Of a stretch of 64,000 bases of DNA, positions 1 to 64,000 are shown piece by piece; the first letter of the stretch is position 1; every line of letters begins with the position of its first letter. The DNA comes from Candidatus Microgenomates bacterium. GTDB lineage: Bacteria; Patescibacteriota; Microgenomatia; UBA8517. A model generated the notes under the pieces. It did no database searches, was not told the DNA's origin, and was given only the letters and a program-made list of their open reading frames with translations. A program made the position numbers and the translations under genes. The stretch lies in the NCBI GenBank assembly GCA_049519355.1, contig JBEKQV010000001.1, forward strand, positions 150,408 through 214,407, read 5' to 3'.

Positions 1-216
1 TTCCTCCAAGTAATCTATTCTTTTGACAATCTCCTTTATTTCTTTTGAAGTTACATCCCCTTGAGCCAAAACTTTTTCCAAAACCTTCTTAAGGTCAGTC
101 ACTTCAACCCCCTTGGTCAGTTTATTAAAAAGAGCAACCAAGCGAAATAAAAATACACTTATCGCCAAAAGCCAAATTCCGAAAATTAAAAAAACAATAA
201 ATACTAAATTTTGCAT
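1..216 (-). CDS. Hypothetical membrane-anchored protein, N-terminal 72 aa only (gene runs off window start)
   Basis: ATG at 216-214 on minus strand, open in frame to position 1. N-terminus MQNLVFIVFLIFGIWLLAISVFLF is a predicted TM helix followed by a charged helical region. AT-rich third codon positions. No clear SD. Confidence 0.35.
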   Translation of the reverse strand, partial: MQNLVFIVFLIFGIWLLAISVFLFRLVALFNKLTKGVEVTDLKKVLEKVLAQGDVTSKEIKEIVKRIDYLEE

Positions 217-629
217 CCGGTTCTTGGCAGGCTCAGTCATTTTTACATCTTGAAAAGTAAGTGTCAAGGAGATATAGAAAGATGTATGGCCGCATACCGG
301 ACAAGAAAAAGCAAAGAAAATCCTCATTACGGTTTCTTGGTTTCATGGGAGCCTAAAGACGCTTCTCAGGCTCGTGTCAAGAGGGAATCGAATTCAGACA
401 AGATTGTGGGTTCAGCCACACTCACGCACGGCAAAAGAGCCGAATCTTTGGCACAAGGTGAGCTTGGCTCAGTAAATAAAAAGAATATATATAGAAGCCT
501 CATCTTGGTTGGCCTCATTCTAATCCTGGAGCTAGTGGTATACTTAGCCTGGAACAAGTTCATTTTAAGGTGAACACGTTCGCAATAGATTTAAGTGTTC
601 TGTCCTAGGGAAGGGAGGTGAAAGTATTT

Positions 630-767
630 ATGATGTATTGTGTAAAGTGCCGCGCGAAAAGAGAAGGTAAAGATGCTCAAGAAGTTACCATGAAGAATGG
701 TAAGAAAGCTACAAAAGCAGTTTGTGAAGTTTGTGGCACAACAATGTTCAAAATCGGAGGCAAATAA
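630..767 (+). CDS. Small zinc-ribbon protein (45 aa, CxxC...CxxC)
   Basis: ATGATG start preceded by AAGGGAGGTG Shine-Dalgarno at 611-620. Product MMYCVKCRAKREGKDAQEVTMKNGKKATKAVCEVCGTTMFKIGGK has two CxxC pairs. Followed by a hairpin plus T-run. Below the ORF-track size cutoff. Confidence 0.5.
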   Translation: MMYCVKCRAKREGKDAQEVTMKNGKKATKAVCEVCGTTMFKIGGK

Positions 768-796
768 CTTTCGACATTTGAACTTTTAAAGCAAAA

Positions 797-828
797 GGGC
801 ACCGGCATGACCGGCCCCTTTTGTGTTC
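797..828 (+). terminator. Rho-independent terminator after the zinc-ribbon ORF
   Basis: GC hairpin GGGcaCCGG-catga-CCGGcCCC followed by CTTTTGTGTT. Confidence 0.4.
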
Positions 829-838
829 CCCAAGTAAA

Positions 839-1426
839 ATGAAAAATTACTCCAAAGTATTTGATACATTCAAAAGAAATTATGTTGCCATTCCCCTTGA
901 GGTTTTTGGGTCAGATCCATACAAAACTTTAGTTTCCACGATTATGTCCGCACGAACGAATGACGATACTACATTAAAAGCTGCAACTAGGTTGTTTGAA
1001 AAAGCATCTGACCTACAAAGTTTAGGTAAATTGAGTGAATTAGAAATCAGAAATTTAATTTACCCTGTGGGTTTTTACAAAACTAAGGCAAAACATATCC
1101 AAGAATTATCAAAAATGATTACAAAAGTTCCCAATACCCGGGAAAAATTAATGGAACTTCCCGGAGTCGGCAGAAAAACTGCAAACTTGGTTCTTAACCG
1201 TGCTTTCAAAATTCCTGCAATCGCGGTCGATACCCATGTCCATAAAATTTCAAATATCTTAGGCTGGGTTCATACCAAAACTCCCGAACAAACGGAAAAA
1301 GAGTTGGTTAAGATAATACCCAAAAAATACTGGCCGGAAATGAATAAGCTTTTTGTTTCAATTGGCCGACAATTCACTTCGAAGAAAAAATTAGAAGAGT
1401 TCCTTAAAGAAAAAGGATTAATCTAA
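839..1426 (+). CDS. HhH-GPD family DNA glycosylase (endonuclease III-like) without the Fe-S cluster cysteines
   Basis: Helix-hairpin-helix motif LPGVGRKTANLVL followed by the catalytic-Asp region AVDTHVHKIS. The C-terminus lacks the Cx6Cx2Cx5C cluster. ATG at 839 is preferred over the TTG at 821. Confidence 0.8.
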   Translation: MKNYSKVFDTFKRNYVAIPLEVFGSDPYKTLVSTIMSARTNDDTTLKAATRLFEKASDLQSLGKLSELEIRNLIYPVGFYKTKAKHIQELSKMITKVPNTREKLMELPGVGRKTANLVLNRAFKIPAIAVDTHVHKISNILGWVHTKTPEQTEKELVKIIPKKYWPEMNKLFVSIGRQFTSKKKLEEFLKEKGLI

Positions 1427-1866
1427 TCCGAATATATTATTGTCACGGGGCCATCAAGGACTGCTTCAATTTTCATATAATCCCCAAAACTCCCGGTTTC
1501 GACATTGATTCCTGTTTCTCTCAACTCGGTTATAAAAAGTTTATATAGCTTCCTCGCTTTCTCGGGATCCTCCGCATTTATAAAACTTGGACGGTTTCCT
1601 CCTGATGTATCCGCGTGAAGTGTAAACTGGGAAACAACCAAAAAACTTCCCTCCACATCCTTAACCGCCAAGTTCATCTTACCGGCTTTGTCGCTCATCA
1701 CACGAAGTTTGGAAAGCTTTTGGACGAGTACTTTAACTTCTTTTTCCGAATCTCCTTTTTTTATTCCAACTAAAACAAAAAGGCCAATTCCAACCTCCCC
1801 TAATAGCTTGCGGCCTTTAACGGAAACAACTTTTGCCTTTTCTACTCTTTGAACAATTAGTTTCAT
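1423..1866 (-). CDS. dtd: D-aminoacyl-tRNA deacylase
   Basis: 147 aa with the SQFTL motif and C-terminal GPVT motif typical of Dtd. Confidence 0.9.
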   Translation of the reverse strand: MKLIVQRVEKAKVVSVKGRKLLGEVGIGLFVLVGIKKGDSEKEVKVLVQKLSKLRVMSDKAGKMNLAVKDVEGSFLVVSQFTLHADTSGGNRPSFINAEDPEKARKLYKLFITELRETGINVETGSFGDYMKIEAVLDGPVTIIYSD

Positions 1867-4239
1867 TTAGTCAAATTTTCCTTTATTAAGAAAGAACATC
1901 CCCATCTCAACAACCACTAAATATGTCACCGTAATTCCGATTAGAAAACCGAAATAGAGCAAAGGAAGGTGCGCAAAACTAAAGTAAACCGCAAAAGGAC
2001 TAAAAGGCAAATACAACGCTATCGCCACAACTGCCAAACAAGTTAGCAAAAACGGCAAACTGGGCTTGCTTCTCCAAAAAGGAATCTTTCTGGTCCTTAT
2101 CACAAACACAACCAACACCTGGGTAATAAATGATGTCACAAACCAACCCGTCTGGAAGAAACTACCTCGTGCATGAAATACAAAATACATCACGGCAAAG
2201 GTAAGAAGATCATATAGAGTTCCTATCAAACCAAAAAGAATCATAAAGCGCTTGATATAATCCAGGTCCCAGTTTTTAGGACGAAGAATTTGGTCCGGAT
2301 CGACACTGTCAGTCGGAATCGAAGTTTGAGAAACATCATACAAAATATTGTTCAATAAAATTTGCACCGGGGTCATTGGCAAAAAAGGAAGAATTATAGA
2401 TCCTATTGCAGCGCTAACCATATTTCCAAAGTCGCTACTCGTACCCATCAAAATATATTTGATTGTATTCTGAAAGGTAACTCTCCCCTCATGAATTCCG
2501 TCGGCAATAACTCCAAGACTCTTTCTGAGAAGAACAACAGAGGCAGCGTCCTTGGCAACATCAACTCCGGTATTTACCGAAATTCCAACGTCGGCAATAT
2601 GAAGAGCCGGACTATCATTAACTCCGTCACCTAAATATCCAATTGTATGACCGCCTTTTTTCAGCGCCTGAATTATTCTCGTCTTTTGTGAAGGAGTAAT
2701 CCTGGCAAAAATATCAGTCCCCCAAACTTCTTTTTCCAGTTCACTGTCATTCAATTTTTCTATCTCCGGATTTGTCAAAACTTTTTTGTATTTAAATCCG
2801 ACGTCTCTGGAGATTTTCTCGGCAACAATTTCGTTATCACCCGTCACAATTTTTATAACCACTCCCAGATTTTCAAACTTCCTGAAATCTTCAGCCAAAT
2901 CCTTCTTGGGAACATCGGCAAAACTCATAAATCCCTCAAACCTTAATTCCCTAAATTCACTTTTAACAAGTTTTATGTTGAAATCTTTAAGTTCTTTTGA
3001 GGCAATTGCTATAACTCTAAGTCCTTGTTGTTGCAAATTGGTTGCAATCTTATCTAATTTTCTCTTTGTATCTTCACTTTCTTTCAAACGAGAAATAATC
3101 GCCTCAGGAGAACCTTTGCAAATCAAAATATCTTTACCTTTTTCCGATACGGCTATTGACATAAACCTGTTCTCATAATTAAATGGCATTTCGTAAATCT
3201 TTCTTGGTTTTTCGGAAAGCTGCATATTTTTTGTTTCTGCGAAAGTTACTATTGCCTTATCAATTGAATCCGCAGCGACATGACCGTGAGTAAAACCTGA
3301 ATTACATATAAGTCCGAGTTTTAATATCTCAGGATCTTCTTTCCCTGACGCATTCTGATAGGAACTAAGAGATATCTTTCCTTCAGTCAGAGTTCCTGTT
3401 TTATCAGTACAGAGAACTTCCATATTTCCAAGGTCTTCGATTGAAACAAATTGCTTAACAATTATTTCTTTTTTCGCAAGCTTCTTTGAACCATAGGATA
3501 GAGAAAGCGTTACGATTAGCGGAAGAAGTTCGGGCGTAATTCCCATTGCTACCGTTAACGCAAAAAGAATTGTTTCTACAATCGGATGATGCAAAAACCA
3601 TCCCAACACGATAACGATAACAACTGTAACCGCAGCTATTCTTGCAAGAAGAAGGCTAAAATCTTTAAGGCCTTTTTGGAATTCTGTTAATGGTTTAACC
3701 TTTGCCGCAAGTTCCGAGATTTTTCCGTATTTAGTGTCTGTCCCGATGGCAATTACGGTTCCGTGGGCATTTCCGCCGGTTACGACTGTTCCCATATAAA
3801 CCTCATCACCGTCAATTTTTGCCAATGGCAGGGATTCACCTGTAAGAATTGATTCGTTTACTTCAAGATTTTCTGATGAAATCAAACGGATATCGGCAGG
3901 AATTATTGATCCAGGATGAACGTGGACCTCATCCCCCACGCGTATTTCGGCTACGGGTAATATTTCTTTAACTCCATTTCTGACAACATGTACTGTAAAC
4001 GAAATTCTTTTAATTAAATCACTAACTATTTTTTCCGCCTGATACTCATTCACAAAACCCAAAATTATAGATATCGCCATAACAATCCAGATGGCATGGG
4101 CTTCGGCCTTTTGACCGAGAGCAAATGCCACAACTGTGGAAATCAGGAAAACTAAAAGCAGCGGGTTTTTAAATTGCCGTAAGAAGACTATCCAAGCACT
4201 AAATTTTTGTCTTTTTATCTCATTCGTTTCGGCAGCCAT
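1867..4239 (-). CDS. P-type cation-transporting ATPase (MgtA / Ca2+-ATPase-like, P2/P3 type)
   Basis: 790 aa with the CTDKTGTLT phosphorylation motif, TGDN and GDGVNDSPAL motifs, and about 10 TM segments. Confidence 0.85.
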   Translation of the reverse strand: MAAETNEIKRQKFSAWIVFLRQFKNPLLLVFLISTVVAFALGQKAEAHAIWIVMAISIILGFVNEYQAEKIVSDLIKRISFTVHVVRNGVKEILPVAEIRVGDEVHVHPGSIIPADIRLISSENLEVNESILTGESLPLAKIDGDEVYMGTVVTGGNAHGTVIAIGTDTKYGKISELAAKVKPLTEFQKGLKDFSLLLARIAAVTVVIVIVLGWFLHHPIVETILFALTVAMGITPELLPLIVTLSLSYGSKKLAKKEIIVKQFVSIEDLGNMEVLCTDKTGTLTEGKISLSSYQNASGKEDPEILKLGLICNSGFTHGHVAADSIDKAIVTFAETKNMQLSEKPRKIYEMPFNYENRFMSIAVSEKGKDILICKGSPEAIISRLKESEDTKRKLDKIATNLQQQGLRVIAIASKELKDFNIKLVKSEFRELRFEGFMSFADVPKKDLAEDFRKFENLGVVIKIVTGDNEIVAEKISRDVGFKYKKVLTNPEIEKLNDSELEKEVWGTDIFARITPSQKTRIIQALKKGGHTIGYLGDGVNDSPALHIADVGISVNTGVDVAKDAASVVLLRKSLGVIADGIHEGRVTFQNTIKYILMGTSSDFGNMVSAAIGSIILPFLPMTPVQILLNNILYDVSQTSIPTDSVDPDQILRPKNWDLDYIKRFMILFGLIGTLYDLLTFAVMYFVFHARGSFFQTGWFVTSFITQVLVVFVIRTRKIPFWRSKPSLPFLLTCLAVVAIALYLPFSPFAVYFSFAHLPLLYFGFLIGITVTYLVVVEMGMFFLNKGKFD

Positions 4240-4310
4240 CGCAAGACCATTTTAATCTAATTTCAACTGATACTGAAGTGTCTTAGTAATAAGGAGTTTG
4301 TTATACCAAT

Positions 4311-4337
4311 AAAAAAGCTCACCTTACGGTGAGCTCC
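4311..4337 (-). terminator. Rho-independent terminator of rnpB
   Basis: Minus strand reads GGAGCTCACC-GTAA-GGTGAGCTTTTTT immediately after the RNase P RNA 3' end. Confidence 0.6.
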
Positions 4338-4342
4338 TTTAT

Positions 4343-4660
4343 ACTCTGGAAATTAGTAAGCCAGGTTCTGTTTCTCGATGATCATCCATCTACGCCCTCG
4401 GTCCTCGGGACTCGGGAAAGCGTCCTGATATCGTCCCATTCGGAGGTTGCAGCGGGGAGGATTGCCCCTTTTCACTCGTTTTCCCCAACCTTTAGGGTTA
4501 AGGACTCGACATAGTTTCTGTGGCTCTGTACTGGCCAAACCCAAGGTTACCCTTGAGCCTGTCTCCGGCTTACGCCGGACACCCTGCTTTCTGCTGCCTG
4601 GACTTTCCTCTACGCATGGGCAAGCCCACACGCAGCGATCATCCTTTCTCCAGAGTGAGG
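4343..4660 (-). ncRNA. rnpB: RNase P RNA (bacterial type A), about 318 nt
   Basis: Minus strand contains the P4 5' strand AGAGGAAAGTCCAGGC and the 3' strand ACAGAACCTGGCTTA, with CCAGG/CCTGG covariation relative to E. coli CCGGG/CCCGG. P1 pairs ACTCTGGA with TCCAGAGT and P2 pairs GGATGATC with GATCATC. A P3 hairpin GCGTGTGGGCTTGCCCATGCG is present. The overlapping ORFs 4329..4514, 4353..4631 and 4447..4710 are spurious. Confidence 0.9.
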
Positions 4661-4662
4661 CA

Positions 4663-4671
4663 ATTATAGCA
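4663..4671 (-). promoter_or_regulatory. Extended -10 promoter (TGCTATAAT) for rnpB
   Basis: TGnTATAAT lies 7 nt upstream of the P1 5' end. No good -35 element. Confidence 0.45.
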
Positions 4672-4699
4672 CTTTTTGACCAACTTTTCCGTTTGAAAA

Positions 4700-5683
4700 C
4701 TAATTCTTAATAAAGTATTCCTTCGCCAATACTTGGAGTGTTATTACAAAAGGAATCGAAACAATTACACCCATAATTCCGGCCAGTTTGGCACCAATTG
4801 CAAGTGAAATAAGAACAACCAATGGAGAAACCCCGACGGACTTTTCCATAATTTTAGGTATCAAGACATACCCTTCAAGCTGGTGTACCAGAAACGCAAC
4901 TACGGCAACACCAAACCCGACAAGAGGCGAAATTCCAAAACCGATTAAGATTGCCGGTATGGCAGATACGATCGGTCCTAAAATCGGCACGATTTCCAAT
5001 ATTCCGGCTAAAATCGCAAGTGGCAATGCAAATGGAATTCCGATTAGGAATAGCCCTATATAAGTTCCGAGCCCTATGGAAAACATAAGTATCAGTTGTC
5101 CCCTGGCCCATTTACCAAGCTTTCTTTCCAATATGTCTATGAACCGTCCGATCCTTTCCCTTTTCGCCTCGCCAAATAAGAATCCAAGCTGGTCCTGAAG
5201 TTTGTCTCTAGTCAGGAGCATGTAAAAAGCGAACACCAAAATAGATAAAATAATCAATAAATTAGAAAAAACCGAAAATGTAAAATTCAATACCTGTCCG
5301 GGAACACCACCCAATTGGGTGAGTAAACCCTTAATAATATCGCCGCTTGTTGTTGAATTAATACCGATATTGGAAAGGTAGAAAGGAAGTGCAGTTACAA
5401 AATTTGCGGTTTGTTGTATCAAGGTCGGCACGACCAAAGCAATAACCCCACCAAAAATTCCGATAACAAGAATGTAGGTCAGAAGAACCGATAATGCTCT
5501 GGGGATTTTAATTCTGGTCAATCCCGCAACAAGCGGTTCTAAAATCGTCATAAGGAGAAGGGCAACAAAAAGTTCCAAAATAATTTCGCGGACAAAAAAC
5601 AAAAACCAAAGTCCCAAAAGGAAAAATACTGTAAATATCACAGTCTTATGGGAAATTTCAATCTTGCTTGGCATATTTATCAA
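4700..5683 (-). CDS. AI-2E family transporter (PerM/YdiK, UPF0118)
   Basis: 327 aa polytopic membrane protein. The C-terminal half has the typical AI-2E pattern ...ILEIVPILGPIVSAIPAILIG... Confidence 0.8.
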   Translation of the reverse strand: MINMPSKIEISHKTVIFTVFFLLGLWFLFFVREIILELFVALLLMTILEPLVAGLTRIKIPRALSVLLTYILVIGIFGGVIALVVPTLIQQTANFVTALPFYLSNIGINSTTSGDIIKGLLTQLGGVPGQVLNFTFSVFSNLLIILSILVFAFYMLLTRDKLQDQLGFLFGEAKRERIGRFIDILERKLGKWARGQLILMFSIGLGTYIGLFLIGIPFALPLAILAGILEIVPILGPIVSAIPAILIGFGISPLVGFGVAVVAFLVHQLEGYVLIPKIMEKSVGVSPLVVLISLAIGAKLAGIMGVIVSIPFVITLQVLAKEYFIKN

Positions 5684-5686
5684 CTT

Positions 5687-6661
5687 CTACAATCGTTTCT
5701 CTTTATACCATCTTTCGACCGACTTTTCTACGTTTTCGGGATAATTAAGATCTGTAATGTCAAACCAATGAATTCTTTTATCCTTCTTAAACCAAACCAT
5801 CTGCCGCTTTACATACCTTTTTTCTTCATCCTCCCATTTTCTAATTACACCGCTTTCAGTTTCTTGACCGTCAAAGTAAGATTTCCACTGCCGGTATCCG
5901 ATTGATGACATTGAAGGCATATTCCAATTGACCTGATTTTCCAAAAGACTTTTTATTTCTTTTTTTATACCATCGTTTATCCTTTGAATGACTCTCGTCT
6001 CAATCTTTTTATTAATAACATCTTCCGACGCGGTTAAACCTATTATCAACACATCCAATCCTACCTTCTTTTTTTCAATCTTTTGTTCTTTTTTGACATT
6101 ACCGATTTTCCAGGTTGCCACTTCAATAGCACGAAGTAACCGTCTTGGATTTTTCTTGTCCGAAGCATTCATTTGTCCCGCCTTGATAGTGTCAATTTGT
6201 GCAAGCATATCAAAAAGTTCTTCCGGATTTTTATTTTCGAGATTTTTTCTTAAAGAATTATTTTTAGGAATTGAGGCAGTGGCAATTCCGTCAACCACAC
6301 CTTTTATATAAAGCCCTGTCCCTCCCACCAAAATCGGCATTTTACCTCTTTTGGCAATATCGGATAGAATCCGTTCGGCAAATTTCAAATATTGGGCAAC
6401 GTTAAACTCATGCCTCGGATCGGCTAAATCATATCCCCAAATTTTTACCCCCTCTATTTCGTAAAACCCGAATTTTTTAAACCATGGCAGCTTAATTTTC
6501 GCCCCCTTAGGTAAATCCTTGCCTGTGCCTATGTCGAGCCCTTTGTACACTTGCCTTGAATCGGCAGAAATTATTTCACCATCAATTTTTTTTGCGAGAG
6601 AAATCGCCAATCTGGTTTTTCCCGTCGACGTCGGACCACAAATAACAAGAAGTTTGTTCAT
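5687..6661 (-). CDS. miaA: tRNA dimethylallyltransferase
   Basis: P-loop GPTSTGKT near the N-terminus followed by SADSRQVYKGLDIGT, as in MiaA. Confidence 0.9.
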   Translation of the reverse strand: MNKLLVICGPTSTGKTRLAISLAKKIDGEIISADSRQVYKGLDIGTGKDLPKGAKIKLPWFKKFGFYEIEGVKIWGYDLADPRHEFNVAQYLKFAERILSDIAKRGKMPILVGGTGLYIKGVVDGIATASIPKNNSLRKNLENKNPEELFDMLAQIDTIKAGQMNASDKKNPRRLLRAIEVATWKIGNVKKEQKIEKKKVGLDVLIIGLTASEDVINKKIETRVIQRINDGIKKEIKSLLENQVNWNMPSMSSIGYRQWKSYFDGQETESGVIRKWEDEEKRYVKRQMVWFKKDKRIHWFDITDLNYPENVEKSVERWYKEKRL

Positions 6662-6662
6662 A

Positions 6663-7451
6663 TTAGCTGCTCGCGCTACTATATTTCGTCAACGCATAAT
6701 TCCAGAATTTGAATGAAATAAAAATAGCAATTAGACCAACCAAAAATGCTATCAATACTTCCGGAAGACTGGTTAGCCCCATTATTGCTTTGGCCGGAAG
6801 CGTAATCATAATTCCAACCGGAATTAAGTAAGTCAAAAACGCCTTGAGCGGCTGTTGATAAATATCGATAGGGAGCCTGCCCAAACTTGTTAAGTCTCTA
6901 TAAATCATAACTGTATGATCAACCTCCAGTGTAACTATTGCAAAAGAAAGGACAATAATATGGAAAGCCGTCGCAATCAAAAAACCGTTTGCCAAAAGGA
7001 TAAGGAAAAGTCCGATCTGAACTAAACCGGGGTGCAATAAACTTCCGAAATAAATAGTAAGAATAATTAACGGCGGAATTGTAATAAGGTCAATTACATC
7101 TGCTCCTCCCATAAGAACGCGAAATAGAGCACTAATTGGTTTAACCAAAACCAGGTCAAAATCCCCGTTTATTATCATCGGTCTAAAATTGTAGACTTCC
7201 CGGAACAAAAATTGGGTAATTACATCAATAAGATTGAATGTCAAAAAGAAAAATATTATCTGATTGCTTGAATAACCGGCCAAATTACCGCTACCCACAA
7301 GAAGGAAATATAGAAAACCGAAAAAGAAAATAAATCTAAAAATTTTTCCTATCAAAAATACTGAAAGTGCAAGTTTTTGGCCGATAACTACAGAGAAAGA
7401 ATTCCTGCTCATCATCCACCATATATTGAAATATTTTTTAAATTTTTTCAT
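6663..7451 (-). CDS. ABC-2 family transporter permease
   Basis: 262 aa with 6 predicted TM helices. Sits in an operon with a second permease and an ABC ATPase. Confidence 0.65.
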   Translation of the reverse strand: MKKFKKYFNIWWMMSRNSFSVVIGQKLALSVFLIGKIFRFIFFFGFLYFLLVGSGNLAGYSSNQIIFFFLTFNLIDVITQFLFREVYNFRPMIINGDFDLVLVKPISALFRVLMGGADVIDLITIPPLIILTIYFGSLLHPGLVQIGLFLILLANGFLIATAFHIIVLSFAIVTLEVDHTVMIYRDLTSLGRLPIDIYQQPLKAFLTYLIPVGIMITLPAKAIMGLTSLPEVLIAFLVGLIAIFISFKFWNYALTKYSSASS

Positions 7452-7485
7452 TTCGATTCATAGAGAAACAAACTTCGCTTATACG

Positions 7486-8289
7486 TCATCTCCCAATCGC
7501 CTGATAAACCCTGAGACCTTTTTGCCAAACAAAATTCAGGGTAAACCAAAGTACACCAGTCCAGGCTATGGCAACCATTAATCCTCCAATAAGCGCCGGG
7601 CCGGAGATATTACCCAGATAAACCTCAACCGGAAAATAAATAAGATAAGGAAACGGTGTTGCCAAAACTATTGATTGAAAGATGCCCGGTAAAATATTTA
7701 TGGGAAAAAGAGAACCGGATAGGGATTCAATAATTACAACGGTAACCAAAAAATGGGATCCCCATCCGATTTCAGGGGCCCAAAACGGAATTGAACTAAT
7801 TAGAAAAAGAAGGAAGAAATAAATTAAGATTGCAAGGATAATTGTTGCCGCAAAAGCCAAAAGTGCAACAGGGTTGGTTTGAAAGAAAAATGGAGGCTTC
7901 AAAATAACAAAAAGAACGGAAAACTCAACCGCCGCGAAAATTAAATTTAAGGCTTTACTGGAAATATCTCGTGTGAACCAATATTTAAAATAACTCATAG
8001 GCTTAAGAAGATAATTTGATAGGTCACCCTGTGCAATATCGCTTGACACATCCATCGCCCGGGCGGAAAGAACCAGAGCTCTTACAATCATTATTCCGAA
8101 AACGTAGGTCAGAATTTTAGTTCTGTCATAGCCAAAGATTTGTGTTGTAGGATTTGCAAAAACCGTACTCCAAAGAAAATAAGTCAAAAGAATCTGAAAA
8201 ACATTTCTTACCCTCCACAAAATAAAATTCAGGCGATAGGCAAATTCTTGCTCAAAAGAGATTTTGAAGACACCCCAATACTTTCTCAT
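7486..8289 (-). CDS. ABC-2 family transporter permease
   Basis: 267 aa polytopic membrane protein adjacent to the ABC ATPase. Confidence 0.65.
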   Translation of the reverse strand: MRKYWGVFKISFEQEFAYRLNFILWRVRNVFQILLTYFLWSTVFANPTTQIFGYDRTKILTYVFGIMIVRALVLSARAMDVSSDIAQGDLSNYLLKPMSYFKYWFTRDISSKALNLIFAAVEFSVLFVILKPPFFFQTNPVALLAFAATIILAILIYFFLLFLISSIPFWAPEIGWGSHFLVTVVIIESLSGSLFPINILPGIFQSIVLATPFPYLIYFPVEVYLGNISGPALIGGLMVAIAWTGVLWFTLNFVWQKGLRVYQAIGR

Positions 8290-8297
8290 TTAAACTC

Positions 8298-9284
8298 TCA
8301 CTTTCTAAGACCGCCTTTGAATACTTTACGGATTACATCCTCTATCGGAATTTCTTCTATTGTTAAATCGTCGACCGGAAAATTCTGGAGAAGTTCAGCG
8401 GCCGCAACCGCTGTGGCGGAACGCGGAACCGAAAGAATAACTTCCGGAAATGCCAATTTTTTAACTTTTCCGATTTTTTCCAAATCCGCAATTCCGTCTT
8501 CTTTTGAAAGGGTGGCCTTAATTATCTTTTCCTTGGCAAACTTTTCAACCAGTTCCTCAAGCGCTCCGTCAAAAAGAATTTTGCCTTCGTCTATTACGAT
8601 TACACGGCGGGCGAGATTTACCAAATCGTCCATATTATGAGAAGTCAAAAGGATCGTGGCCGCATACTTCTTGTTATATTCGTAAATAAAATCTCGCATT
8701 TTTTGCTGAGCAACAAGGTCAAGCCCGATAGTTGGTTCATCTAAGAAAAGAACCTTCGGCCTGTATAGTAAAGCTGCAGTTAACTCCATCCGCATTCTCT
8801 GTCCCAGAGAAAGTTTCCTGACGGGAGTGTTCAGAAGTTTACTAAGTTCCAAAAGTTCAACAAGCTCTCTAAGATTTTCTTCGTACTCACGTCTCGGAAT
8901 TTCATAAATTGCTCTGTTTAGCTCAAAAGTTTCTATCGCCGGAAGATCCCACCAAAGTTGATTCTTTTGCCCCATTACAAGGGCAATTTGTTTAAGGAAC
9001 TCAGGTTTTCTTTGCCATGGATCATGTTCTAAAACTTCAACAAAACCACTTGTCGGATAAAGGAGTCCTGAAAGAATCTTAAGGGTAGTTGTTTTCCCGG
9101 CACCATTTGGACCGATAAAACCAACAAGCTCCCCTGGTTGAATTACGAAAGAAACTCCCCTAATTGCGTTAACGGTTTTTTTCTTCGGGGAAAAAAGGGA
9201 TTTAAACGCACCGGAAAGACCCGGTTCTTTTTGATTAATTTCAAAATTTTTTACGAGATTATCAACAATGACAGTCCGATCCAT
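8298..9284 (-). CDS. ABC transporter ATP-binding protein
   Basis: Walker A GPNGAGKTT, signature LSLGQRMR, Walker B LLFLDEP, plus a C-terminal extension of about 90 aa. Confidence 0.9.
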   Translation of the reverse strand: MDRTVIVDNLVKNFEINQKEPGLSGAFKSLFSPKKKTVNAIRGVSFVIQPGELVGFIGPNGAGKTTTLKILSGLLYPTSGFVEVLEHDPWQRKPEFLKQIALVMGQKNQLWWDLPAIETFELNRAIYEIPRREYEENLRELVELLELSKLLNTPVRKLSLGQRMRMELTAALLYRPKVLFLDEPTIGLDLVAQQKMRDFIYEYNKKYAATILLTSHNMDDLVNLARRVIVIDEGKILFDGALEELVEKFAKEKIIKATLSKEDGIADLEKIGKVKKLAFPEVILSVPRSATAVAAAELLQNFPVDDLTIEEIPIEDVIRKVFKGGLRK

Positions 9285-9322
9285 TAACTGAAGTATAACA
9301 CGCTCGAATTTTTAATTTGTAA

Positions 9323-9598
9323 TTAACGGCTGACTTGCCTCTTTAATTTTTTTCCTGAAGTAAAACGCGGAGATCTATGAGATTTTATGGAAACTGTTTT
9401 ATCGGTTTTAGGAATTTTAACTGTTTTACCTTTCATGGAGATTACTCTGAAAGTTCCAAATCCTGAAAGAACTACTTTCTCTCCTTTTGCAAGAACTCTT
9501 CCTACTTCGTCGAGAAAAACTTCAACAGCTTCATCTGCAGCTTTTTTTGTAAGATGCGCTTTTCTTGCAACCTGCTCGACAAGTTCTGCTTTTGTCAT
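9323..9598 (-). CDS. hup: HU family DNA-binding protein
   Basis: MTKAELVEQVARKAHLTKKAADEAVEVFL... with the GFGTF arm motif. The ATG at 9598 is preferred over the TTG at 9607. Confidence 0.9.
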   Translation of the reverse strand: MTKAELVEQVARKAHLTKKAADEAVEVFLDEVGRVLAKGEKVVLSGFGTFRVISMKGKTVKIPKTDKTVSIKSHRSPRFTSGKKLKRQVSR

Positions 9599-9658
9599 TC
9601 TAAGCAAGGAGCATAATGCACTCTAAGACAAATGTCAAGATTTCGGACTAATCCGGCA

Positions 9659-10567
9659 TTAAAATCCGTAAGACGATAGAGACGTGCTGCCAATTCTAAT
9701 TCTTGGAAGAGCAAATCTTTGCCCCTTGCATAGAATACTTCCGGAATTTTCCGTAAATGCAGCCTGATATCCCAAAGAAGCCAAATACTGTTCCGATTGG
9801 GTTGTATGAAGTCCATAGGGATAGGCAAAAACCTTGGGACTGCCAAGTCCATGATTGGCCAACTGCGTATCTGCAGTAGAAATTTCATACTGCATCGTGC
9901 TGACCGAAACTCCGACATTTTTGTGCGACCATGTATGGTTTGCAAAAAGAACCGGTCCATTCATTGCTGAAATTTGGTCCCACGTAAGATAATCAGGGTT
10001 ATCCATAAGTCCCGTCGGAACAAACATCGTTGCCTTATAACCCAGACTTTGTAAAACCGGATATGCATCCGTATAAAAATCTTCATAACCGTCATCAAAA
10101 GTCAGAAGAACACTTTTTGAAGGAACTGGCGTACCGCTGTCAAAAAAATTAACCAAGTCATTCATACTGGCAATGTTGTAACCTTTGTCTTTGAGATACT
10201 GCATCTGTTTCTGAAAAAAATCAGTATAAGTGGTTAATCCCGTTTGTTTATCCGCTTTCGCTGCATCTTCCGATTGGATGTGATGATACATTAGAACCGG
10301 CAAATGGACACAAGGGCCATATAGTGTATTCATTTCGGCGAAGGTCATAGGTTTTGGAGTTGCTTTTGGTGTGGATGAAGCTGAAGGAGTCAAAACCGGA
10401 ACTATCTTTTTTATTACGGCTGGTTGGAAAACACTTTTATTGAAATATACAAAAATTGCCACAAAAATTAGTAGGGCAATTAAAATTACCCAGAGGAGAT
10501 TATTTTGCCGAGGTAGTTTCCGTCGCACGGACTTCGCGTATGACAGAAACCTTGATTTGGCCTGCAT
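9659..10567 (-). CDS. Polysaccharide deacetylase (NodB homology domain), membrane-anchored
   Basis: TFDDG, HTWSH and YPYG motifs with an N-terminal TM helix. ATG at 10567 has an AGAAAGAAG SD but overlaps the rny 3' end by about 68 nt in another frame. A TTG at 10609 is the alternative start. Confidence 0.75.
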   Translation of the reverse strand: MQAKSRFLSYAKSVRRKLPRQNNLLWVILIALLIFVAIFVYFNKSVFQPAVIKKIVPVLTPSASSTPKATPKPMTFAEMNTLYGPCVHLPVLMYHHIQSEDAAKADKQTGLTTYTDFFQKQMQYLKDKGYNIASMNDLVNFFDSGTPVPSKSVLLTFDDGYEDFYTDAYPVLQSLGYKATMFVPTGLMDNPDYLTWDQISAMNGPVLFANHTWSHKNVGVSVSTMQYEISTADTQLANHGLGSPKVFAYPYGLHTTQSEQYLASLGYQAAFTENSGSILCKGQRFALPRIRIGSTSLSSYGF

Positions 10568-11663
10568 ATTGCGCTTCTTTCTCAAGTTTATTTGCAATGT
10601 CGTGGGCAAGTATTGTTAATCTGTCATCATCAACTTCTTCAGGATTAACAATTACTCTAACGTCGCGGCCGGCTTGAAAAGCATAAACAGTATCGACCCC
10701 AGGGAAGCTTTTGGCAATCTCCTCAATCTTAGTCATCCTTTTGACATAATCTTCATGGGGTTCGTACCTTGCACCGGGCCGCGAACCGGAAATTGCATCC
10801 GCCATCCAAACAATTACGCTTTCATTAGAAGAAAATGGTCTGTCTTCATGATGTTCGGCAACGCAGGCGACAACTTCTTTCGGTATTCCGTATTTTTTGA
10901 GAAGGTTTACCCCCAACTCGACATGATTTCCCTCTTCATCTGTGACCACTTTTCCTACGTCATGAAGAAGACATCCGAGTCGCACAATATCAACATTTGC
11001 CCCGATTTCTTCGGCAATGGCAACTCCGATTTTGGTTTCCTCAATCGTGTGAATTCCAAGGTTTTGTCCGTAGGAAGTTCTAAATCTGAAGCGCCCGATA
11101 AGCCGCATAAGCTCAACCGGCAAGTTAAAAACTCCACATTCGTGGGTAATTTTCTTGCCTTCCTCCAAAAGCACGTCTTCCATCTGAGCTTTCACTTGTC
11201 TAATTACTTCTTCAATTCTTGAAGGCTGGATTCTGGCATCCTTTATAAGGATTTCGAGGGCCCTTTTGGCAATTTCACGCCTGACCGAGTCAAATGAGGA
11301 GAGCCTGATTTCATTAGTTTCATCAATTTCAATCTCAACCCCCGCTTCCTTCTCAAAAGTGCGGATGTTACGGCCTCCTGCGCCAATTATACGGCCCTTT
11401 ACGTCCTCATTCGGCACAGTTACGGAAGAAACGGTATATTCGGCCACATAGCCTGTCGCACCATGTCTCATAGCATCGAGAAGAATCTCCTGAGCCTTCT
11501 GGCCGGCCTCTTCTTTTATCTTTTCCTCAGCTGCCCTGATCTTCTTGGCAATCTCTCCTGTAAGTTCGGTCTGAACCTCATCCAGGAGGGCCTTTTTGGC
11601 CTCATCAGAGGTCATATGAGCCACTTTGCTCAACTTTTCGGTATATTCGTCTTTTGTGGTCAT
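10500..11663 (-). CDS. rny: Ribonuclease Y, N-terminally short form (no TM anchor or long coiled coil)
   Basis: KH domain GRIIGAGGRNIR and HD domain LLHDVGK, with strong overall similarity to RNase Y from residue about 120 onward. The ORF cannot extend upstream because of an in-frame stop. Start is ATG 11663 or TTG 11681. Confidence 0.85.
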   Translation of the reverse strand: MTTKDEYTEKLSKVAHMTSDEAKKALLDEVQTELTGEIAKKIRAAEEKIKEEAGQKAQEILLDAMRHGATGYVAEYTVSSVTVPNEDVKGRIIGAGGRNIRTFEKEAGVEIEIDETNEIRLSSFDSVRREIAKRALEILIKDARIQPSRIEEVIRQVKAQMEDVLLEEGKKITHECGVFNLPVELMRLIGRFRFRTSYGQNLGIHTIEETKIGVAIAEEIGANVDIVRLGCLLHDVGKVVTDEEGNHVELGVNLLKKYGIPKEVVACVAEHHEDRPFSSNESVIVWMADAISGSRPGARYEPHEDYVKRMTKIEEIAKSFPGVDTVYAFQAGRDVRVIVNPEEVDDDRLTILAHDIANKLEKEAQYAGQIKVSVIREVRATETTSAK

Positions 11664-11769
11664 TTTTAGATGTGGAGCCAAAGAAAGATAGCCTTAAATT
11701 AGGCTGGAAACGAACGAAGAAGCAAATTTTGTCATCTTCTTGCTCATATCTTTGACTCTAGGAGGTATT

Positions 11770-12381
11770 TTAACCCTCCGCTACCACTTTTTCAATCACA
11801 TTCCACCCAAATCCCTTCCCCGCCAGATATTGCGATATTTTTTGCCGTCTTAAACGGGGTTCCAGACCTTTCCATTTATAGGCCTTCTTTTCGAGTAAAT
11901 CTCTCGCCATTTTCTCCTCATCCACAACTTCCTCACCCAACACTTCATCAATTATTCCCTTATCAATTCCCTTAATTCTCAATTCCTGTATCAGAATTCT
12001 TTTTGGCTTGGGCTTAAAGTTGGCTCGCTGGTCAACCCACCATTTGGCAAACTTTGCATCATCCAAAAGCTCAAAATGCCTAAGTTTTTCAAATAGGTTT
12101 TCGTGCATGCTTTCGTGCACTTTTTTTCGGCGGAAGTAATCTTTAATTTCTTTCTCGCTTCTCGGCCTGACCATCGCAAACCTAAAAAGTTTATCCAGAG
12201 TTTTCTGGAATTCGGCTTTCCTAACAATTTCTTCAACTTCCTTTTCAGTCAGCTCCTGATTAACTTTCAAGTGGAGTAAAACAAAGTTCGTCAGGTCAAT
12301 TCCAAACCCAAACTTGTCATCCAAATAAACATTTACCCTGTCTTTTTTTTTCTGTTGTTTTATCGAAGTTATTACCGGCAC
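11770..12381 (-). CDS. recX: Regulatory protein RecX
   Basis: N-terminal VNVYLDDKFGFGIDLTNFVLLHLKVNQELTEKEVEEI is typical of RecX. Immediately downstream of recA. Confidence 0.85.
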   Translation of the reverse strand: MPVITSIKQQKKKDRVNVYLDDKFGFGIDLTNFVLLHLKVNQELTEKEVEEIVRKAEFQKTLDKLFRFAMVRPRSEKEIKDYFRRKKVHESMHENLFEKLRHFELLDDAKFAKWWVDQRANFKPKPKRILIQELRIKGIDKGIIDEVLGEEVVDEEKMARDLLEKKAYKWKGLEPRLRRQKISQYLAGKGFGWNVIEKVVAEG

Positions 12382-12390
12382 AAAGTAATT

Positions 12391-13473
12391 CTAATCTTCT
12401 TTTTCCTCTTCTCCAATTTCCTTGGGGAGCTTTTTACCTGAAGCAACCATTTCGCGGATTTTTTTGTCCAGTTCTTCTGCAATCTTAGTGTGCTCAGCAA
12501 AATATGCTTTTGCGGCTTCTTTACCCTGGGCAATGGGTTTACCTTCATAATTGAAGAACGATCCACTCTTGCCGATTAGCCCCAGTTCGAGTCCGACATC
12601 GAGTAGTCCTCCGGTCTTTGAAATCCCTTCGGTTTCCATAATATCAAACTCAGCTACACGGAGCGGAGGTGCACATTTATTTTTAACAATTCTTGCGCGG
12701 TGACGGGAACCGATGACTTTTTCACCGTCTTTAAGAACCTCAATTCTTCTCAAATCAATTCTGACCGACGAATAGAATTTGAGAGCAAGGCCACCCGGGG
12801 TTGTTTCGGGATTACCAAACATAACTCCGATTTTTTGTCTGAGTTGGTTTGTAAAAATAAGAACCGTTTTTGATTTGGAAATGGCACCGGTTAATTTTCT
12901 AAGGGCCTGAGACATAAGGCGGGCCTGCATTCCCATAACCGCATCCCCCATTTCACCTTCAAGTTCCGCGCGCGGTACAAGAGCCGCAACCGAGTCCACT
13001 ACAACTACGTCAATTGCCCCCGAGCGGATTAAGGTTTCTGTTATTTCCAAGGCCTGTTCTCCCGTATCCGGCTGGGACATAAGAAGGTTATCAAGGTCAA
13101 CCCCAAGTATTTCGGCGCGCTGCGGGTCCAAGGCGTGTTCGGCGTCAACAAATGCACACTGCCCGCCTTTTTTCTGTGCTTCAGCAATAACCGAAAGAGC
13201 AAGTGTGGTTTTACCGGAAGCTTCAGGACCGAAGATTTCAGTGATACGGCCTCTTGGCAGCCCTCCAACTCCAAGAGCCAAGTCAACAGCAATGGAACCT
13301 GTAGGAATAACGTCGATTGTATACTTTTGGCCTTCCCCACCAAGCCGCATAATGCTTCCTTTGCCGTACTGCTTTTCGATTTGATCCATGGCAAGTCTTA
13401 TAGCCTGTAGTTTTGCCGATCCTCCCTCAGTTTGTTTTGGAGCCTCTACTTCGGGTTTTTTCTGTTTCGCCAT
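12391..13473 (-). CDS. recA: Recombinase RecA
   Basis: [16 protein letters not shown], Walker [10 protein letters not shown] and the conserved L2 region. Confidence 0.95.
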
Positions 13474-13528
13474 TCCGGTATCTTTTTACTATGGTACCAA
13501 ACAAAATGCAATGAGGAAAAATTCTCAG

Positions 13529-13599
13529 TCGGGGTGCTGAGAATTGAACTCAGTTCTGACGCACCCCATGCGCCAATTCTACCGGTGAACTACACCCCG
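13529..13599 (-). tRNA. tRNA-Pro (anticodon GGG), 71 nt, CCA not encoded
   Basis: Hand-folded cloverleaf: acceptor CGGGGTG/CACCCCG with the C1:G72 pair and A73 typical of bacterial tRNA-Pro; D arm GTTC-ACCGGTA-GAAT; anticodon arm GGCGC-ATGGGGT-GCGTC; T arm CTGAG-TTCAATT-CTCAG. Confidence 0.85.
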
Positions 13600-13607
13600 T
13601 CACGCGT

Positions 13608-13616
13608 ATTTTATCA
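13608..13616 (-). promoter_or_regulatory. Extended -10 promoter (TGATAAAAT) for tRNA-Pro
   Basis: TGnTAAAAT lies 8 nt upstream of the tRNA 5' end. Confidence 0.35.
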
Positions 13617-13683
13617 CGAAAGTGCCTTTACCATGAGGTTGTCATAAAACAGAGGGTAAGCTGTGCTTATCATAAACAGAAGC

Positions 13684-13935
13684 TTAATGTTTTGGTCCAC
13701 ACTCACCTGGACCATCAAATGTTGGATTCCAACCTTGGGGATGATATTGAGAGCGTTCTAGAGCTACAAATTTTTCATGATATTTTCTCGCTCTTGCTTC
13801 AACCCGTGCTTCAAACCAATCCTTCCATTGTTGAAGAGTCGGATTCTCCGGAAGTAGTATCGCTTCTTCAGATACGGCGGTTTGCCCACCTTGACCTTTT
13901 GTCAGTTCAGCACTCACGCCGAAATAATAACACAA
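13684..13935 (-). CDS. Possible small hypothetical protein (83 aa, TTG/GTG start only); may be noncoding
   Basis: Third codon positions are AT-rich, which suggests coding, but there is no in-frame ATG and no SD. The region is higher GC and is also covered by a plus-strand ORF. Confidence 0.2.
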   Translation of the reverse strand: MCYYFGVSAELTKGQGGQTAVSEEAILLPENPTLQQWKDWFEARVEARARKYHEKFVALERSQYHPQGWNPTFDGPGECGPKH

Positions 13936-13957
13936 AGGTAAAATTGAAGCAAAAAGC

Positions 13958-14368
13958 TTAACGCTTTGGAGACTGCCTTTTTCTGCGGGACTTTCCGCCC
14001 ATTCCGACCATTCTTCTTTGCCTGATTCTTGAGTCGCGGGTAAGAAGGTTTAATTTCCTAAGGGTAACTCTGTTTTTATCGGGAGCAATTTTTACCAAAG
14101 TTCTGGAAAGGCCCAAAATTAATGCACCTAACTGTCCTTCTTTTCCGCCTCCCGAAACTCTCGCCGAATAATAATATTTTTCGGAAGTTTCAGTTGCACC
14201 GAAGGGTTTAGCAATTGCCTTTGCCGCAATTTCACCCGGAAAATATTTCTCAGCCGGCATTCCGTTAACCGTGTTTTCTCCCTTACCTCTGAAAAGTCTC
14301 ACTCTTGCCGAGCTTTCTCTCCTTCTGCCTACTGCATATGTGTAATCTATCTTTTTAATTCTTGCCAT
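13958..14368 (-). CDS. rpsI: 30S ribosomal protein S9
   Basis: YTYAVGRRRESSARV N-terminal region and a C-terminal RRKRQSPKR. Start is taken at MARIKK (ATG 14368). Confidence 0.9.
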   Translation of the reverse strand: MARIKKIDYTYAVGRRRESSARVRLFRGKGENTVNGMPAEKYFPGEIAAKAIAKPFGATETSEKYYYSARVSGGGKEGQLGALILGLSRTLVKIAPDKNRVTLRKLNLLTRDSRIRQRRMVGMGGKSRRKRQSPKR

Positions 14369-14813
14369 GGTTCGATTCGTCTGACTCACTCACCACGATA
14401 GTTTTAAATTTGTCCTCGTATGGATTTTTGTCACCTGCAACCGCGTGCAATCTTAACATCCTGGCATCTTTTAATCTATTATCGGGAATCATTCCAGCAA
14501 CGGCGTGTTCGATTATTTTTCCCGGATCTTTTTCCATCAAAATGCTGTATTTTTTAGCCTTAAATCCACCCGGGTATCCCGAATGGGTTATGTAAACTTT
14601 TTTGGAAGCTTTTCTACCGGTAACCATAATCTTATCGGCGTTGATAACGACCACATTATCACCGGAATCCATGTGACGGCTAAATGTTGCTTTACCCTTA
14701 CCCATGAGAAGTCCTGCAATTTTTGTGGAAAGTCTTCCCAATATCTGATCATTAGCATCAACTAAATGCCATTCTCTTTTTATATCTTTTGGTGTGGGAG
14801 AAAACGTTTTCAT
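14355..14813 (-). CDS. rplM: 50S ribosomal protein L13
   Basis: MKTFSPTPKDIKREWHLVDANDQILGRLST matches the L13 N-terminus. Confidence 0.95.
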   Translation of the reverse strand: MKTFSPTPKDIKREWHLVDANDQILGRLSTKIAGLLMGKGKATFSRHMDSGDNVVVINADKIMVTGRKASKKVYITHSGYPGGFKAKKYSILMEKDPGKIIEHAVAGMIPDNRLKDARMLRLHAVAGDKNPYEDKFKTIVVSESDESNHGKN

Positions 14814-15265
14814 GATTTTTTGGCTTTCTTGATTTCTTTCTTGGGTTCTACCTTCTTAACGACTTCTTTTTTTGTTTCCGCTTTTTTGGATTTGTCTTCA
14901 AGCTCTACTTTTTCCGTCCATTCCATTCTAACTTGTTGGGCATTGTCCCCAACCCTCCTGGGAAGTGAAATAATTCTGGTAAAACCTGAGGTTTTGGAAG
15001 GAAATGCTTTTACAACTTTCTGGAATAAAATTTCTGTTGCATCTCTGGCATTATCCAGATTGCTCATAACCTTGCGTCTGGCAGAAAGTCCTCCGGCTTT
15101 GGCTAAGGTCACCATTTTATCCACACTACCCTGAACCGCCTTTGCTTTTGCGCGGGTGGTAACTATCTTCCCGTTAAGAATCAACGCCCTAGTTAGTGAA
15201 GCAAACAAAGCTTCTCTGGCCGGACGGGATCGGGAAAGTTTTCTTCCGAACACTTTCTTGTTCAT
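14810..15265 (-). CDS. rplQ: 50S ribosomal protein L17 with Lys-rich C-terminal tail
   Basis: GRKLSRSRPAREALFASLTRALI... core. Position after rpoA. Confidence 0.9.
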   Translation of the reverse strand: MNKKVFGRKLSRSRPAREALFASLTRALILNGKIVTTRAKAKAVQGSVDKMVTLAKAGGLSARRKVMSNLDNARDATEILFQKVVKAFPSKTSGFTRIISLPRRVGDNAQQVRMEWTEKVELEDKSKKAETKKEVVKKVEPKKEIKKAKKS

Positions 15266-15269
15266 AAGT

Positions 15270-16187
15270 TTACTTAATAGCGAGGAACTCGACTCCCTTT
15301 GTTCCGAGTGCAGCAGCTATAATCTTGAGGGATTTTTCACCCAAATTTCTAACCTTAACCAAATCCTCTTTCTTTGCGTGTGCAAGTTGCTCAACTGTTT
15401 CGAATCCGGCTTTAATTAAAGCATTGGCAACTCTTGTCGGGAGCCCGATTTCTTCAACAGAGAGCTTTCCAACCAAGCCTAGTTCATCTTTAGGAGCTTC
15501 CGTCGGTTTTTCAACCTTCTTAGGATTAACAACTTGTGCGAAGAATGACATTAGGATCTTGGCAGATTCCATTAATGCATCCTTTGCGGCAACAGTTCCG
15601 TCCGTCCAAATTTCGAGAAGAAGCTTGTCATAATTTGTAAGTCTCCCTACACGGGTTTCCTCAATTTTGTAACTAACACGCTGAACCGGAGAAAAAGAGG
15701 CATCCACCGGGATTAAACCAATTGTATCTGTAGGTCTATCCTCAGCCGGAGAATATCCGACTCCACTTTCAATTGTAATATCAGCGGAGAGTTTTGAGCC
15801 TTTATTTAGGGTTCCCAAAACCAGTTCAGGATTGGCAATCTTAATTCCGCCTCCAACTTTAATCTCACTAGCCGTAAACTCTCCCGTCTTGGTAACTTCG
15901 ATTGTTGCCTTAACAGGTTTTTCAACTTTTCCTGAAAATCTAACCTTTTTGAGGTTAAGAACAAATTCAACAATATCTTCTTTCATTCCGGCAAGTGTGG
16001 AAAATTGATGTTTAACTCCGGCAATTTTTACGGAGGTAATAGCAATTCCTTGAAGTGAGGTCAAAAGCACTCTTCTAAGGGAGTTCCCAATCGTAAGCCC
16101 ATACCCCTGTTCCAAAGGGGAAATGGTAAATCTGCCGTATCCGGCGTCTTTCTTTTCTTCTTTAATTTCAAATAATGGCTCGTTCAT
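15270..16187 (-). CDS. rpoA: DNA-directed RNA polymerase subunit alpha
   Basis: 305 aa with N-terminal GYGLTIGNSLRRVLLTSLQG and a C-terminal alpha-CTD. Confidence 0.95.
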   Translation of the reverse strand: MNEPLFEIKEEKKDAGYGRFTISPLEQGYGLTIGNSLRRVLLTSLQGIAITSVKIAGVKHQFSTLAGMKEDIVEFVLNLKKVRFSGKVEKPVKATIEVTKTGEFTASEIKVGGGIKIANPELVLGTLNKGSKLSADITIESGVGYSPAEDRPTDTIGLIPVDASFSPVQRVSYKIEETRVGRLTNYDKLLLEIWTDGTVAAKDALMESAKILMSFFAQVVNPKKVEKPTEAPKDELGLVGKLSVEEIGLPTRVANALIKAGFETVEQLAHAKKEDLVKVRNLGEKSLKIIAAALGTKGVEFLAIK

Positions 16188-16226
16188 ATTTCTTTCAATA
16201 TACAGTCTTATTTAAGACTAGGGTGT

Positions 16227-16255
16227 ATTATAACCCAAGGCTAATTGGGAATCAA
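16227..16255 (-). promoter_or_regulatory. Sigma-70-like promoter TTGATT-17-TATAAT upstream of rpoA, with a 5'-UTR palindrome
   Basis: Minus strand reads TTGATTcccaattagccttgggtTATAAT in the rpsD-rpoA gap, followed by the palindrome AGTCTTAaaTAAGACT. Confidence 0.5.
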
Positions 16256-16262
16256 GCAGCGC

Positions 16263-16862
16263 TTACCGAGAATAAAACTCGACTATATCCTGCTCGCTGA
16301 TAGGCTCGGTTATATCCTCCCTCTTGGGAAGAGCGGCAATTTTACCCACAAGGGCCTTTTTCTCAAGCCAGCCAGGAAGCTTCCAATCCTTTTGCTCTAT
16401 GGCTTTTTTGATCTCCGGAATAGCGGCGGCCTTGGAATCAATAGAAACTATATCTCCAACCGATAACTTATAGGAGGGAATATTAACTTTCTTACCGTTT
16501 ACCAGAACGTGCCTGTGGGAAACAAGTTGTCTGGCGGCGGGTCTGCTCGGAGCAAATCCAAGCCTGAATACAACATTATCAAGACGTTTTTCAAGACTTA
16601 TTAGGATTGCTTCACCCGTATTGCCTTTGGTCCTGAAAGCATCTTCAGCGTACCTTCTGAACTGCTTCTCCAAAATTCCGTAAATTCTTTTAACCTTTTG
16701 CTTCTCCCTTAGCTGCCTGCCGTATTGGGAAGGACCTCTCATTCCTTTCGGGCCATGAACTCCGGGCGGGACATTAAGTCTCGTCAATTTCGCCCCCGCG
16801 CTGAAAATATCAAAATTCTCGCGCCTTGATAACCTGTCTTTTGGTCCTACGTATTTTGCCAT
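16263..16862 (-). CDS. rpsD: 30S ribosomal protein S4
   Basis: MAKYVGPKDRLSRRENFDIF... S4 N-terminus. Confidence 0.95.
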   Translation of the reverse strand: MAKYVGPKDRLSRRENFDIFSAGAKLTRLNVPPGVHGPKGMRGPSQYGRQLREKQKVKRIYGILEKQFRRYAEDAFRTKGNTGEAILISLEKRLDNVVFRLGFAPSRPAARQLVSHRHVLVNGKKVNIPSYKLSVGDIVSIDSKAAAIPEIKKAIEQKDWKLPGWLEKKALVGKIAALPKREDITEPISEQDIVEFYSR

Positions 16863-16865
16863 ATT

Positions 16866-17246
16866 TTAAACTCTCCTCTTCTTGCTCGGCCTAGGTCCGT
16901 TATGAGGAACCGGTGTAATATCTGCAATCAGGGCAATTTTGACTCCCGCGGCTCTAACCGCACGAAGGGCTGCATCTCTCCCAGCGCCCGGACCTTTTAC
17001 ATAAATCTCAACTTCATTTACTCCAAATTCATCTTTTGCTCTACCAATTACCTTCTCAACCGCCGTTGTTGCCGCATACGGGGTGGCGCGCCTTGTACCT
17101 TTAAATCCGGACGCACCCGATGAACCCCAGGCCAAAGTTTCTCCCAAGGTATTTGTAACGGTTACAAGGGTATTATTGAAAGACGCAGAAATATAAACTC
17201 TACCCAAACCAACTTCCTTTTTTGTATTTTTAGTTTTGGTTGCCAT
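16866..17246 (-). CDS. rpsK: 30S ribosomal protein S11
   Basis: Conserved S11 core ...GSSGASGFKGTRRATPYAA... Confidence 0.95.
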   Translation of the reverse strand: MATKTKNTKKEVGLGRVYISASFNNTLVTVTNTLGETLAWGSSGASGFKGTRRATPYAATTAVEKVIGRAKDEFGVNEVEIYVKGPGAGRDAALRAVRAAGVKIALIADITPVPHNGPRPSKKRRV

Positions 17247-17269
17247 GTTTTGTCCGAAATAAACTTAGT

Positions 17270-17680
17270 TTATTTCTTCTCTTCCTCCTTACCCGCCGTC
17301 AGCTTCGATAGTATTTCTTTCTTAAAGGCTCCGACAGTCTTTCTCTTGCCGCGCTTTGTACGTGCATTTGTTCTAGTTCTCTGACCTCTAACGGGCAAGT
17401 TTTTGGCGTGCCTTGAGCCTCGATACGATCCAATTACTTGAAGCCTTTGGATATTTCCCCTGACGCTTCTTACCAGATCCCCTTCAATCTGGTATTTATC
17501 AAGTTGATTTGTAATTTTAGTAACCTCGTCATTTGTCAGCTCGGAAACTCTTTTTTTAGTATCAATTCCGGCATCCTTCACAACCTTTTTTGACAACGAC
17601 CAACCAATACCCCGAATTTTGGTAAGGGCGAAGTCTACTTTCCAGTTATCTTGTAGGTCAACTCCTGCAATTCTTGCCAT
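17270..17680 (-). CDS. rpsM: 30S ribosomal protein S13
   Basis: MARIAGVDLQDNWKVDFALTKIRGIG. Confidence 0.95.
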   Translation of the reverse strand: MARIAGVDLQDNWKVDFALTKIRGIGWSLSKKVVKDAGIDTKKRVSELTNDEVTKITNQLDKYQIEGDLVRSVRGNIQRLQVIGSYRGSRHAKNLPVRGQRTRTNARTKRGKRKTVGAFKKEILSKLTAGKEEEKK

Positions 17681-17683
17681 ATT

Positions 17684-17797
17684 TTAGCCTTGACGTTGTT
17701 TATGCCTGGGGTTTTTACACACAACGTATAAAACGCCCTTGCGCTTAACAATTCTGCAATCTTTACACCTGACTTTTATCGAACTTAGTACCTTCAT
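17684..17797 (-). CDS. rpmJ: 50S ribosomal protein L36 (37 aa, Zn-ribbon form)
   Basis: Hand-translated [37 protein letters not shown] between infA and rpsM. Below the ORF-track size cutoff. Confidence 0.9.
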
Positions 17798-17801
17798 TTT
17801 T

Positions 17802-18017
17802 TTAATACTTAAAAACTATCCTTCCTCTAGCCTCGTCATATGGTGTCATCTCAACTTTAACCCTGTCTCCCGGAAAAATTCTGACATAGGCTCTGCGCAT
17901 CTTTCCGGTCAAAGTCGCCAGTATTGTCCTTCCGTCCGATAGCTCCACCCTAAACATTGTATTGGGAAGAGCGGCAGACACACTCCCGTCGACTAAAACT
18001 ACATTTTTGGTTTTCAT
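17802..18017 (-). CDS. infA: Translation initiation factor IF-1
   Basis: 71 aa S1-like fold with ...[41 protein letters not shown]... Confidence 0.95.
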
Positions 18018-18763
18018 CGCGTTAGGACCTTGGGTCCATTATCAGTTACCGCAACAGTATCCTCAAAAAGTCCTGATATTTTACCATCACGCATGGCGAT
18101 TGTCCACCCGTCCTCCAATTGCTCGACTTTGTCGCTCTCCATGGCATACATTACCTCAATAGCCAGTACCATATTCTTTTTAATTAGAGGACTGTCCTCG
18201 ATCCTCCCAGGCACAAAACAGGGTATTTGGGGATCTTCATGAAGCTCCCTACCAACCCCATGCCCAACCAAGGCTTTAATGGTTGTGTAGCCCGCCCCTT
18301 CAATAGAATCTTCTATTGCCTTGGAAATATCAAAAATGTGATTCCCCGCCCGAGCTTGTTTTATAGCTTTATCCAATGTTTCGCGGCCGGTATTCAGGAA
18401 TCTCCTGTTTTCGGGGCTTAAATCAATTCCGACTGAAATCGAAGTATCGGAATGGAAACCTTTGAAATAGACTCCCACGTCAATTTTTACGATATCGCCC
18501 TCTTTGAAAATCAGGCTTGAAACAGGAATCCCGTGAACCAATCCGTCATTTACATTAATACAGGTTGCCCAGTGATATCCCGGAACTTTATTGAACGAAA
18601 TTTCGGCTCCTTCTTCTTTTATAAGCTTCACTGCAAGTGCCTCAATGTCAGCTGCCGTCACGCCTTCCTTGACCGCAGCCGCCAGAGCGTTTTTAACTCT
18701 GCCAAGCTTTGCCCCACCCTCGGCCATTATTTTAATTTCGGAGTCACTTTTAATGGAGATCAT
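18014..18763 (-). CDS. map: Methionine aminopeptidase type I
   Basis: 249 aa with the metal-binding motif context (VGHGVGRELHEDPQIP). Confidence 0.95.
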   Translation of the reverse strand: MISIKSDSEIKIMAEGGAKLGRVKNALAAAVKEGVTAADIEALAVKLIKEEGAEISFNKVPGYHWATCINVNDGLVHGIPVSSLIFKEGDIVKIDVGVYFKGFHSDTSISVGIDLSPENRRFLNTGRETLDKAIKQARAGNHIFDISKAIEDSIEGAGYTTIKALVGHGVGRELHEDPQIPCFVPGRIEDSPLIKKNMVLAIEVMYAMESDKVEQLEDGWTIAMRDGKISGLFEDTVAVTDNGPKVLTR

Positions 18764-19392
18764 TTATTTATCCTTTCCCCGATGAGCTTAACCAAATCTT
18801 GGGAGATTGCATCAACCGGCTGCTCACCGTCAACATCAATAACCTCAGTTTCTCTTCTCAGTAGTTCAATAAGGGGTTCCACTTGCCCTCTAAACCAAGC
18901 CAAACGCTTTTTAATAGATTCAGGTTTGTCGTCCTCTCTTTGAACAAGGGTTTTAGGATCAATATCGGCAGGGGGTTTATCGGTAATAAGATTGTAAATT
19001 TTCCCCGTGGCCGGATCCATGCGTCTGGCCGAAAGTCTTTCAATCGTAACTTTCTCGCTGACAGTCAAAACGATCACCAAATTGATTTTTACATGCCTAT
19101 CTTTCAACCAACTTCTAAAAAATTCATACTGGGAAACAGTCCTGGGAAAACCGTCGAAAAGAATATTATCATAAAGATTTTGTTCATCGAGATAGGCAGC
19201 CAAGTACGAGGTAAATTCCTTATCCGGAACTATTTTGCCAGAATCCAAAGTTTTTTTCAGGTCGGGGTGGGTTTCAGCCATTCGCCTCAAATACGCGCCT
19301 GATTCAAAATAAAAAAGATCGAACTTCTCTATCAAAATCCTAGCCTGAGTGCCTTTTCCTGAACCTGAAGGGCCAATTAAAAGAATATTCAT
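18760..19392 (-). CDS. adk: Adenylate kinase (short LID type)
   Basis: P-loop GPSGSGKGTQ and the conserved NMP/LID regions. Confidence 0.95.
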   Translation of the reverse strand: MNILLIGPSGSGKGTQARILIEKFDLFYFESGAYLRRMAETHPDLKKTLDSGKIVPDKEFTSYLAAYLDEQNLYDNILFDGFPRTVSQYEFFRSWLKDRHVKINLVIVLTVSEKVTIERLSARRMDPATGKIYNLITDKPPADIDPKTLVQREDDKPESIKKRLAWFRGQVEPLIELLRRETEVIDVDGEQPVDAISQDLVKLIGERINK

Positions 19393-20684
19393 TATATAAA
19401 CCCTTCGTACCTTTCCATGATAAGTTCCCCTTCCATCTCACGAATAAGTTCCAGTGCCACCGAAACAACAATCAAAACGCTCGTGCCCCCGATGGCCAAG
19501 TTAGTTGCCCCAACAAAATTTTTGAAAAGTGAAGGAAGAACAGCAACGGCGCCAAGAAACGCACCTCCCACCAAAGTTAATCTGGAAAGAACATGACCAA
19601 GATATTTTTCTGTTTCTTTTCCGGGACGAATTCCAGGGATAAATCCGCCGCCTTTTTGTAAATCCTCCGAAATTTTCTCGGGATTAAATACAACAGCTGT
19701 GTAAAAATATGTGAATCCAAAAACCAGGAAGAAATAAGTAATATTATAAATTGCGCCTTGCGGATTAAATGAAGAGCTTATACTCCGCGCAATATTTGCA
19801 ACAGCCGGATTACTCACACCCGACAGAAACTGCCCGACCAGGGATGGTAATAGGACCAAAGATACGGCAAAAATGATAGGTATGACTCCCGCCTGATTAA
19901 GCCGTAACGGCAAGTACGAAGTCATTGCAAGGCCGCTCTCGGTCCGTCTTTTGGCATAATGGATTGGGATTTGACGTGCAGCTTCGCTGATAAAAATAAC
20001 CAAGCCGACAATCACTGCCGCAATAATTAAAAATAGAGCTACCTTAAGAATATCTTGTGATTGAAGAACACTTAAAGATTGACCAAAGGTAACAGGAAGG
20101 CGGGCAACGATTCCCGTAAAAATAAGGAGCGAAACTCCGTTCTTAAATCCATATTCAGTAATAAGTTCCCCGAGCCAAACGGCAAAAATTGTTCCGGCTG
20201 CCATGGTAATTACAAGAGTAAGAAGTGCAATTGGAGTTAAGTTAGGAATAACTTTCTGACTCCGAAGAAGCGCATACATCCCGAATCCCTGAAGAGCCGC
20301 CAAAGGAACAGTCAAAAGCCGGGTATATTGATTTATTTTTTCCTGTCCGAATTCCCCTTCTTTCTGTAATTCTTCAATCGACGGAATAACGTAACCTAAA
20401 AGTTGGAAAATAATTGAGGCATTGATATAAGGGTTTAGGCCCAATGCCAAAATTGAAAAGTTTGCCAGAGTTCCACCGGAAAAAACATCCAAAAGAGAAA
20501 GGAGCGGGCTCCCTGCGAAAAGTGCGGCCAGCGTGGTTCTATCAATCCCCGCCGCAGGAATATGTCCGGCAAGTCTAAAAACAACAAGTATTAAAGCCGT
20601 AATAAGTAGCTTCTTCCTTATAGAAGGAGTTTTAACCGCTTTCGAAAAAAATTGGCCAACAGATTTAAGCATTTGTACGGACAA
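19392..20684 (-). CDS. secY: Preprotein translocase subunit SecY
   Basis: 430 aa with 10 TM segments and conserved SecY blocks. Start is either TTG at 20684 or ATG at 20669 (MLKSVGQ). Confidence 0.95.
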
Positions 20685-20740
20685 TTATACCGTAACTCCG
20701 ATTCCAAAGACAGAGTTTTTTCGGATAAAATCCTATAATC

Positions 20741-20769
20741 TTGACGAAGTTATCTCTCTGTGGTAATAT
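20741..20769 (+). promoter_or_regulatory. Candidate sigma-70 promoter TTGACG-17-TAATAT on the plus strand
   Basis: TTGACGaagttatctctctgtggTAATAT; the only transcript it would drive ends at the hairpin 20792..20822. Confidence 0.35.
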
Positions 20770-20791
20770 TACGAGGCTAAATAATCAAGTT

Positions 20792-20822
20792 CAGGCTGGT
20801 TTGCAGCCTGATTTTTGTTTTT
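20792..20822 (+). terminator. Rho-independent terminator (CAGGCTG-gtttg-CAGCCTG + TTTTTGTTTTT)
   Basis: Perfect 7-bp stem with a 5-nt loop and a T-run on the plus strand. No plus-strand gene lies upstream. Confidence 0.5.
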
Positions 20823-20968
20823 AGCACTCATTATCATTTGCACTTTCAAATATTTGCGGAGGCTATCCCTAAAGTTGGTGGGTTGCGCCTTGGGTTTCAG
20901 ATAATCTGGCATCCAAAGAGCAACACACCATATCCGGGAAGTTTCATAAACACAAAAAAGGAGAATGT

Positions 20969-21466
20969 ATGTACGATCTATTTCAATCGGTTGGAAAGAC
21001 CTTTAAGCACAGCTTTCTTCTCAGGGCCACTTTCGAGAACGGAAAATGTGGAAAGATCGAAATCGCATTGGTTCACGAGATGGAAGTCGAAACTAAGGGA
21101 TCAGGAATCAGGTACTTCGTAAGAGATAACTACGAAGTATGGCGCGGAATCCAGGAACCGGAAGATTGTAACGAGAAGGAATTGGATCCCTGCGAACGCC
21201 ACGCCGACACGGCCTGCTTACCCCATACAATGGAAGAAATGGATGTTCTCAACACTTCCAACAGGAGCCGTTTTCTCTCCCTGGGGTTAACAACAGCTCG
21301 TGAATCCTACTCGGAATATGTGCCGAATAATCCAGACCGCGAGATCGCCGTCATTTTTGAAAACTACTCCGATCTTCTGGGTTACCTTGGTAAGGCTCTT
21401 ACCAAGATCGGCGTACCCCACAAGGATCAAGGAATGATCCTCGAGGATATCAACTCGAAACTCTAG
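20969..21466 (+). CDS. Hypothetical protein, 165 aa, Cys-containing, higher GC than neighbours
   Basis: AAGGAG SD 5 nt upstream of the ATG. The ORF is about 50% GC against a roughly 38% background. Contains GKCG and Cx6Cx7C. Followed by a hairpin and T-run near 21505..21535. Confidence 0.5.
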   Translation: MYDLFQSVGKTFKHSFLLRATFENGKCGKIEIALVHEMEVETKGSGIRYFVRDNYEVWRGIQEPEDCNEKELDPCERHADTACLPHTMEEMDVLNTSNRSRFLSLGLTTARESYSEYVPNNPDREIAVIFENYSDLLGYLGKALTKIGVPHKDQGMILEDINSKL

Positions 21467-21574
21467 GCCAAGGCCCGCCCGCATAAAAATATTTGATCTG
21501 CAAAAAACTCGGAGTGATCCCAAAAAGACCCCCGAGTTTTTTGTTGGCAAAAATCCAAGTGCTACAATGAATTA

Positions 21575-22234
21575 ATGAAATTATTGATTTGCCTCATCGG
21601 CATAACTGTAGTTGCCGCAGTTATTTATTATTTTCTTTCTCAAAAAAAGGTCCGGAACAAAAAATCAAAAAACCAAAGAAGTGCAGTTCTAATTACAGCT
21701 TTAGTTACAGTTATTCTACTGGGAGTCCTCGCTTTGGCGGTTTACAAATCCCAAAACCAGGCGGATCTACAATGTTCAGTCACACATACCACAACCGATT
21801 CTCCACCTGCAAGTTTAAAAACGGCAATGGATTATTTCTTACAAGGTAACTATGACTACGACACAGGAAACTGTGTCAAAGCAATTGCCGACTACACAAC
21901 TTCCATTAGTCTCAATCCCAGAGACGCCGAAGTTTACAATAACCGCGCCTACACATATATGCGTATGAGAGATTTTAAAGATGCACTTCCCGATTTGGAA
22001 AAGGCTCTTGCCATAAATCCGAATTATATTCAGGCACTAATGAATAGAGGCGATATTCACAATTACTATTACGAAATTAATAGATCCAGCGCTATAGCGG
22101 ATTATGAAAAAGTAATTTCTTTAGGAGGAACTCGCGGAACGAGCGTTTGTGGGCACCTTCTTTTAGCCCGTACCAATGGTTGGACCTTAAGCACCATCTT
22201 TGAACTTCCCTTTGTAAACGCCAACTGCCAATAA
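21575..22234 (+). CDS. TPR repeat-containing membrane protein
   Basis: Two N-terminal TM helices followed by TPR-like repeats (AEVYNNRAYTYMRMRDFKDALPDLEKALAINPNYIQALMNRGDIH...). Confidence 0.7.
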   Translation: MKLLICLIGITVVAAVIYYFLSQKKVRNKKSKNQRSAVLITALVTVILLGVLALAVYKSQNQADLQCSVTHTTTDSPPASLKTAMDYFLQGNYDYDTGNCVKAIADYTTSISLNPRDAEVYNNRAYTYMRMRDFKDALPDLEKALAINPNYIQALMNRGDIHNYYYEINRSSAIADYEKVISLGGTRGTSVCGHLLLARTNGWTLSTIFELPFVNANCQ

Positions 22235-22273
22235 GCTTCTGAAAGCACCGGCCTTTTTTGTTAAACTAAAGCC

Positions 22274-23038
22274 GTGGAAAAACAAATAACTTTTGAAAAC
22301 TCAAATGGGATAAAACTAGCCGGGATTTTAAATGAAACCGGAAACCACGAAAACATCTTAATAATGGTCCACGGTTTTAATTCCAACAAAAACTCCAAAA
22401 ACCTGGTACGGCTTTCGGAAATGTTGGATAAAGCAGAAATCAGTTCATTTCGATTTGATATTTACGGCCATGGCAAAAGCGGAGGAAATTTTGAAGATAT
22501 TACAATTTCCGAAACGGTTGGTGATATTCTTCAGGCAATAAAATTTGTAAAAGAGCAGGGATATAAAAACATAGGACTTCTGGGCTCGAGTTTTGGAGGA
22601 ATAGCAAGTATCATGGCAGCTTCAAAAAGCAAGGATGTTTCATTCCTCAGCCTAAAGTCCCCCGTCTCCGATTATTTGAAACTTGAGAAATCAAGATTTA
22701 CCGAAAAAGAATTCGGGGATTGGAAAAGAACCGGCTACAGGAATTACAAAGATGACGGGAAAACTGTAAAACTAAAATATACATTTATCGAAGATTTTAA
22801 AAATAATAACGCATATAGAGCCGCAAAGTTAATTAATATTCCGGTACTTATTGTCCACGGAAGCGCCGACAAAGACGTTCCGCTCTCCCAAAGCAAAAAA
22901 CTTATGAATTTTCTTCCGAACGGAAAACTAATAACAATCGAGGGAGCTGACCATCGTTACACAAACGAAACTCACGCCACCAAAATGTTAAAAATATTTT
23001 ATGATTTTGGGGTCAATAATTTTTCCCATGGCAGATGA
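22274..23038 (+). CDS. Alpha/beta hydrolase fold protein (esterase/peptidase-like)
   Basis: HGFNS oxyanion region, GSSFGG nucleophile elbow (GxSxG), and acid/His residues in HGSADKDVP ... GADHRY. GTG start at 22274. Confidence 0.75.
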   Translation: MEKQITFENSNGIKLAGILNETGNHENILIMVHGFNSNKNSKNLVRLSEMLDKAEISSFRFDIYGHGKSGGNFEDITISETVGDILQAIKFVKEQGYKNIGLLGSSFGGIASIMAASKSKDVSFLSLKSPVSDYLKLEKSRFTEKEFGDWKRTGYRNYKDDGKTVKLKYTFIEDFKNNNAYRAAKLINIPVLIVHGSADKDVPLSQSKKLMNFLPNGKLITIEGADHRYTNETHATKMLKIFYDFGVNNFSHGR

Positions 23039-23540
23039 ACTACTTGATTTAATAAACATTAACGACGAAGTAATCGGAACCGGGTGGAAGAGTGAAATGC
23101 ACCAAAAGGGTTTACTTCATAGAACCGTGATTGCCGAGGTTATCGGAAAAGGAAGAATCTGGACACTTGTTGAACAAGCGCCGGGCAAACAGGATGTCGG
23201 GCAGTTCGTTTCTGCGGTTGGTGGACATGTTAAATCGGGTGAAAGCAACGAAGATGCCTTAAGAAGAGAGGCGGGCGAGGAGTTCGGACTTACAGAAAAG
23301 TTTGATTTCAAATATATCGGCAAAAGAATCTACAACCGCGAGGTTAACGGAAATAAAGAAAACCACCTCTTCATTCTTTATGAAATTTATTCCAATCAGA
23401 TACCAGTACTTGATAGTGAGGCGGTTGGTTACAAAAGATTTGAGGAGAAAGAACTTGTAAGGGCTCTAAAAGAAAATCCAGCCGCGTTTGGTGCCCCATT
23501 CCACTTCATCATCAGGGAGTTTTATCCAAATTTAATTTAA
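23028..23540 (+). CDS. NUDIX hydrolase
   Basis: Nudix box GGHVKSGESNEDALRREAGEEFGL (Gx5Ex7REuxEExGu). ATG at 23028 is preferred; an ATG at 23001 is also possible and overlaps the previous gene. Confidence 0.8.
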   Translation: MADELLDLININDEVIGTGWKSEMHQKGLLHRTVIAEVIGKGRIWTLVEQAPGKQDVGQFVSAVGGHVKSGESNEDALRREAGEEFGLTEKFDFKYIGKRIYNREVNGNKENHLFILYEIYSNQIPVLDSEAVGYKRFEEKELVRALKENPAAFGAPFHFIIREFYPNLI

Positions 23541-23592
23541 ATTGCTGTTGTAAAGTCTCTGAAAAGATCCATTTGCGTGGTAAAATTGCCAT

Positions 23593-24519
23593 ATGATCGT
23601 TGTAGCTAGTTACAATAGTCCGGATATTGACGGTATCGCCTGCTCAATTGCCTACGCAGAACTTCTAAATAAACTCAAAGAGAAGGCGGAAGCGACATAT
23701 TTTGGGATGTTGGGTTTGGAAGATGAGTTCGTTAAAAAATATACAAATTATTTTCCTATTAAAAAACATGAAGGAAAATATGAAGCCAATACTCAATTTG
23801 TCATTGTCGATACTACTGATCCTAATGGAATAGAACCTTCAATTCCACCCGAGAACATAATAGAAATTTTTGATCACCGGCAACAAGTTTTTCTTGAGAA
23901 ATATATAAATGCCAAAGCAAAAATCGAACTCGTCGGGTCATGTGCAACTTTGATCACCGAAGAATTCAAAAAGAATAAGGTTGAGCCTTCTGAAAATGCC
24001 GCAATTTATTTGTATTCCGCGATTATTTCCAATACCGTAAATTTCAAAAATTTGGTTACGACACAGCGTGACAAAGATGCCGTCAACTGGCTTAAAAACT
24101 TTATGTCCTTGCCAGATGATTATGTAAAGACAATGTTTAATTCAAAATCAAATGTTACTTCAGGTAATTTATATGAAGTTATTGACCAAGATTTTGCGAT
24201 TAAAAATTATGGTAATAAATCGGTCGGGATAGCACAAATAGAAATAACAGATCTTGAAGCAAGAATTGCAAAATGGGGTGAAAAGTTACCGGAAGTACTT
24301 AACCGGCTTAAAAAAGAAAATCATTTGGATTACATTTTCTTCACGGGAATAGATATTTTTGAAGGATTTAATATTTTCTACATGATTGACGAAGAATCAA
24401 GAAAGTTATTCACAAAGGCTCTTGAAATTCCAGATTTAAAATCAGGATACAAAACCAAAGAAATCATCATGCGGAAGCAGATAGGCCCAAAACTAGAGAA
24501 ACTGGCGGGAAGTTTCTGA
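23593..24519 (+). CDS. DHH-DHHA2 phosphoesterase (family II inorganic pyrophosphatase-like), variant motifs
   Basis: N-terminal NSPDIDGIACSIAYAEL resembles PpaC HQNPDTDTICSAIAYA. Motif III reads DHR (IFDHRQ) instead of DHH. A C-terminal RKQ matches the DHHA2 substrate-binding SRKKQ. Confidence 0.65.
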   Translation: MIVVASYNSPDIDGIACSIAYAELLNKLKEKAEATYFGMLGLEDEFVKKYTNYFPIKKHEGKYEANTQFVIVDTTDPNGIEPSIPPENIIEIFDHRQQVFLEKYINAKAKIELVGSCATLITEEFKKNKVEPSENAAIYLYSAIISNTVNFKNLVTTQRDKDAVNWLKNFMSLPDDYVKTMFNSKSNVTSGNLYEVIDQDFAIKNYGNKSVGIAQIEITDLEARIAKWGEKLPEVLNRLKKENHLDYIFFTGIDIFEGFNIFYMIDEESRKLFTKALEIPDLKSGYKTKEIIMRKQIGPKLEKLAGSF

Positions 24520-24523
24520 AAAG

Positions 24524-24955
24524 TTATTTTGAAGATTTCTCGAGAGCTTTGACTTGTGACTTTTTGGGGGTTCCGACTTTAAATGTAAATTTCTTTTCAT
24601 TCTTGCCGATTCCGATTATTTTAACTCCATGAACTTTGGCCAGCTTTGCTTTCAAAAATCCCTTTTTGACCAAAAGCTCAACCGTAATTCCACTTCCAAC
24701 CGGTAAAACCTCGATTTTTGAATAACTTATGGCAATGGGTTTTATATTTTCATGGAATTTTCCTTTTCCGCGCATTTTGGGAAGTCTTTTCAAAAGAGAT
24801 TTTTTCATCTTCATTCCTTCAAAAAGAACGTTTACACTTCCCCTGCTTTTTTGTCCTTTTTGCCCACGTCCGGAGGTGTGGCTCCCTTTGCCGCTTCCCA
24901 TACCGCGTCCCACTCTCTTTTTTGATCTTTGAACAACTTTAGGTAATCTTGTCAT
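24524..24955 (-). CDS. rplO: 50S ribosomal protein L15
   Basis: Gly/Arg-rich N-terminus [26 protein letters not shown]. Confidence 0.95.
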
Positions 24956-24978
24956 ATTTTGTCTGAAATAAGCTTCGC

Positions 24979-25473
24979 TTATTTTCTCTTCATCTCAACT
25001 ATTTCGGAAATTTTCTCCAGAGCTTTTAATGTTGCGTAAACATTTGAAATCTTATTTTTTGTTCCGAGAATTTTTCCTACAGCGTCTCTAATTCCGGCCG
25101 CCTCAAGAACAACTCTCATTGGCCCCCCCGCAATAATTCCGGATCCGGGAGGAGCGGGTTTAAGTAAAACCTTCGCCGCCGAAAACTTCTCGTGTACTGA
25201 GTAAGGAACGGTTGTTCCGGCCAAAGGAATTACCGTCAATTTTCTTTTGGCTGCATCAATTGCTTTTCTGATGGCGTTTCTGACATCTGTCGCCTTAGCA
25301 AGTCCTATTCCGACTTTTCCTTTTCTATCGCCCACAACCACAAGAGCCGAAAATCTGATTTGGTTTCCGCCTTTGGTCTTTTTACTGATTCTGTTGATTT
25401 GGACCACTGTTTCCTCAAACTCTTTGGGCGGTCCTTCATAGTTATTTGTGCTTCTATTTCTCGTAAATCCCAT
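24979..25473 (-). CDS. rpsE: 30S ribosomal protein S5
   Basis: dsRBD plus S5 C-terminal domain (...[22 protein letters not shown]...). Confidence 0.95.
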
Positions 25474-25485
25474 ATTAATATTGGT

Positions 25486-25842
25486 TTAGAAAACCAATCC
25501 TCCACTTCTAGCCCCTTCCGCAACTGCCTTAACTCTTCCATGAAATCTGAATCCGTTTCTGTCAAAAGTCACTGTTTTTATTTTCTTGGCCAATGCTTTC
25601 TTGGCAATTTCCTCACCAACCATTTGGGCCATTTGGGTCTTAGTCATTTTCTCTTTCTTAATTTTTGCATCGGAAAAACCAACAAGTGTTACACCTTTTT
25701 CATCATTAATAATCTGGGCATAAATATGCGTATTTGAACGAAAAACAGAGAGCCTTGGGCGTTTTTCAGTTCCCACCACTCTCGCCCTAACTCTATTTTT
25801 CCTTTGCAAATATCTTTTTGCCTTTAATTCTCTTCTCTTCAT
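25486..25842 (-). CDS. rplR: 50S ribosomal protein L18
   Basis: RPRLSVFRSNTHIYAQIIND... L18 core. Confidence 0.95.
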   Translation of the reverse strand: MKRRELKAKRYLQRKNRVRARVVGTEKRPRLSVFRSNTHIYAQIINDEKGVTLVGFSDAKIKKEKMTKTQMAQMVGEEIAKKALAKKIKTVTFDRNGFRFHGRVKAVAEGARSGGLVF

Positions 25843-25849
25843 ATATTTT

Positions 25850-26407
25850 TTAAGCTCCTACCGGACCGGCTTTTGTTGCGGCAGCTTTACCGGCCTTCCT
25901 TCTTATAACCTCATCAACATACTTTATTCCCTTTCCTTTATACGGTTCCGGAGGTTTTACACCCCTGATATTGGCGGAGACTTGTCCCACCAATTCCCTA
26001 TCAATTCCTTCAACCGTGACAATCGTCTTTTCAACCTTAAAACCAATTCCCTTCGGCGCCTCGACCTCAACCGGATGGGAAAACCCTACGGTCAAAGAAA
26101 GTGTGGTTCCGGCAACTTCGGCTTTAAATCCAGTTCCCACAAGTTCCAATTTTTTACTCCAACCCTCTGTTACTCCTTTAACATCGTTATTAATTAATGC
26201 GCGAATTGTGCCGAAAAGTGACATTATATACTTCCCGCTGCCCTTGGCGGATACCTGAACTTTTCCGTCTTTAACTTCGACATTAATCTCGGGCGGAAAA
26301 TGCCTTTCCATTACTCCCTTAGGCCCTGTAACTTTTACGTTATGACCACTTACTTCTACTGTTACTCCTGACGGAATTATTACTGGTTGTTTTCCAATCT
26401 TTGACAT
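25850..26407 (-). CDS. rplF: 50S ribosomal protein L6
   Basis: MSKIGKQPVIIPSGVTVEVSGHNVKVTGPKG. Confidence 0.95.
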   Translation of the reverse strand: MSKIGKQPVIIPSGVTVEVSGHNVKVTGPKGVMERHFPPEINVEVKDGKVQVSAKGSGKYIMSLFGTIRALINNDVKGVTEGWSKKLELVGTGFKAEVAGTTLSLTVGFSHPVEVEAPKGIGFKVEKTIVTVEGIDRELVGQVSANIRGVKPPEPYKGKGIKYVDEVIRRKAGKAAATKAGPVGA

Positions 26408-26414
26408 TTTTGTT

Positions 26415-26798
26415 TTACCAAATTTCAGCTATGACCTCTCCTCCGACTCTTTCTTTAATTGCAAGCCTCGAAGAAATTACTCCTTTGGGCGTCGAAATCA
26501 GGAAGTTGGAGGGACCTTTTTTCTTCTCTATATCGGTAACATTCATATAAATTCTAAGTCCGGGCTTGGAAACAAGTTTCAAATTCATAAGAAGAGGTTT
26601 TTTATCTTTGAATGTTAAAGAAACGGTTAAACTTTCTTTTTCTTTCTTAACACTATCCAAAAATCCCAATTTTTTAAGAGCCTCCGCAACGGCGACTATT
26701 CGTTTATCGGCGGTAAGGGTTACCGTTTTATTTTTCGCCCTGGCTGCATTTTTAATTCTTATCAAAAAGTCTCCTACTGAATAATTTGTGTTTACCAT
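26415..26798 (-). CDS. rpsH: 30S ribosomal protein S8
   Basis: [17 protein letters not shown]... S8 N-terminus. Confidence 0.95.
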
Positions 26799-26977
26799 GA
26801 TGCCTTTCTAACCCCCGGGATTTCTCCCCTTAGGGCATACTCTCTGAAACAAAGTCTACAAATACCAAATCTCCTAAGATATCCACGCGACCTCCCGCAG
26901 ATTTTACATCTGTTGTGATACCTGACTTTGAACTTTAATTTTTTAGTTTCTCTTACTTCTTTCGCAGTTGTACTCAT
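26792..26977 (-). CDS. rpsZ: 30S ribosomal protein S14 type Z (zinc-binding)
   Basis: 61 aa with [23 protein letters not shown] (4 Cys). Confidence 0.95.
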
Positions 26978-27528
26978 TTTTTAGTTTCCTCCTTAACAAA
27001 CGGGCAACCGAGAAGTTCCAAAAGCCTTTTGGCCTTTTCGGGTGTTCCCGCGGTTGTAACAATAGTTATTTCAAGTCCGTGTGCAGCGGCAGCTTTTGTC
27101 GGATCTATTTCCGGAAAAACCGTATGCTCTTCAAATCCTAAAGTATAGTTGCCCCGGCCATCAAAAGATTTCAAAGGAACTCCGCGAAAATCCCTAAGTC
27201 TGGGCAAAACGATCGAAAAAAGTCTGTCCAGAAAGGCATACATCCGGTCCCCTCTAAGAGTAACACTAAGTCCCACCGGCATTCCCGCCCTTAAGTTAAA
27301 GCTGGCAATTGACACCTTAGCATTTCTAATTGCAGGGGCTTGTCCCGTAATTACGGCCAAATCTTTCTTCAAAGAATCCATTTGCTGTTGGTTTTTAGCC
27401 GCAAGACCTATTCCCATGTTTACAACAACTTTGGTTACTTTTGGAATGGCCAAATTATTCCTAATCTCAAATTCTTTTGAGAGTGTATCTTTTATCTCTT
27501 TTTCAAATTTTTCGTGTAATCTGTTCAT
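26974..27528 (-). CDS. rplE: 50S ribosomal protein L5
   Basis: 184 aa with conserved L5 blocks; lies between rplX and rpsZ. Confidence 0.95.
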
Positions 27529-27531
27529 TTT

Positions 27532-27846
27532 TTATTTGGCGTCAATCTCTTTTTTGCACTTTTTGCAAATTCTTACCTTTTCGTCTCCTGCAAATTTAAA
27601 ACCGACTCTGGTTATCTTTTTGCACTTGGGGCAAATCAAAGCAACCTTTCCAAATCCTAAAGGCCTGGGAATATCATAAACTCCGCCTTTTACATCTCCA
27701 AAACCCTTAACATGCTTCTTGTATAGATTTATCCCGGCCACAACCACTTTGGCATCAACTGGTAAAATCTTTTCGATTTTTCCTTCTCTGCCTTTGTCTT
27801 TACCCGCAGTTACTTTAATTGTGTCTCCAATTTTAAATTTGATCAT
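27532..27846 (-). CDS. rplX: 50S ribosomal protein L24 with four Cys in the C-terminal region
   Basis: KOW motif MIKFKIGDTIKVTAGKDKGREGKI. C-terminus ...VALICPKCKKITRVGFKFAGDEKVRICKKCKK. Start taken at ATG 27846, just after the rplN stop. Confidence 0.9.
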   Translation of the reverse strand: MIKFKIGDTIKVTAGKDKGREGKIEKILPVDAKVVVAGINLYKKHVKGFGDVKGGVYDIPRPLGFGKVALICPKCKKITRVGFKFAGDEKVRICKKCKKEIDAK

Positions 27847-27847
27847 A

Positions 27848-28213
27848 TTAGATAACCTCCCTCGCCAAAGAGGCAATTTTATTGTAACCCGCTTCCTTAA
27901 CTTCTCTGGCAATAGGACCCAAAATCCTGGTCCCGCGGGGAAGTCCCTGTTTATCAATTACAACTCCAGCATTATCGTCAAATCTGATATAGCTTCCATC
28001 CGAGCGTCCAACTTCTTTTCTGGTTCTGACAATCAAAACCTTTACCTTTTCGTGATCCGCTACGATTCCTGCAGGATCGGCTCCTTTAACAACCCCCAAA
28101 ATTACATCTCCGAGGGTTGCAAACTTACCAACCTTCCCCGGAACGCCGATTATCATTATCCTTTTAGCACCACTATTATCTGCCGGAGTTAACATTGTTC
28201 TTAGTTGCACCAT
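27848..28213 (-). CDS. rplN: 50S ribosomal protein L14
   Basis: MVQLRTMLTPADNSGAK matches the L14 N-terminus MIQQESRLKVADNSGAK. Confidence 0.95.
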   Translation of the reverse strand: MVQLRTMLTPADNSGAKRIMIIGVPGKVGKFATLGDVILGVVKGADPAGIVADHEKVKVLIVRTRKEVGRSDGSYIRFDDNAGVVIDKQGLPRGTRILGPIAREVKEAGYNKIASLAREVI

Positions 28214-28462
28214 TTATTTTTTAGCCTTTCCTTTTTCTTTAACTACTTCGGTAATTATCCACTTTATTGTCTTTGAATAAGGTTTACTGTCGGCAAATTT
28301 GACCCTATCTCCCAACTTTACTCCCAGCTCGTCGTGAACCTGAAACTTGGTAAATCTCTTGAACCTCTTTTTGTAAAGCGGGTGAATAACAACCCTTTCC
28401 ACCGCAACAGTTGCGGTTTTCGCCATCTTCGTGCCAACTACTTTTCCAACAAATATTTTCAT
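28214..28462 (-). CDS. rpsQ: 30S ribosomal protein S17
   Basis: 82 aa OB-fold (...GKVVGTKMAKTATVAVERVVIHPLYKK...). Confidence 0.95.
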   Translation of the reverse strand: MKIFVGKVVGTKMAKTATVAVERVVIHPLYKKRFKRFTKFQVHDELGVKLGDRVKFADSKPYSKTIKWIITEVVKEKGKAKK

Positions 28463-28464
28463 AG

Positions 28465-28722
28465 TTATTTTTCCGTCTTTTCAACTTTCTCTGCTTTTTT
28501 CTCGACCTTGGGTGCAAGTTTCGCCAAAATCTCCTTTTCGCGGATCAAGGTTAGTATTTTAGCAAGTTCTACCCTTAAATTCCTGTAAGCCTTAAGATTC
28601 TTCTCTTTGCCTCCCAAAATTTCCATCTTAACCTTCATTGTCTCCAACTTCTTTTGAGAAGCAAGCTTAACCAGTTCTTCGGCCGTTTTTCCTTTTAATT
28701 CGGTAAAATCTTTTCTTTTCAT
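28465..28722 (-). CDS. rpmC: 50S ribosomal protein L29 with Lys-rich tail
   Basis: LKGKTAEELVKLASQKKLETMKVKMEI... plus the operon position between L16 and S17. Confidence 0.9.
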   Translation of the reverse strand: MKRKDFTELKGKTAEELVKLASQKKLETMKVKMEILGGKEKNLKAYRNLRVELAKILTLIREKEILAKLAPKVEKKAEKVEKTEK

Positions 28723-28726
28723 TTTA

Positions 28727-29140
28727 TTATTCCTCGGTTCTACTGATGATTTTTATATCAATCGGTAATTTCGCGGAAGCTTTTCTGAAAGCTTCTTTAA
28801 CAATTAAAGGATCCGCTCCTGCAACTTCAAAAAGAATTGTTCCGGGCCTAACTACCGCAACATAAGTTGAAATGTCTCCCTTTCCTCCACCCATTCTTTT
28901 TCCGGCGGGTCTTGCAGTAATTGGCTTATCCGGAAAAATCCTTACCCAAACTCTTCCGCCCTTTCTAAGTCCGTGGGTTATTGTACGTCTGGCCGCCTCA
29001 ATTTGTGCCGAGGTAACCCAAGCCACCTCTTGCGCTTTCATGGCAAAATCTCCGAAAGAGATTGCACTTCCGCGTGTGGCGACTCCTTGTCTCCGACCTC
29101 TGAAATCTTTAATATATTTTCTTCTTTTTGGTTGCAACAT
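28727..29140 (-). CDS. rplP: 50S ribosomal protein L16
   Basis: MLQPKRRKYIKDFRGRRQGVATRGS. Confidence 0.95.
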   Translation of the reverse strand: MLQPKRRKYIKDFRGRRQGVATRGSAISFGDFAMKAQEVAWVTSAQIEAARRTITHGLRKGGRVWVRIFPDKPITARPAGKRMGGGKGDISTYVAVVRPGTILFEVAGADPLIVKEAFRKASAKLPIDIKIISRTEE

Positions 29141-29151
29141 AAATATAAAAA

Positions 29152-29805
29152 CTACTCCTCTGACTTTTTGTGAATCCAGACCTTTACTCCTACATAACCT
29201 CTTTTGAGTAAGGCCGGGACTTGGGCATAATCTAAATTCTCACGCAGTGTCTGGGTTGGAACCGAACCTTGGTGGAATTTTTCAACCCTGGAAATTTCAA
29301 TTCCGTTTATACGTCCCCCAAGAACAACTTTAACTCCCAAGGCACCCGACGCCATAACCCGTTCCATAGTTTTCTGGACCACACGTCTGTGGGGGATTCT
29401 TCTCTCAAGCTCCCCGGCGATTCTTTCGGCAACTAGATATGCCGAAAGTTCGGGGTTTTTAACCTCATTAATCCTTATGTCGATTTTAAGATCCTTAATC
29501 TTCTTACCCCTGACCTCACTGATAATATCCAGGATATATTTTTTAACGTCCTCAATTCCCGTTCCTCCACGGCCAATAACCACACCCGGTCTACTGACGG
29601 TAATTATTACGACCATGCTTTTTGGCAATCTCTCGATTTCAACTCCACTAATTCCGGCCAGCTTTAATTTTTTGGTCAATCCCTTCCTGATTTTTATATC
29701 CTCAAGCAGGAAATCTTTAAATGTTCCCTCATCGGCAAACCATCTAGATTTCCAGGGAAGGTAACTGCCTATTCTTATACCAATTGGGTTAACTTTTTGT
29801 CCCAT
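29152..29805 (-). CDS. rpsC: 30S ribosomal protein S3
   Basis: MGQKVNPIGIRIGS... with KH and S3-C domains. Confidence 0.95.
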   Translation of the reverse strand: MGQKVNPIGIRIGSYLPWKSRWFADEGTFKDFLLEDIKIRKGLTKKLKLAGISGVEIERLPKSMVVIITVSRPGVVIGRGGTGIEDVKKYILDIISEVRGKKIKDLKIDIRINEVKNPELSAYLVAERIAGELERRIPHRRVVQKTMERVMASGALGVKVVLGGRINGIEISRVEKFHQGSVPTQTLRENLDYAQVPALLKRGYVGVKVWIHKKSEE

Positions 29806-29809
29806 ATGA

Positions 29810-30226
29810 TTATTTTTTAACCTCCTTTTTTACGGCTTTCTTTTCTTCTACTGTTTTTTCAACTTTCGGTTCAATCTTTTTTATCTCGGGTTTAACTGAC
29901 ACAAGAATAACTCTTATGTGAGCCATTCTTCTCTTGAAAGGGTGCCACATACCACGGCTTGCCGCTTTTCCTCTTTTAAGACGTGGTCCTTCCCCAATTT
30001 GGATTTCCTTAAATACCAAATCAGTTTCGCTAACTCCCTGATTTTTGGCCGAAGCAATTGCACTTTTTATCACCTTTGCCAGCTCAGCCCCGGCCCTTTT
30101 TTGAACAAAAGGAAGTTTGGCTACGGCTTCAGACGGCTTCATTTTCTTAATCACTTCAACAACAAGCCTGATTTTTCTCGGACTCATAAGTAAATATTTT
30201 TGTGTTGCCTTAAATTGTTTCTCCAT
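29810..30226 (-). CDS. rplV: 50S ribosomal protein L22 with Lys-rich tail
   Basis: L22 core SPRKIRLVVEVIKKM... and the operon position. Confidence 0.95.
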   Translation of the reverse strand: MEKQFKATQKYLLMSPRKIRLVVEVIKKMKPSEAVAKLPFVQKRAGAELAKVIKSAIASAKNQGVSETDLVFKEIQIGEGPRLKRGKAASRGMWHPFKRRMAHIRVILVSVKPEIKKIEPKVEKTVEEKKAVKKEVKK

Positions 30227-30231
30227 ATCGT

Positions 30232-30513
30232 TTACGTCTTTTCAAGTGTCCTCTTAACTATTTCTCCATGTCCTCTAAATGTTCTTGTGGGCGAAAACTC
30301 ACCCAGGGCATGCCCAACCATATCTTCGGTTACAAAAACATCGATAAAAACATGTCCGTTATGAACTTGGAAATATTTTCCGACAAAACTTGGTGCGATT
30401 TGGCATCTCCTGGACCACGTTTTAATCGGGTTCTCTTTAGAACCCATTCCTTTTTCGATCTTTTTAACTAGTATTGGGTCAACATACGGCCCCTTTTTAG
30501 AACTTCGTGACAT
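30232..30513 (-). CDS. rpsS: 30S ribosomal protein S19
   Basis: ...[34 protein letters not shown]. Confidence 0.95.
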
Positions 30514-30514
30514 A

Positions 30515-31264
30515 TTAGCCTAGAATTGCTTTTCCTCCCCTTCTTTGAATTATCAAACGGTTTGAAAACTTTTTCTTGTTTCTGGTTTTACCAACCGCGC
30601 GTCTTCCATAGACAGTCTTTGGATATTTCATTCCGACTCCACTTCTTCCCTCTCCGCCTCCGTGCGGATGAGCGTGCGGATTCATGGCAACTCCACGAAC
30701 ACTCGGTCTGGTTCCCATGTGCCTGACACGTCCGGCTTTGTGAATTACTTCGTTTTTGGACTCAACATTTCCAACCTGACCGATTGAGGCAAGGCATGCC
30801 GGATCAAATCTTCTGATTTCCCCAGAAGGAAGCTTAACCAAAACCCAATCGTCTTCCTTACCAAAAACTACCGCGGCGCTTCCGGCTCCCTTAACCATTT
30901 GCCCTCCCTTACCCTTTGTTATTTCAATATTATGAATCTGAGTTCCGACCGGAATTGCTTTCAAAGGAAGCGTATTTCCCGGCTCAATCGGAGCAACCTC
31001 GGACGCCACAACTTTGGTCCCTACCTTAAGATCAACCGGCGCAAGAATGTAGCGTCTTTCACCATCTGCGTATAATATCAGAGCAACCTCCGCATTTCTA
31101 TTGGGATCATACTCAATACCGATAACTCTACCCCAGACATCAGTTTTATCTCTCTTAAAATCAAGCTCCCTAAGGAATCGCCTCTCACGGCTTCCCTGAT
31201 GCCGCACGGTAACTCTTCCGTTAAGTCTTCCTGATTTTTTAGCCAATATTCTTTTTAGCTTCAT
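30515..31264 (-). CDS. rplB: 50S ribosomal protein L2
   Basis: ...[24 protein letters not shown]..., with the conserved His-rich region [14 protein letters not shown]. Confidence 0.95.
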
Positions 31265-31536
31265 TTTTTGCCCTCCTCAAATAAACTGATTTTGTCACCC
31301 TCCTTTAAGGTTATTATTGCTTTCTTGCCTGTATGAACCGAAAAATTATTTCCCCGGGCGTTTTTACCTTTTTCCCCACTTGTTGCAATTGTTCTCACCC
31401 CGGTTACCGTAACGCCAAAAATCTTTGATATTTCCACCGCAATCTGTTTTTTATTCATTGCCCGGTCAACCCGGAAGGTATAACCCCCGAGCTTTGCTGC
31501 TTTTAAACTTTTTTCCGTAAAAATAGGCTTGATCAT
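31261..31536 (-). CDS. rplW: 50S ribosomal protein L23
   Basis: 91 aa; MIKPIFTEKSLKAAKLGGYTFRVDRAMNKKQIAVEI. Confidence 0.95.
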   Translation of the reverse strand: MIKPIFTEKSLKAAKLGGYTFRVDRAMNKKQIAVEISKIFGVTVTGVRTIATSGEKGKNARGNNFSVHTGKKAIITLKEGDKISLFEEGKK

Positions 31537-31537
31537 A

Positions 31538-32200
31538 TTATTTAGTCACTTTCTTAACTGATTTTTTAACTATTTTCTGAGCCGGCTCACTTTTCACCTT
31601 AAATATTCCCGCATCCATTAGAATAAGACCTCCTGTATAAATATCAAAAGCATTTGCATCTTTGAAAAAGATTGTCCTAACGCTCGACAAGTTTCTTAAG
31701 AACTTAACTGTTTCTTTCGCGTCGTTGGAAAGAATAAACGTAAAACTTTTTGCTTTAAACGATTTTGCTAACGACTTTAGAAAATCACCTACCGTCTTTG
31801 TTTTATCCACCCTTGATAATCCCGAAACTACGGCCAATTCTTTCTCACCGACTTTAAGAGCGTATGCAATTCCCTTAGCCTTGATTTTAAGGCTGGATGG
31901 AAGAGTCAAAACTCTCTTAACAGGCCTTGGACCCAAGGCAACTCCACCGCCAACAAAAAGATTTGCACGTCTGCTTCCGTGGCGGGCACCACCAGTCCCT
32001 TTTTGTTTATAAAGTTTCTTGCTGGTCCTATTTACTTCGGAACGGGTTTTTGTTTTCCGGAGTCCCACATGGTTTCTTTCTTCATAAACATAAACCGCCT
32101 GAGCCAAAAGCGGCAAATTAATCTCTTCCTCAAAATCTTTTGGAAGAGCAAGATCACCGGTTCTAACTCCTTTAATTGTAAAAACAGGTACTTTAGTCAT
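31538..32200 (-). CDS. rplD: 50S ribosomal protein L4
   Basis: ...KQKGTGGARHGSRRANLFVGGGVALGPRP... Confidence 0.95.
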   Translation of the reverse strand: MTKVPVFTIKGVRTGDLALPKDFEEEINLPLLAQAVYVYEERNHVGLRKTKTRSEVNRTSKKLYKQKGTGGARHGSRRANLFVGGGVALGPRPVKRVLTLPSSLKIKAKGIAYALKVGEKELAVVSGLSRVDKTKTVGDFLKSLAKSFKAKSFTFILSNDAKETVKFLRNLSSVRTIFFKDANAFDIYTGGLILMDAGIFKVKSEPAQKIVKKSVKKVTK

Positions 32201-32202
32201 AA

Positions 32203-32997
32203 TTATTCTTTGTTTGGTTCAGTCTTTTTCTCTTCTGCCTTAGGTGCTTCAGCTTTTGGCGCCTCGGCCTTAGGAGCTTCCGCCCCTGCCTCAGCCGTTT
32301 CACCGGCCGGTGCTACACCTTCGACTACCTGGGCCACAACTTCATGCTCAAGTTCTTTAAGACTTCCGGATTTAATTTTCTTAATAGTAATAAGACTTCC
32401 AACCGTTCCCGGAATTTGTCCGGAAATCTCAACCTCACCGCTATCTTTTATTGAAATCACATGAAGATTTTTGATAGTAGTTTGTTCCGATCCCATTCTC
32501 CCGGCCATTCTTTTTCCTCTATAGACCCTTCCCGGAGTTGTTGTCTGTCCGATGGAACCCGGAGCACGCTCACGGTCGGATTGCCCGTGGGTCCTTGGTC
32601 CTCCCATGAAGTGGTGTCTTTTAACTACACCCGCGAAACCTTTTCCTTTTGATACCCCGGAAACGGCAATAACATCTCCTGCATTAAAAATGTCGGAGGC
32701 TTTTATCTCGTCTCCGACCTTAAATTCCGGCTCACTTTCAACCCTGACTTCCTGCAAATATCTCGGAAAATTTTTATCTTTTGAGGTTGACTTAAGATGT
32801 CCCTGAAGCGGTTTTGAAGTGTTTTTAGCTTTTTTGGAGAGAAATCCAAGCTGAACTGCCCAGTATCCGTCGCTGTCCATTTTTTTAATTTGGGTCACGA
32901 CGCAGGGCCCCGCCGTAACTAACGTAACGGGAATCCTAAAGCCTTCGACGAACGTCTGGCTGTTAACTCCTTTTGAACCTAAGATGGTATTAATCAT
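32203..32997 (-). CDS. rplC: 50S ribosomal protein L3 with about 55-aa low-complexity C-terminal extension
   Basis: L3 core (...GKGFAGVVKRHHFMGGPRTHGQSDRERAPGSIG...). Tail AEAGAEAPKAEAPKAEAPKAEEKKTEPNKE. Confidence 0.95.
   Translation of the reverse strand: MINTILGSKGVNSQTFVEGFRIPVTLVTAGPCVVTQIKKMDSDGYWAVQLGFLSKKAKNTSKPLQGHLKSTSKDKNFPRYLQEVRVESEPEFKVGDEIKASDIFNAGDVIAVSGVSKGKGFAGVVKRHHFMGGPRTHGQSDRERAPGSIGQTTTPGRVYRGKRMAGRMGSEQTTIKNLHVISIKDSGEVEISGQIPGTVGSLITIKKIKSGSLKELEHEVVAQVVEGVAPAGETAEAGAEAPKAEAPKAEAPKAEEKKTEPNKE
32236..32295. repeat. Four imperfect 15-nt tandem repeats (GCCTTAGGWGCTTCM) encoding (AEAPK)n in the L3 tail
   Basis: Units gccttaggtgcttca / gcttttggcgcctcg / gccttaggagcttcc / gcccctgcctcagcc. 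Confidence 0.4.
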
Positions 32998-33037
32998 TTT
33001 GGTTTTGGAACCCCCGGACTTTACGTCCCGGAGCCAG

Positions 33038-33071
33038 TAAACAACAAAAAAGGCGCCTTCAAAGGGCGCCT
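33038..33071 (-). terminator. Intrinsic terminator/attenuator in the leader of rplC
   Basis: Minus strand reads AGGCGCC-CTTTGAA-GGCGCCT followed by TTTTTTGTTGTTT, about 40 nt upstream of the rplC ATG and downstream of the promoter at 33142..33170. Confidence 0.55.
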
Positions 33072-33141
33072 AGGGGAGGCAACCTTATGAAGATCAACCG
33101 TGGCTAGTAACTGACATAACCACTTGCATGTTACGAGGGGA

Positions 33142-33170
33142 ATTATAACAAATGAAATGAACTTGCGCAA
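33142..33170 (-). promoter_or_regulatory. Sigma-70 consensus-like promoter TTGCGC-17-TATAAT inside the rpsJ-rplC junction
   Basis: Minus strand reads TTGCGCaagttcatttcatttgtTATAAT, about 140 nt upstream of rplC. Confidence 0.55.
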
Positions 33171-33180
33171 GAAGTGGCCT

Positions 33181-33230
33181 ATAAAACAAGAAGGGCGCTC
33201 ACCTGAATTCAAAAAATCAGGCAAGCGCCC
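33181..33230 (-). terminator. Long GC hairpin plus U-rich tract downstream of the 75-aa ORF
   Basis: Minus strand reads GGGCGCTTGCCTGA-ttttttgaat-TCAGGTGAGCGCCC followed by TTCTTGTTTTAT. Confidence 0.45.
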
Positions 33231-33242
33231 ATCTCGTACTTT
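33231..33242. repeat. Inverted copy of the 12-mer AAAGTACGAGAT (core TATCTCGTA motif)
   Basis: Plus strand reads atctcgtacttt, which is the exact reverse complement of 33509..33520. Together the two copies flank the 75-aa ORF. Confidence 0.55.
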
Positions 33243-33260
33243 CTATTCTTTTTTTGGGTC

Positions 33261-33488
33261 TTAGGCCTCAACGGCGAGGGGTACGTCAAGAATCTTGGCG
33301 ACATCCTCGGCAACGAAATTGCCGTAGCCGTGGGGAACACGGTGCAAACCGACTGGGTTCTTTTTAACCCAAAAATCGGCTCTCAGCTGCCGGCCGTCAG
33401 GTAGAATCATACTGCATTTTTCGCAGGCGGCTGTATCAACCCAATAGGTTTTGCCTTCAAAAACAAACTTGATTTGTCGATTAGGCAT
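33261..33488 (-). CDS. Hypothetical protein (75 aa), higher GC, inserted between rpsJ and rplC
   Basis: GGAGG SD 6 nt upstream of ATG 33488. Product MPNRQIKFVFEGKTYWVDTAACEKCSMILPDGRQLRADFWVKKNPVGLHRVPHGYGNFVAEDVAKILDVPLAVEA. About 48% GC, with its own terminator. Confidence 0.5.
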   Translation of the reverse strand: MPNRQIKFVFEGKTYWVDTAACEKCSMILPDGRQLRADFWVKKNPVGLHRVPHGYGNFVAEDVAKILDVPLAVEA

Positions 33489-33508
33489 ACCGTCCTCCAC
33501 AAATTTAC

Positions 33509-33544
33509 AAAGTACGAGATACCCTCGTAAGGATTTACGAGATA
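33509..33544. repeat. Two direct copies of TATCTCGTA (minus-strand sense) plus an embedded 7-bp hairpin, upstream of the 75-aa ORF
   Basis: Plus strand aaagtacgagat (33509..33520), hairpin ctcgtaa-ggat-ttacgag (33524..33541), and a second tacgagata at 33536..33544. Confidence 0.5.
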
Positions 33545-33592
33545 ACTGGAAATATACGTCAAAAATGAAGGAAAAGCAAATTATGGGATAAC

Positions 33593-33901
33593 TTACATCT
33601 TTATTTCAATGGAGACTCCGGCCGGAAGGTCGAGGTTACCAAGGGAATCGACTGTACGGGGGCTCGGGTCCAAAATATCTATCAGTCTTTTATGCACCAA
33701 AATTTCGTAGTGTTCTTGTGCATCCTTATCTGTAAATGGAGATTCCTTGATGGCCATCATCGTCCTGGCGGTGGGAAGCGGAATGGGTCCGATTATTTTC
33801 GCACCAGTAGCTAAAGCGGTATCTACTATCTTTGCTGCCGCTTCGTCCAGAACTCTATGATCGTAACTTTTGAGTTTTACTCTAAGTCTTGAGCTTGCCA
33901 T
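33593..33901 (-). CDS. rpsJ: 30S ribosomal protein S10
   Basis: [40 protein letters not shown]. Confidence 0.95.
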
Positions 33902-33917
33902 CTTAATGTGCCTAACC

Positions 33918-35111
33918 TTATGCGATTATCTTTGTTATTACACCATCGCCAACTGTGTGTCCACCTTCACGAATTGCAAATCTAAATCCTTCCTCCATTG
34001 CAACCGGCTGAATGAGTTTGATTTTCATCTTGGCATTATCCCCGGGCATAACCATCTCAATTCCTTCCGGAAGAGTAGCCTCACCGGTAATATCTGCTGT
34101 CTTAATATAGAACTGCGGTTTGTAACCTGTGAAGAACGGGGTATGACGTCCGCCTTCCTCTTTGCTCAAAATATAAACTTCAGCCTCAAATTCGGTATGA
34201 GGAGTAAGGCTACCCGGTTTGCAAAGAACTTGACCGCGCTCAACCTGATCCTTTTCAACTCCCCTAAGAAGGACTCCGATATTGTCTCCCGCCATGGCTT
34301 CATCGAGAGTTTTTCTGAACATCTCCAAGCCCGTTGCAACTGATTTTTGGGTAGGTTTAAGTCCCACTATTTCGACTTCCTCGTTAACCTTAATCTTGCC
34401 TCTATCAACTCTTCCCGTAACAACCGTCCCACGGCCTTGAATTGTAAATACATCCTCAATTGCCATCAGGAACGGTTTATCTACGTCACGTACCGGATCC
34501 GGGATATAATTATCTACCGCATCCATAAGGGCCATTATTTGCTTTTCCGCCTCAGGGTCCCCCTCAACAGCCTTCAAAGCGGATCCTCTAATGACAGGCA
34601 CTTCATCTCCCGGATAACCGTATTTCTTAAGAAGTTCCCTTACATCCGCCTCAACCAAATCGATAAGTTCGGGGTCGTCAACCATGTCGACTTTATTAAG
34701 AAAAACTACAATTGCCGGAACGTTAACCTGTTTGGCCAAAATAACATGCTCTCTGGTTTGAGGCATAGGCCCATCTGCGGCCGAGACCACTAAAATGGCA
34801 CCATCCATCTGGGCGGCACCCGTAATCATATTCTTGATGTAATCTGCGTGTCCTGGAGCATCTATGTGGGCGTAGTGGCGTTTCTTGGTTTCGTATTCCT
34901 GATGGGAGAGGTTGATGGTAACTCCTCTTTCTCTTTCTTCCGGCGCGGAATCAATTTCTTCGTATTTCTTGGCAACAGCCAAACCCTGTTTGGCCAAAAC
35001 CATAGTAATAGCTGAGGTTAAAGTGGTCTTACCGTGGTCAACATGGCCAATAGTGCCAATATTGACGTGCGGTTTTGTTCTTTCGTATTTTTTCTTTGCT
35101 TCTCCTGCCAT
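33918..35111 (-). CDS. tuf: Elongation factor Tu
   Basis: [18 protein letters not shown] and NKVD GTPase motifs; 397 aa. Confidence 0.97.
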
Positions 35112-35154
35112 ACAAGTGCTAATTATAATCGAGGCTAATCATGCGTGTCAAGGG

Positions 35155-37326
35155 TTAATTGCCGCGGGCCATTGTAACTTTGCCGGCTTTAGCAACAACC
35201 GCTTCAGAAATATTTCTCGGTACTTCTTCATAGTGTGAAGGTTCCATGTAATAACTGGCACGGCCTTGAGTCAGGGATCTGAGCTTGGTGGCATATCCGG
35301 AAAGTTCGGAAAGAGGTGCCGTGGCATTAATGACGGTCATTAAACCTCTTTTTTCCGTTCCTGAAACTTGAGCACGCTTAGAAGAAAGGTCGCCTATTAC
35401 ATCTCCCATAAACTCGTCGGGGGTTGAAACCTCGACTTTCATGATAGGCTCAAGAAGAATCGGGTCGGAATGCCTAAAAGCGTCCTCCAATGCCATCGAA
35501 CCGGCAATCTTAAAGGCAATTTCTGAAGAATCAACTTCGTGATAACTTCCGTCATAGACAATTGCTCTCATATCAACCATCGGGAAACCGGCCAAGACTC
35601 CATTCTCCATTTTCTCTTTGATACCTTTTTCTATTGGAGAAATAAATTCATTAGGAATTGCTCCCCCCTTAATCTCACTCTTAAATTCAAATCCTTCACC
35701 ACGTCCCAGAGGTTCAAGCCGGATAAGACAATGTCCGTACTGTCCGCGGCCGCCGGTTTGACGAATATATTTTCCTTCACCGGAACCGATTTTCTTGACG
35801 GTTTCTTTGTAGGCAACCTGAGGGGCACCTGTAGTTGCCAAAACATTAAACTCGCGCTTCATTCTGTCGACCAATACTTCGAGTTGAAGTTCACCCATTC
35901 CAGAAATAATAGTTTGTCCTGTTTCAGGGTTTGATTTGATGCGGAAAGTCGGATCCTCATCGGAGAGCTTTCCTAAAGCCAGTCCCATCTTCTCCTGATC
36001 TGACTTTGTTGCAGGCTCGATTGCCAATGAAATAACAGGCTCCGGAAAGTTAATAGATTCAAGAACAATCGGGTGCCCTGGATCACATATAGTATTGCCT
36101 GTAGTTGTATCTTTAATTCCAACAACCGCCACAATTTCTCCGGCATAAGCAGTTTCGATCAATTCTCTTTGATCGGCATGGAGTAAAACCAGCTTTCCGA
36201 TTCTTTCGGTCTTTTGCACTGACGAGTTATAAACTTGCTGACCGGCGGAAAGAGTTCCTGAATAAATTCTGACATAAACAAGTCGTCCCACATGAGGATC
36301 GGTCATAACTTTAAAGGCCAGCCCTGCAAAAGGAGCCTCATTTTTCCTCTCACGGGTAGCTTTTTCGCCAGTTTTGGGATCGGTTCCTTCAACAGGAGGA
36401 AGGTCCAAAGGAGACGGCAGATATTCAACAACTCCGTCCAAAAGCAATTGGCTTTCGGCGGTTCTGTTGTCACCTCCAAAAATCGGGAAGAACTTACCGG
36501 CTATGACTCCCTTTCGAATTGCTCTTTTGAGAATTGGCTCATCAATTTCTTTTCCTTCCAAAAACATTGAAAGTGCCTCATCGTCAAATTCACAAGCTCG
36601 CTCCAGAAGTTCCTGACGGTACTTCTTGGCATTATCAAGAAATTCTGCAGGAATTTCCTCGACAGTCAAAGCGTGATCCTCAACTGCCTTATAAGTGAAG
36701 GCTTTCATTTTGATTAGATCAACAATTCCCCTATGTTCATGTTCAAGTCCGATTGGAATAATTACCGGGGCGGCATTAGCACCAAGGCGTTCGCGGATTG
36801 ATTTAATCGATCCTTCAAAATCGGCACCAATTAAATTCAATTTATTTAAAACACATATCCTCGGAACATTATATTTATCAGCCTGTCTCCAAACAGTTTC
36901 GGATTGACTTTCAACTCCGGTCCGACCGTCAAAAACCATCAAAGCCCCGTCTAAAACACGAAGAGAACGTTCAACTTCTGCGGTAAAATCAATGTGACCG
37001 GGTGTATCAATAATATTTATTCTGTAGTGGCCCGCCTCGACTGAAGAATTTTTCTTTAAATCCCAAAAAGTTGTGATGGCGGCGGAAACAATTGTAATTC
37101 CGCGCTCGCGCTCCTGGGCCATCCAGTCTGTGACGGTTGTTCCTTCGTCAACACTTCCCAGTTTGTAAGTGCGGCCGGTTTCGAAAAGAAGTCTTTCGGT
37201 AGTTGTGGTTTTGCCGGCATCAATATGGGCAATAATGCCGATATTTCGGATCTTTTCATAGGAAACATTACGGTCCTTTGTCGCCGTCATTACTATTGCC
37301 GCTTTTTTCTTTGCAACTTCTGCCAT
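35155..37326 (-). CDS. fusA: Elongation factor G
   Basis: AHIDAGKTT, DTPGHIDF and NKLN motifs, plus EF-G domains III-V. Confidence 0.97.
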   Translation of the reverse strand: MAEVAKKKAAIVMTATKDRNVSYEKIRNIGIIAHIDAGKTTTTERLLFETGRTYKLGSVDEGTTVTDWMAQERERGITIVSAAITTFWDLKKNSSVEAGHYRINIIDTPGHIDFTAEVERSLRVLDGALMVFDGRTGVESQSETVWRQADKYNVPRICVLNKLNLIGADFEGSIKSIRERLGANAAPVIIPIGLEHEHRGIVDLIKMKAFTYKAVEDHALTVEEIPAEFLDNAKKYRQELLERACEFDDEALSMFLEGKEIDEPILKRAIRKGVIAGKFFPIFGGDNRTAESQLLLDGVVEYLPSPLDLPPVEGTDPKTGEKATRERKNEAPFAGLAFKVMTDPHVGRLVYVRIYSGTLSAGQQVYNSSVQKTERIGKLVLLHADQRELIETAYAGEIVAVVGIKDTTTGNTICDPGHPIVLESINFPEPVISLAIEPATKSDQEKMGLALGKLSDEDPTFRIKSNPETGQTIISGMGELQLEVLVDRMKREFNVLATTGAPQVAYKETVKKIGSGEGKYIRQTGGRGQYGHCLIRLEPLGRGEGFEFKSEIKGGAIPNEFISPIEKGIKEKMENGVLAGFPMVDMRAIVYDGSYHEVDSSEIAFKIAGSMALEDAFRHSDPILLEPIMKVEVSTPDEFMGDVIGDLSSKRAQVSGTEKRGLMTVINATAPLSELSGYATKLRSLTQGRASYYMEPSHYEEVPRNISEAVVAKAGKVTMARGN

Positions 37327-37397
37327 ATTTTTATTCTAACAAAAATAAACTTCCTTTATTAGGAAGCAAGAGTGATTTTAGCAAAACTACTTGAGGA

Positions 37398-37877
37398 TTA
37401 CCACCTAAAGTGGGCGAAAGCTTTGTTGGCCTCAGCAACTCTCTCAACATCCAATCTTTTCTTTACGGACACACCTTCACCTTTGGCGGCATCCGTTATT
37501 TCCGCCGCAAGTTTCGCAGCATACGTATGAAAATCTGAATTGGATTTTGAATTGGCTGCAGCAACAAGCCATCTAATTGCTAAAGATTCACTTCTGACAC
37601 CACGTACGGGAGCCGGAACCTGATAGGCAGCACCTCCGATTCTTCGGGGCCTAACTTCCATTGTAGGCTTGATGTTTCCCAAAGCCTGATTGAAAACTTT
37701 CAACGGATCTCCGCCGGATTTTTCTTTAATTATGTCAAAAGCTTCATAGATTTCGCGTCTTGCGGCATTTTTCTTGCCATCGCGCATACTCCTATTGATA
37801 AGCTTCGTAACTAAACGGCTCCCATAGACGGGATCCGGTTCTAAAATGTTTGGTTTAATCGTTCCTTTTCTTGCCAT
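37398..37877 (-). CDS. rpsG: 30S ribosomal protein S7
   Basis: MARKGTIKPNILEPDPVYGSRLVTKLINRSM... The upstream in-frame extension (MPVGNQ...) is unlikely because it would overlap rpsL. Confidence 0.9.
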   Translation of the reverse strand: MARKGTIKPNILEPDPVYGSRLVTKLINRSMRDGKKNAARREIYEAFDIIKEKSGGDPLKVFNQALGNIKPTMEVRPRRIGGAAYQVPAPVRGVRSESLAIRWLVAAANSKSNSDFHTYAAKLAAEITDAAKGEGVSVKKRLDVERVAEANKAFAHFRW

Positions 37878-37887
37878 AAATAAATTT

Positions 37888-38340
37888 CTAAGCTGCAGCT
37901 GCGGGGGCTTTAGGAGCAGGTTTTGCTCCGCCCTGTCCCTTTTTCGCTCCATATCTACTTCTTCCTGATTGCCTACCGGCAACTCCGGTTGTGTCGTATT
38001 TACCTCTAACGATATGATACTTTACTCCTGGAAGATCCTTAACACGTCCACCCCTGACCATAACGATTGAATGCTCCGCAAGTTCGTGGCCTTCTCCCGG
38101 AATGTAAGCCGTAATTTCCTGCTTATTCGATAAACGAACCCTTGCAACCTTCCTGAGAGCCGAGTTCGGTTTTTTCGGAGTCATTGTACGGACCGCTAAA
38201 ACTACCCCTCTTTTGAAAGAAGAGTGACTTTCGGAAAATTTACGATCCTTGGCATTAAACCATCTCTTTAGAGCTGTTGTTTTCGTTTTCTTAACAATCC
38301 TTTTTCTACCTTTTCTTGTAAGTTGGTTTATTGTCGGCAT
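37888..38340 (-). CDS. rpsL: 30S ribosomal protein S12 with Ala/Lys-rich C-terminal tail
   Basis: [13 protein letters not shown]... with [18 protein letters not shown]. Tail [20 protein letters not shown]. Confidence 0.95.
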
Positions 38341-38341
38341 A

Positions 38342-41300
38342 TTATAATCCTTGTGGCATAGCTGCTCTTTCCGGAGAAACCGGAATCAGTCTTCCGATAA
38401 TAACATTCTCTTTAAGTCCTACAAGCCTATCCTCACGTCCCAAAAGAGAGGCTTCCGTCAAAACGTCCGTGGTTTGCTCAAATGACGCTGCGGAAAGCCA
38501 GCTGTCGGTGTAAAGCGCACGCCTGGTTATTCCAAGTACGACTTGCTGTGCAGAAGCGGGTTCGCCTCCGGCCGCCAATACTTTATCATTTTCTTCTTCA
38601 AAACTGACTCGGCTGGCAAGCTCTCCCGGCAAGAACGGAGTATCACCCGTTGTCACAATTCTAACCTCGTCGCTCATCTTCCTAACAATCACTTCAACAT
38701 GCCTATCGTTAATCGGAATTCCCTGAGATTCATAAACTTTCTGAATCTCGTTGACCATATATTCCTGAGCGGCTCTCAAACCTTTTATGGAAAGGATATC
38801 TTTAACATCCAAGGCCCCTTTTGCGAGAGATTCACCCGCTTCAACCGTCTTTCCGTCCTCAACTGCAAGCTCAAGAGTCTTTGGAATAATATATTCCCTT
38901 TCCTCTTTTGGAGTTCCCTTTGAAGTAACTGTTACCTTCCAACCCTCATCTGTCTCGACAATATTGGCCTTACCGGTAATTTCGGAGAGGGCCGAAACAA
39001 CCTTAGGAAGTCTGGCCTCAACAAGCTCTTCAACTCTCGGCAAACCTTGAGTAACGTCGACTCCGATTACACCGGCAGCATGTTTTGTTCTGAGCGTAAG
39101 CTGGGTACCTGGTTCTCCGATGGACTGGGCTGCAACGACTCCGACCGGCATTCCAACTTCAACCAAAGCTTTTGTTCCCAAATCCCATCCGTAACACTTT
39201 ACACACATGCCGTATCTTGCCCTGCAGGATAGAGGAGATCTAATAATTACGGAGATTACACCCTCTTCGTCAATTTTCTTGGCCATTGCTTCGTCAATCA
39301 ACTCTCCCGCAACAACCAAAACTTTCTTGCCCTTCGGGGAAATAACATCTTTGGCCGCAAATCTTCCCATAATTCTTTGGGCGAATACCTGGGGCCTGGT
39401 CTCCTTCTTAATTTCATAACCTTCCTTTGTTCCGCAATCGTCGAGTCTGATTATTACATCATGAGCAACATCAACAAGCCTTCGGGTTAAGTAACCCGCA
39501 TCTGCAGTTTTAATAGCGGTATCGGTTAAACCCTTTCTGGAACCGCGGGATGAAGTTACGTACTCAAAGACCGAAAGGCCTTCTCTAAAGTTGGACTTGA
39601 TAGGCAGCTCGACAATCTTTCCAAGAGGGTCAACAACAAGACCGCGGATTGCGGCGAGCTGTTTAACCTGATCCCTTGAGGCACGGCCAACTTTTGCATC
39701 AATGACGACACGGATCGGGTTTGTTACCTCCATTTCATTCCAGGTTTTATCGGCCAAGTCTTCTGATACTTCAATCCAAACTTCCTGTGTAAGACGCCTT
39801 TTTTCTTCGGCCGTAATAAGACCTTGATTAAAGTTATCCTCAATCTCGGAAACTCTAGCATCAGCCTCTTCCAAGACTTTAGCTTTGCCGGGATAAACTT
39901 TTGCATCAAAAATTCCGAATGAAATTCCGGAGAGTGTTCCGCCGAAAAATCCTAAATCTTTAACATCATCAACAAGCTGGACTACTCTTTCTTTTGAAAC
40001 TGTGGCATAGGCTTTGACAAAGAGGGATTTAATAACCGAAGATGTTATAGCTTCGTTAATAAAATCAAAGTTTTCCGGCAAAACTTCATTGAAAAGAAGT
40101 CTTCCCACGGTTGTATCGATAATTGTCTTACCCAATCTGACTTGAATCTTCTGCCTAATTTGGACATTCCCTGCCTGATAGGCAAAGATTGCCTCTTCTT
40201 TATCGGCAAATATAGTTGGGAAAGCACTAAGCCTCGTGTCTTCTGCCGTCAAATAATATGCACCAAGTGCGATTTCCTTACTCGAAGGAGTTGCGGCAGG
40301 ACTTCCGTCGCTAGGTTTAAGCAAATTGTATGTCGGAAGCATCAGTGTCTTTGCCTCTTCAACGGCTTTTTCGGAGAGAGGAACATGAACTGCCATTTGA
40401 TCGCCGTCAAAATCGGCGTTAAACCCTGAACAAACCGCCGGATGAAGTCTGATTGCGCTTCCTTCAATAAGAACCGGGTAGAAGGCCTGAATTGAAAGTT
40501 TGTGCAAGGTCGGCGCACGGTTCAGGAGAACCGGATGATCTTTGGTAATTTCTTCCAAAATATCAAATACCTCTGGAGGTCTTCTATCAAGCATGTTCTT
40601 GGCACTTTTTACATTGGGAGCAATCCCACGGGCAATCATTTCTCTCAAAACAAACGGCTTAAACATTTCCAGTGCCATATCCTTTGGAAGTCCGCATTGG
40701 GTAAGTTTAAGCTCAGGTCCAACGATAATAACGCTTCTTCCCGAATAATCGACACGTTTACCGAGTAAGTTTTGTCTAAACCTTCCTTGTTTTCCACGGA
40801 GCATGTCGCTTAGCGATCTGAGAGGCTGCCTTCCGCGACTTTTTCTGGTAGCTTTTCTTTGGGATGCGTCGATCAAAGAATCAACCGCTTCCTGAAGCAT
40901 TCTTTTTTCGTTGCGGAGGATTATTTCAGGTGCACCCAGGGAAATCAAATGCTTTAAACGGTTATTTCTGTTGATGACTCTTCTATATAGGTCATTCAAA
41001 TCACTAGTGGCAAAACGCCCGCCGGAAAGCTGAACCATGGGACGCAAGTCCGGAGGAAGAACGGGTAAAACCCGGAGAATCATCCAAGCGGGGTTCACTT
41101 TCGCCCTTCTAAGTCCATCTATCAGCTTCAATCTTTTAACAAGTTTGACGTATTTCGTACTTCCTCCCTTAATTGTGCCAATTTCTTCTCTTAGGGACTT
41201 GGAAACTTCTTCAAGATTAACTTTCTCGATGGCGGATAGAACAGCATCGGCTCCCATTTTTGCGGTGAAGAACTCTCCCGCCTCGTGTTCATAAAGTTCA

Positions 41301-42064
41301 TCGTATTCTTCTTCACTCAAAATGCTAAGCGTATGCAGGCTCTTGGCAACAGTTATAAGGTTGTCAAAAAGCTCGTTGGTTTTATTTACCGTAGACTTTT
41401 CCTCTTCCCCGATAGCAGCTTCTTTCTTCCTAAGGTTGAGTTCTATTTCGGCCATGGCCAAAGAGGCCTGCTCTTTATTCTTGATTTTAGCCGTAACTTT
41501 TTCCTTTGCTTCTTTTTCCTCCAATTTCAAGGCGTCACGGCGGGACTTAAAACTGTCGGCTACTTCGTTCAAACCATCCTCTTTTGCCTTCTGAATGTTT
41601 TTGAGAGCGTCTTTTTTCTTCTCAGCATCCACTTCCGTAACAAGATACCTGGCAAAATAAATTACCTGTTCAATCCCCCTTGGAGGAACACCAAGTAAAA
41701 GTGAGATCTTTGAAGGAGCTCCTTTAAAGAACCAGACATGGGCTGTCGGAGTTGCAAGGGTAATATGACCCATACGCTCACGCCTAACTCTGCTTTGTGT
41801 GACCTCAACACCACATTTGTCACAAATTACCCCCTTATATCTGATTCTCTTGTATTTTCCACAGTAGCATTCCCAATCTTTAGTAGGACCGAAAATTCTT
41901 TCGTCGAAAAGACCGTCTTTCTCCGGTTTGAGAGTTCTATAATTGATCGTCTCCGGTTTGGTTATTTCTCCACGGCTCCAGGCACGGATTTCCTCCGGTG
42001 ATGCAAACTTAACAAGTAAGCTCTTAAAGTCAGTTAAATTTTTTAGATCTGCTAATTGTTCCAT
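38342..42064 (-). CDS. rpoC: DNA-directed RNA polymerase subunit beta-prime
   Basis: 1240 aa with the zinc finger [20 protein letters not shown] and the NADFDGD catalytic motif. Confidence 0.97.
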
Positions 42065-42076
42065 AATTTTAGGATT

Positions 42077-45000
42077 TTAACTCACAACCTCGGTAACCTC
42101 CATGGGTCCTTTGTCTGCAGTCAGCTCTTCCGTTGCAACCACCTCGGCTCCGGCAGCCTTGGCCAACTCCGCTCCCTCGGCCTCGTCCGTCACATCAGGC
42201 TGAGCTAAACTTACACCTTTGGGTTCAATTGCAAGCCCAAGAGAGTTAAGTTCTCTAACCAGAACCTTAAACGATTCCGGAATTGTTGCCTCTGGAATGT
42301 CAACCCCTTTAACAATGGCCTCAAATGCCTTAGCACGGCCGAGTACATCATCGCTTTTAATGGTCAGCATTTCCTGTAAAGTGTGACTGGCGCGATGAGA
42401 CTCAAGTGCCCAGACCTCCATTTCCCCGAGTCTTTGACCTCCCATTTGAGCTTTTCCTCCGAGCGGCTGTTGAGTAACCAAAGAGTATGGACCGGTTGAG
42501 CGGGCATGAGTCTTGTCCTCGACCATGTGGATTAGCTTCATGATGTAACTAATTCCTACCACTGTTTCTTCTTGAAAGGCTTCTCCTGTTCTGCCGTCAT
42601 AGAGTCTGGTCTTACCCGTCACCGGGAGTCCTGCATCTTTGAGCTCTTTTGCTATGGTATCGGCTCCGATTTTATCAAAAACCGGAAGTGCACCTTTTTC
42701 ACCTTTAGCCTGTAATGCCCAACCCAAGTGTGCCTCCATGAGTTGTCCAAGATTCATACGGGAAATAACGGATAGAGGAGAGATTAAGATATCCACCGGG
42801 GTTCCGTCTTCCATATAAGGCATATCGGAAACAGGCAAAATCTTGGCAACAACCCCTTTATTTCCATGGCGTCCCGCAACTTTGTCTCCAACTGTAATTT
42901 TTCTGATCTGGGCAACTCTTACTACCACTTTCTTTATTACTCCCGGACCAAGCTCATCACCCTTATCCCTATCCAAAATTTGGACATCAACAACAATTCC
43001 ACGCTCACCGTGTGGAATTCTGAGAGAAGTATCGCGAACTTCGCGCGCCTTCTCACCAAAAATAGCTCTCAAAAGTCTTTCTTCTGAGGTTAGTTCCGTC
43101 TCGCCTTTGGGAGCAATCTTTCCGACTAAAATATCATTGGGTCCGACCTCGGCCCCAATCATCACAATTCCGTCACCTGCCAAGTTAGCAAGCTCGGCCT
43201 CGGAAACATTGGGAATATCGTTTGTAATCTCTTCCGGCCCGAGTTTGGTATCAACCACCTCTGCTTCGTACTCTTCGATATGAATTGAGGTCAAAAGATC
43301 ATCCTTAACCAACCTGTGCGAGATAAGAATCGCATCTTCAAATCCGTAGCCTCCAAAGCTCGCATACGCAATTACCAAATTGCGTCCCAAACCAAGCTCG
43401 CCATCCTGACTTGCCGGGCCGTCAACCAAAAGATCTCCCACAGCCACTTTTTGTCCCGGGGAAACCCTGGTTATCTGGTTATAGCAGGTCGAATGGGCGG
43501 TACGCTTAAACTTGGTAAGATAATAAGCTTCCTTCTTACCGTCATCCATTAACTCCCTGTCTTCAATTTTTGCAGCTTCCTCTTCCTCAGGCGCTTTTTT
43601 GTCAAGTTTGATAACCACTTTATCACTATCTACATAGTCGACTACTCCTGCGTGTTTTGCACGTATCACTCTTTGCATTCCTGAAGAAATTACTCCCTCC
43701 ATCCCGGTACCGACTATTGGGGATTCGGGATTTACCAGTGGAACCGCCTGACATTGCATATTGCTTCCCATCAAGGCTCTATTTCCCTCATCATGTGCCA
43801 GGAAAGGAATCAATGAGGCTGAAGCTCCGATTACTTCTCTGGGCGTAATATCAATGTATTCAACAAGGTTGGCGGCACCTTCGATAAACTTACCCCTGTA
43901 TCTGAGAGGCACACGCTTGTCGGTTATAAATCCTTCGGCATCAACATTAACTCCGGAATGGGTAATATAATGGTCTTCCTCATCATCCGCAGTAAGATAA
44001 ATCACTTCTTCCGTCACTCGGGCTTTCTTTCCAACTTTTTCAACTTTTCTGTATGGAGCCTCAATAAATCCGAATTCATCAACTTTAGCGTAAAGAGCAA
44101 GGTAAGTAACAAGTCCGATATTTGGTCCTTCAGGGGATCTAACAGGATCAATTCTTCCGTATTGGGAAGCATTAACATCGCGGATGGAGAAGCTGGCCCT
44201 TTCCCGGTTAATTCCACCGGTTCCAAGCACTGAAACTCTACGGAGGTTGTCTACTTCACTTAAAGGATTTGTATCGTCAAGAATTGTTGAAAGTTGGTTT
44301 GACCTGAAAAACTCGTTCAAGGACGCGATTAACGGGCGGGCATTAATAAGAGTTGCCGGAAGCGGTTTGTCATCGGGGGATATTAGGCTCATTTTTTCCT
44401 TAACACTCCTTTCGAGTCTAAGAAGACCAACTCTAAAAGCGTTGACCGCCACTAGTTCCCCAACCCTTCTAAGCCTGCGGTTACTTAGATGATCAATGTC
44501 GTCAAGTTTGCCATTTCCGCCTTGCAAACCAATTAAATACGTAACTGCAGCAACCGAATCCTGTTTTGTCAAAACCCAGGTACTTTTCTCGTTAGGAAGA
44601 TTAACCCCCAGACGCTTGTTTATTTTGAATCTGCCGACCTTGCCCAAATCGTACCGCCTGCCGTCTGTAAACAAACTCGCAAAAAGGGCTTCCGCATTCT
44701 CAAGAACTGCAGGCTCTCCCGGCCTCATTTTTCTATAAATTTCGATCAGTGCTTCCTCTTGCGTCTTTGTCGAGTCTTTGGCTAGAGTTGCCGCAATATA
44801 TTTATGGTCCGGGTTTTTGTCGACCGCGGCAAACGCAGCTGAAATTTCCTGATCAGATTCCATTCCCATCGCTCTAAGGAATGTGGTTGCTAATACTTTT
44901 CTGCGCCTGTCAATTCTGGCGTAGATAAGGTCTGCCCTGGTTATTTCAAATTCCAACCAGCTTCCGTGAAGAGGACGAATTTCTGCTTTATACAAAACTC

Positions 45001-45451
45001 TTCCGCTTGAAGGATCAAGTTCTCCTGAAAAATAAGCGCCTGGGGAACGGACGATCTGATTTATAACTGCTCTTTCAATCCCGTTTATAACAAAAGTCCC
45101 CGAAGTCGTCATCTGAGGAATATCTCCCAAAAAAACGTCCTGAGTAACTTCCTGGCCGGTTCTTTTATTCACTAGTGTTGCTCTGATTTTGAGGGGAGAT
45201 GAATATGTAATTCCTTTTTTCTGAGCTATTCTTGGGGAAATTGTAGGAGCGCCTAAGGAGTGATCACCGAGGGTTAATTGCCAATTTTTTCCTGTAAAAT
45301 CATCAATTGGAGAAATTGCAATGAGTTCTTCCTTAATTCCTTCTCCCAGAAACCACTGCCAACTTTCTCTTTGAACCTGACTCAAATTAATTTCGGGTAA
45401 ATTTTTTTCTTCCTTCCCAAAATTTCTGCGAGATAATTTCTTGGATGTCAT
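42077..45451 (-). CDS. rpoB: DNA-directed RNA polymerase subunit beta
   Basis: 1124 aa with conserved beta-subunit blocks (...GDKVAGRHGNKGVV...). Confidence 0.97.
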   Translation of the reverse strand: MTSKKLSRRNFGKEEKNLPEINLSQVQRESWQWFLGEGIKEELIAISPIDDFTGKNWQLTLGDHSLGAPTISPRIAQKKGITYSSPLKIRATLVNKRTGQEVTQDVFLGDIPQMTTSGTFVINGIERAVINQIVRSPGAYFSGELDPSSGRVLYKAEIRPLHGSWLEFEITRADLIYARIDRRRKVLATTFLRAMGMESDQEISAAFAAVDKNPDHKYIAATLAKDSTKTQEEALIEIYRKMRPGEPAVLENAEALFASLFTDGRRYDLGKVGRFKINKRLGVNLPNEKSTWVLTKQDSVAAVTYLIGLQGGNGKLDDIDHLSNRRLRRVGELVAVNAFRVGLLRLERSVKEKMSLISPDDKPLPATLINARPLIASLNEFFRSNQLSTILDDTNPLSEVDNLRRVSVLGTGGINRERASFSIRDVNASQYGRIDPVRSPEGPNIGLVTYLALYAKVDEFGFIEAPYRKVEKVGKKARVTEEVIYLTADDEEDHYITHSGVNVDAEGFITDKRVPLRYRGKFIEGAANLVEYIDITPREVIGASASLIPFLAHDEGNRALMGSNMQCQAVPLVNPESPIVGTGMEGVISSGMQRVIRAKHAGVVDYVDSDKVVIKLDKKAPEEEEAAKIEDRELMDDGKKEAYYLTKFKRTAHSTCYNQITRVSPGQKVAVGDLLVDGPASQDGELGLGRNLVIAYASFGGYGFEDAILISHRLVKDDLLTSIHIEEYEAEVVDTKLGPEEITNDIPNVSEAELANLAGDGIVMIGAEVGPNDILVGKIAPKGETELTSEERLLRAIFGEKAREVRDTSLRIPHGERGIVVDVQILDRDKGDELGPGVIKKVVVRVAQIRKITVGDKVAGRHGNKGVVAKILPVSDMPYMEDGTPVDILISPLSVISRMNLGQLMEAHLGWALQAKGEKGALPVFDKIGADTIAKELKDAGLPVTGKTRLYDGRTGEAFQEETVVGISYIMKLIHMVEDKTHARSTGPYSLVTQQPLGGKAQMGGQRLGEMEVWALESHRASHTLQEMLTIKSDDVLGRAKAFEAIVKGVDIPEATIPESFKVLVRELNSLGLAIEPKGVSLAQPDVTDEAEGAELAKAAGAEVVATEELTADKGPMEVTEVVS

Positions 45452-45533
45452 TAGTTTTTTAGTGGCCTGAGAACACTAAATGCCCGCCTCAAGAAGCGGG
45501 ACGAGCGTACCATTCATGTACGCCTAAGGAAGC

Positions 45534-45561
45534 ATTATATAGTTTGAACCCATCTTGTCAA
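45534..45561 (-). promoter_or_regulatory. Consensus sigma-70 promoter TTGACA-16-TATAAT upstream of rpoB, with a structured leader
   Basis: Minus strand reads TTGACAagatgggttcaaactaTATAAT. The leader carries the hairpins GCGTAC-atgaatg-GTACGC and CCCGCT-tcttga-GGCGGG before the rpoB ATG. Confidence 0.6.
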
Positions 45562-45578
45562 CACCCAAATTCTCAAAA

Positions 45579-46532
45579 TTACTTGCCTAAATATTTTGCA
45601 ATATTGGCATTCTGCTCTTCAAGAGTTTTCGCGTAGTGAATCTGACCTGAAGGGTCATGAATATAATATAAATAGTCAGTTTGAGCTGGGTTAAAAGCGG
45701 CATTAAGTGAGGATAATCCGGAGTTTGCAATCGGAGCGGGGGGAAGACCCTGATTTAGGTAGGTATTGTAGGGGGATTTAACTTTCAGATCCTCCAAAGT
45801 CAAAATCGGCCACCAGTCACTTGAGGTCCCAACTGCATATTGTACCGAGGCATCAACTTGCAAGGGCATTCCCAAATTAATTCTATTTATTATTATTCCT
45901 GCGACGATCGGACGCTCCGTGTCGGTTTTAGTTTCCCTTTCCAACATAGATGCCAGTATCACCGACTGGGCAAACGTCAGGTTTGAGCCGTGGGGAGTTA
46001 AGCCTTGAGTCTTGGTGGCAAAAGTGTCCGTCATTTTTTTAACTATAGCGGCGGGGGATGCATCCATTGGAAAAAGATAAGTATCGGGGAAAAGATATCC
46101 TTCATCCCCTTTTGAATCCTGCAAAAATTCATTTGCAAATGCACTATCCCTATCGAGTCCTATTTCAAACTTTGCAGCAATTTCTTCCCGCCTAAGTCCT
46201 TCCGGAATTGTAACCCAAAGCTCAACCGGTCCTTTGGATAGAGTGTCCACCATTTGGAATAGGGAAAAAGAAGGGGTTAACCTGAACTCTCCCGGTTCGA
46301 GCTTCGCAGTCTGGCCGGTAAAGCGGATATAAAGTTTAAAAGCAAGGGCGCTTTTAATAAATCCGGAGCTCTGCAGTTTATCACCAATTACCGAAACCGA
46401 GGAACCTTTATTTATTACAAAGTAACTAAAATTGGCGGTACCGGAAACAGGCAAAGCATTCAGATAAAACCAGACAGCTGCAGCTACCACCACAACCATC
46501 GCCAAAAGTGGTAGAAAAAGTAATTTCTTCAT
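45579..46532 (-). CDS. mltG: Endolytic murein transglycosylase MltG (YceG family)
   Basis: N-terminal TM helix, then a YceG-like domain (...GEFRLTPSFSLFQMVDTLSKG...YLFPDTYLF...). Confidence 0.8.
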   Translation of the reverse strand: MKKLLFLPLLAMVVVVAAAVWFYLNALPVSGTANFSYFVINKGSSVSVIGDKLQSSGFIKSALAFKLYIRFTGQTAKLEPGEFRLTPSFSLFQMVDTLSKGPVELWVTIPEGLRREEIAAKFEIGLDRDSAFANEFLQDSKGDEGYLFPDTYLFPMDASPAAIVKKMTDTFATKTQGLTPHGSNLTFAQSVILASMLERETKTDTERPIVAGIIINRINLGMPLQVDASVQYAVGTSSDWWPILTLEDLKVKSPYNTYLNQGLPPAPIANSGLSSLNAAFNPAQTDYLYYIHDPSGQIHYAKTLEEQNANIAKYLGK

Positions 46533-46542
46533 AGGAACTTAG

Positions 46543-46740
46543 CTAAACTTCTTCAAGAAGGGCTCGCCTGTACTTTCCTGTTTTGGGGTCGTGGATAAAA
46601 ATCCTTCCGCACTTGCATGTAACCTGCTCACCGTACTGGGTTTTTTTCTTTTTTCCTTCGGAAAGTTCGGTTCCACAACCAACACAACGCCCTTGAGAAA
46701 GGAGCCAAGCCTGCATCGGTGCGATTACACTCTTAAACAT
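46543..46740 (-). CDS. Small zinc-ribbon hypothetical protein (65 aa)
   Basis: CVGCGTEL...CKCGRIF with two Cys pairs. Confidence 0.5.
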   Translation of the reverse strand: MFKSVIAPMQAWLLSQGRCVGCGTELSEGKKKKTQYGEQVTCKCGRIFIHDPKTGKYRRALLEEV

Positions 46741-46778
46741 AGCTACTTAGAGTATAGCATGGAAACCCCGGAGTCAAA

Positions 46779-47162
46779 CTATTTTGAATCCAGATAGTTC
46801 TGAAGCATTACGGAGGCGGCGTAGGCATCCTCCATTTCGTGGCGTTTTTTTTGGTGGATCCCGGCTTCTTTAGATAGGAATTGAGCCTCCTGAGTCGAGA
46901 GGGTTTCATCAAATGTTTCAACCGGAATTGTCAACATTTTTCCAAAACTTATGCTGAAGTTTTTGGACTCCTTGCCCATTTCCCCCTCAGAAACTCCGAC
47001 AACAACTTTTTCGATTGCTTCTACTGAAATAATCTTTTTTATTTGTTCCGCCACGATAGATGTATCTGAATATCTAATAACTTTTAGAGGTTCCACTAAA
47101 CTCCCCTCGGCTATAGCAAGGCCGATTTTACTTCTTCCGTAATCAATTCCTAAAATTTTCAT
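46779..47162 (-). CDS. ruvX: Putative pre-16S rRNA nuclease / Holliday junction resolvase-like YqgF
   Basis: MKILGIDYGRSKIGLAIAEGS RNase H-like N-terminus. Confidence 0.85.
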   Translation of the reverse strand: MKILGIDYGRSKIGLAIAEGSLVEPLKVIRYSDTSIVAEQIKKIISVEAIEKVVVGVSEGEMGKESKNFSISFGKMLTIPVETFDETLSTQEAQFLSKEAGIHQKKRHEMEDAYAASVMLQNYLDSK

Positions 47163-47881
47163 TAGTCTATACCGGTGTTTTGATCCGGCGGAATAACTCT
47201 TGCCCGTACTATTAATCTTTTTGGGTTTGACGGGTCCCCCGGCGGAACACAGGTTACCAAAGTTAAAAACGAATCGGACGAATCCTGGTCCAAAACCTGA
47301 ATATCGGTTGGCAACACCTCAAACATTTGTTCCACTTTATAAGTATATGAAACACTGTCGTAATCCACATAAATCAAATCCCCCGGTTGTAGCGTAGGAA
47401 GAAGGGAAAAGATAGAAATGTAATTTTTCGGGTTGTAAAAAATTGGTAATATCGAATGCCCGAAAATAACAGAGTTTCCCCGTTTTCCGGGAAGAGCAGT
47501 ACCGGGATATTGAACCAAGCTTTTATCCAAGTCCTGTCCCCCTATTGCCACTGTCGCATTATCGATCTTTAGTTTTGGAATACTAATGGTAAAATATCGG
47601 ACCTTTGACGCAATGAATGATGCCGCAAAATCAGAAGATGACGCTCCTCCAACAAACCATGTACTAGGATTTGAATCGTTCGTATTGGTACTAACCGTAC
47701 TTGCTCCCTGAACACTTTGTTGACTTACGGGATTTTCGCCAATCGGGGAAACAAGTTGGGAAAAATTCTTTCCGTAAGTTGAATCAAACGAAACAATCGG
47801 ATAAATTACACCGGTCAAGATTACTATCCCCGAAATACCGGAAATTACAGCCGCTATACGTAAAATTGTCTTCTGAGTCAT
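47162..47881 (-). CDS. Sortase family transpeptidase
   Basis: N-terminal TM anchor, a His in NSVIFGHSILP, the TLVTC active-site Cys motif and a downstream Arg. Confidence 0.75.
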   Translation of the reverse strand: MTQKTILRIAAVISGISGIVILTGVIYPIVSFDSTYGKNFSQLVSPIGENPVSQQSVQGASTVSTNTNDSNPSTWFVGGASSSDFAASFIASKVRYFTISIPKLKIDNATVAIGGQDLDKSLVQYPGTALPGKRGNSVIFGHSILPIFYNPKNYISIFSLLPTLQPGDLIYVDYDSVSYTYKVEQMFEVLPTDIQVLDQDSSDSFLTLVTCVPPGDPSNPKRLIVRARVIPPDQNTGID

Positions 47882-47908
47882 GACAATTATTGTACTATAA
47901 CAAAACCC

Positions 47909-50083
47909 TTATTGTTCGGGTTGTACATCAAGGGTAATATTACCCGGAATCCTGGGAAGTGTGTCTAGAGGCGGAGGGAATTTAAAGTTTATTGTCACCT
48001 CAGCGTGCCCAAAACCGGGAATTGAATCCAGATAATTTTGTGCCACCGATGGAGTTTTACCGGCAATAAGACTAATTACCTTTTGTGTATCGATTTGGGG
48101 CAAAAAGTTGGCGCCAACCGTAACGTTATAACTATAATTTCCATTAAGTTGTCCGACATACACAAATTGAAAATCTATCTGGCTATCGCTTAATGAATAA
48201 CCGGCAGGAATTTTATCATTCAAAACACCCTTGGCGTATTCCAAAAGTTTTGACTTGTCCGCAGCAAGTCCTGTGGCATTTAGAGCCAGATCAAGTTTAA
48301 GACTATCCGCCTGATCCCCAACTTTATGGTCAAAACTCTCCGATACGGTATCTAACCCGGCCAAACCGGTAACAAAAATCTGATCTGTTGAAACTTTTGC
48401 CGAAATATCACTCTGAGCATTCTGGGTAAGTTCGGACTTAAGATCCGCTTCCAAACTGGTTTGATCATCTTTACTAACCGCTGATACTTCCTGACTGCTG
48501 CCTCCCGAAAAATCTGCAGTCGAGGTTGCCGCCACAAGCGCCTTTGAATAGTTTCCTACACTGAAAACTTCACCTTTTGCCAAATTATATTGGGCTCCGA
48601 TATCACCCGCAGATACATCAACATTTGCAGTTCCGGGTGAACCCGGCAGGATCTGTCCGGAAACTGAAGCCGTGGAAACCGTTACAAATTTAAGGCCTGC
48701 GGAAGAGGTAAGAATTGTACCCGCAGATAAATTTATTGCCGCACCATTACCGTTAGCTATCTGAACACTACCCGTAGATCTATTCCCGATTAACTGGGTG
48801 CCTGTAGCCGACTTTGTCTTTTCACCTTTGACCTGATCGGTAATCACTTGCGCCGGAATAATACCGTTCGCCGCGTCAAATTGACCGTTTGGACTAAACG
48901 AAACCTGCACCTGCTGTTCAAATCTTTTAGGAGTAACGAAAACAGTGATTTTCGCTTTTGGATAAAACCACCAAAAGACTCCGGCTCCAATGACGGCAAC
49001 AACCGCAAGAACCAAGAAAATAATCCACGAATTACTTTTTACACGCGGGGCGGCAGGTGTTTTTGCACCAACTTTTGCCGAGAAAGAATGAAAAAGATTC
49101 TTAGATTTTGCCAAATACTCACCGGCTAATTTTGCCGGATTAAAAGCTGCCTTTGGGCTAGGAACAGGAATTACCGGTTGCGGCGGAACCACATTTTGGA
49201 TTTCGGCGGTTCTCGCGGCAACATCCTCTCCGATGGCAAAACCCATATTTTCAGGTGGTACGGTTTCTTCAATCAACTCCTCGTTGTCTTCCGTTTTTTC
49301 TTCATCTTGAGGTTCTACTGAAGCAACCTGAGACACATGACCGATTTCCGCCGCCCCGGCTAGAGAAGTGGCCAAGACCTTTCTGTCGGAACTTAGTATC
49401 TCGGCTTTGGGAGTGTGCAAAAATTTAACCTTTTCACTTTCCGACCAGGAGGCCTGCATAAGAACATTTTTTGCTTCCTCCAGTTCGCCTTCGCGTCCGT
49501 CGTAGACAACAAAACGTGACGGAAGCGGTACTGCTCCCTCAAATCTGGAAAGTCCTTCCGTAACGTCCTCAATAAGAGAGACGCTTCTTGAAACCTCCGT
49601 CGTACCAACCAGGTTCCCTAACTTAAACACCGATATTTCCAAATATTCCTCCCCCAATTTCAAAACCACGGCGCTTAGGGGCGCTCCTTCCTCGGATTTA
49701 TAAAGATGGGCGATTGCTTCCGGAAGAACTACAAATCCCACAGGAACCAGGGACAACTCCGCACAAAGTTTTTTAATCTTACTCAAATACTCTTCTTTAA
49801 TTTCTCCACCTTTAACCCAAGATGCAGAAACTCCGAAAACCGTTTTATTGGGCTCTTTATAATCCTCGGGGAGCTTTTGAACTGCGGAAGAAAGTGCGGC
49901 ATCCGCCGCACCCAAAAGTTCTTCATCGGTTGACCAGGCGGCACCACTACTTACACTAATCACTTCGGCGGCAGTTTCACCTATATACCAAATTCCCGCC
50001 TGGATCCAATCCTCCTCTATCACAAGCGACCAATAAAGTTCAGGAGGATGTTCCCTACTAGCTAAAAAGTCTTTGAGGTTCAT
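47909..50083 (-). CDS. Large bitopic membrane protein: N-terminal actin-like (PilM/FtsA-like) cytoplasmic domain, one TM, Ser/Thr/Gly-rich extracytoplasmic domain
   Basis: About 340 cytoplasmic aa with an actin-fold-like pattern (LYWSLVIEEDWIQAGIWYIG ... LVPVGFVVLPEAIAHLY). TM helix WIIFLVLAVVAVIGAGVFWWFY. About 350 aa extracytoplasmic domain. Possibly a PilM-PilN/O-like fusion. Confidence 0.4.
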   Translation of the reverse strand: MNLKDFLASREHPPELYWSLVIEEDWIQAGIWYIGETAAEVISVSSGAAWSTDEELLGAADAALSSAVQKLPEDYKEPNKTVFGVSASWVKGGEIKEEYLSKIKKLCAELSLVPVGFVVLPEAIAHLYKSEEGAPLSAVVLKLGEEYLEISVFKLGNLVGTTEVSRSVSLIEDVTEGLSRFEGAVPLPSRFVVYDGREGELEEAKNVLMQASWSESEKVKFLHTPKAEILSSDRKVLATSLAGAAEIGHVSQVASVEPQDEEKTEDNEELIEETVPPENMGFAIGEDVAARTAEIQNVVPPQPVIPVPSPKAAFNPAKLAGEYLAKSKNLFHSFSAKVGAKTPAAPRVKSNSWIIFLVLAVVAVIGAGVFWWFYPKAKITVFVTPKRFEQQVQVSFSPNGQFDAANGIIPAQVITDQVKGEKTKSATGTQLIGNRSTGSVQIANGNGAAINLSAGTILTSSAGLKFVTVSTASVSGQILPGSPGTANVDVSAGDIGAQYNLAKGEVFSVGNYSKALVAATSTADFSGGSSQEVSAVSKDDQTSLEADLKSELTQNAQSDISAKVSTDQIFVTGLAGLDTVSESFDHKVGDQADSLKLDLALNATGLAADKSKLLEYAKGVLNDKIPAGYSLSDSQIDFQFVYVGQLNGNYSYNVTVGANFLPQIDTQKVISLIAGKTPSVAQNYLDSIPGFGHAEVTINFKFPPPLDTLPRIPGNITLDVQPEQ

Positions 50084-50085
50084 GC

Positions 50086-51897
50086 TTATTTCTCAAGCGA
50101 TGCATATATCCGGATAATTCCGGATCCTATTTTCTCTTGTTTAATTATTTTAACACTACCGATAGCGGCCGTGTGAGTTACGTGAGGACCTCCGCACACT
50201 TCTTTAGAAAAAAATACCCCGTCAGGATCCCCAATTGTATAAACCTTCACTTTTTCGCCGTATTTTTCGGCAAAGAAATGCATTGCACCCGCGTTAATCG
50301 CATCAGTTAGCGGCATTTCGGTAAAGCTTACAGGAAGATCTTCTTTTATTTTTAAGTTAATCAGATCCTCGACTTTCTTAATTTCGTCATCTGTTAATTT
50401 CTGTGGATGAGAAAAATCAAACCTCAGCCGCGCTGATGTAATATGACTTCCCTTCTGACCTACATGCTCACCTAATATCTGACGCAGCGCCGCGTGAAGA
50501 AGATGTGTTGCCGTATGAAGTTTGGTTGTAACTTCCGAAGCCTCCGCCAAACCTCCTTTAAACATCCCCGCCGATGCCGTGCGGGACGCGTCTTTGTGTT
50601 TTTCAAACTCGGCTTCAAAAGCATTTTTTTCCGCCGGAGTAAAAGTCACACCGTTTTGCTTAAGAATTTCCGTAGTCAGCTCGAGGGGAAAACCCTCGGT
50701 TTGGTAGAGGTCAAAAGCCACTTTGCCGTCAATTTTAGTCCCTTCGGAAACAAGAGCGGTTAATTTCGCAAGTCCTCTTTTTAGTGCAGTTTCAAACCTT
50801 GTTGCTTCCGCAGTCAAGTTTTCTTCAACAACTTGCCAATTTTTATCAACATTTGGATAAAACTTTCGCAAATCCTCTGCAACACTGGCGACTTCCCCTC
50901 CCGAAATTCCGGTACCAAGGAGGTGAAAATGAAACATCGCCCTACGGATTAGTCTTCTAAGGGCATATCCGTGAAGTTTGTTTCCAGGAATAACTCCTTC
51001 GCTCAACAAATTTACCGATGCCCGTAGATGATCTGCAATAATGCGAAAACTTCTGTCCTTGACAGAATCAGTATCATAATCAACTCCAACTTCCTCACCA
51101 ACTTTTTTGATGACACCAGAAAACATATCAATTTTAAAAATATCGGGGTCATTATTAACGGCTGCAGCAATTCGTTCAAGTCCGCCGCCGAAGTCGACAT
51201 TTTTCTGCGGCAATTCGGTCAGCTTTCCGTCCTGATTCTTTTGATACTGCATAAAAACGGAATTTCCTATTTCCAGGAATTTTCCACAATCACAATTCGG
51301 GTGACAGAACTTTCCGAAACTTGGATCATGTTTAACATCTTCAAACTCAAAAAATATTTCCGAATCCGGACCTCCAATTTCCCCTGCCGGCATTTTGTCG
51401 GGGGACCCGGCACGCGACCACCAGTTTTTATCGGCACCGTAAAAATGAATATGGTCATCAGTTAAACCTAAACTTTTCCAAATTTTGAAAGACTCAGTGT
51501 CTTTAGGAACCTCTGAGTTGCCTTCAAAAACACTTACATAAAGTTTTTTGGGGTCAAGCATTAACTCCTTAGTCATAAATTCCCAAACCCAGGGGATTTG
51601 TTCTCTTTTGAAATAATCTCCCAGACTCCAATTTCCCAGCATTTCAAAAAAAGTCGTGTGGCGGTTGTCCCCAACTTCCTCGATATCTTGTAAACGGAGA
51701 GAGGGCTGGGAATCAACCAGACGAACCCCTTTGGAATGTTTTTCACCCTTGAGGTACGGGACCAGCTGTTGCATACCGCTCGACGTAAAAAGAGTCGTCG
51801 GGTCGGAATCAATTACCAAGGGTGAGGGTGCAATTTCTTTATGTCCCCGTTTAATAAAAAAGTCTAAATATTTTTTGCGGATTTCTGAAGTCGTCAT
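50086..51897 (-). CDS. alaS: Alanine--tRNA ligase, short form lacking the C-Ala domain
   Basis: N-terminal class II catalytic domain (FTSSGMQQ..., HTTFFEMLGNWSLGDYFK) and an editing domain with HxxxH ... CGGPHV. The protein ends after the editing domain at 603 aa. Confidence 0.9.
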   Translation of the reverse strand: MTTSEIRKKYLDFFIKRGHKEIAPSPLVIDSDPTTLFTSSGMQQLVPYLKGEKHSKGVRLVDSQPSLRLQDIEEVGDNRHTTFFEMLGNWSLGDYFKREQIPWVWEFMTKELMLDPKKLYVSVFEGNSEVPKDTESFKIWKSLGLTDDHIHFYGADKNWWSRAGSPDKMPAGEIGGPDSEIFFEFEDVKHDPSFGKFCHPNCDCGKFLEIGNSVFMQYQKNQDGKLTELPQKNVDFGGGLERIAAAVNNDPDIFKIDMFSGVIKKVGEEVGVDYDTDSVKDRSFRIIADHLRASVNLLSEGVIPGNKLHGYALRRLIRRAMFHFHLLGTGISGGEVASVAEDLRKFYPNVDKNWQVVEENLTAEATRFETALKRGLAKLTALVSEGTKIDGKVAFDLYQTEGFPLELTTEILKQNGVTFTPAEKNAFEAEFEKHKDASRTASAGMFKGGLAEASEVTTKLHTATHLLHAALRQILGEHVGQKGSHITSARLRFDFSHPQKLTDDEIKKVEDLINLKIKEDLPVSFTEMPLTDAINAGAMHFFAEKYGEKVKVYTIGDPDGVFFSKEVCGGPHVTHTAAIGSVKIIKQEKIGSGIIRIYASLEK

Positions 51898-51915
51898 GGC
51901 TAAAGTATATCATTA

Positions 51916-52149
51916 TTAGCCGCCGTGAGTTTCGAGTTTTTTACCTTTGTGAAGAAGTTCCAGAACGGAACTTAACTTTTCCGGGCGGATTAATCCGCCA
52001 CCAAGAATTGCATCCTCAAGAATAGAATTTAGTCTTTTGATAGCGCGTCTTAGATCAATAATTATAAGCATTACCTGAACCCCCACGATTACAAGTAAAA
52101 GCGTCAAACTTATCACTACTATTATCAAAAGTGTTTGAACGGAATCCAT
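51916..52149 (-). CDS. Small membrane protein (77 aa)
   Basis: Single N-terminal TM helix followed by a helical charged region. Tightly packed between alaS and the rodZ-like gene. Confidence 0.45.
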   Translation of the reverse strand: MDSVQTLLIIVVISLTLLLVIVGVQVMLIIIDLRRAIKRLNSILEDAILGGGLIRPEKLSSVLELLHKGKKLETHGG

Positions 52150-52154
52150 ATCTA

Positions 52155-52775
52155 TTATTCTACAGTAATTTTCCGAGAAATAATTCTTTCTTTTCCTGAT
52201 CTGGAAACGGCATCAATAACAATTTCTTTTGTTGACAGGGAAACTCCAATTGAGACAGAAAACTTTCCGTCCTGATCGACCAGAACCGGCTGATCATCTA
52301 TGGTAAGTTTTACATCCGTATCCGTAGTTCCAAAAACCAGGACGGAGTTTCCCATGACAATCTGATTTTCTTTGGGACTATCTACAGTTAAGCCGGGTGA
52401 TGAGATAAATCTATTATATTGATAGCCAAGATACCCGAGAGTCGCAAGAATAACAAAGCCTATCCCTACCGCAAAAGTAAGTTTCGGGCTCCAGGCAAAA
52501 TGGGAGGAAACATCGGGTTTGGGAATAATGTTTAAGACCTTAGGCGGATAATCACGTTTAAGAACCGCAATTATCATCTTTTCGTCAATTCCTAATGGAC
52601 CCGAAATACTTTTTACAAATCCTAAAACCGTTGGGAAAGGGGGAAGGGACTGCCATTTTTCCTTCTCAATAGACTCAATAAACACAGCCTTTATTTTGGT
52701 TATTTCTTCGAGGCGCTTAAAAGAAAGTCTTTTTTTGGCGCGGGCATCGCCAATGATTTGGCCAATTGTTTTCAT
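52155..52775 (-). CDS. rodZ: RodZ-like cytoskeleton protein (HTH + TM + C-terminal domain)
   Basis: N-terminal XRE-type HTH (IGQIIGDARAKKRLSFKRLEEITKIK), a central TM helix, and an extracytoplasmic beta-rich C-terminal domain. Confidence 0.6.
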   Translation of the reverse strand: MKTIGQIIGDARAKKRLSFKRLEEITKIKAVFIESIEKEKWQSLPPFPTVLGFVKSISGPLGIDEKMIIAVLKRDYPPKVLNIIPKPDVSSHFAWSPKLTFAVGIGFVILATLGYLGYQYNRFISSPGLTVDSPKENQIVMGNSVLVFGTTDTDVKLTIDDQPVLVDQDGKFSVSIGVSLSTKEIVIDAVSRSGKERIISRKITVE

Positions 52776-54868
52776 TTGCCCATCGTTTCCAAAAACTCAT
52801 CAGCATTTTGAACTAAAACCTCACGCGCCTTACTGCCTCCTGTAGTTGGTGCAATAACACCGGCGGCTTCAAGTTGATCAACAATCCGGGCCGCACGAGC
52901 ATAACCAATTGAAAGTCTTCTTTGGAGAAGTGAAGCCGATGCTCTATCGTACTGGCAAACCACCTTAACAGCCTCCCTAAACAAATCGTCAATGTTCCCC
53001 TCCACACCCGCAACCGAAACTGTGCCTGCCTTGGCCATAGTCGTTACCTCATCCGTATATTGAGGTGTAACACCCTGATCCTTAAGAAAAGCGACCAACG
53101 CTCCAATCTCTCTGTCGTTTACAAAAGCACCCTGAATTCTTACCGGTTTTGCCTGCTCAGGAGGAAGATAAAGCATATCTCCCTTGCCTAAAAGTTTTTC
53201 GGCCCCCTGAGTATCCAAAATAACTCTCGAGTCTACTTGCGAGGCAACGGCAAAAGCAATTCGGGACGGAATATTGGCCTTAATAAGACCTGTGATGACA
53301 TCAACCGATGGTCTCTGTGTTGCAAGCACCATATGAATTCCGGTTGCCCGGCTCATCTGGGCAATCCGGGTTATATCATCTTCAACCTCAACCGGACTAA
53401 AAAGCATAATATCCGCAAGTTCATCAATAAAAAGAACAATATAGGGAAGAACCTGGAAACCTGACATCTCGTTATATGCGTCAATATTCCTGGCTCCCGC
53501 CTGGGCAAAAAGTTTATAGCGCCTATCCATTTCGGCCAAAATCCAGCGAAGGGCCGAAAGAACTTTATCCGGTTCAACTATGACGGGGGAAAGAAGATGC
53601 GGAATTCCGTTGTAATGCGTAAGTTCCACCCTCTTCGGATCAACCAGAATTAGTTTGACCTCAGTCGGGGCCGCTCTAAAAAGAAGAGATCCCAGGAAAG
53701 CATTTATACAAACGGATTTTCCGGAACCGGTTTGACCGGCAATAAGAACATGAGGCATTTTAGCTATATCGGCAACAATCGGCTTTCCCGAAACATCCAA
53801 TCCCAGGGAAACTGCAAGTTTTGATTTTGCAGCTTGCATTTCCTCAGATTCCATCATCTTCCTCAAAGGCACAAACTCGGCGGATCTATTCGGAAGCTCA
53901 ATTCCCACAAGGTTGCGTCCGGGAATAGGAGCCTCAATTCTTATAGTACCAGTAGGCGCCGAAAGGGCTAAGGCCAGATCGCGCTCCAAAGAGGTAATTT
54001 TTGAAAGTTTGGTTCCAAGGGCAACTTCGAGAGCGTATTGGGTAACCGCCGGTCCCAGATTTACCTCAACCACACGCGCCGTGATACCGAAAGATTCAAG
54101 AGTTTTTTCAATTGTTGCCGCATTTCCTTTGATATCGCCTCTATCCGCCTTACCTGTTTCAATTTCACTTAAGATATCAAGGCTCGGATATCTCCAAACT
54201 TTTTCCTCCCCGGGAATATTGCTCACAAGTTTTTCTTCCAGTGTCTCGGGAGGATTCGTAGGACCACCAACTCTTGATGTTGCGGGTGATTGGAAAGGCG
54301 CACCACCCGAAACTTTCAAAGGACTTTTGGAAAGCGGCTTCCCGCCAACTTTAAACTGTTCCCCGCCGCCCCTGATATATATTCCTATCTGGCGGAAAAA
54401 CTCCTTGCCGATTTTGTAAACCTGATCTATCGAGGTGTTGAAAAGAATAATAAGTCCCACTAGGGCAACACCGGCAAAAATTATTGCCGCACCCACCCCG
54501 GTAACCAGCACGGCAATTGCATCCCAAATTCCAAGTCCTACAATTCCGGCCCGTCCTAAAGCAGCGACGGCAATAAAGAAAAGCAAGCCTCCGACAATTA
54601 CGTTCGGTTGTCCAAGAACAAATTTAATTTTGGAAAGAAGAAATGCAAATGCCAAGAAGATAAAGGGCAAAAAAACCGAAGACCAGGAGAAATAATTAAG
54701 TAAAATATCGTTGAATTTAATAAGAATCGCCCCTTGGCGCGAGAAGGAAATAAGGACAAGAACCGCAATCGCAGAAAAAATAATCTGGGAAATTGAAAAA
54801 ACAGATTCCTGCTTAAGCTTCAGCCTAAAACCACGTTTAGTAAATCTTTTTCTTTTCTTAAGTGCCAT
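52772..54868 (-). CDS. ftsK: DNA translocase FtsK
   Basis: N-terminal TM segments, FtsK motor with Walker A GQTGSGKSV, and a C-terminal winged-helix gamma domain. Confidence 0.95.
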   Translation of the reverse strand: MALKKRKRFTKRGFRLKLKQESVFSISQIIFSAIAVLVLISFSRQGAILIKFNDILLNYFSWSSVFLPFIFLAFAFLLSKIKFVLGQPNVIVGGLLFFIAVAALGRAGIVGLGIWDAIAVLVTGVGAAIIFAGVALVGLIILFNTSIDQVYKIGKEFFRQIGIYIRGGGEQFKVGGKPLSKSPLKVSGGAPFQSPATSRVGGPTNPPETLEEKLVSNIPGEEKVWRYPSLDILSEIETGKADRGDIKGNAATIEKTLESFGITARVVEVNLGPAVTQYALEVALGTKLSKITSLERDLALALSAPTGTIRIEAPIPGRNLVGIELPNRSAEFVPLRKMMESEEMQAAKSKLAVSLGLDVSGKPIVADIAKMPHVLIAGQTGSGKSVCINAFLGSLLFRAAPTEVKLILVDPKRVELTHYNGIPHLLSPVIVEPDKVLSALRWILAEMDRRYKLFAQAGARNIDAYNEMSGFQVLPYIVLFIDELADIMLFSPVEVEDDITRIAQMSRATGIHMVLATQRPSVDVITGLIKANIPSRIAFAVASQVDSRVILDTQGAEKLLGKGDMLYLPPEQAKPVRIQGAFVNDREIGALVAFLKDQGVTPQYTDEVTTMAKAGTVSVAGVEGNIDDLFREAVKVVCQYDRASASLLQRRLSIGYARAARIVDQLEAAGVIAPTTGGSKAREVLVQNADEFLETMGK

Positions 54869-54898
54869 AAGCTAAACCCATTGTATATCGAAGTTACG

Positions 54899-56563
54899 TT
54901 AAACCTCAACAACCACAGGCATTATCATGGGGCGGCGGCCTGTTTTTTGATAAAAGTATCTTTCAAGAAAATCAATCGCGATATTTCTAACCACCTGGGC
55001 CGTTATCGACTTCTTTTTTTGAGTTGCCTTTGCAAGTTCGCGTGATGCCTCTTCCAAAATTCTTCCGTACTTTTGTTCAAAAACAAAACCCCTACTTAAG
55101 ATTTCCGGTGGTGCCATAATCGCTCCCGCGTTTCTGTCAAAATGAATTATGGCAATGACTATGCCTTCCTTAGAAAGAATATGCCTATCCCGAAGGACTA
55201 CATTTCCGACATCTCCGATTCCAAGACCATCAACCAGTATTTCTTTTACAGGCACCTTACCTGCTCTTCTTGCGTTTTGATTACTAAATTCAACAATCTC
55301 TCCCGGCAAAAGCTCAAGTATGTCACTTTCGGTTGCTCCCATTCTCTGGGCAATAAGTCCATAGGCTATCATGTGCCTAATCGTTCCGCCAATCGGAATA
55401 AAGTACTTTGGCTTAACCAAAGCAAAAAGCATTTCAATATCTCCTATGCTCCCGTGACCGGAGACATGCAAATCCTCCTGCATATCGTAATAGTGAACAT
55501 CAACATCACTTTCTATAAGTTTATCCACCAAAAAGTCGACGTTTCCTTTACTTCCAGGTGGAGCAGGATCGGAAGAAAATATCACAACGTCTCCTTTGCC
55601 GACAGTTAAGAAATCATGATCCCCCAGAGCCAATCTATAAAGAGCACTTCCCGGCTGTCCATAGCTTCCGGAGATAATATAGAGAATTTTTTCCGGCGGA
55701 AGATGCGAAGCTTGTTTTGACTTAATAACCAATCCGTTGGGGTAGAATAAGTAACCAAGATCTTTTGCAATTAAAGCTTTTCTTTCAATCGACCTTCCTA
55801 TTAGAACCACTTTTCTTCCAAGCTTCGCGGCAACATTAATCGTTTGCTGCATACGGCTGATATTACTTGAGATTGTGGTTAAATAAATTTTTCCTTTGGC
55901 GTCCTGAGCAATAGACTCGATTCTCCCTTCAATCGCCCGCTCGCTTTCGGTATAACCTGGAGTGTTAGCCCCCAAAGCATCAGAGGCAAGTGCCAGCGCT
56001 CCTTGCGAAGCCAGAGTCGCAACTTTGGCTGCATCGAAAGGTTTATTATCAACCGGCGTCCAATCAAATTTATAATCCGGTACGTGGAAAATTTTCCCTT
56101 CCGGTGTATCGATGCAAAAACCTACTCCGTCAGGAACCGAATGACTTACCCTAAAAGGAGTAACCTTGAAAACTCCAAGAGTTAAAATATCCCGCTCGGG
56201 GTTAAATATGGAAATTTTTGGAGGTTCCATGTCGTAATCCTCAAATTTATCCTGAATAAATCCTCCCACAAGTTTTGTGGCATATATCGTAGTTTTTACC
56301 TCTTTAAGAAGGAAGGGAAGACCACCAAGATGATCCTCATGTCCGTGGGAAATCAAAACACCGCGGAGTTTTGCAGCATTATTTTTGATATAAGAAAAGT
56401 CGGGAATAACAAGGTCGACCCCGAACATTTCGGCTTCGGGAAATCCTACGCCACAATCCACGACAATCATATCATTGCCGTACTCGTAGACGTAGAGATT
56501 CTCGGTTACTCCAGTAGTGCCCGAAAGGGCTATGAATTTTAAGGCAGACATTTTGTTAAACAA
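54899..56563 (-). CDS. rnj: Ribonuclease J (metallo-beta-lactamase / beta-CASP)
   Basis: HGHEDH motif, beta-CASP region and C-terminal domain; 554 aa. Confidence 0.9.
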   Translation of the reverse strand: MFNKMSALKFIALSGTTGVTENLYVYEYGNDMIVVDCGVGFPEAEMFGVDLVIPDFSYIKNNAAKLRGVLISHGHEDHLGGLPFLLKEVKTTIYATKLVGGFIQDKFEDYDMEPPKISIFNPERDILTLGVFKVTPFRVSHSVPDGVGFCIDTPEGKIFHVPDYKFDWTPVDNKPFDAAKVATLASQGALALASDALGANTPGYTESERAIEGRIESIAQDAKGKIYLTTISSNISRMQQTINVAAKLGRKVVLIGRSIERKALIAKDLGYLFYPNGLVIKSKQASHLPPEKILYIISGSYGQPGSALYRLALGDHDFLTVGKGDVVIFSSDPAPPGSKGNVDFLVDKLIESDVDVHYYDMQEDLHVSGHGSIGDIEMLFALVKPKYFIPIGGTIRHMIAYGLIAQRMGATESDILELLPGEIVEFSNQNARRAGKVPVKEILVDGLGIGDVGNVVLRDRHILSKEGIVIAIIHFDRNAGAIMAPPEILSRGFVFEQKYGRILEEASRELAKATQKKKSITAQVVRNIAIDFLERYFYQKTGRRPMIMPVVVEV

Positions 56564-57176
56564 GACTCATTTGTTCCGATTTCGGAATATTTTTTTTCTT
56601 TTCCTCGGCAATCTTTTTGAGTGCATCGGGGAGCCGTAAAAAATCTTCTTTCTCCTGTCGCATTACTTCCCCATTCCTAAGCGCCGCGGCCGGGTGATAC
56701 ATCGGAATTACAAAAAGATCTTTGTCTTTCCAGTTTACTCTAAAAAGTTTTCCGTGGGCAGAGGAAATTTTGGCGGAGGGCAAAAACTTTCCCATTGAGT
56801 ACCTTCCGAGTGTAACGATAACTTCGGGATCGATTATATTAATCATCTCGTCCAGATATTTTCCGTAAGCCGCCATTTCTTCCGGAAGCGGGTCCCTATT
56901 TTCCGGAGGTCGGTGATGAACAACATTTGTAATGTAGACACTTTCTCTGGGCATTTCGATTGACCTAAGAAGTTGATCTAAAAATTTACCGGCATTTCCA
57001 ACGAAAGGTTCTCCTTTCATATCTTCCCAATAACCCGGGCCTTCACCGATAAAAAGAATTTTTGTCTCGGGATCTCCGACTCCAAAAACAAGTCTTGTGG
57101 CAACTTTTTTAAGAGGAAGGGAATCGTCCGCTTCCATTTTTTCTTTTAACTTCTGAAGTTCTTCCGCCTTAGTCAT
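56556..57176 (-). CDS. Uracil-DNA glycosylase, family 4-like, without Fe-S cysteines
   Basis: Motif A GEGPG...GEPFVGNAG and motif B HPAAAL. The protein has no cysteine residues at all. Confidence 0.8.
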   Translation of the reverse strand: MTKAEELQKLKEKMEADDSLPLKKVATRLVFGVGDPETKILFIGEGPGYWEDMKGEPFVGNAGKFLDQLLRSIEMPRESVYITNVVHHRPPENRDPLPEEMAAYGKYLDEMINIIDPEVIVTLGRYSMGKFLPSAKISSAHGKLFRVNWKDKDLFVIPMYHPAAALRNGEVMRQEKEDFLRLPDALKKIAEEKKKNIPKSEQMSLV

Positions 57177-57645
57177 CTATTATAAATTCTACCTTATTTG
57201 TCTCCGTATTATAAATTGCAAAGTTATTTCCTTTAATAATCGCCCCGGGCCGGACAACTTTTACATCTGCAACAATACTTTCGTCTTTTGAATGTATGTG
57301 ACCGCAGAAAATAATATCAAGTTTTTTATCCTTAAAATATTTTTTTAAATCGCTCGGTTTATGAGTTATGCCAATTTTCCTGCCACCCAAATCAAATTCA
57401 AGAAAATCTTCCGAAAACATTTTACTTTTCAACTCCAAAATTTTAATTACTTCCGGCCGGATATCGGCATTTCCCAAAACGGTATATAAAGGGATTTTAA
57501 AAGAAACAACTGCTTCGACAGATTCAATCGTATTCCAATCGCCGCAATGAATTACGGCGGAAACTCCATACTTTTTTGCAAAACCCATTACAAGTTTTAA
57601 ATTCGCAACATGACCGTGAGAATCCGACATAACTAATATCTTCAT
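57169..57645 (-). CDS. Metallophosphoesterase (YfcE/MJ0936 family)
   Basis: DSHG, GDW and GHIH metal-binding motifs; 158 aa. Confidence 0.85.
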   Translation of the reverse strand: MKILVMSDSHGHVANLKLVMGFAKKYGVSAVIHCGDWNTIESVEAVVSFKIPLYTVLGNADIRPEVIKILELKSKMFSEDFLEFDLGGRKIGITHKPSDLKKYFKDKKLDIIFCGHIHSKDESIVADVKVVRPGAIIKGNNFAIYNTETNKVEFIIDD

Positions 57646-57660
57646 ATTTCCTATTCTATA

Positions 57661-58707
57661 TTATTGGGGCAAAAATTCTTTGACATTCGCTGAGGTAACG
57701 TGAACATTTTGTGCTTTACCTTCAACCAAACTCATTGCAACTTTCCTGACAACACCGTCGATATTTCGCTCTAAGGTACGTATTCCTGCATCGTACCCAA
57801 GCGGGCGGACTATATTTGCCCAAACATCATCATCAATAGTCAAACTGCCGGCGGGGAGTCCTGAACTTTTCATAGCGGTCGGGAGAATATATTTCTGCCC
57901 AATCACAATTTTTTCCTGGTCGGTATAGGAGGGCATTGAAATTGGTTCCAGTCTATCCATCACAGCCGTAGAAATATTTGTAGTGTTATTGGCGGTTGCA
58001 ATAAATAAAGTCTCCGAAAGGTCGAAGGGAAAATCAATGTAATGGTCCACAAAAGCATAATTCTGTTTGGGATCCAGTAGCTCCACCAAAACTCCCATAA
58101 TCGAACTCCTTCCTTGTTCGGTTACTCTATCTATTTCATCAAGAAGAATCACTGGATTTTTACTTTGAGTATCCCTTAGAGCTTTCATAACTTTTCCCGG
58201 CTCCGCCTCGGGGTGCATTCGGGATTGTCCCCTAAGATCCAGCGGATCTCCCATTCCTCCAAACGGAATTCTGGCAATAGGCCGGCCCAAGGCTTCAGCA
58301 ATTGAATAAGCGATGGTTGTTTTTCCGGTTCCAACCAAACCCACAAAACAAAGAATTGGGGCTCTATATATATCGGCAGTTTCCCCTTTTTCCTGTTTAA
58401 GTTTCATCACGCTCATATATTCCAAAACGCGGGTTTTAATTTCGGTAAGTCCGTAGTGGTGAATTTCCAAAATTTTCCTGGCGTTAGTTAGATCCAGAGT
58501 ATCCTGCGTTCTTTTGTTCCAAGGCAAAATTGTAATCCAATCGATATACTTCACCATGCTGTCAAACTCCGGCAAAAATGAAGGAGAATTTGTAAGTTTG
58601 GAAAGTTGTCCCAAGCGGACCAAAACAATCTCACGGAGTTTCTCCGGCAAATCGGCTTTTTTAATCCTATCAACTAAAACATTAATTTCCTGGGCAGCAG
58701 AATCCAT
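57661..58707 (-). CDS. Lon-like AAA+ ATPase lacking both the N-terminal LAN domain and the S16 protease domain
   Basis: Collinear with E. coli Lon residues about 250-600: YIDWITILPWNKRT, HYGL, Walker A GLVGTGKTT, LGRPIARIPFGGMGDPLDLRGQSRMHPEAEPGK, NPVILLDEIDR. Ends at ...NVKEFLPQ, where Lon continues into the protease domain. Confidence 0.8.
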   Translation of the reverse strand: MDSAAQEINVLVDRIKKADLPEKLREIVLVRLGQLSKLTNSPSFLPEFDSMVKYIDWITILPWNKRTQDTLDLTNARKILEIHHYGLTEIKTRVLEYMSVMKLKQEKGETADIYRAPILCFVGLVGTGKTTIAYSIAEALGRPIARIPFGGMGDPLDLRGQSRMHPEAEPGKVMKALRDTQSKNPVILLDEIDRVTEQGRSSIMGVLVELLDPKQNYAFVDHYIDFPFDLSETLFIATANNTTNISTAVMDRLEPISMPSYTDQEKIVIGQKYILPTAMKSSGLPAGSLTIDDDVWANIVRPLGYDAGIRTLERNIDGVVRKVAMSLVEGKAQNVHVTSANVKEFLPQ

Positions 58708-58735
58708 AAATCTAGTGTAGCACTAATGAATTATC

Positions 58736-59302
58736 TCACGAAGCGCTTTGGGTTTGCTCACTCGCCACAACAAAATTTGGTCTATTCTCAAATAGTCTCG
58801 CAGCTGCATTACAATTTTCAGCTATTCTGTCCCATATTTTAATTTGACCTTCCGCTGAAGCAGCAGCTGTTAAGGGATTTGAAAATACTCTAAATCCTTT
58901 TGTTTCACCCTCGGTACGTTGGTCGTCTGCCATTTTTTTCCAACCCGCGGCCTCTTTTCTGTAATATTCGATTGTCTTTGATATAGGCGCCTTGCCGGTA
59001 GCCCCTTGAAGAGCGTCGTGTATTCCCTCCCACAAATCGTACTCAACAATATAATCAGAATCTGACTCCGACAATCTCTGAGTAGCCTCCTCCCTATAAT
59101 AAGCTTCTTCCGCCCTCAACATTCCGACCACCATTTCAATGGTTATCTGTTCAGGAGAAACCTTACAAAAAGTATGCCATTCAATTTGAGAGGCGCGTTC
59201 CACTTGCTCCGAAGGATCTTTCAAAAAGGCATACTCGCGAGAAACAGCTTGCCTTATTTCTGCTACTGAAAGTTTTTGTTTAGGAGCTTCGCTCGATTCC
59301 AT
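58736..59302 (-). CDS. Hypothetical protein (188 aa)
   Basis: No recognisable motif. About 43% GC. Immediately upstream of the Lon-like ATPase on the same strand. Confidence 0.5.
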   Translation of the reverse strand: MESSEAPKQKLSVAEIRQAVSREYAFLKDPSEQVERASQIEWHTFCKVSPEQITIEMVVGMLRAEEAYYREEATQRLSESDSDYIVEYDLWEGIHDALQGATGKAPISKTIEYYRKEAAGWKKMADDQRTEGETKGFRVFSNPLTAAASAEGQIKIWDRIAENCNAAARLFENRPNFVVASEQTQSAS

Positions 59303-59345
59303 AATTTTCTAATTGATAGTAACACAAATTGTCTTGTCAATGAAG

Positions 59346-61697
59346 TTATCTTCCGAAGCTATCTTTCTTGCTGTCATCAACTAATCTTGAAGTTGGGAAA
59401 TGGGGTCCGCCTGCTTCACCTCTATCGGTTCTTCCGGCTGAAAATCCGCCCCTGTCTCCGCCTCTACTGTAGCCACCTCGACTGCCACCGTACCCCCCTC
59501 TACTTGGTCCTCTTGAATATCCGCCTCTGCCTCCACCAAATCCGCCGCGTCCGCCACCATACCCACCCCGTCCTCCGCCAAATCCTCCTCTAGGCCTTTC
59601 TTCCCTAGGTTTATCCTGTGAGGCATCCATATTCATAGAAAGGTTGATTCTTCCCTGATCATCAATTTCCTTAACCCTAACCTGGACTTTTTGTCCGATT
59701 TTAACAACATCCCCCGCATCTCTGACAAATTCTTTTTGTCCCATATCACTGACATGGACCATTCCGTCTTTGCCCGGCAAGATATTTACAAATGCCCCGA
59801 AAGGCATAATTCTTACAACTTCTCCCTCGTAAATTTCGCCTGCTTTCACTTCTTTGGCAAAACCTTCAACATAAGTGACGGCTTGCTGCATCTTTTCCTC
59901 ATCGACTCCGGCAACACTTACTCCTCCATCATCATTAACATCAATTTGGGTTCCGGTATCGGCCATAAGTTTTTTAATATTCTTGCCGCTGGGACCGATA
60001 AATTCTCCGATTTTATCAACGGGGATTTTGACCATCTTAATCTTGGGTGCATATTGTGAAACAACTTTCCTGGGACTGGCAATTGTAGCCAAAATCTTTT
60101 TCATTATCTCGGCTCTAGCATCTTTAGCTTGATCAAGAGCTTTCTCCAAAATATTTGTGGTTAAACTAAGTGTTTTAACATCCATTTGAAGTGCAGTAAT
60201 TCCTTTTTCCGTTCCTGCAACTTTGAAGTCCATGTCGCCATTGAAATCCTCAATACCCATAAGATCGGTAAGAACCGCAAAGTTTTTCTCATCCTCAATA
60301 ATTAGTCCCATCGCAATTCCGGCAACGGGAGCCTTAATTGGAACCCCGGCATCCATTAATGAAAGAGTCGAACCGACTACTGATGCCATTGATGTAGAAC
60401 CGTTTGAACTCATTACTTCGGAAACAACGCGGATGGCATAAGGAAATTCTTCCTGGGAAGGAATAACCGGAACTAGTGCCCGCTCGGCAAGCATTCCGTG
60501 TCCGATTTCGCGCCTATTCGGAGAACCAACTCTTCCCGTTTCTCCTGTTGCGTAAGGAGGCATAGAATAGTGATGCATATAATGCTTTTCTTCCTCACCT
60601 TCGGCACTTTCGAGTAATTGTCCCAACGATTCAGCCCCTAGTGTGGCAACGGAAAGAACTTGAGTCTGTCCTCTACTAAAGAGGGCACTGCCGTGAGTTC
60701 TGGGCAAAATACCTACCTCGGCGGAGAGTTTTCTAAGTTCAGTTAACTTTCTTCCGTCGGGCCTAATTCCTTTTTTAAGAATCTGCTCGCGGATATAATC
60801 CTTCTTTAAATGATCAACTATATCCAAAACGAATTTCTTTTCCTCAATTTTTTCAAAATGATCTTTTATGGCTTCTATAAACTCTGCGTACTCATCTGAA
60901 GGACCTTCATGATTGGCCATGTTTTTAACAAGGCCGGCCATTTTATCTCCGACCAATTTTTTAACTTCACGCTCAAGCTCGACTGAAGGTTTTTCCTCTG
61001 TATAAACTTCACGCTCGACTCCGACTTCTTTAGCAAGATCCTCAATAAGTTTCAGGACTGCTTTGCTTTCTTTTTGTGCAAACTCAATTCCCTCAACAAT
61101 TTGCTTTTCGGTTACTTCCTTCGCTCCGGCCTCAACCATCAAAACCGCTTCTTTTGTTGCGGAAACGGTTAAGTCCATTTGGGAAGTTGATAATTCGGTT
61201 GTTGTTGGATTAATTACATACTTTTCGTCTTTTATTCCGACAGTCAGTGGTGCAACGGGACCTTTCCATGGAAGAAACGAGATATGAACGGCGGCGGATG
61301 CAGCAATTGCTCCCAAAATCTTGGGGTCGTTTTCGCCATCAACCGAAAGTACCATCACCATAACCTGGACTTCTTTTTTATAAGTCTTGGGGAAAAGGGG
61401 TCTGATAGATCTATCAATCAATCTTGCAGAAAGAACTTCCTCATCAGTCGGTCTGCCTTCGCGTTTTACCCAACGGCTTCCTTTAATACGTCCGCCGGCG
61501 TAAAGGCGCTCCTGATATTCAACGGTAAGAGGAAAATAATCCATCTCCATTTTAAGAGGAGCCGCGGTAACGGTTGCCAAAACCACAGTATCGCCCATCC
61601 TGGCTACAACGGCACCGGATGCCTGTTCCGCAAGTTCACCGGTGGTCAAAGTAAGAGTTCGGCCTCCCAGTTCTATGGATTTCTCGATTTTCTTCAT
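59346..61697 (-). CDS. pnp: Polyribonucleotide nucleotidyltransferase (PNPase) with Gly/Arg-rich C-terminal tail
   Basis: Two RNase PH domains, KH and S1 domains, then a tail GGFGGGRGGYGGGRGGFGGGRGGYSRGPSRGGYGGSRGGYSRGGDRGG. Confidence 0.95.
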   Translation of the reverse strand: MKKIEKSIELGGRTLTLTTGELAEQASGAVVARMGDTVVLATVTAAPLKMEMDYFPLTVEYQERLYAGGRIKGSRWVKREGRPTDEEVLSARLIDRSIRPLFPKTYKKEVQVMVMVLSVDGENDPKILGAIAASAAVHISFLPWKGPVAPLTVGIKDEKYVINPTTTELSTSQMDLTVSATKEAVLMVEAGAKEVTEKQIVEGIEFAQKESKAVLKLIEDLAKEVGVEREVYTEEKPSVELEREVKKLVGDKMAGLVKNMANHEGPSDEYAEFIEAIKDHFEKIEEKKFVLDIVDHLKKDYIREQILKKGIRPDGRKLTELRKLSAEVGILPRTHGSALFSRGQTQVLSVATLGAESLGQLLESAEGEEEKHYMHHYSMPPYATGETGRVGSPNRREIGHGMLAERALVPVIPSQEEFPYAIRVVSEVMSSNGSTSMASVVGSTLSLMDAGVPIKAPVAGIAMGLIIEDEKNFAVLTDLMGIEDFNGDMDFKVAGTEKGITALQMDVKTLSLTTNILEKALDQAKDARAEIMKKILATIASPRKVVSQYAPKIKMVKIPVDKIGEFIGPSGKNIKKLMADTGTQIDVNDDGGVSVAGVDEEKMQQAVTYVEGFAKEVKAGEIYEGEVVRIMPFGAFVNILPGKDGMVHVSDMGQKEFVRDAGDVVKIGQKVQVRVKEIDDQGRINLSMNMDASQDKPREERPRGGFGGGRGGYGGGRGGFGGGRGGYSRGPSRGGYGGSRGGYSRGGDRGGFSAGRTDRGEAGGPHFPTSRLVDDSKKDSFGR
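59420..59630. repeat. Degenerate GGN/CGN-rich coding repeats specifying the RGG/GYG tail of PNPase
   Basis: Plus-strand ccgcc/tcc/acc-rich periodic sequence corresponding to PNPase residues about 690-760. Confidence 0.4.
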
Positions 61698-61967
61698 TTA
61701 TTTTTCAAGTTTTAACTCTGCAAGGAGTTTTTTGTAGCGTTCTTCGTCGCGCCTATGCAAATAGCTTAGAAGCCTTCTTCTTTTAGCTACCATCGAAAGA
61801 AGTCCGCGACGCGAATGAACGTCTTTTTTATGTTCTTTAAGGTGTGCAACGAGTTTATCAATTTGAACCGAAAGAAGTGCGATCTGAACTTCGGGAGACC
61901 CCGTGTCGCCTTTTTCTCTTGCAAATTTTTTAATTACGTCGACTTTTTCGTCTTTGGCTAATGCCAT
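61698..61967 (-). CDS. rpsO: 30S ribosomal protein S15
   Basis: 89 aa, ...[38 protein letters not shown]...; directly upstream of pnp. Confidence 0.95.
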
Positions 61968-62030
61968 ATTATTGTCATGTGGAGCAAAGTGAGGCGACCT
62001 CCCCGCCAGACCTTGCTAACATCTTTGGGA

Positions 62031-62059
62031 ATAATATCACACTTTTTGTGGGTTTCCAA
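62031..62059 (-). promoter_or_regulatory. Promoter TTGGAA-17-TATTAT (with TG extension) for rpsO-pnp, followed by leader hairpins
   Basis: Minus strand reads TTGGAAacccacaaaaagtgTGaTATTAT. The leader contains the GGCGGGGAGGTCGCC/GAGGCGACCTC hairpin region, a possible S15 autoregulatory structure. Confidence 0.5.
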
Positions 62060-62066
62060 GAGGAAA

Positions 62067-63035
62067 TTAACCTTTGTTTTCACTAAAAGTAGTTGGTTGA
62101 TTTTGGCTGGAAGTGGCTCCTTTATAAATCTTGGGCTGTAACCAGTCGGAAGGAGGATTTACATCAGGATTCTCCTGTGTTGCCTCCGGAGCAACAGTTT
62201 CGGGTTGAGTTTCAATCTGGGCGGGAGGAGTAACGGGTTTTGGCATAGAAACAGGAACCTGGTTCCTCAAATTAAAGGGTCTTTTGGGAATTGCTCCCGG
62301 GGGAAAGTTTATTGGGCTAAGTTTAACTTTTGGCATGCGCTGGCCTCCGCTTCTAAGTAGGTATGCAAAAGTTTCAAAAGTTTCCGGTCTGACTTCTTGT
62401 GAGGCAAAATTGGAACTTCCCTCTTCAATTCCCATTACCAAATTTGTTGCAGTATCAACATCAATTGTAAAACCGTTTTCCCTGATAAGATTTGCAACCA
62501 GCTCGGAAACGGTAGCTCCGGGCAAGGCAAACGACATAACCTCATGCTTCGAGTCAAGAACTCGGGTTCCCACATGAGCAACCTTTGCTCCGGCTAGTCC
62601 TTCAGACAAAAGAACCGGGAAATGAGAATCATCCGCTCCTCCGACCAAAATCACAAGATCGGCGGAAACTCCCGAATAGCCGATCGCGATTTGGTCTTTT
62701 TGAGGAGCCATTTGCCCCGCTTTCGGGACTACTGTAAGCTTAAATTCGCCGTTATCAATATCGTAGCTGACTTTATCAATATTTGTGGCATCATAACCGG
62801 CAAACTTAATCATTAAATTCTTGTTGCCAATCTCAGTGGAAATTTTATTAACTCCTATCAAGCGGTTAAATCCTACCGTCATCGGGTTGGGACAAAAAAT
62901 GGCAACTTCTTTTCTATCGTGAATTGAGAGATAAAGAGAAAGTCCCGCAGCTACCTGATCAAAATAGGGGCGTGTAGGCAAAACAATAAGAATTGAGGAG
63001 GCAGAATCAACAAGGGATGCGAAGCTATTTTCCAT
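62067..63035 (-). CDS. Hypothetical protein, possibly degenerate DHH/NrnA-like phosphoesterase, with Pro/Thr/Gln-rich C-terminal tail
   Basis: Architecture and length are NrnA-like and a GGADDSHF segment is present, but the canonical DxD/DHH/GGGH motifs are not intact. Confidence 0.4.
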   Translation of the reverse strand: MENSFASLVDSASSILIVLPTRPYFDQVAAGLSLYLSIHDRKEVAIFCPNPMTVGFNRLIGVNKISTEIGNKNLMIKFAGYDATNIDKVSYDIDNGEFKLTVVPKAGQMAPQKDQIAIGYSGVSADLVILVGGADDSHFPVLLSEGLAGAKVAHVGTRVLDSKHEVMSFALPGATVSELVANLIRENGFTIDVDTATNLVMGIEEGSSNFASQEVRPETFETFAYLLRSGGQRMPKVKLSPINFPPGAIPKRPFNLRNQVPVSMPKPVTPPAQIETQPETVAPEATQENPDVNPPSDWLQPKIYKGATSSQNQPTTFSENKG

Positions 63036-63079
63036 TGCGCTCGGATAGTAGCACTTCTACCACTTAGAAATCAAGAGAA

Positions 63080-63964
63080 TTAAAATTCCAGCCATTTCCT
63101 TGTATCAAGCAGGGGAAAACAGTCGCCTTCAGGGATAAAAAACTTCTTAGTTTTTGGGTCCCAGACAACCGCGTCCGATGTTGCACGGTTATTTACCGAG
63201 CCTTTGTAAATATCGGCGTCTTGCTCTCTCGAGGACAAGAGTTTTTTAGCCTTATCAATATCGAGATACTTTTCGGGACTGCTATTTAATCTCTCAAACC
63301 TCTTAACCGGAGATGTATAGTCCTTGTCCGTCCGCCAATTTTTTACATAATAACGGTTCCTGTTGGCCTCCGACAAAAGGAAGTTTGTCACGATAAGCCT
63401 GCCATCCATTTCGGTAATAAACGAGCCTGAAGGAACCATGTCAATGCTTGCCGTATGGGCTACTGTGCCGTCAGAAACCAATGCAATAAAAGGGTGAATT
63501 GGACGGGCTTTCAAAAGATAGTCTACCGCAGCCTCAAAAGTTTTTTCCTTTTTAAAAAGTTCAAAAAGTACTGATTGAATTAAAGAGTTGGTCGGGTAAT
63601 TCTTTTTGGTTTCAAGTCCCCCATCGTTAAACCCGACAAAAATCGAACGGTTTAGAATGGCAAAATCGGAAACAATCTGGCCGGCAAAAGTTACAGTCTC
63701 CACTAAGTTCGAATCACCGATCCGGTAGTTCAAATATAAACGGGACTTGATAAGCTCCTTTGTAAAATAATCCACCTGAATAATGTCAGTGGTTTTTCCG
63801 ATAATTACATGTTCCCCATCTTTTTGCGGATAAACGAATGCCGAACAACCCAAAAACCTAAAAACACCATTAAATAGTGCGCCGAAATCATAAACAGAAT
63901 TCAGAAAATACAACCATATTTTGTTAACTCCGCTTCCTTCCGCCATACCGTCAATAACTTCCAA
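63080..63964 (-). CDS. Ntn-hydrolase superfamily protein (choloylglycine hydrolase / peptidase C45-like)
   Basis: Candidate nucleophile Cys in FRFLGCSAFVYP near the N-terminus. 294 aa with a mixed alpha/beta pattern. Confidence 0.45.
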   Translation of the reverse strand: MEVIDGMAEGSGVNKIWLYFLNSVYDFGALFNGVFRFLGCSAFVYPQKDGEHVIIGKTTDIIQVDYFTKELIKSRLYLNYRIGDSNLVETVTFAGQIVSDFAILNRSIFVGFNDGGLETKKNYPTNSLIQSVLFELFKKEKTFEAAVDYLLKARPIHPFIALVSDGTVAHTASIDMVPSGSFITEMDGRLIVTNFLLSEANRNRYYVKNWRTDKDYTSPVKRFERLNSSPEKYLDIDKAKKLLSSREQDADIYKGSVNNRATSDAVVWDPKTKKFFIPEGDCFPLLDTRKWLEF

Positions 63965-64000
63965 AAAATCCTTCCCAATCCGGTTTTTAAACGTCGCCCA

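Follow-up and report, generated by a model that had tools for sequence, protein, structure and literature searches.

The gene at 57661..58707 (minus strand, stop codon included) of the 64,000-nucleotide stretch of DNA analysed here, referred to as the window, encodes a 348-aa AAA+ ATPase that is a LonA descendant minus its LAN domain and its S16 protease domain, with the three-helix bundle, the AAA+ core and the lid kept. This protein belongs to a conserved family of protease-less LonA-derived ATPases that is specific to tiny-genome CPR (Patescibacteria) lineages, namely Microgenomates and Dojkabacteria, and it is under strong purifying selection. We lean modestly towards the reading, drawn from sequence, that the ATPase is a hexameric, non-proteolytic Lon descendant which would serve as an ATP-driven remodeller or chaperone and not as a threading unfoldase feeding a peptidase.

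The identity of the product as a LAN-less, protease-less Lon-type ATPase had originally been predicted from the letters, and the open reading frame, profile, PDB and AF2/Foldseek matches all agree with it. The TIGR00763 profile ('lon') is matched at positions 253-572 of 795 (E 1.6e-95) with 321.2 bits, below its curated cut-off of 608.05 bits, and NF008053 likewise scores below its cut-off (238.1 versus 891). Pfam finds only AAA and Lon_lid in the product, the latter at residues 280-333, with no match to LON_substr_bdg of the LAN domain or to Lon_C (PF05362) of S16, and most of the coiled coil is also absent. Residues 6-346 match PDB chains of the B. subtilis, human and E. coli Lon structures (E ~1e-75), and the product is collinear with LonA positions ~250-580, that is, with the three-helix bundle, the AAA+ alpha/beta domain and the Lon lid. 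It stops at the equivalent of residue ~579 in E. coli Lon, the start of the protease domain, exactly as predicted. Residues 1-110 (58378..58707, minus strand), which hold the N-terminal three-helix bundle and the linker helices ahead of the AAA+ core, align to residues 8-105 of B. subtilis Lon and ~244-350 of E. coli Lon, and the AF2 model places helices there at residues 2-17, 22-37, 44-60, 73-83 and 88-106. The model has a pLDDT of 90.5 and Foldseek aligns it to LONP1/LonA with a TM of 0.79-0.86 and to 6n2i with a TMt of 0.87. The frame was called from the first start codon after a stop, and therefore has no possible upstream extension.

The same truncated architecture recurs widely. A length of exactly 348 aa was found in more than 120 protein clusters originating from NCBI, JGI, ENA and Logan assemblies, on contigs of up to 950 kb. 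Family members, at 39-62% identity, occur in Microgenomates, Levybacteria, Shapirobacteria and Dojkabacteria, and 12 representatives (39-57% identity) and 13 GTDB species loci (349-412 aa from stop to stop) share a common end point. In all members the C-terminus lies 2-5 residues past the lid, with no insertion or tail relative to Lon. The family is monophyletic by a neighbour-joining bipartition (bootstrap 90/100) and is recognised by a ~350-aa core ending after the Lon lid together with the motifs GL.G[TV]GKT, RG.S[RK]xx[PL][DE][AS]EPG, R[AS]DIMG and RP.G.D.G.R.LER; in a scoring of 26 members the window protein had all of these signatures. Selection on the gene (dN/dS 0.04) is comparable to that on the neighbouring PNPase (0.046), and its identity to distant relatives (50-62%) is similar to that of PNPase, FtsK and S15. 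Full-text literature searches on Lon in CPR, Patescibacteria or Saccharibacteria and on Lon-like ATPases turned up no description of this family. Its proteins are labelled 'ATP-dependent Lon protease' by JGI, and when metabolism or proteostasis is reconstructed for CPR bacteria, these organisms may therefore be credited with a protease that is absent.

The residues of 26 family members were compared with those of 67 canonical, full-length Lons (780-1000 aa). Every residue for ATP binding and hydrolysis, including the trans-acting arginine finger, is invariant in the family. Walker A (GLVGTGKT, residues 123-130, 58318..58341, minus strand, as are all features of the protein given below) has its G, G, G, K and T in 26/26 members. 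Walker B (ILLDEID, residues 187-193, 58129..58149) retains Asp-Glu, the sensor-1 segment (FIATANN, residues 235-241, 57985..58005) retains Asn240, and sensor-2 in the Lon lid retains Arg310 (57778..57780), each in all 26. The arginine finger, Arg252 (57952..57954), is present in 26/26 members and in 67/67 canonical Lons. The E. coli Lon counterparts of Asn240, Arg252 and Arg310 are N473, R484 and R542 (numbering of PMC9569914). Within Walker A itself, the 'PP' of canonical Lons has become L-[VAQ] in the family, position 124 being Leu in 23 of 26 members versus Pro in 64 of 67 canonical Lons.

The canonical positions that have been lost are concentrated in the two pore loops. The first of these, pore loop 1 (RGQSRMHPEAEPGK, residues 159-172, 58192..58233) aligns with RGHRRTY[IV]GA[ML]PGR of canonical Lons, and its consensus has changed from RRTY[IV]GA[ML]PG to S[RK]xx[PL][DE][AS]EPG. 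Canonical Lons have Tyr (65/67), Ile/Val (64/67) and Gly (66/67) here; family members vary at the Tyr position (F7/H4/S4 among others), have Pro next to it in 17/26 and then Asp or Glu in 24/26, and carry Glu in place of Met/Leu in 23/26. At Y398-[I/V]-G (E. coli numbering) the window protein reads H-P-E. The net charge of this segment is 0 in the family versus +4 in canonical Lons. Pore loop 2 (RVTEQGRSSIMGV, residues 194-206, 58090..58128) aligns with K.[GS].DFRGDP[SA][SA]A, and its consensus has changed from DFRGDP to [DE]AR[AS]DI. Its Phe/Tyr/Trp (61/67), Gly (66/67) and Pro (65/67) in canonical Lons have given way to Ala (14/26), Ala/Ser and Ile (20/26), and the window protein has Q-G-R-S-S-I in place of D-[FYW]-R-G-D-P. 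These changes bear on the suggestion that a stand-alone Lon ATPase acts as an unfoldase: the ATPase module is genuine, but the unfoldase part is weakened by the replacement, mostly with Pro and acidic residues, of pore-loop residues that are nearly invariant in the 67 Lons. Seven of the 26 members carry Phe at the aromatic position of pore loop 1, and some ability to translocate may therefore persist. Some Lons have been reported to bind DNA through a basic lid; such binding was considered for this family and is disfavoured, since the net charge of the lid is 0 versus +7 in canonical Lons.

The ATPase gene lies in the conserved context rpsO-pnp-[slot]-ATPase-(UDG)-RNase J-ftsK. It is followed after 15 nt by a gene for a 158-aa YfcE-like phosphoesterase (57169..57645, minus strand; Metallophos_2, Pfam E 3.7e-24), which is present in the close clade (L001-L009) and in L012 and absent in most relatives at 50-57% identity. 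In one subclade the context is instead a divergent groES-groEL, the only conserved neighbour of the ATPase there, in three lineages that are ~62% identical to each other and differ in their other flanks. This neighbour is a hint of a role in proteostasis, limited to that subclade, and the PNPase, UDG and RNase J neighbours of most members say nothing direct on proteostasis. The groES/ATPase intergenic regions, inspected by eye, share an invariant TTGTCAAG resembling a -35 element and contain no CIRCE-type heat-shock operator.

Upstream of the ATPase, a 188-aa gene (58736..59302, minus strand) occupies the slot after pnp, separated by a 28-nt spacer (58708..58735). Within this spacer lies TGCTACACT, which resembles an extended -10 element and starts 15 nt ahead of the ATPase ATG, and a TGnTAnnnT at exactly -15 recurs in L004, L007/L008, L013, L015, L017, L022 and L092. 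The recurrence points to a putative own promoter for the ATPase, which would give a leaderless-type transcript; a generic promoter and terminator scan was uninformative, since it yielded no more hits than shuffled sequence did. The 188-aa gene is genuine, and the prediction that it is an orphan was borne out: it has two clusters among 5.8 billion proteins, its sole relative being 80% identical and in the same slot, and no Pfam, NCBIfam, PADLOC or PHROG match. It is absent from all other family loci examined, where the slot is empty (L004-L009) or filled with unrelated genes, orphans among them: a 280-aa gene (L001), a 275-aa gene (L022), three other ORFs (L012) or a toxin-antitoxin pair (L094); compared directly, the L001 protein and the 188-aa protein are unrelated (E 0.5). 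A diverged fragment of the Lon N domain or coiled coil was also considered for the 188-aa protein and rejected, as it has no family matches; its single-sequence AF2 model is all-helical and of low confidence (pLDDT 52). A repeat search found no direct repeats around the insertion; a weak gapped 'AGATAA(C)TTCATT', seen by eye only, is not claimed as one. We take the 188-aa gene to be restricted to its strains and unrelated to the ATPase, in a slot downstream of pnp that is prone to insertions.

How the lost domains and the retained ATPase are to be explained has several possible answers. A lon gene cut short by a frameshift, by faulty assembly or through decay in the recent past would account for the missing domains and for nothing else, and we give this practically no credence: the identical length recurs in clusters from several assembly sources, the same C-terminal end is kept down to 39% identity, the gene is strongly constrained, the fold is predicted with high confidence, and the neighbours are intact and functional. 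The original reading had noted that these neighbours are packed too tightly to hold a split protease domain, and the packing is indeed tight with no protease remnant, at gaps of 15 and 28 nt instead of the claimed 16 and 29. Nothing in the window or 24 related loci was matched by tblastn when N-terminal and S16 domains from four canonical Lons served as queries, and no S16 or LAN sequence was found in the 10-kb flank past the window's first genes, on the contig of a near-identical genome. A natural stand-alone ATPase could still be the unfoldase half of a split Lon, with its peptidase, a stand-alone S16 domain or another ring peptidase, encoded elsewhere in the genome. Two-component AAA+ proteases are established biology, with ClpX serving ClpP and HslU serving HslV, and both the intact ATPase site with its arginine finger and the aromatic residue in pore loop 1 of a minority of members would suit such an arrangement. 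We nevertheless regard it as unlikely, given that in ~30 loci spread over the family the ATPase never has a peptidase gene next to it, that the near-invariant residues of translocating Lons are gone from both pore loops, and that the proteins end just past the lid without an insertion or tail as a docking element.

A link to RNA decay, in which the ATPase works with the upstream PNPase and the downstream RNase J and for instance remodels or assembles a degradosome-like complex, is suggested by gene order: pnp-[slot]-ATPase-(MPE)-(UDG)-RNase J is found in 11 of 13 GTDB loci, and RNase J directly follows the ATPase down to 41% identity (L010, L013-L017, L022 and L093). However, the whole block orf322-rpsO-pnp...rnj-ftsK-HTH is syntenic, and the nucleases may therefore lie next to the ATPase through inheritance of gene order, with no functional connection. 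In the window, moreover, nearly all genes point the same way, the groESL subclade and L095 keep the ATPase without the pnp/RNase J context, and the acidic pore loops and non-basic lid do not suggest nucleic-acid handling, which together make this reading a slightly more doubtful one than the split protease. Far less probable is the proposal that the two genes form a module, with the 188-aa protein serving the ATPase as adaptor, substrate or partner, possibly against phages. The genes do lie side by side in the same direction, no terminator-like site separates them, and purifying selection acts on the 188-aa gene (dN/dS 0.16), but that gene is confined to two near-identical strains, that of the window and that of its one relative, the slot is variable, and the ATPase has its own promoter-like element; on these grounds both the partner and the defence readings are unsupported. 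The pair was not found to co-occur in other genomes of the family, an outcome that had been named in advance as refuting the partnership. As to phage defence, PADLOC gave only weak, generic P-loop matches, the best being IetA (E 4e-5 over ~58 residues), the NCBIfam IteA score was 15.6 bits versus a cut-off of 510, and no significant full-length match supported membership in a BrxL/IetA/IteA-type system; the neighbours are housekeeping genes (rpsO, pnp, UDG, RNase J and ftsK).

The non-proteolytic remodeller that we favour would be a vertically inherited housekeeping gene product with a promoter of its own. As judged from its residues, the ATPase would assemble into a Lon-like hexameric ring and hydrolyse ATP, would have lost the threading of polypeptides into a degradation chamber, and would serve, without proteolysis, as a chaperone, an assembly factor or a remodeller powered by ATP. 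By analogy, its acidic pore may be suited to basic or specific clients. One may speculate further, as a possibility that we hold only tentatively, that in Microgenomates-type CPR bacteria the sole Lon descendant is such a hexameric ATPase, with an acid-lined pore and basic clients such as ribosomal or nucleic-acid-binding proteins or the neighbouring RNase J. If this is true, it would be the first Lon-family member in nature to lack a peptidase, and in a whole bacterial radiation a protease of quality control would have become purely a chaperone or remodeller, which databases still count as 'Lon protease'. To our knowledge, the described Lon subfamilies A, B, C and BA all couple the ATPase to a protease domain. 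The protease-less family breaks this coupling while being conserved, strongly selected and changed exactly in the substrate-moving loops, and it may thus serve as a natural experiment on what becomes of a Lon motor that has no protease left to supply. At 348 aa, with a high-confidence prediction and easy expression, the protein has an activity that is directly testable.

Among known systems, the closest is LonA itself (E. coli Lon, B. subtilis LonA and human LONP1; MEROPS S16, S16.001), at 35-43% identity over the whole 348 aa. The two share the three-helix bundle, the AAA+ alpha/beta domain, the Lon lid, Walker A and B, sensor-1, the arginine finger and sensor-2. Unlike LonA, the ATPase has no LAN/PUA-like N domain, no long coiled coil and no S16 Ser-Lys protease domain, its pore loops are rewritten with Pro and acidic residues and its lid is not basic. 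An engineered E. coli Lon AAA+ construct (PDB 6N2I, 338-344 residues) has near-equal boundaries, residues 1-346 of the query corresponding to chain residues 4-339. That construct, a laboratory truncation of a protease, has canonical pore loops, whereas the window protein is natural, selected and stand-alone, with altered pore loops. ClpX, ClpA and HslU are also ATPase-only polypeptides of the same broad AAA+ group, with aromatic-hydrophobic pore loops and peptidase-docking elements; in the window ATPase neither such loops nor a docking element was found, and no peptidase gene is linked to it. In the search of representative proteins, the highest summed query scores came from tandem-AAA+ Lons such as P0124 of Candidatus Dependentiae, which have Lon-type modules with a Lon lid and combine 2-3 AAA+ modules having GPPGxGKT Walker A motifs with Lon_C. 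As a candidate Rosetta-stone fusion they were rejected: their extra modules are of canonical type, with GPPGxGKT and without DAEPG, and the proteins belong to Dependentiae and to large genomes outside the CPR, and therefore they are not fusions of the protease-less family. LonC of Meiothermus taiwanensis illustrates how Lon can keep one of its halves while the other decays (PMC9569914). LonB and LonBA carry a membrane-anchor insertion in the AAA+ module and LonC a degenerate ATPase with an insertion, all of them with a protease domain (PMC9569914). Like these, the window ATPase is a departure of the Lon lineage from the LonA plan, but it does not fit the LonB, LonBA or LonC subfamilies: in contrast to them it has lost the protease, kept its ATPase motifs intact and gained neither a membrane anchor nor any other insertion relative to LonA.

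Both open reading frames named in the original prediction were confirmed on the minus strand, an ATPase of 348 aa at 57661-58707 and a 188-aa gene at 58736-59302, and the description of the former as Lon-like but devoid of protease and LAN domains was borne out. The NCBIfam 'lon' equivalog TIGR00763 matches the ATPase over model positions 253-572 of 795 (E 1.6e-95) with 321 bits, far under the family cut-off of 608 bits, and a domain search in Pfam returned AAA and Lon_lid only, without a protease domain. Lon chains of B. subtilis, human, yeast, Thermus, Yersinia and E. coli cover nearly the whole protein (E about 1e-75 to 1e-67), and the alignment stops at about residue 579 of E. coli Lon, the junction with the protease domain. 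A LAN domain cannot be added at the other end, since an upstream stop is followed by a first start codon that is the start of the ORF. Queried by tblastn with the N-terminal domains and the protease domains of four canonical Lons, neither the 64-kb window nor any of 24 related loci gave a match. The family alignment was used to build an AlphaFold2 model, which is confident (pLDDT 90.5) and resembles LONP1/LonA chains (TM 0.79-0.86) and 6N2I, an engineered construct of the E. coli 'Lon AAA+ domain' (TMt 0.87); the boundaries of that laboratory truncation are nearly identical to those of this natural protein. The ATPase is a LonA-derived three-helix bundle, AAA+ core and lid without protease or LAN domain, and its Lon derivation is near certain.

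The protein belongs to a family. A search of 5.8 billion proteins yielded more than 120 clusters at 86-100% identity, all of 348 aa except one of 350, from NCBI, JGI, ENA and Logan assemblies with contigs of up to 950 kb; their NCBI name is 'AAA family ATPase [Candidatus Microgenomates bacterium]'. Exhaustive HMMER searching of 1.84 billion representatives added a dozen at 39-57% identity (348-507 aa, one of 669 aa), one of them from Candidatus Dojkabacteria, which share one C-terminal end point and differ only in low-complexity N-terminal extensions. Scanning GTDB species genomes gave two cleanly separate groups: Levybacteria, Shapirobacteria and 'Patescibacteria group' contribute 13 loci whose stop-to-stop frames span 349-412 aa, and other phyla contribute 67 full-length Lons, which measure about 780-1000 aa. 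The 26 short sequences aligned form one bipartition with 90/100 bootstrap support (neighbour-joining, 337 columns).

The dN/dS of the ATPase against its closest sequenced relative is 0.04, the same level as in the adjacent PNPase (0.046), and its 50-62% identity to distant relatives is on par with that of PNPase, FtsK and S15 at the same loci. The ATPase is a core gene under strong constraint, vertically inherited in housekeeping fashion and subject to strong purifying selection; that it is an artefact or pseudogene is a negligible prospect.

Labels in the databases are a separate matter. The 348-aa proteins, clusters P0001-P0120 and the window protein, are labelled 'ATP-dependent Lon protease' by JGI, and 'Lon protease' in one NCBI/UniRef record. 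The family is thus an annotation trap, and surveys counting Lon by such labels would overestimate the proteolytic capacity of CPR bacteria. Several short GTDB loci are also mislabelled: the family occurs in genomes whose record titles read 'uncultured Gammaproteobacteria' or 'Pseudomonadales' (L012-L016, L020, L021), and L012-L016 keep the Microgenomates-type rpsO-pnp-ATPase-rnj-ftsK synteny at 50-62% identity to the window proteins. These titles look like wrong or placeholder taxonomy.

Residues were compared between the 26 family members and the 67 canonical Lons, and 64 positions are identically conserved in both. No residue required for ATP binding and hydrolysis varies within the family: Lys and Thr of Walker A, Asp-Glu of Walker B, the Asn of sensor 1, the arginine finger that acts in trans and the Arg of sensor 2 (the last three N473, R484 and R542 in E. 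coli Lon; PMC9569914) are all retained. Positions at least 90% conserved in canonical Lon yet lost in the family fall into three clusters, the Walker A 'PP', pore loop 1 and pore loop 2. The canonical pore loop 1, RGHRRTY[IV]GA[ML]PG with the Tyr in 65/67, reads RGxS[RK]xx[PL][DE][AS]EPG in the family (SRMHPEAEPG in the window ATPase); the Tyr position is variable, the Gly has become Asp/Glu in 24/26 and the Met/Leu has become Glu in 23/26. Pore loop 2 changes from D[FYW]RGDP to [DE]AR[AS]DI, and net charge falls from +4 to 0 in the pore-loop-1 segment and from +7 to 0 in the lid. With catalytic residues kept and pore loops rewritten, the motor is preserved, whereas the parts by which Lon grips and pulls polypeptide are not; this is consistent with the degradation chamber having been lost at the same time.

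The ATPase gene is tightly packed as predicted, although the gaps on its two sides measure 15 and 28 nt, each one less than the 16 and 29 given originally. A Metallophos_2 phosphoesterase gene (57169-57645, minus strand; Pfam E 3.7e-24) lies 15 nt downstream, and beyond it come the genes for UDG and RNase J, which overlap. The phosphoesterase gene's GC content of 0.34 is markedly below that of the window (0.42) and of its neighbours, and it was found only in the close clade and L012. Close relatives share the order nusA-infB-(305-322 aa)-rpsO-pnp-[slot]-ATPase-Metallophos_2-UDG-RNase J-ftsK-HTH, where the slot is a variable stretch. The same backbone is present in 11 of 13 loci at 50-62% identity, where the phosphoesterase is usually missing and RNase J or UDG directly follows the ATPase; either succession also occurs at 41-57% identity, and a relative of 39% identity still lies between pnp and ftsK. 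The gene between infB and rpsO (62067-63035, minus strand), with counterparts in L014-L017, L022 and L024, encodes 305-374 aa without a Pfam family and is conserved in the same position throughout the lineage, at 24-34% identity; rbfA/truB occupy this place in model bacteria. Elsewhere in the window, amid housekeeping genes, a 724-aa protein (47909-50083, minus strand) has only a weak Baseplate_J-like Pfam match (E 1.2e-5); its gene adjoins one of 603 aa that is AlaRS-like by similarity to L017 and by position in L001.

The 188-aa gene is indeed an orphan, as proposed, with no family match in Pfam, NCBIfam, PADLOC or PHROGs and a sole relative among 5.8 billion proteins. This relative (187 aa, 80% identical) occupies the same slot, and the pair has a dN/dS of 0.16, so this is a real coding gene, of very recent origin or very narrow distribution, with native base composition. 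The pnp/ATPase junction is a recurrent insertion site for unrelated lineage-specific genes, mostly orphans without confident Pfam, PADLOC or PHROG match. The slot (window 58708-59345) is empty in L004-L009 and is filled in L001-L003 by a 280-aa gene whose product is unrelated to the 188-aa protein (E 0.5; L001 5069-6000), in L022 by a 275-aa gene (6980-7979), in L012 by three ORFs over 5.3 kb (2691-7982; two without Pfam match, one matching Cupredoxin_1 only weakly, under the gathering cut-off), and in L094 by DUF genes with an HTH_17/PIN toxin-antitoxin pair (1534-6000). The two genes thus do not co-occur elsewhere, contrary to the suggestion that they could be partners, and the insertion-prone site carries the 188-aa gene as cargo. 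Given this absence from other loci, a module of ATPase and 188-aa protein is highly improbable, and so is the phage-defence role once envisaged, against which the PADLOC results speak.

In one subclade (L018, L020 and L097/L098), whose members share about 62% identity, groES-groEL lies beside the ATPase in divergent orientation and is the only conserved neighbour, while other flanking genes differ. The shared groES/ATPase intergenic regions (L018 7488-7989; L020 7581-7968; L097 1344-1765; L098 5580-6001) contain an invariant TTGTCAAG, and no CIRCE-like operator was seen in them. In the window, an extended -10-like TGnTAnnnT (58713-58721, minus strand) begins exactly 15 nt upstream of the ATPase ATG, and recurs at this offset in eight other loci of several lineages (L004, L007, L008, L013, L015, L017, L022, L092). 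This fixed offset, together with the lack of a Shine-Dalgarno sequence upstream of the start codon, suggests that the ATPase is transcribed from a promoter of its own into a leaderless-type mRNA.

Lon has a heat-shock and chaperone-like heritage, which together with the groESL linkage in one subclade points to a non-proteolytic remodeller or chaperone role. The ATPase would form a Lon-like hexamer, since a conserved arginine finger is meaningful only between subunits, and would hydrolyse ATP and serve as a non-proteolytic remodeller, chaperone or assembly factor. Its Pro/Asp/Glu-lined pore may be poor for non-specific hydrophobic gripping and better for basic or specific clients. Taken as a whole, this reading of a LonA-derived, protease-less, hexameric remodeller has in our judgement a somewhat better than even chance of being right, and its functional part is held more tentatively, perhaps at slightly under even. 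That the ATPase instead works with a peptidase encoded elsewhere in the genome is unlikely, as the pore loops are rewritten, any docking element is missing and no peptidase gene neighbours the ATPase at any family locus examined. The deep adjacency to PNPase and RNase J could make it an accessory of these RNA-decay enzymes, but such adjacency is indistinguishable from inherited synteny and is gone in some lineages, and we consider this a shade less probable still.

No curated Pfam or NCBIfam model is specific for a protease-less Lon-derived family, and no description of such ATPases of CPR bacteria was found in the literature searched. Loss and gain of AAA+ domains are common. The highest-scoring representatives of the HMMER scan, absent from the window (P0123-P0129, P0132-P0140), are Lon proteases of 890-1675 aa in which two to three Lon-type AAA+ modules in tandem, every one having its own Lon lid, precede a single Lon_C; they include one from Candidatus Dependentiae and a cluster from an 8.5-Mb genome. 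We know of no description of multi-ring Lons; P0127 may be an assembly artefact, given the near identity of its two modules. The remodeller candidate resembles the ATPase half of LonA in sequence and fold but fails four of its defining features, namely protease domain, LAN domain, pore-loop motifs and family score cut-off. LonB, LonBA and LonC all retain the protease domain (PMC9569914), and the ATPase therefore cannot belong to them. It is a clean and testable natural truncation of Lon, accompanied throughout an entire CPR lineage by co-evolved changes in the pore loops, and the mirror image of LonC, in which the protease is kept and the ATPase half is degenerate.
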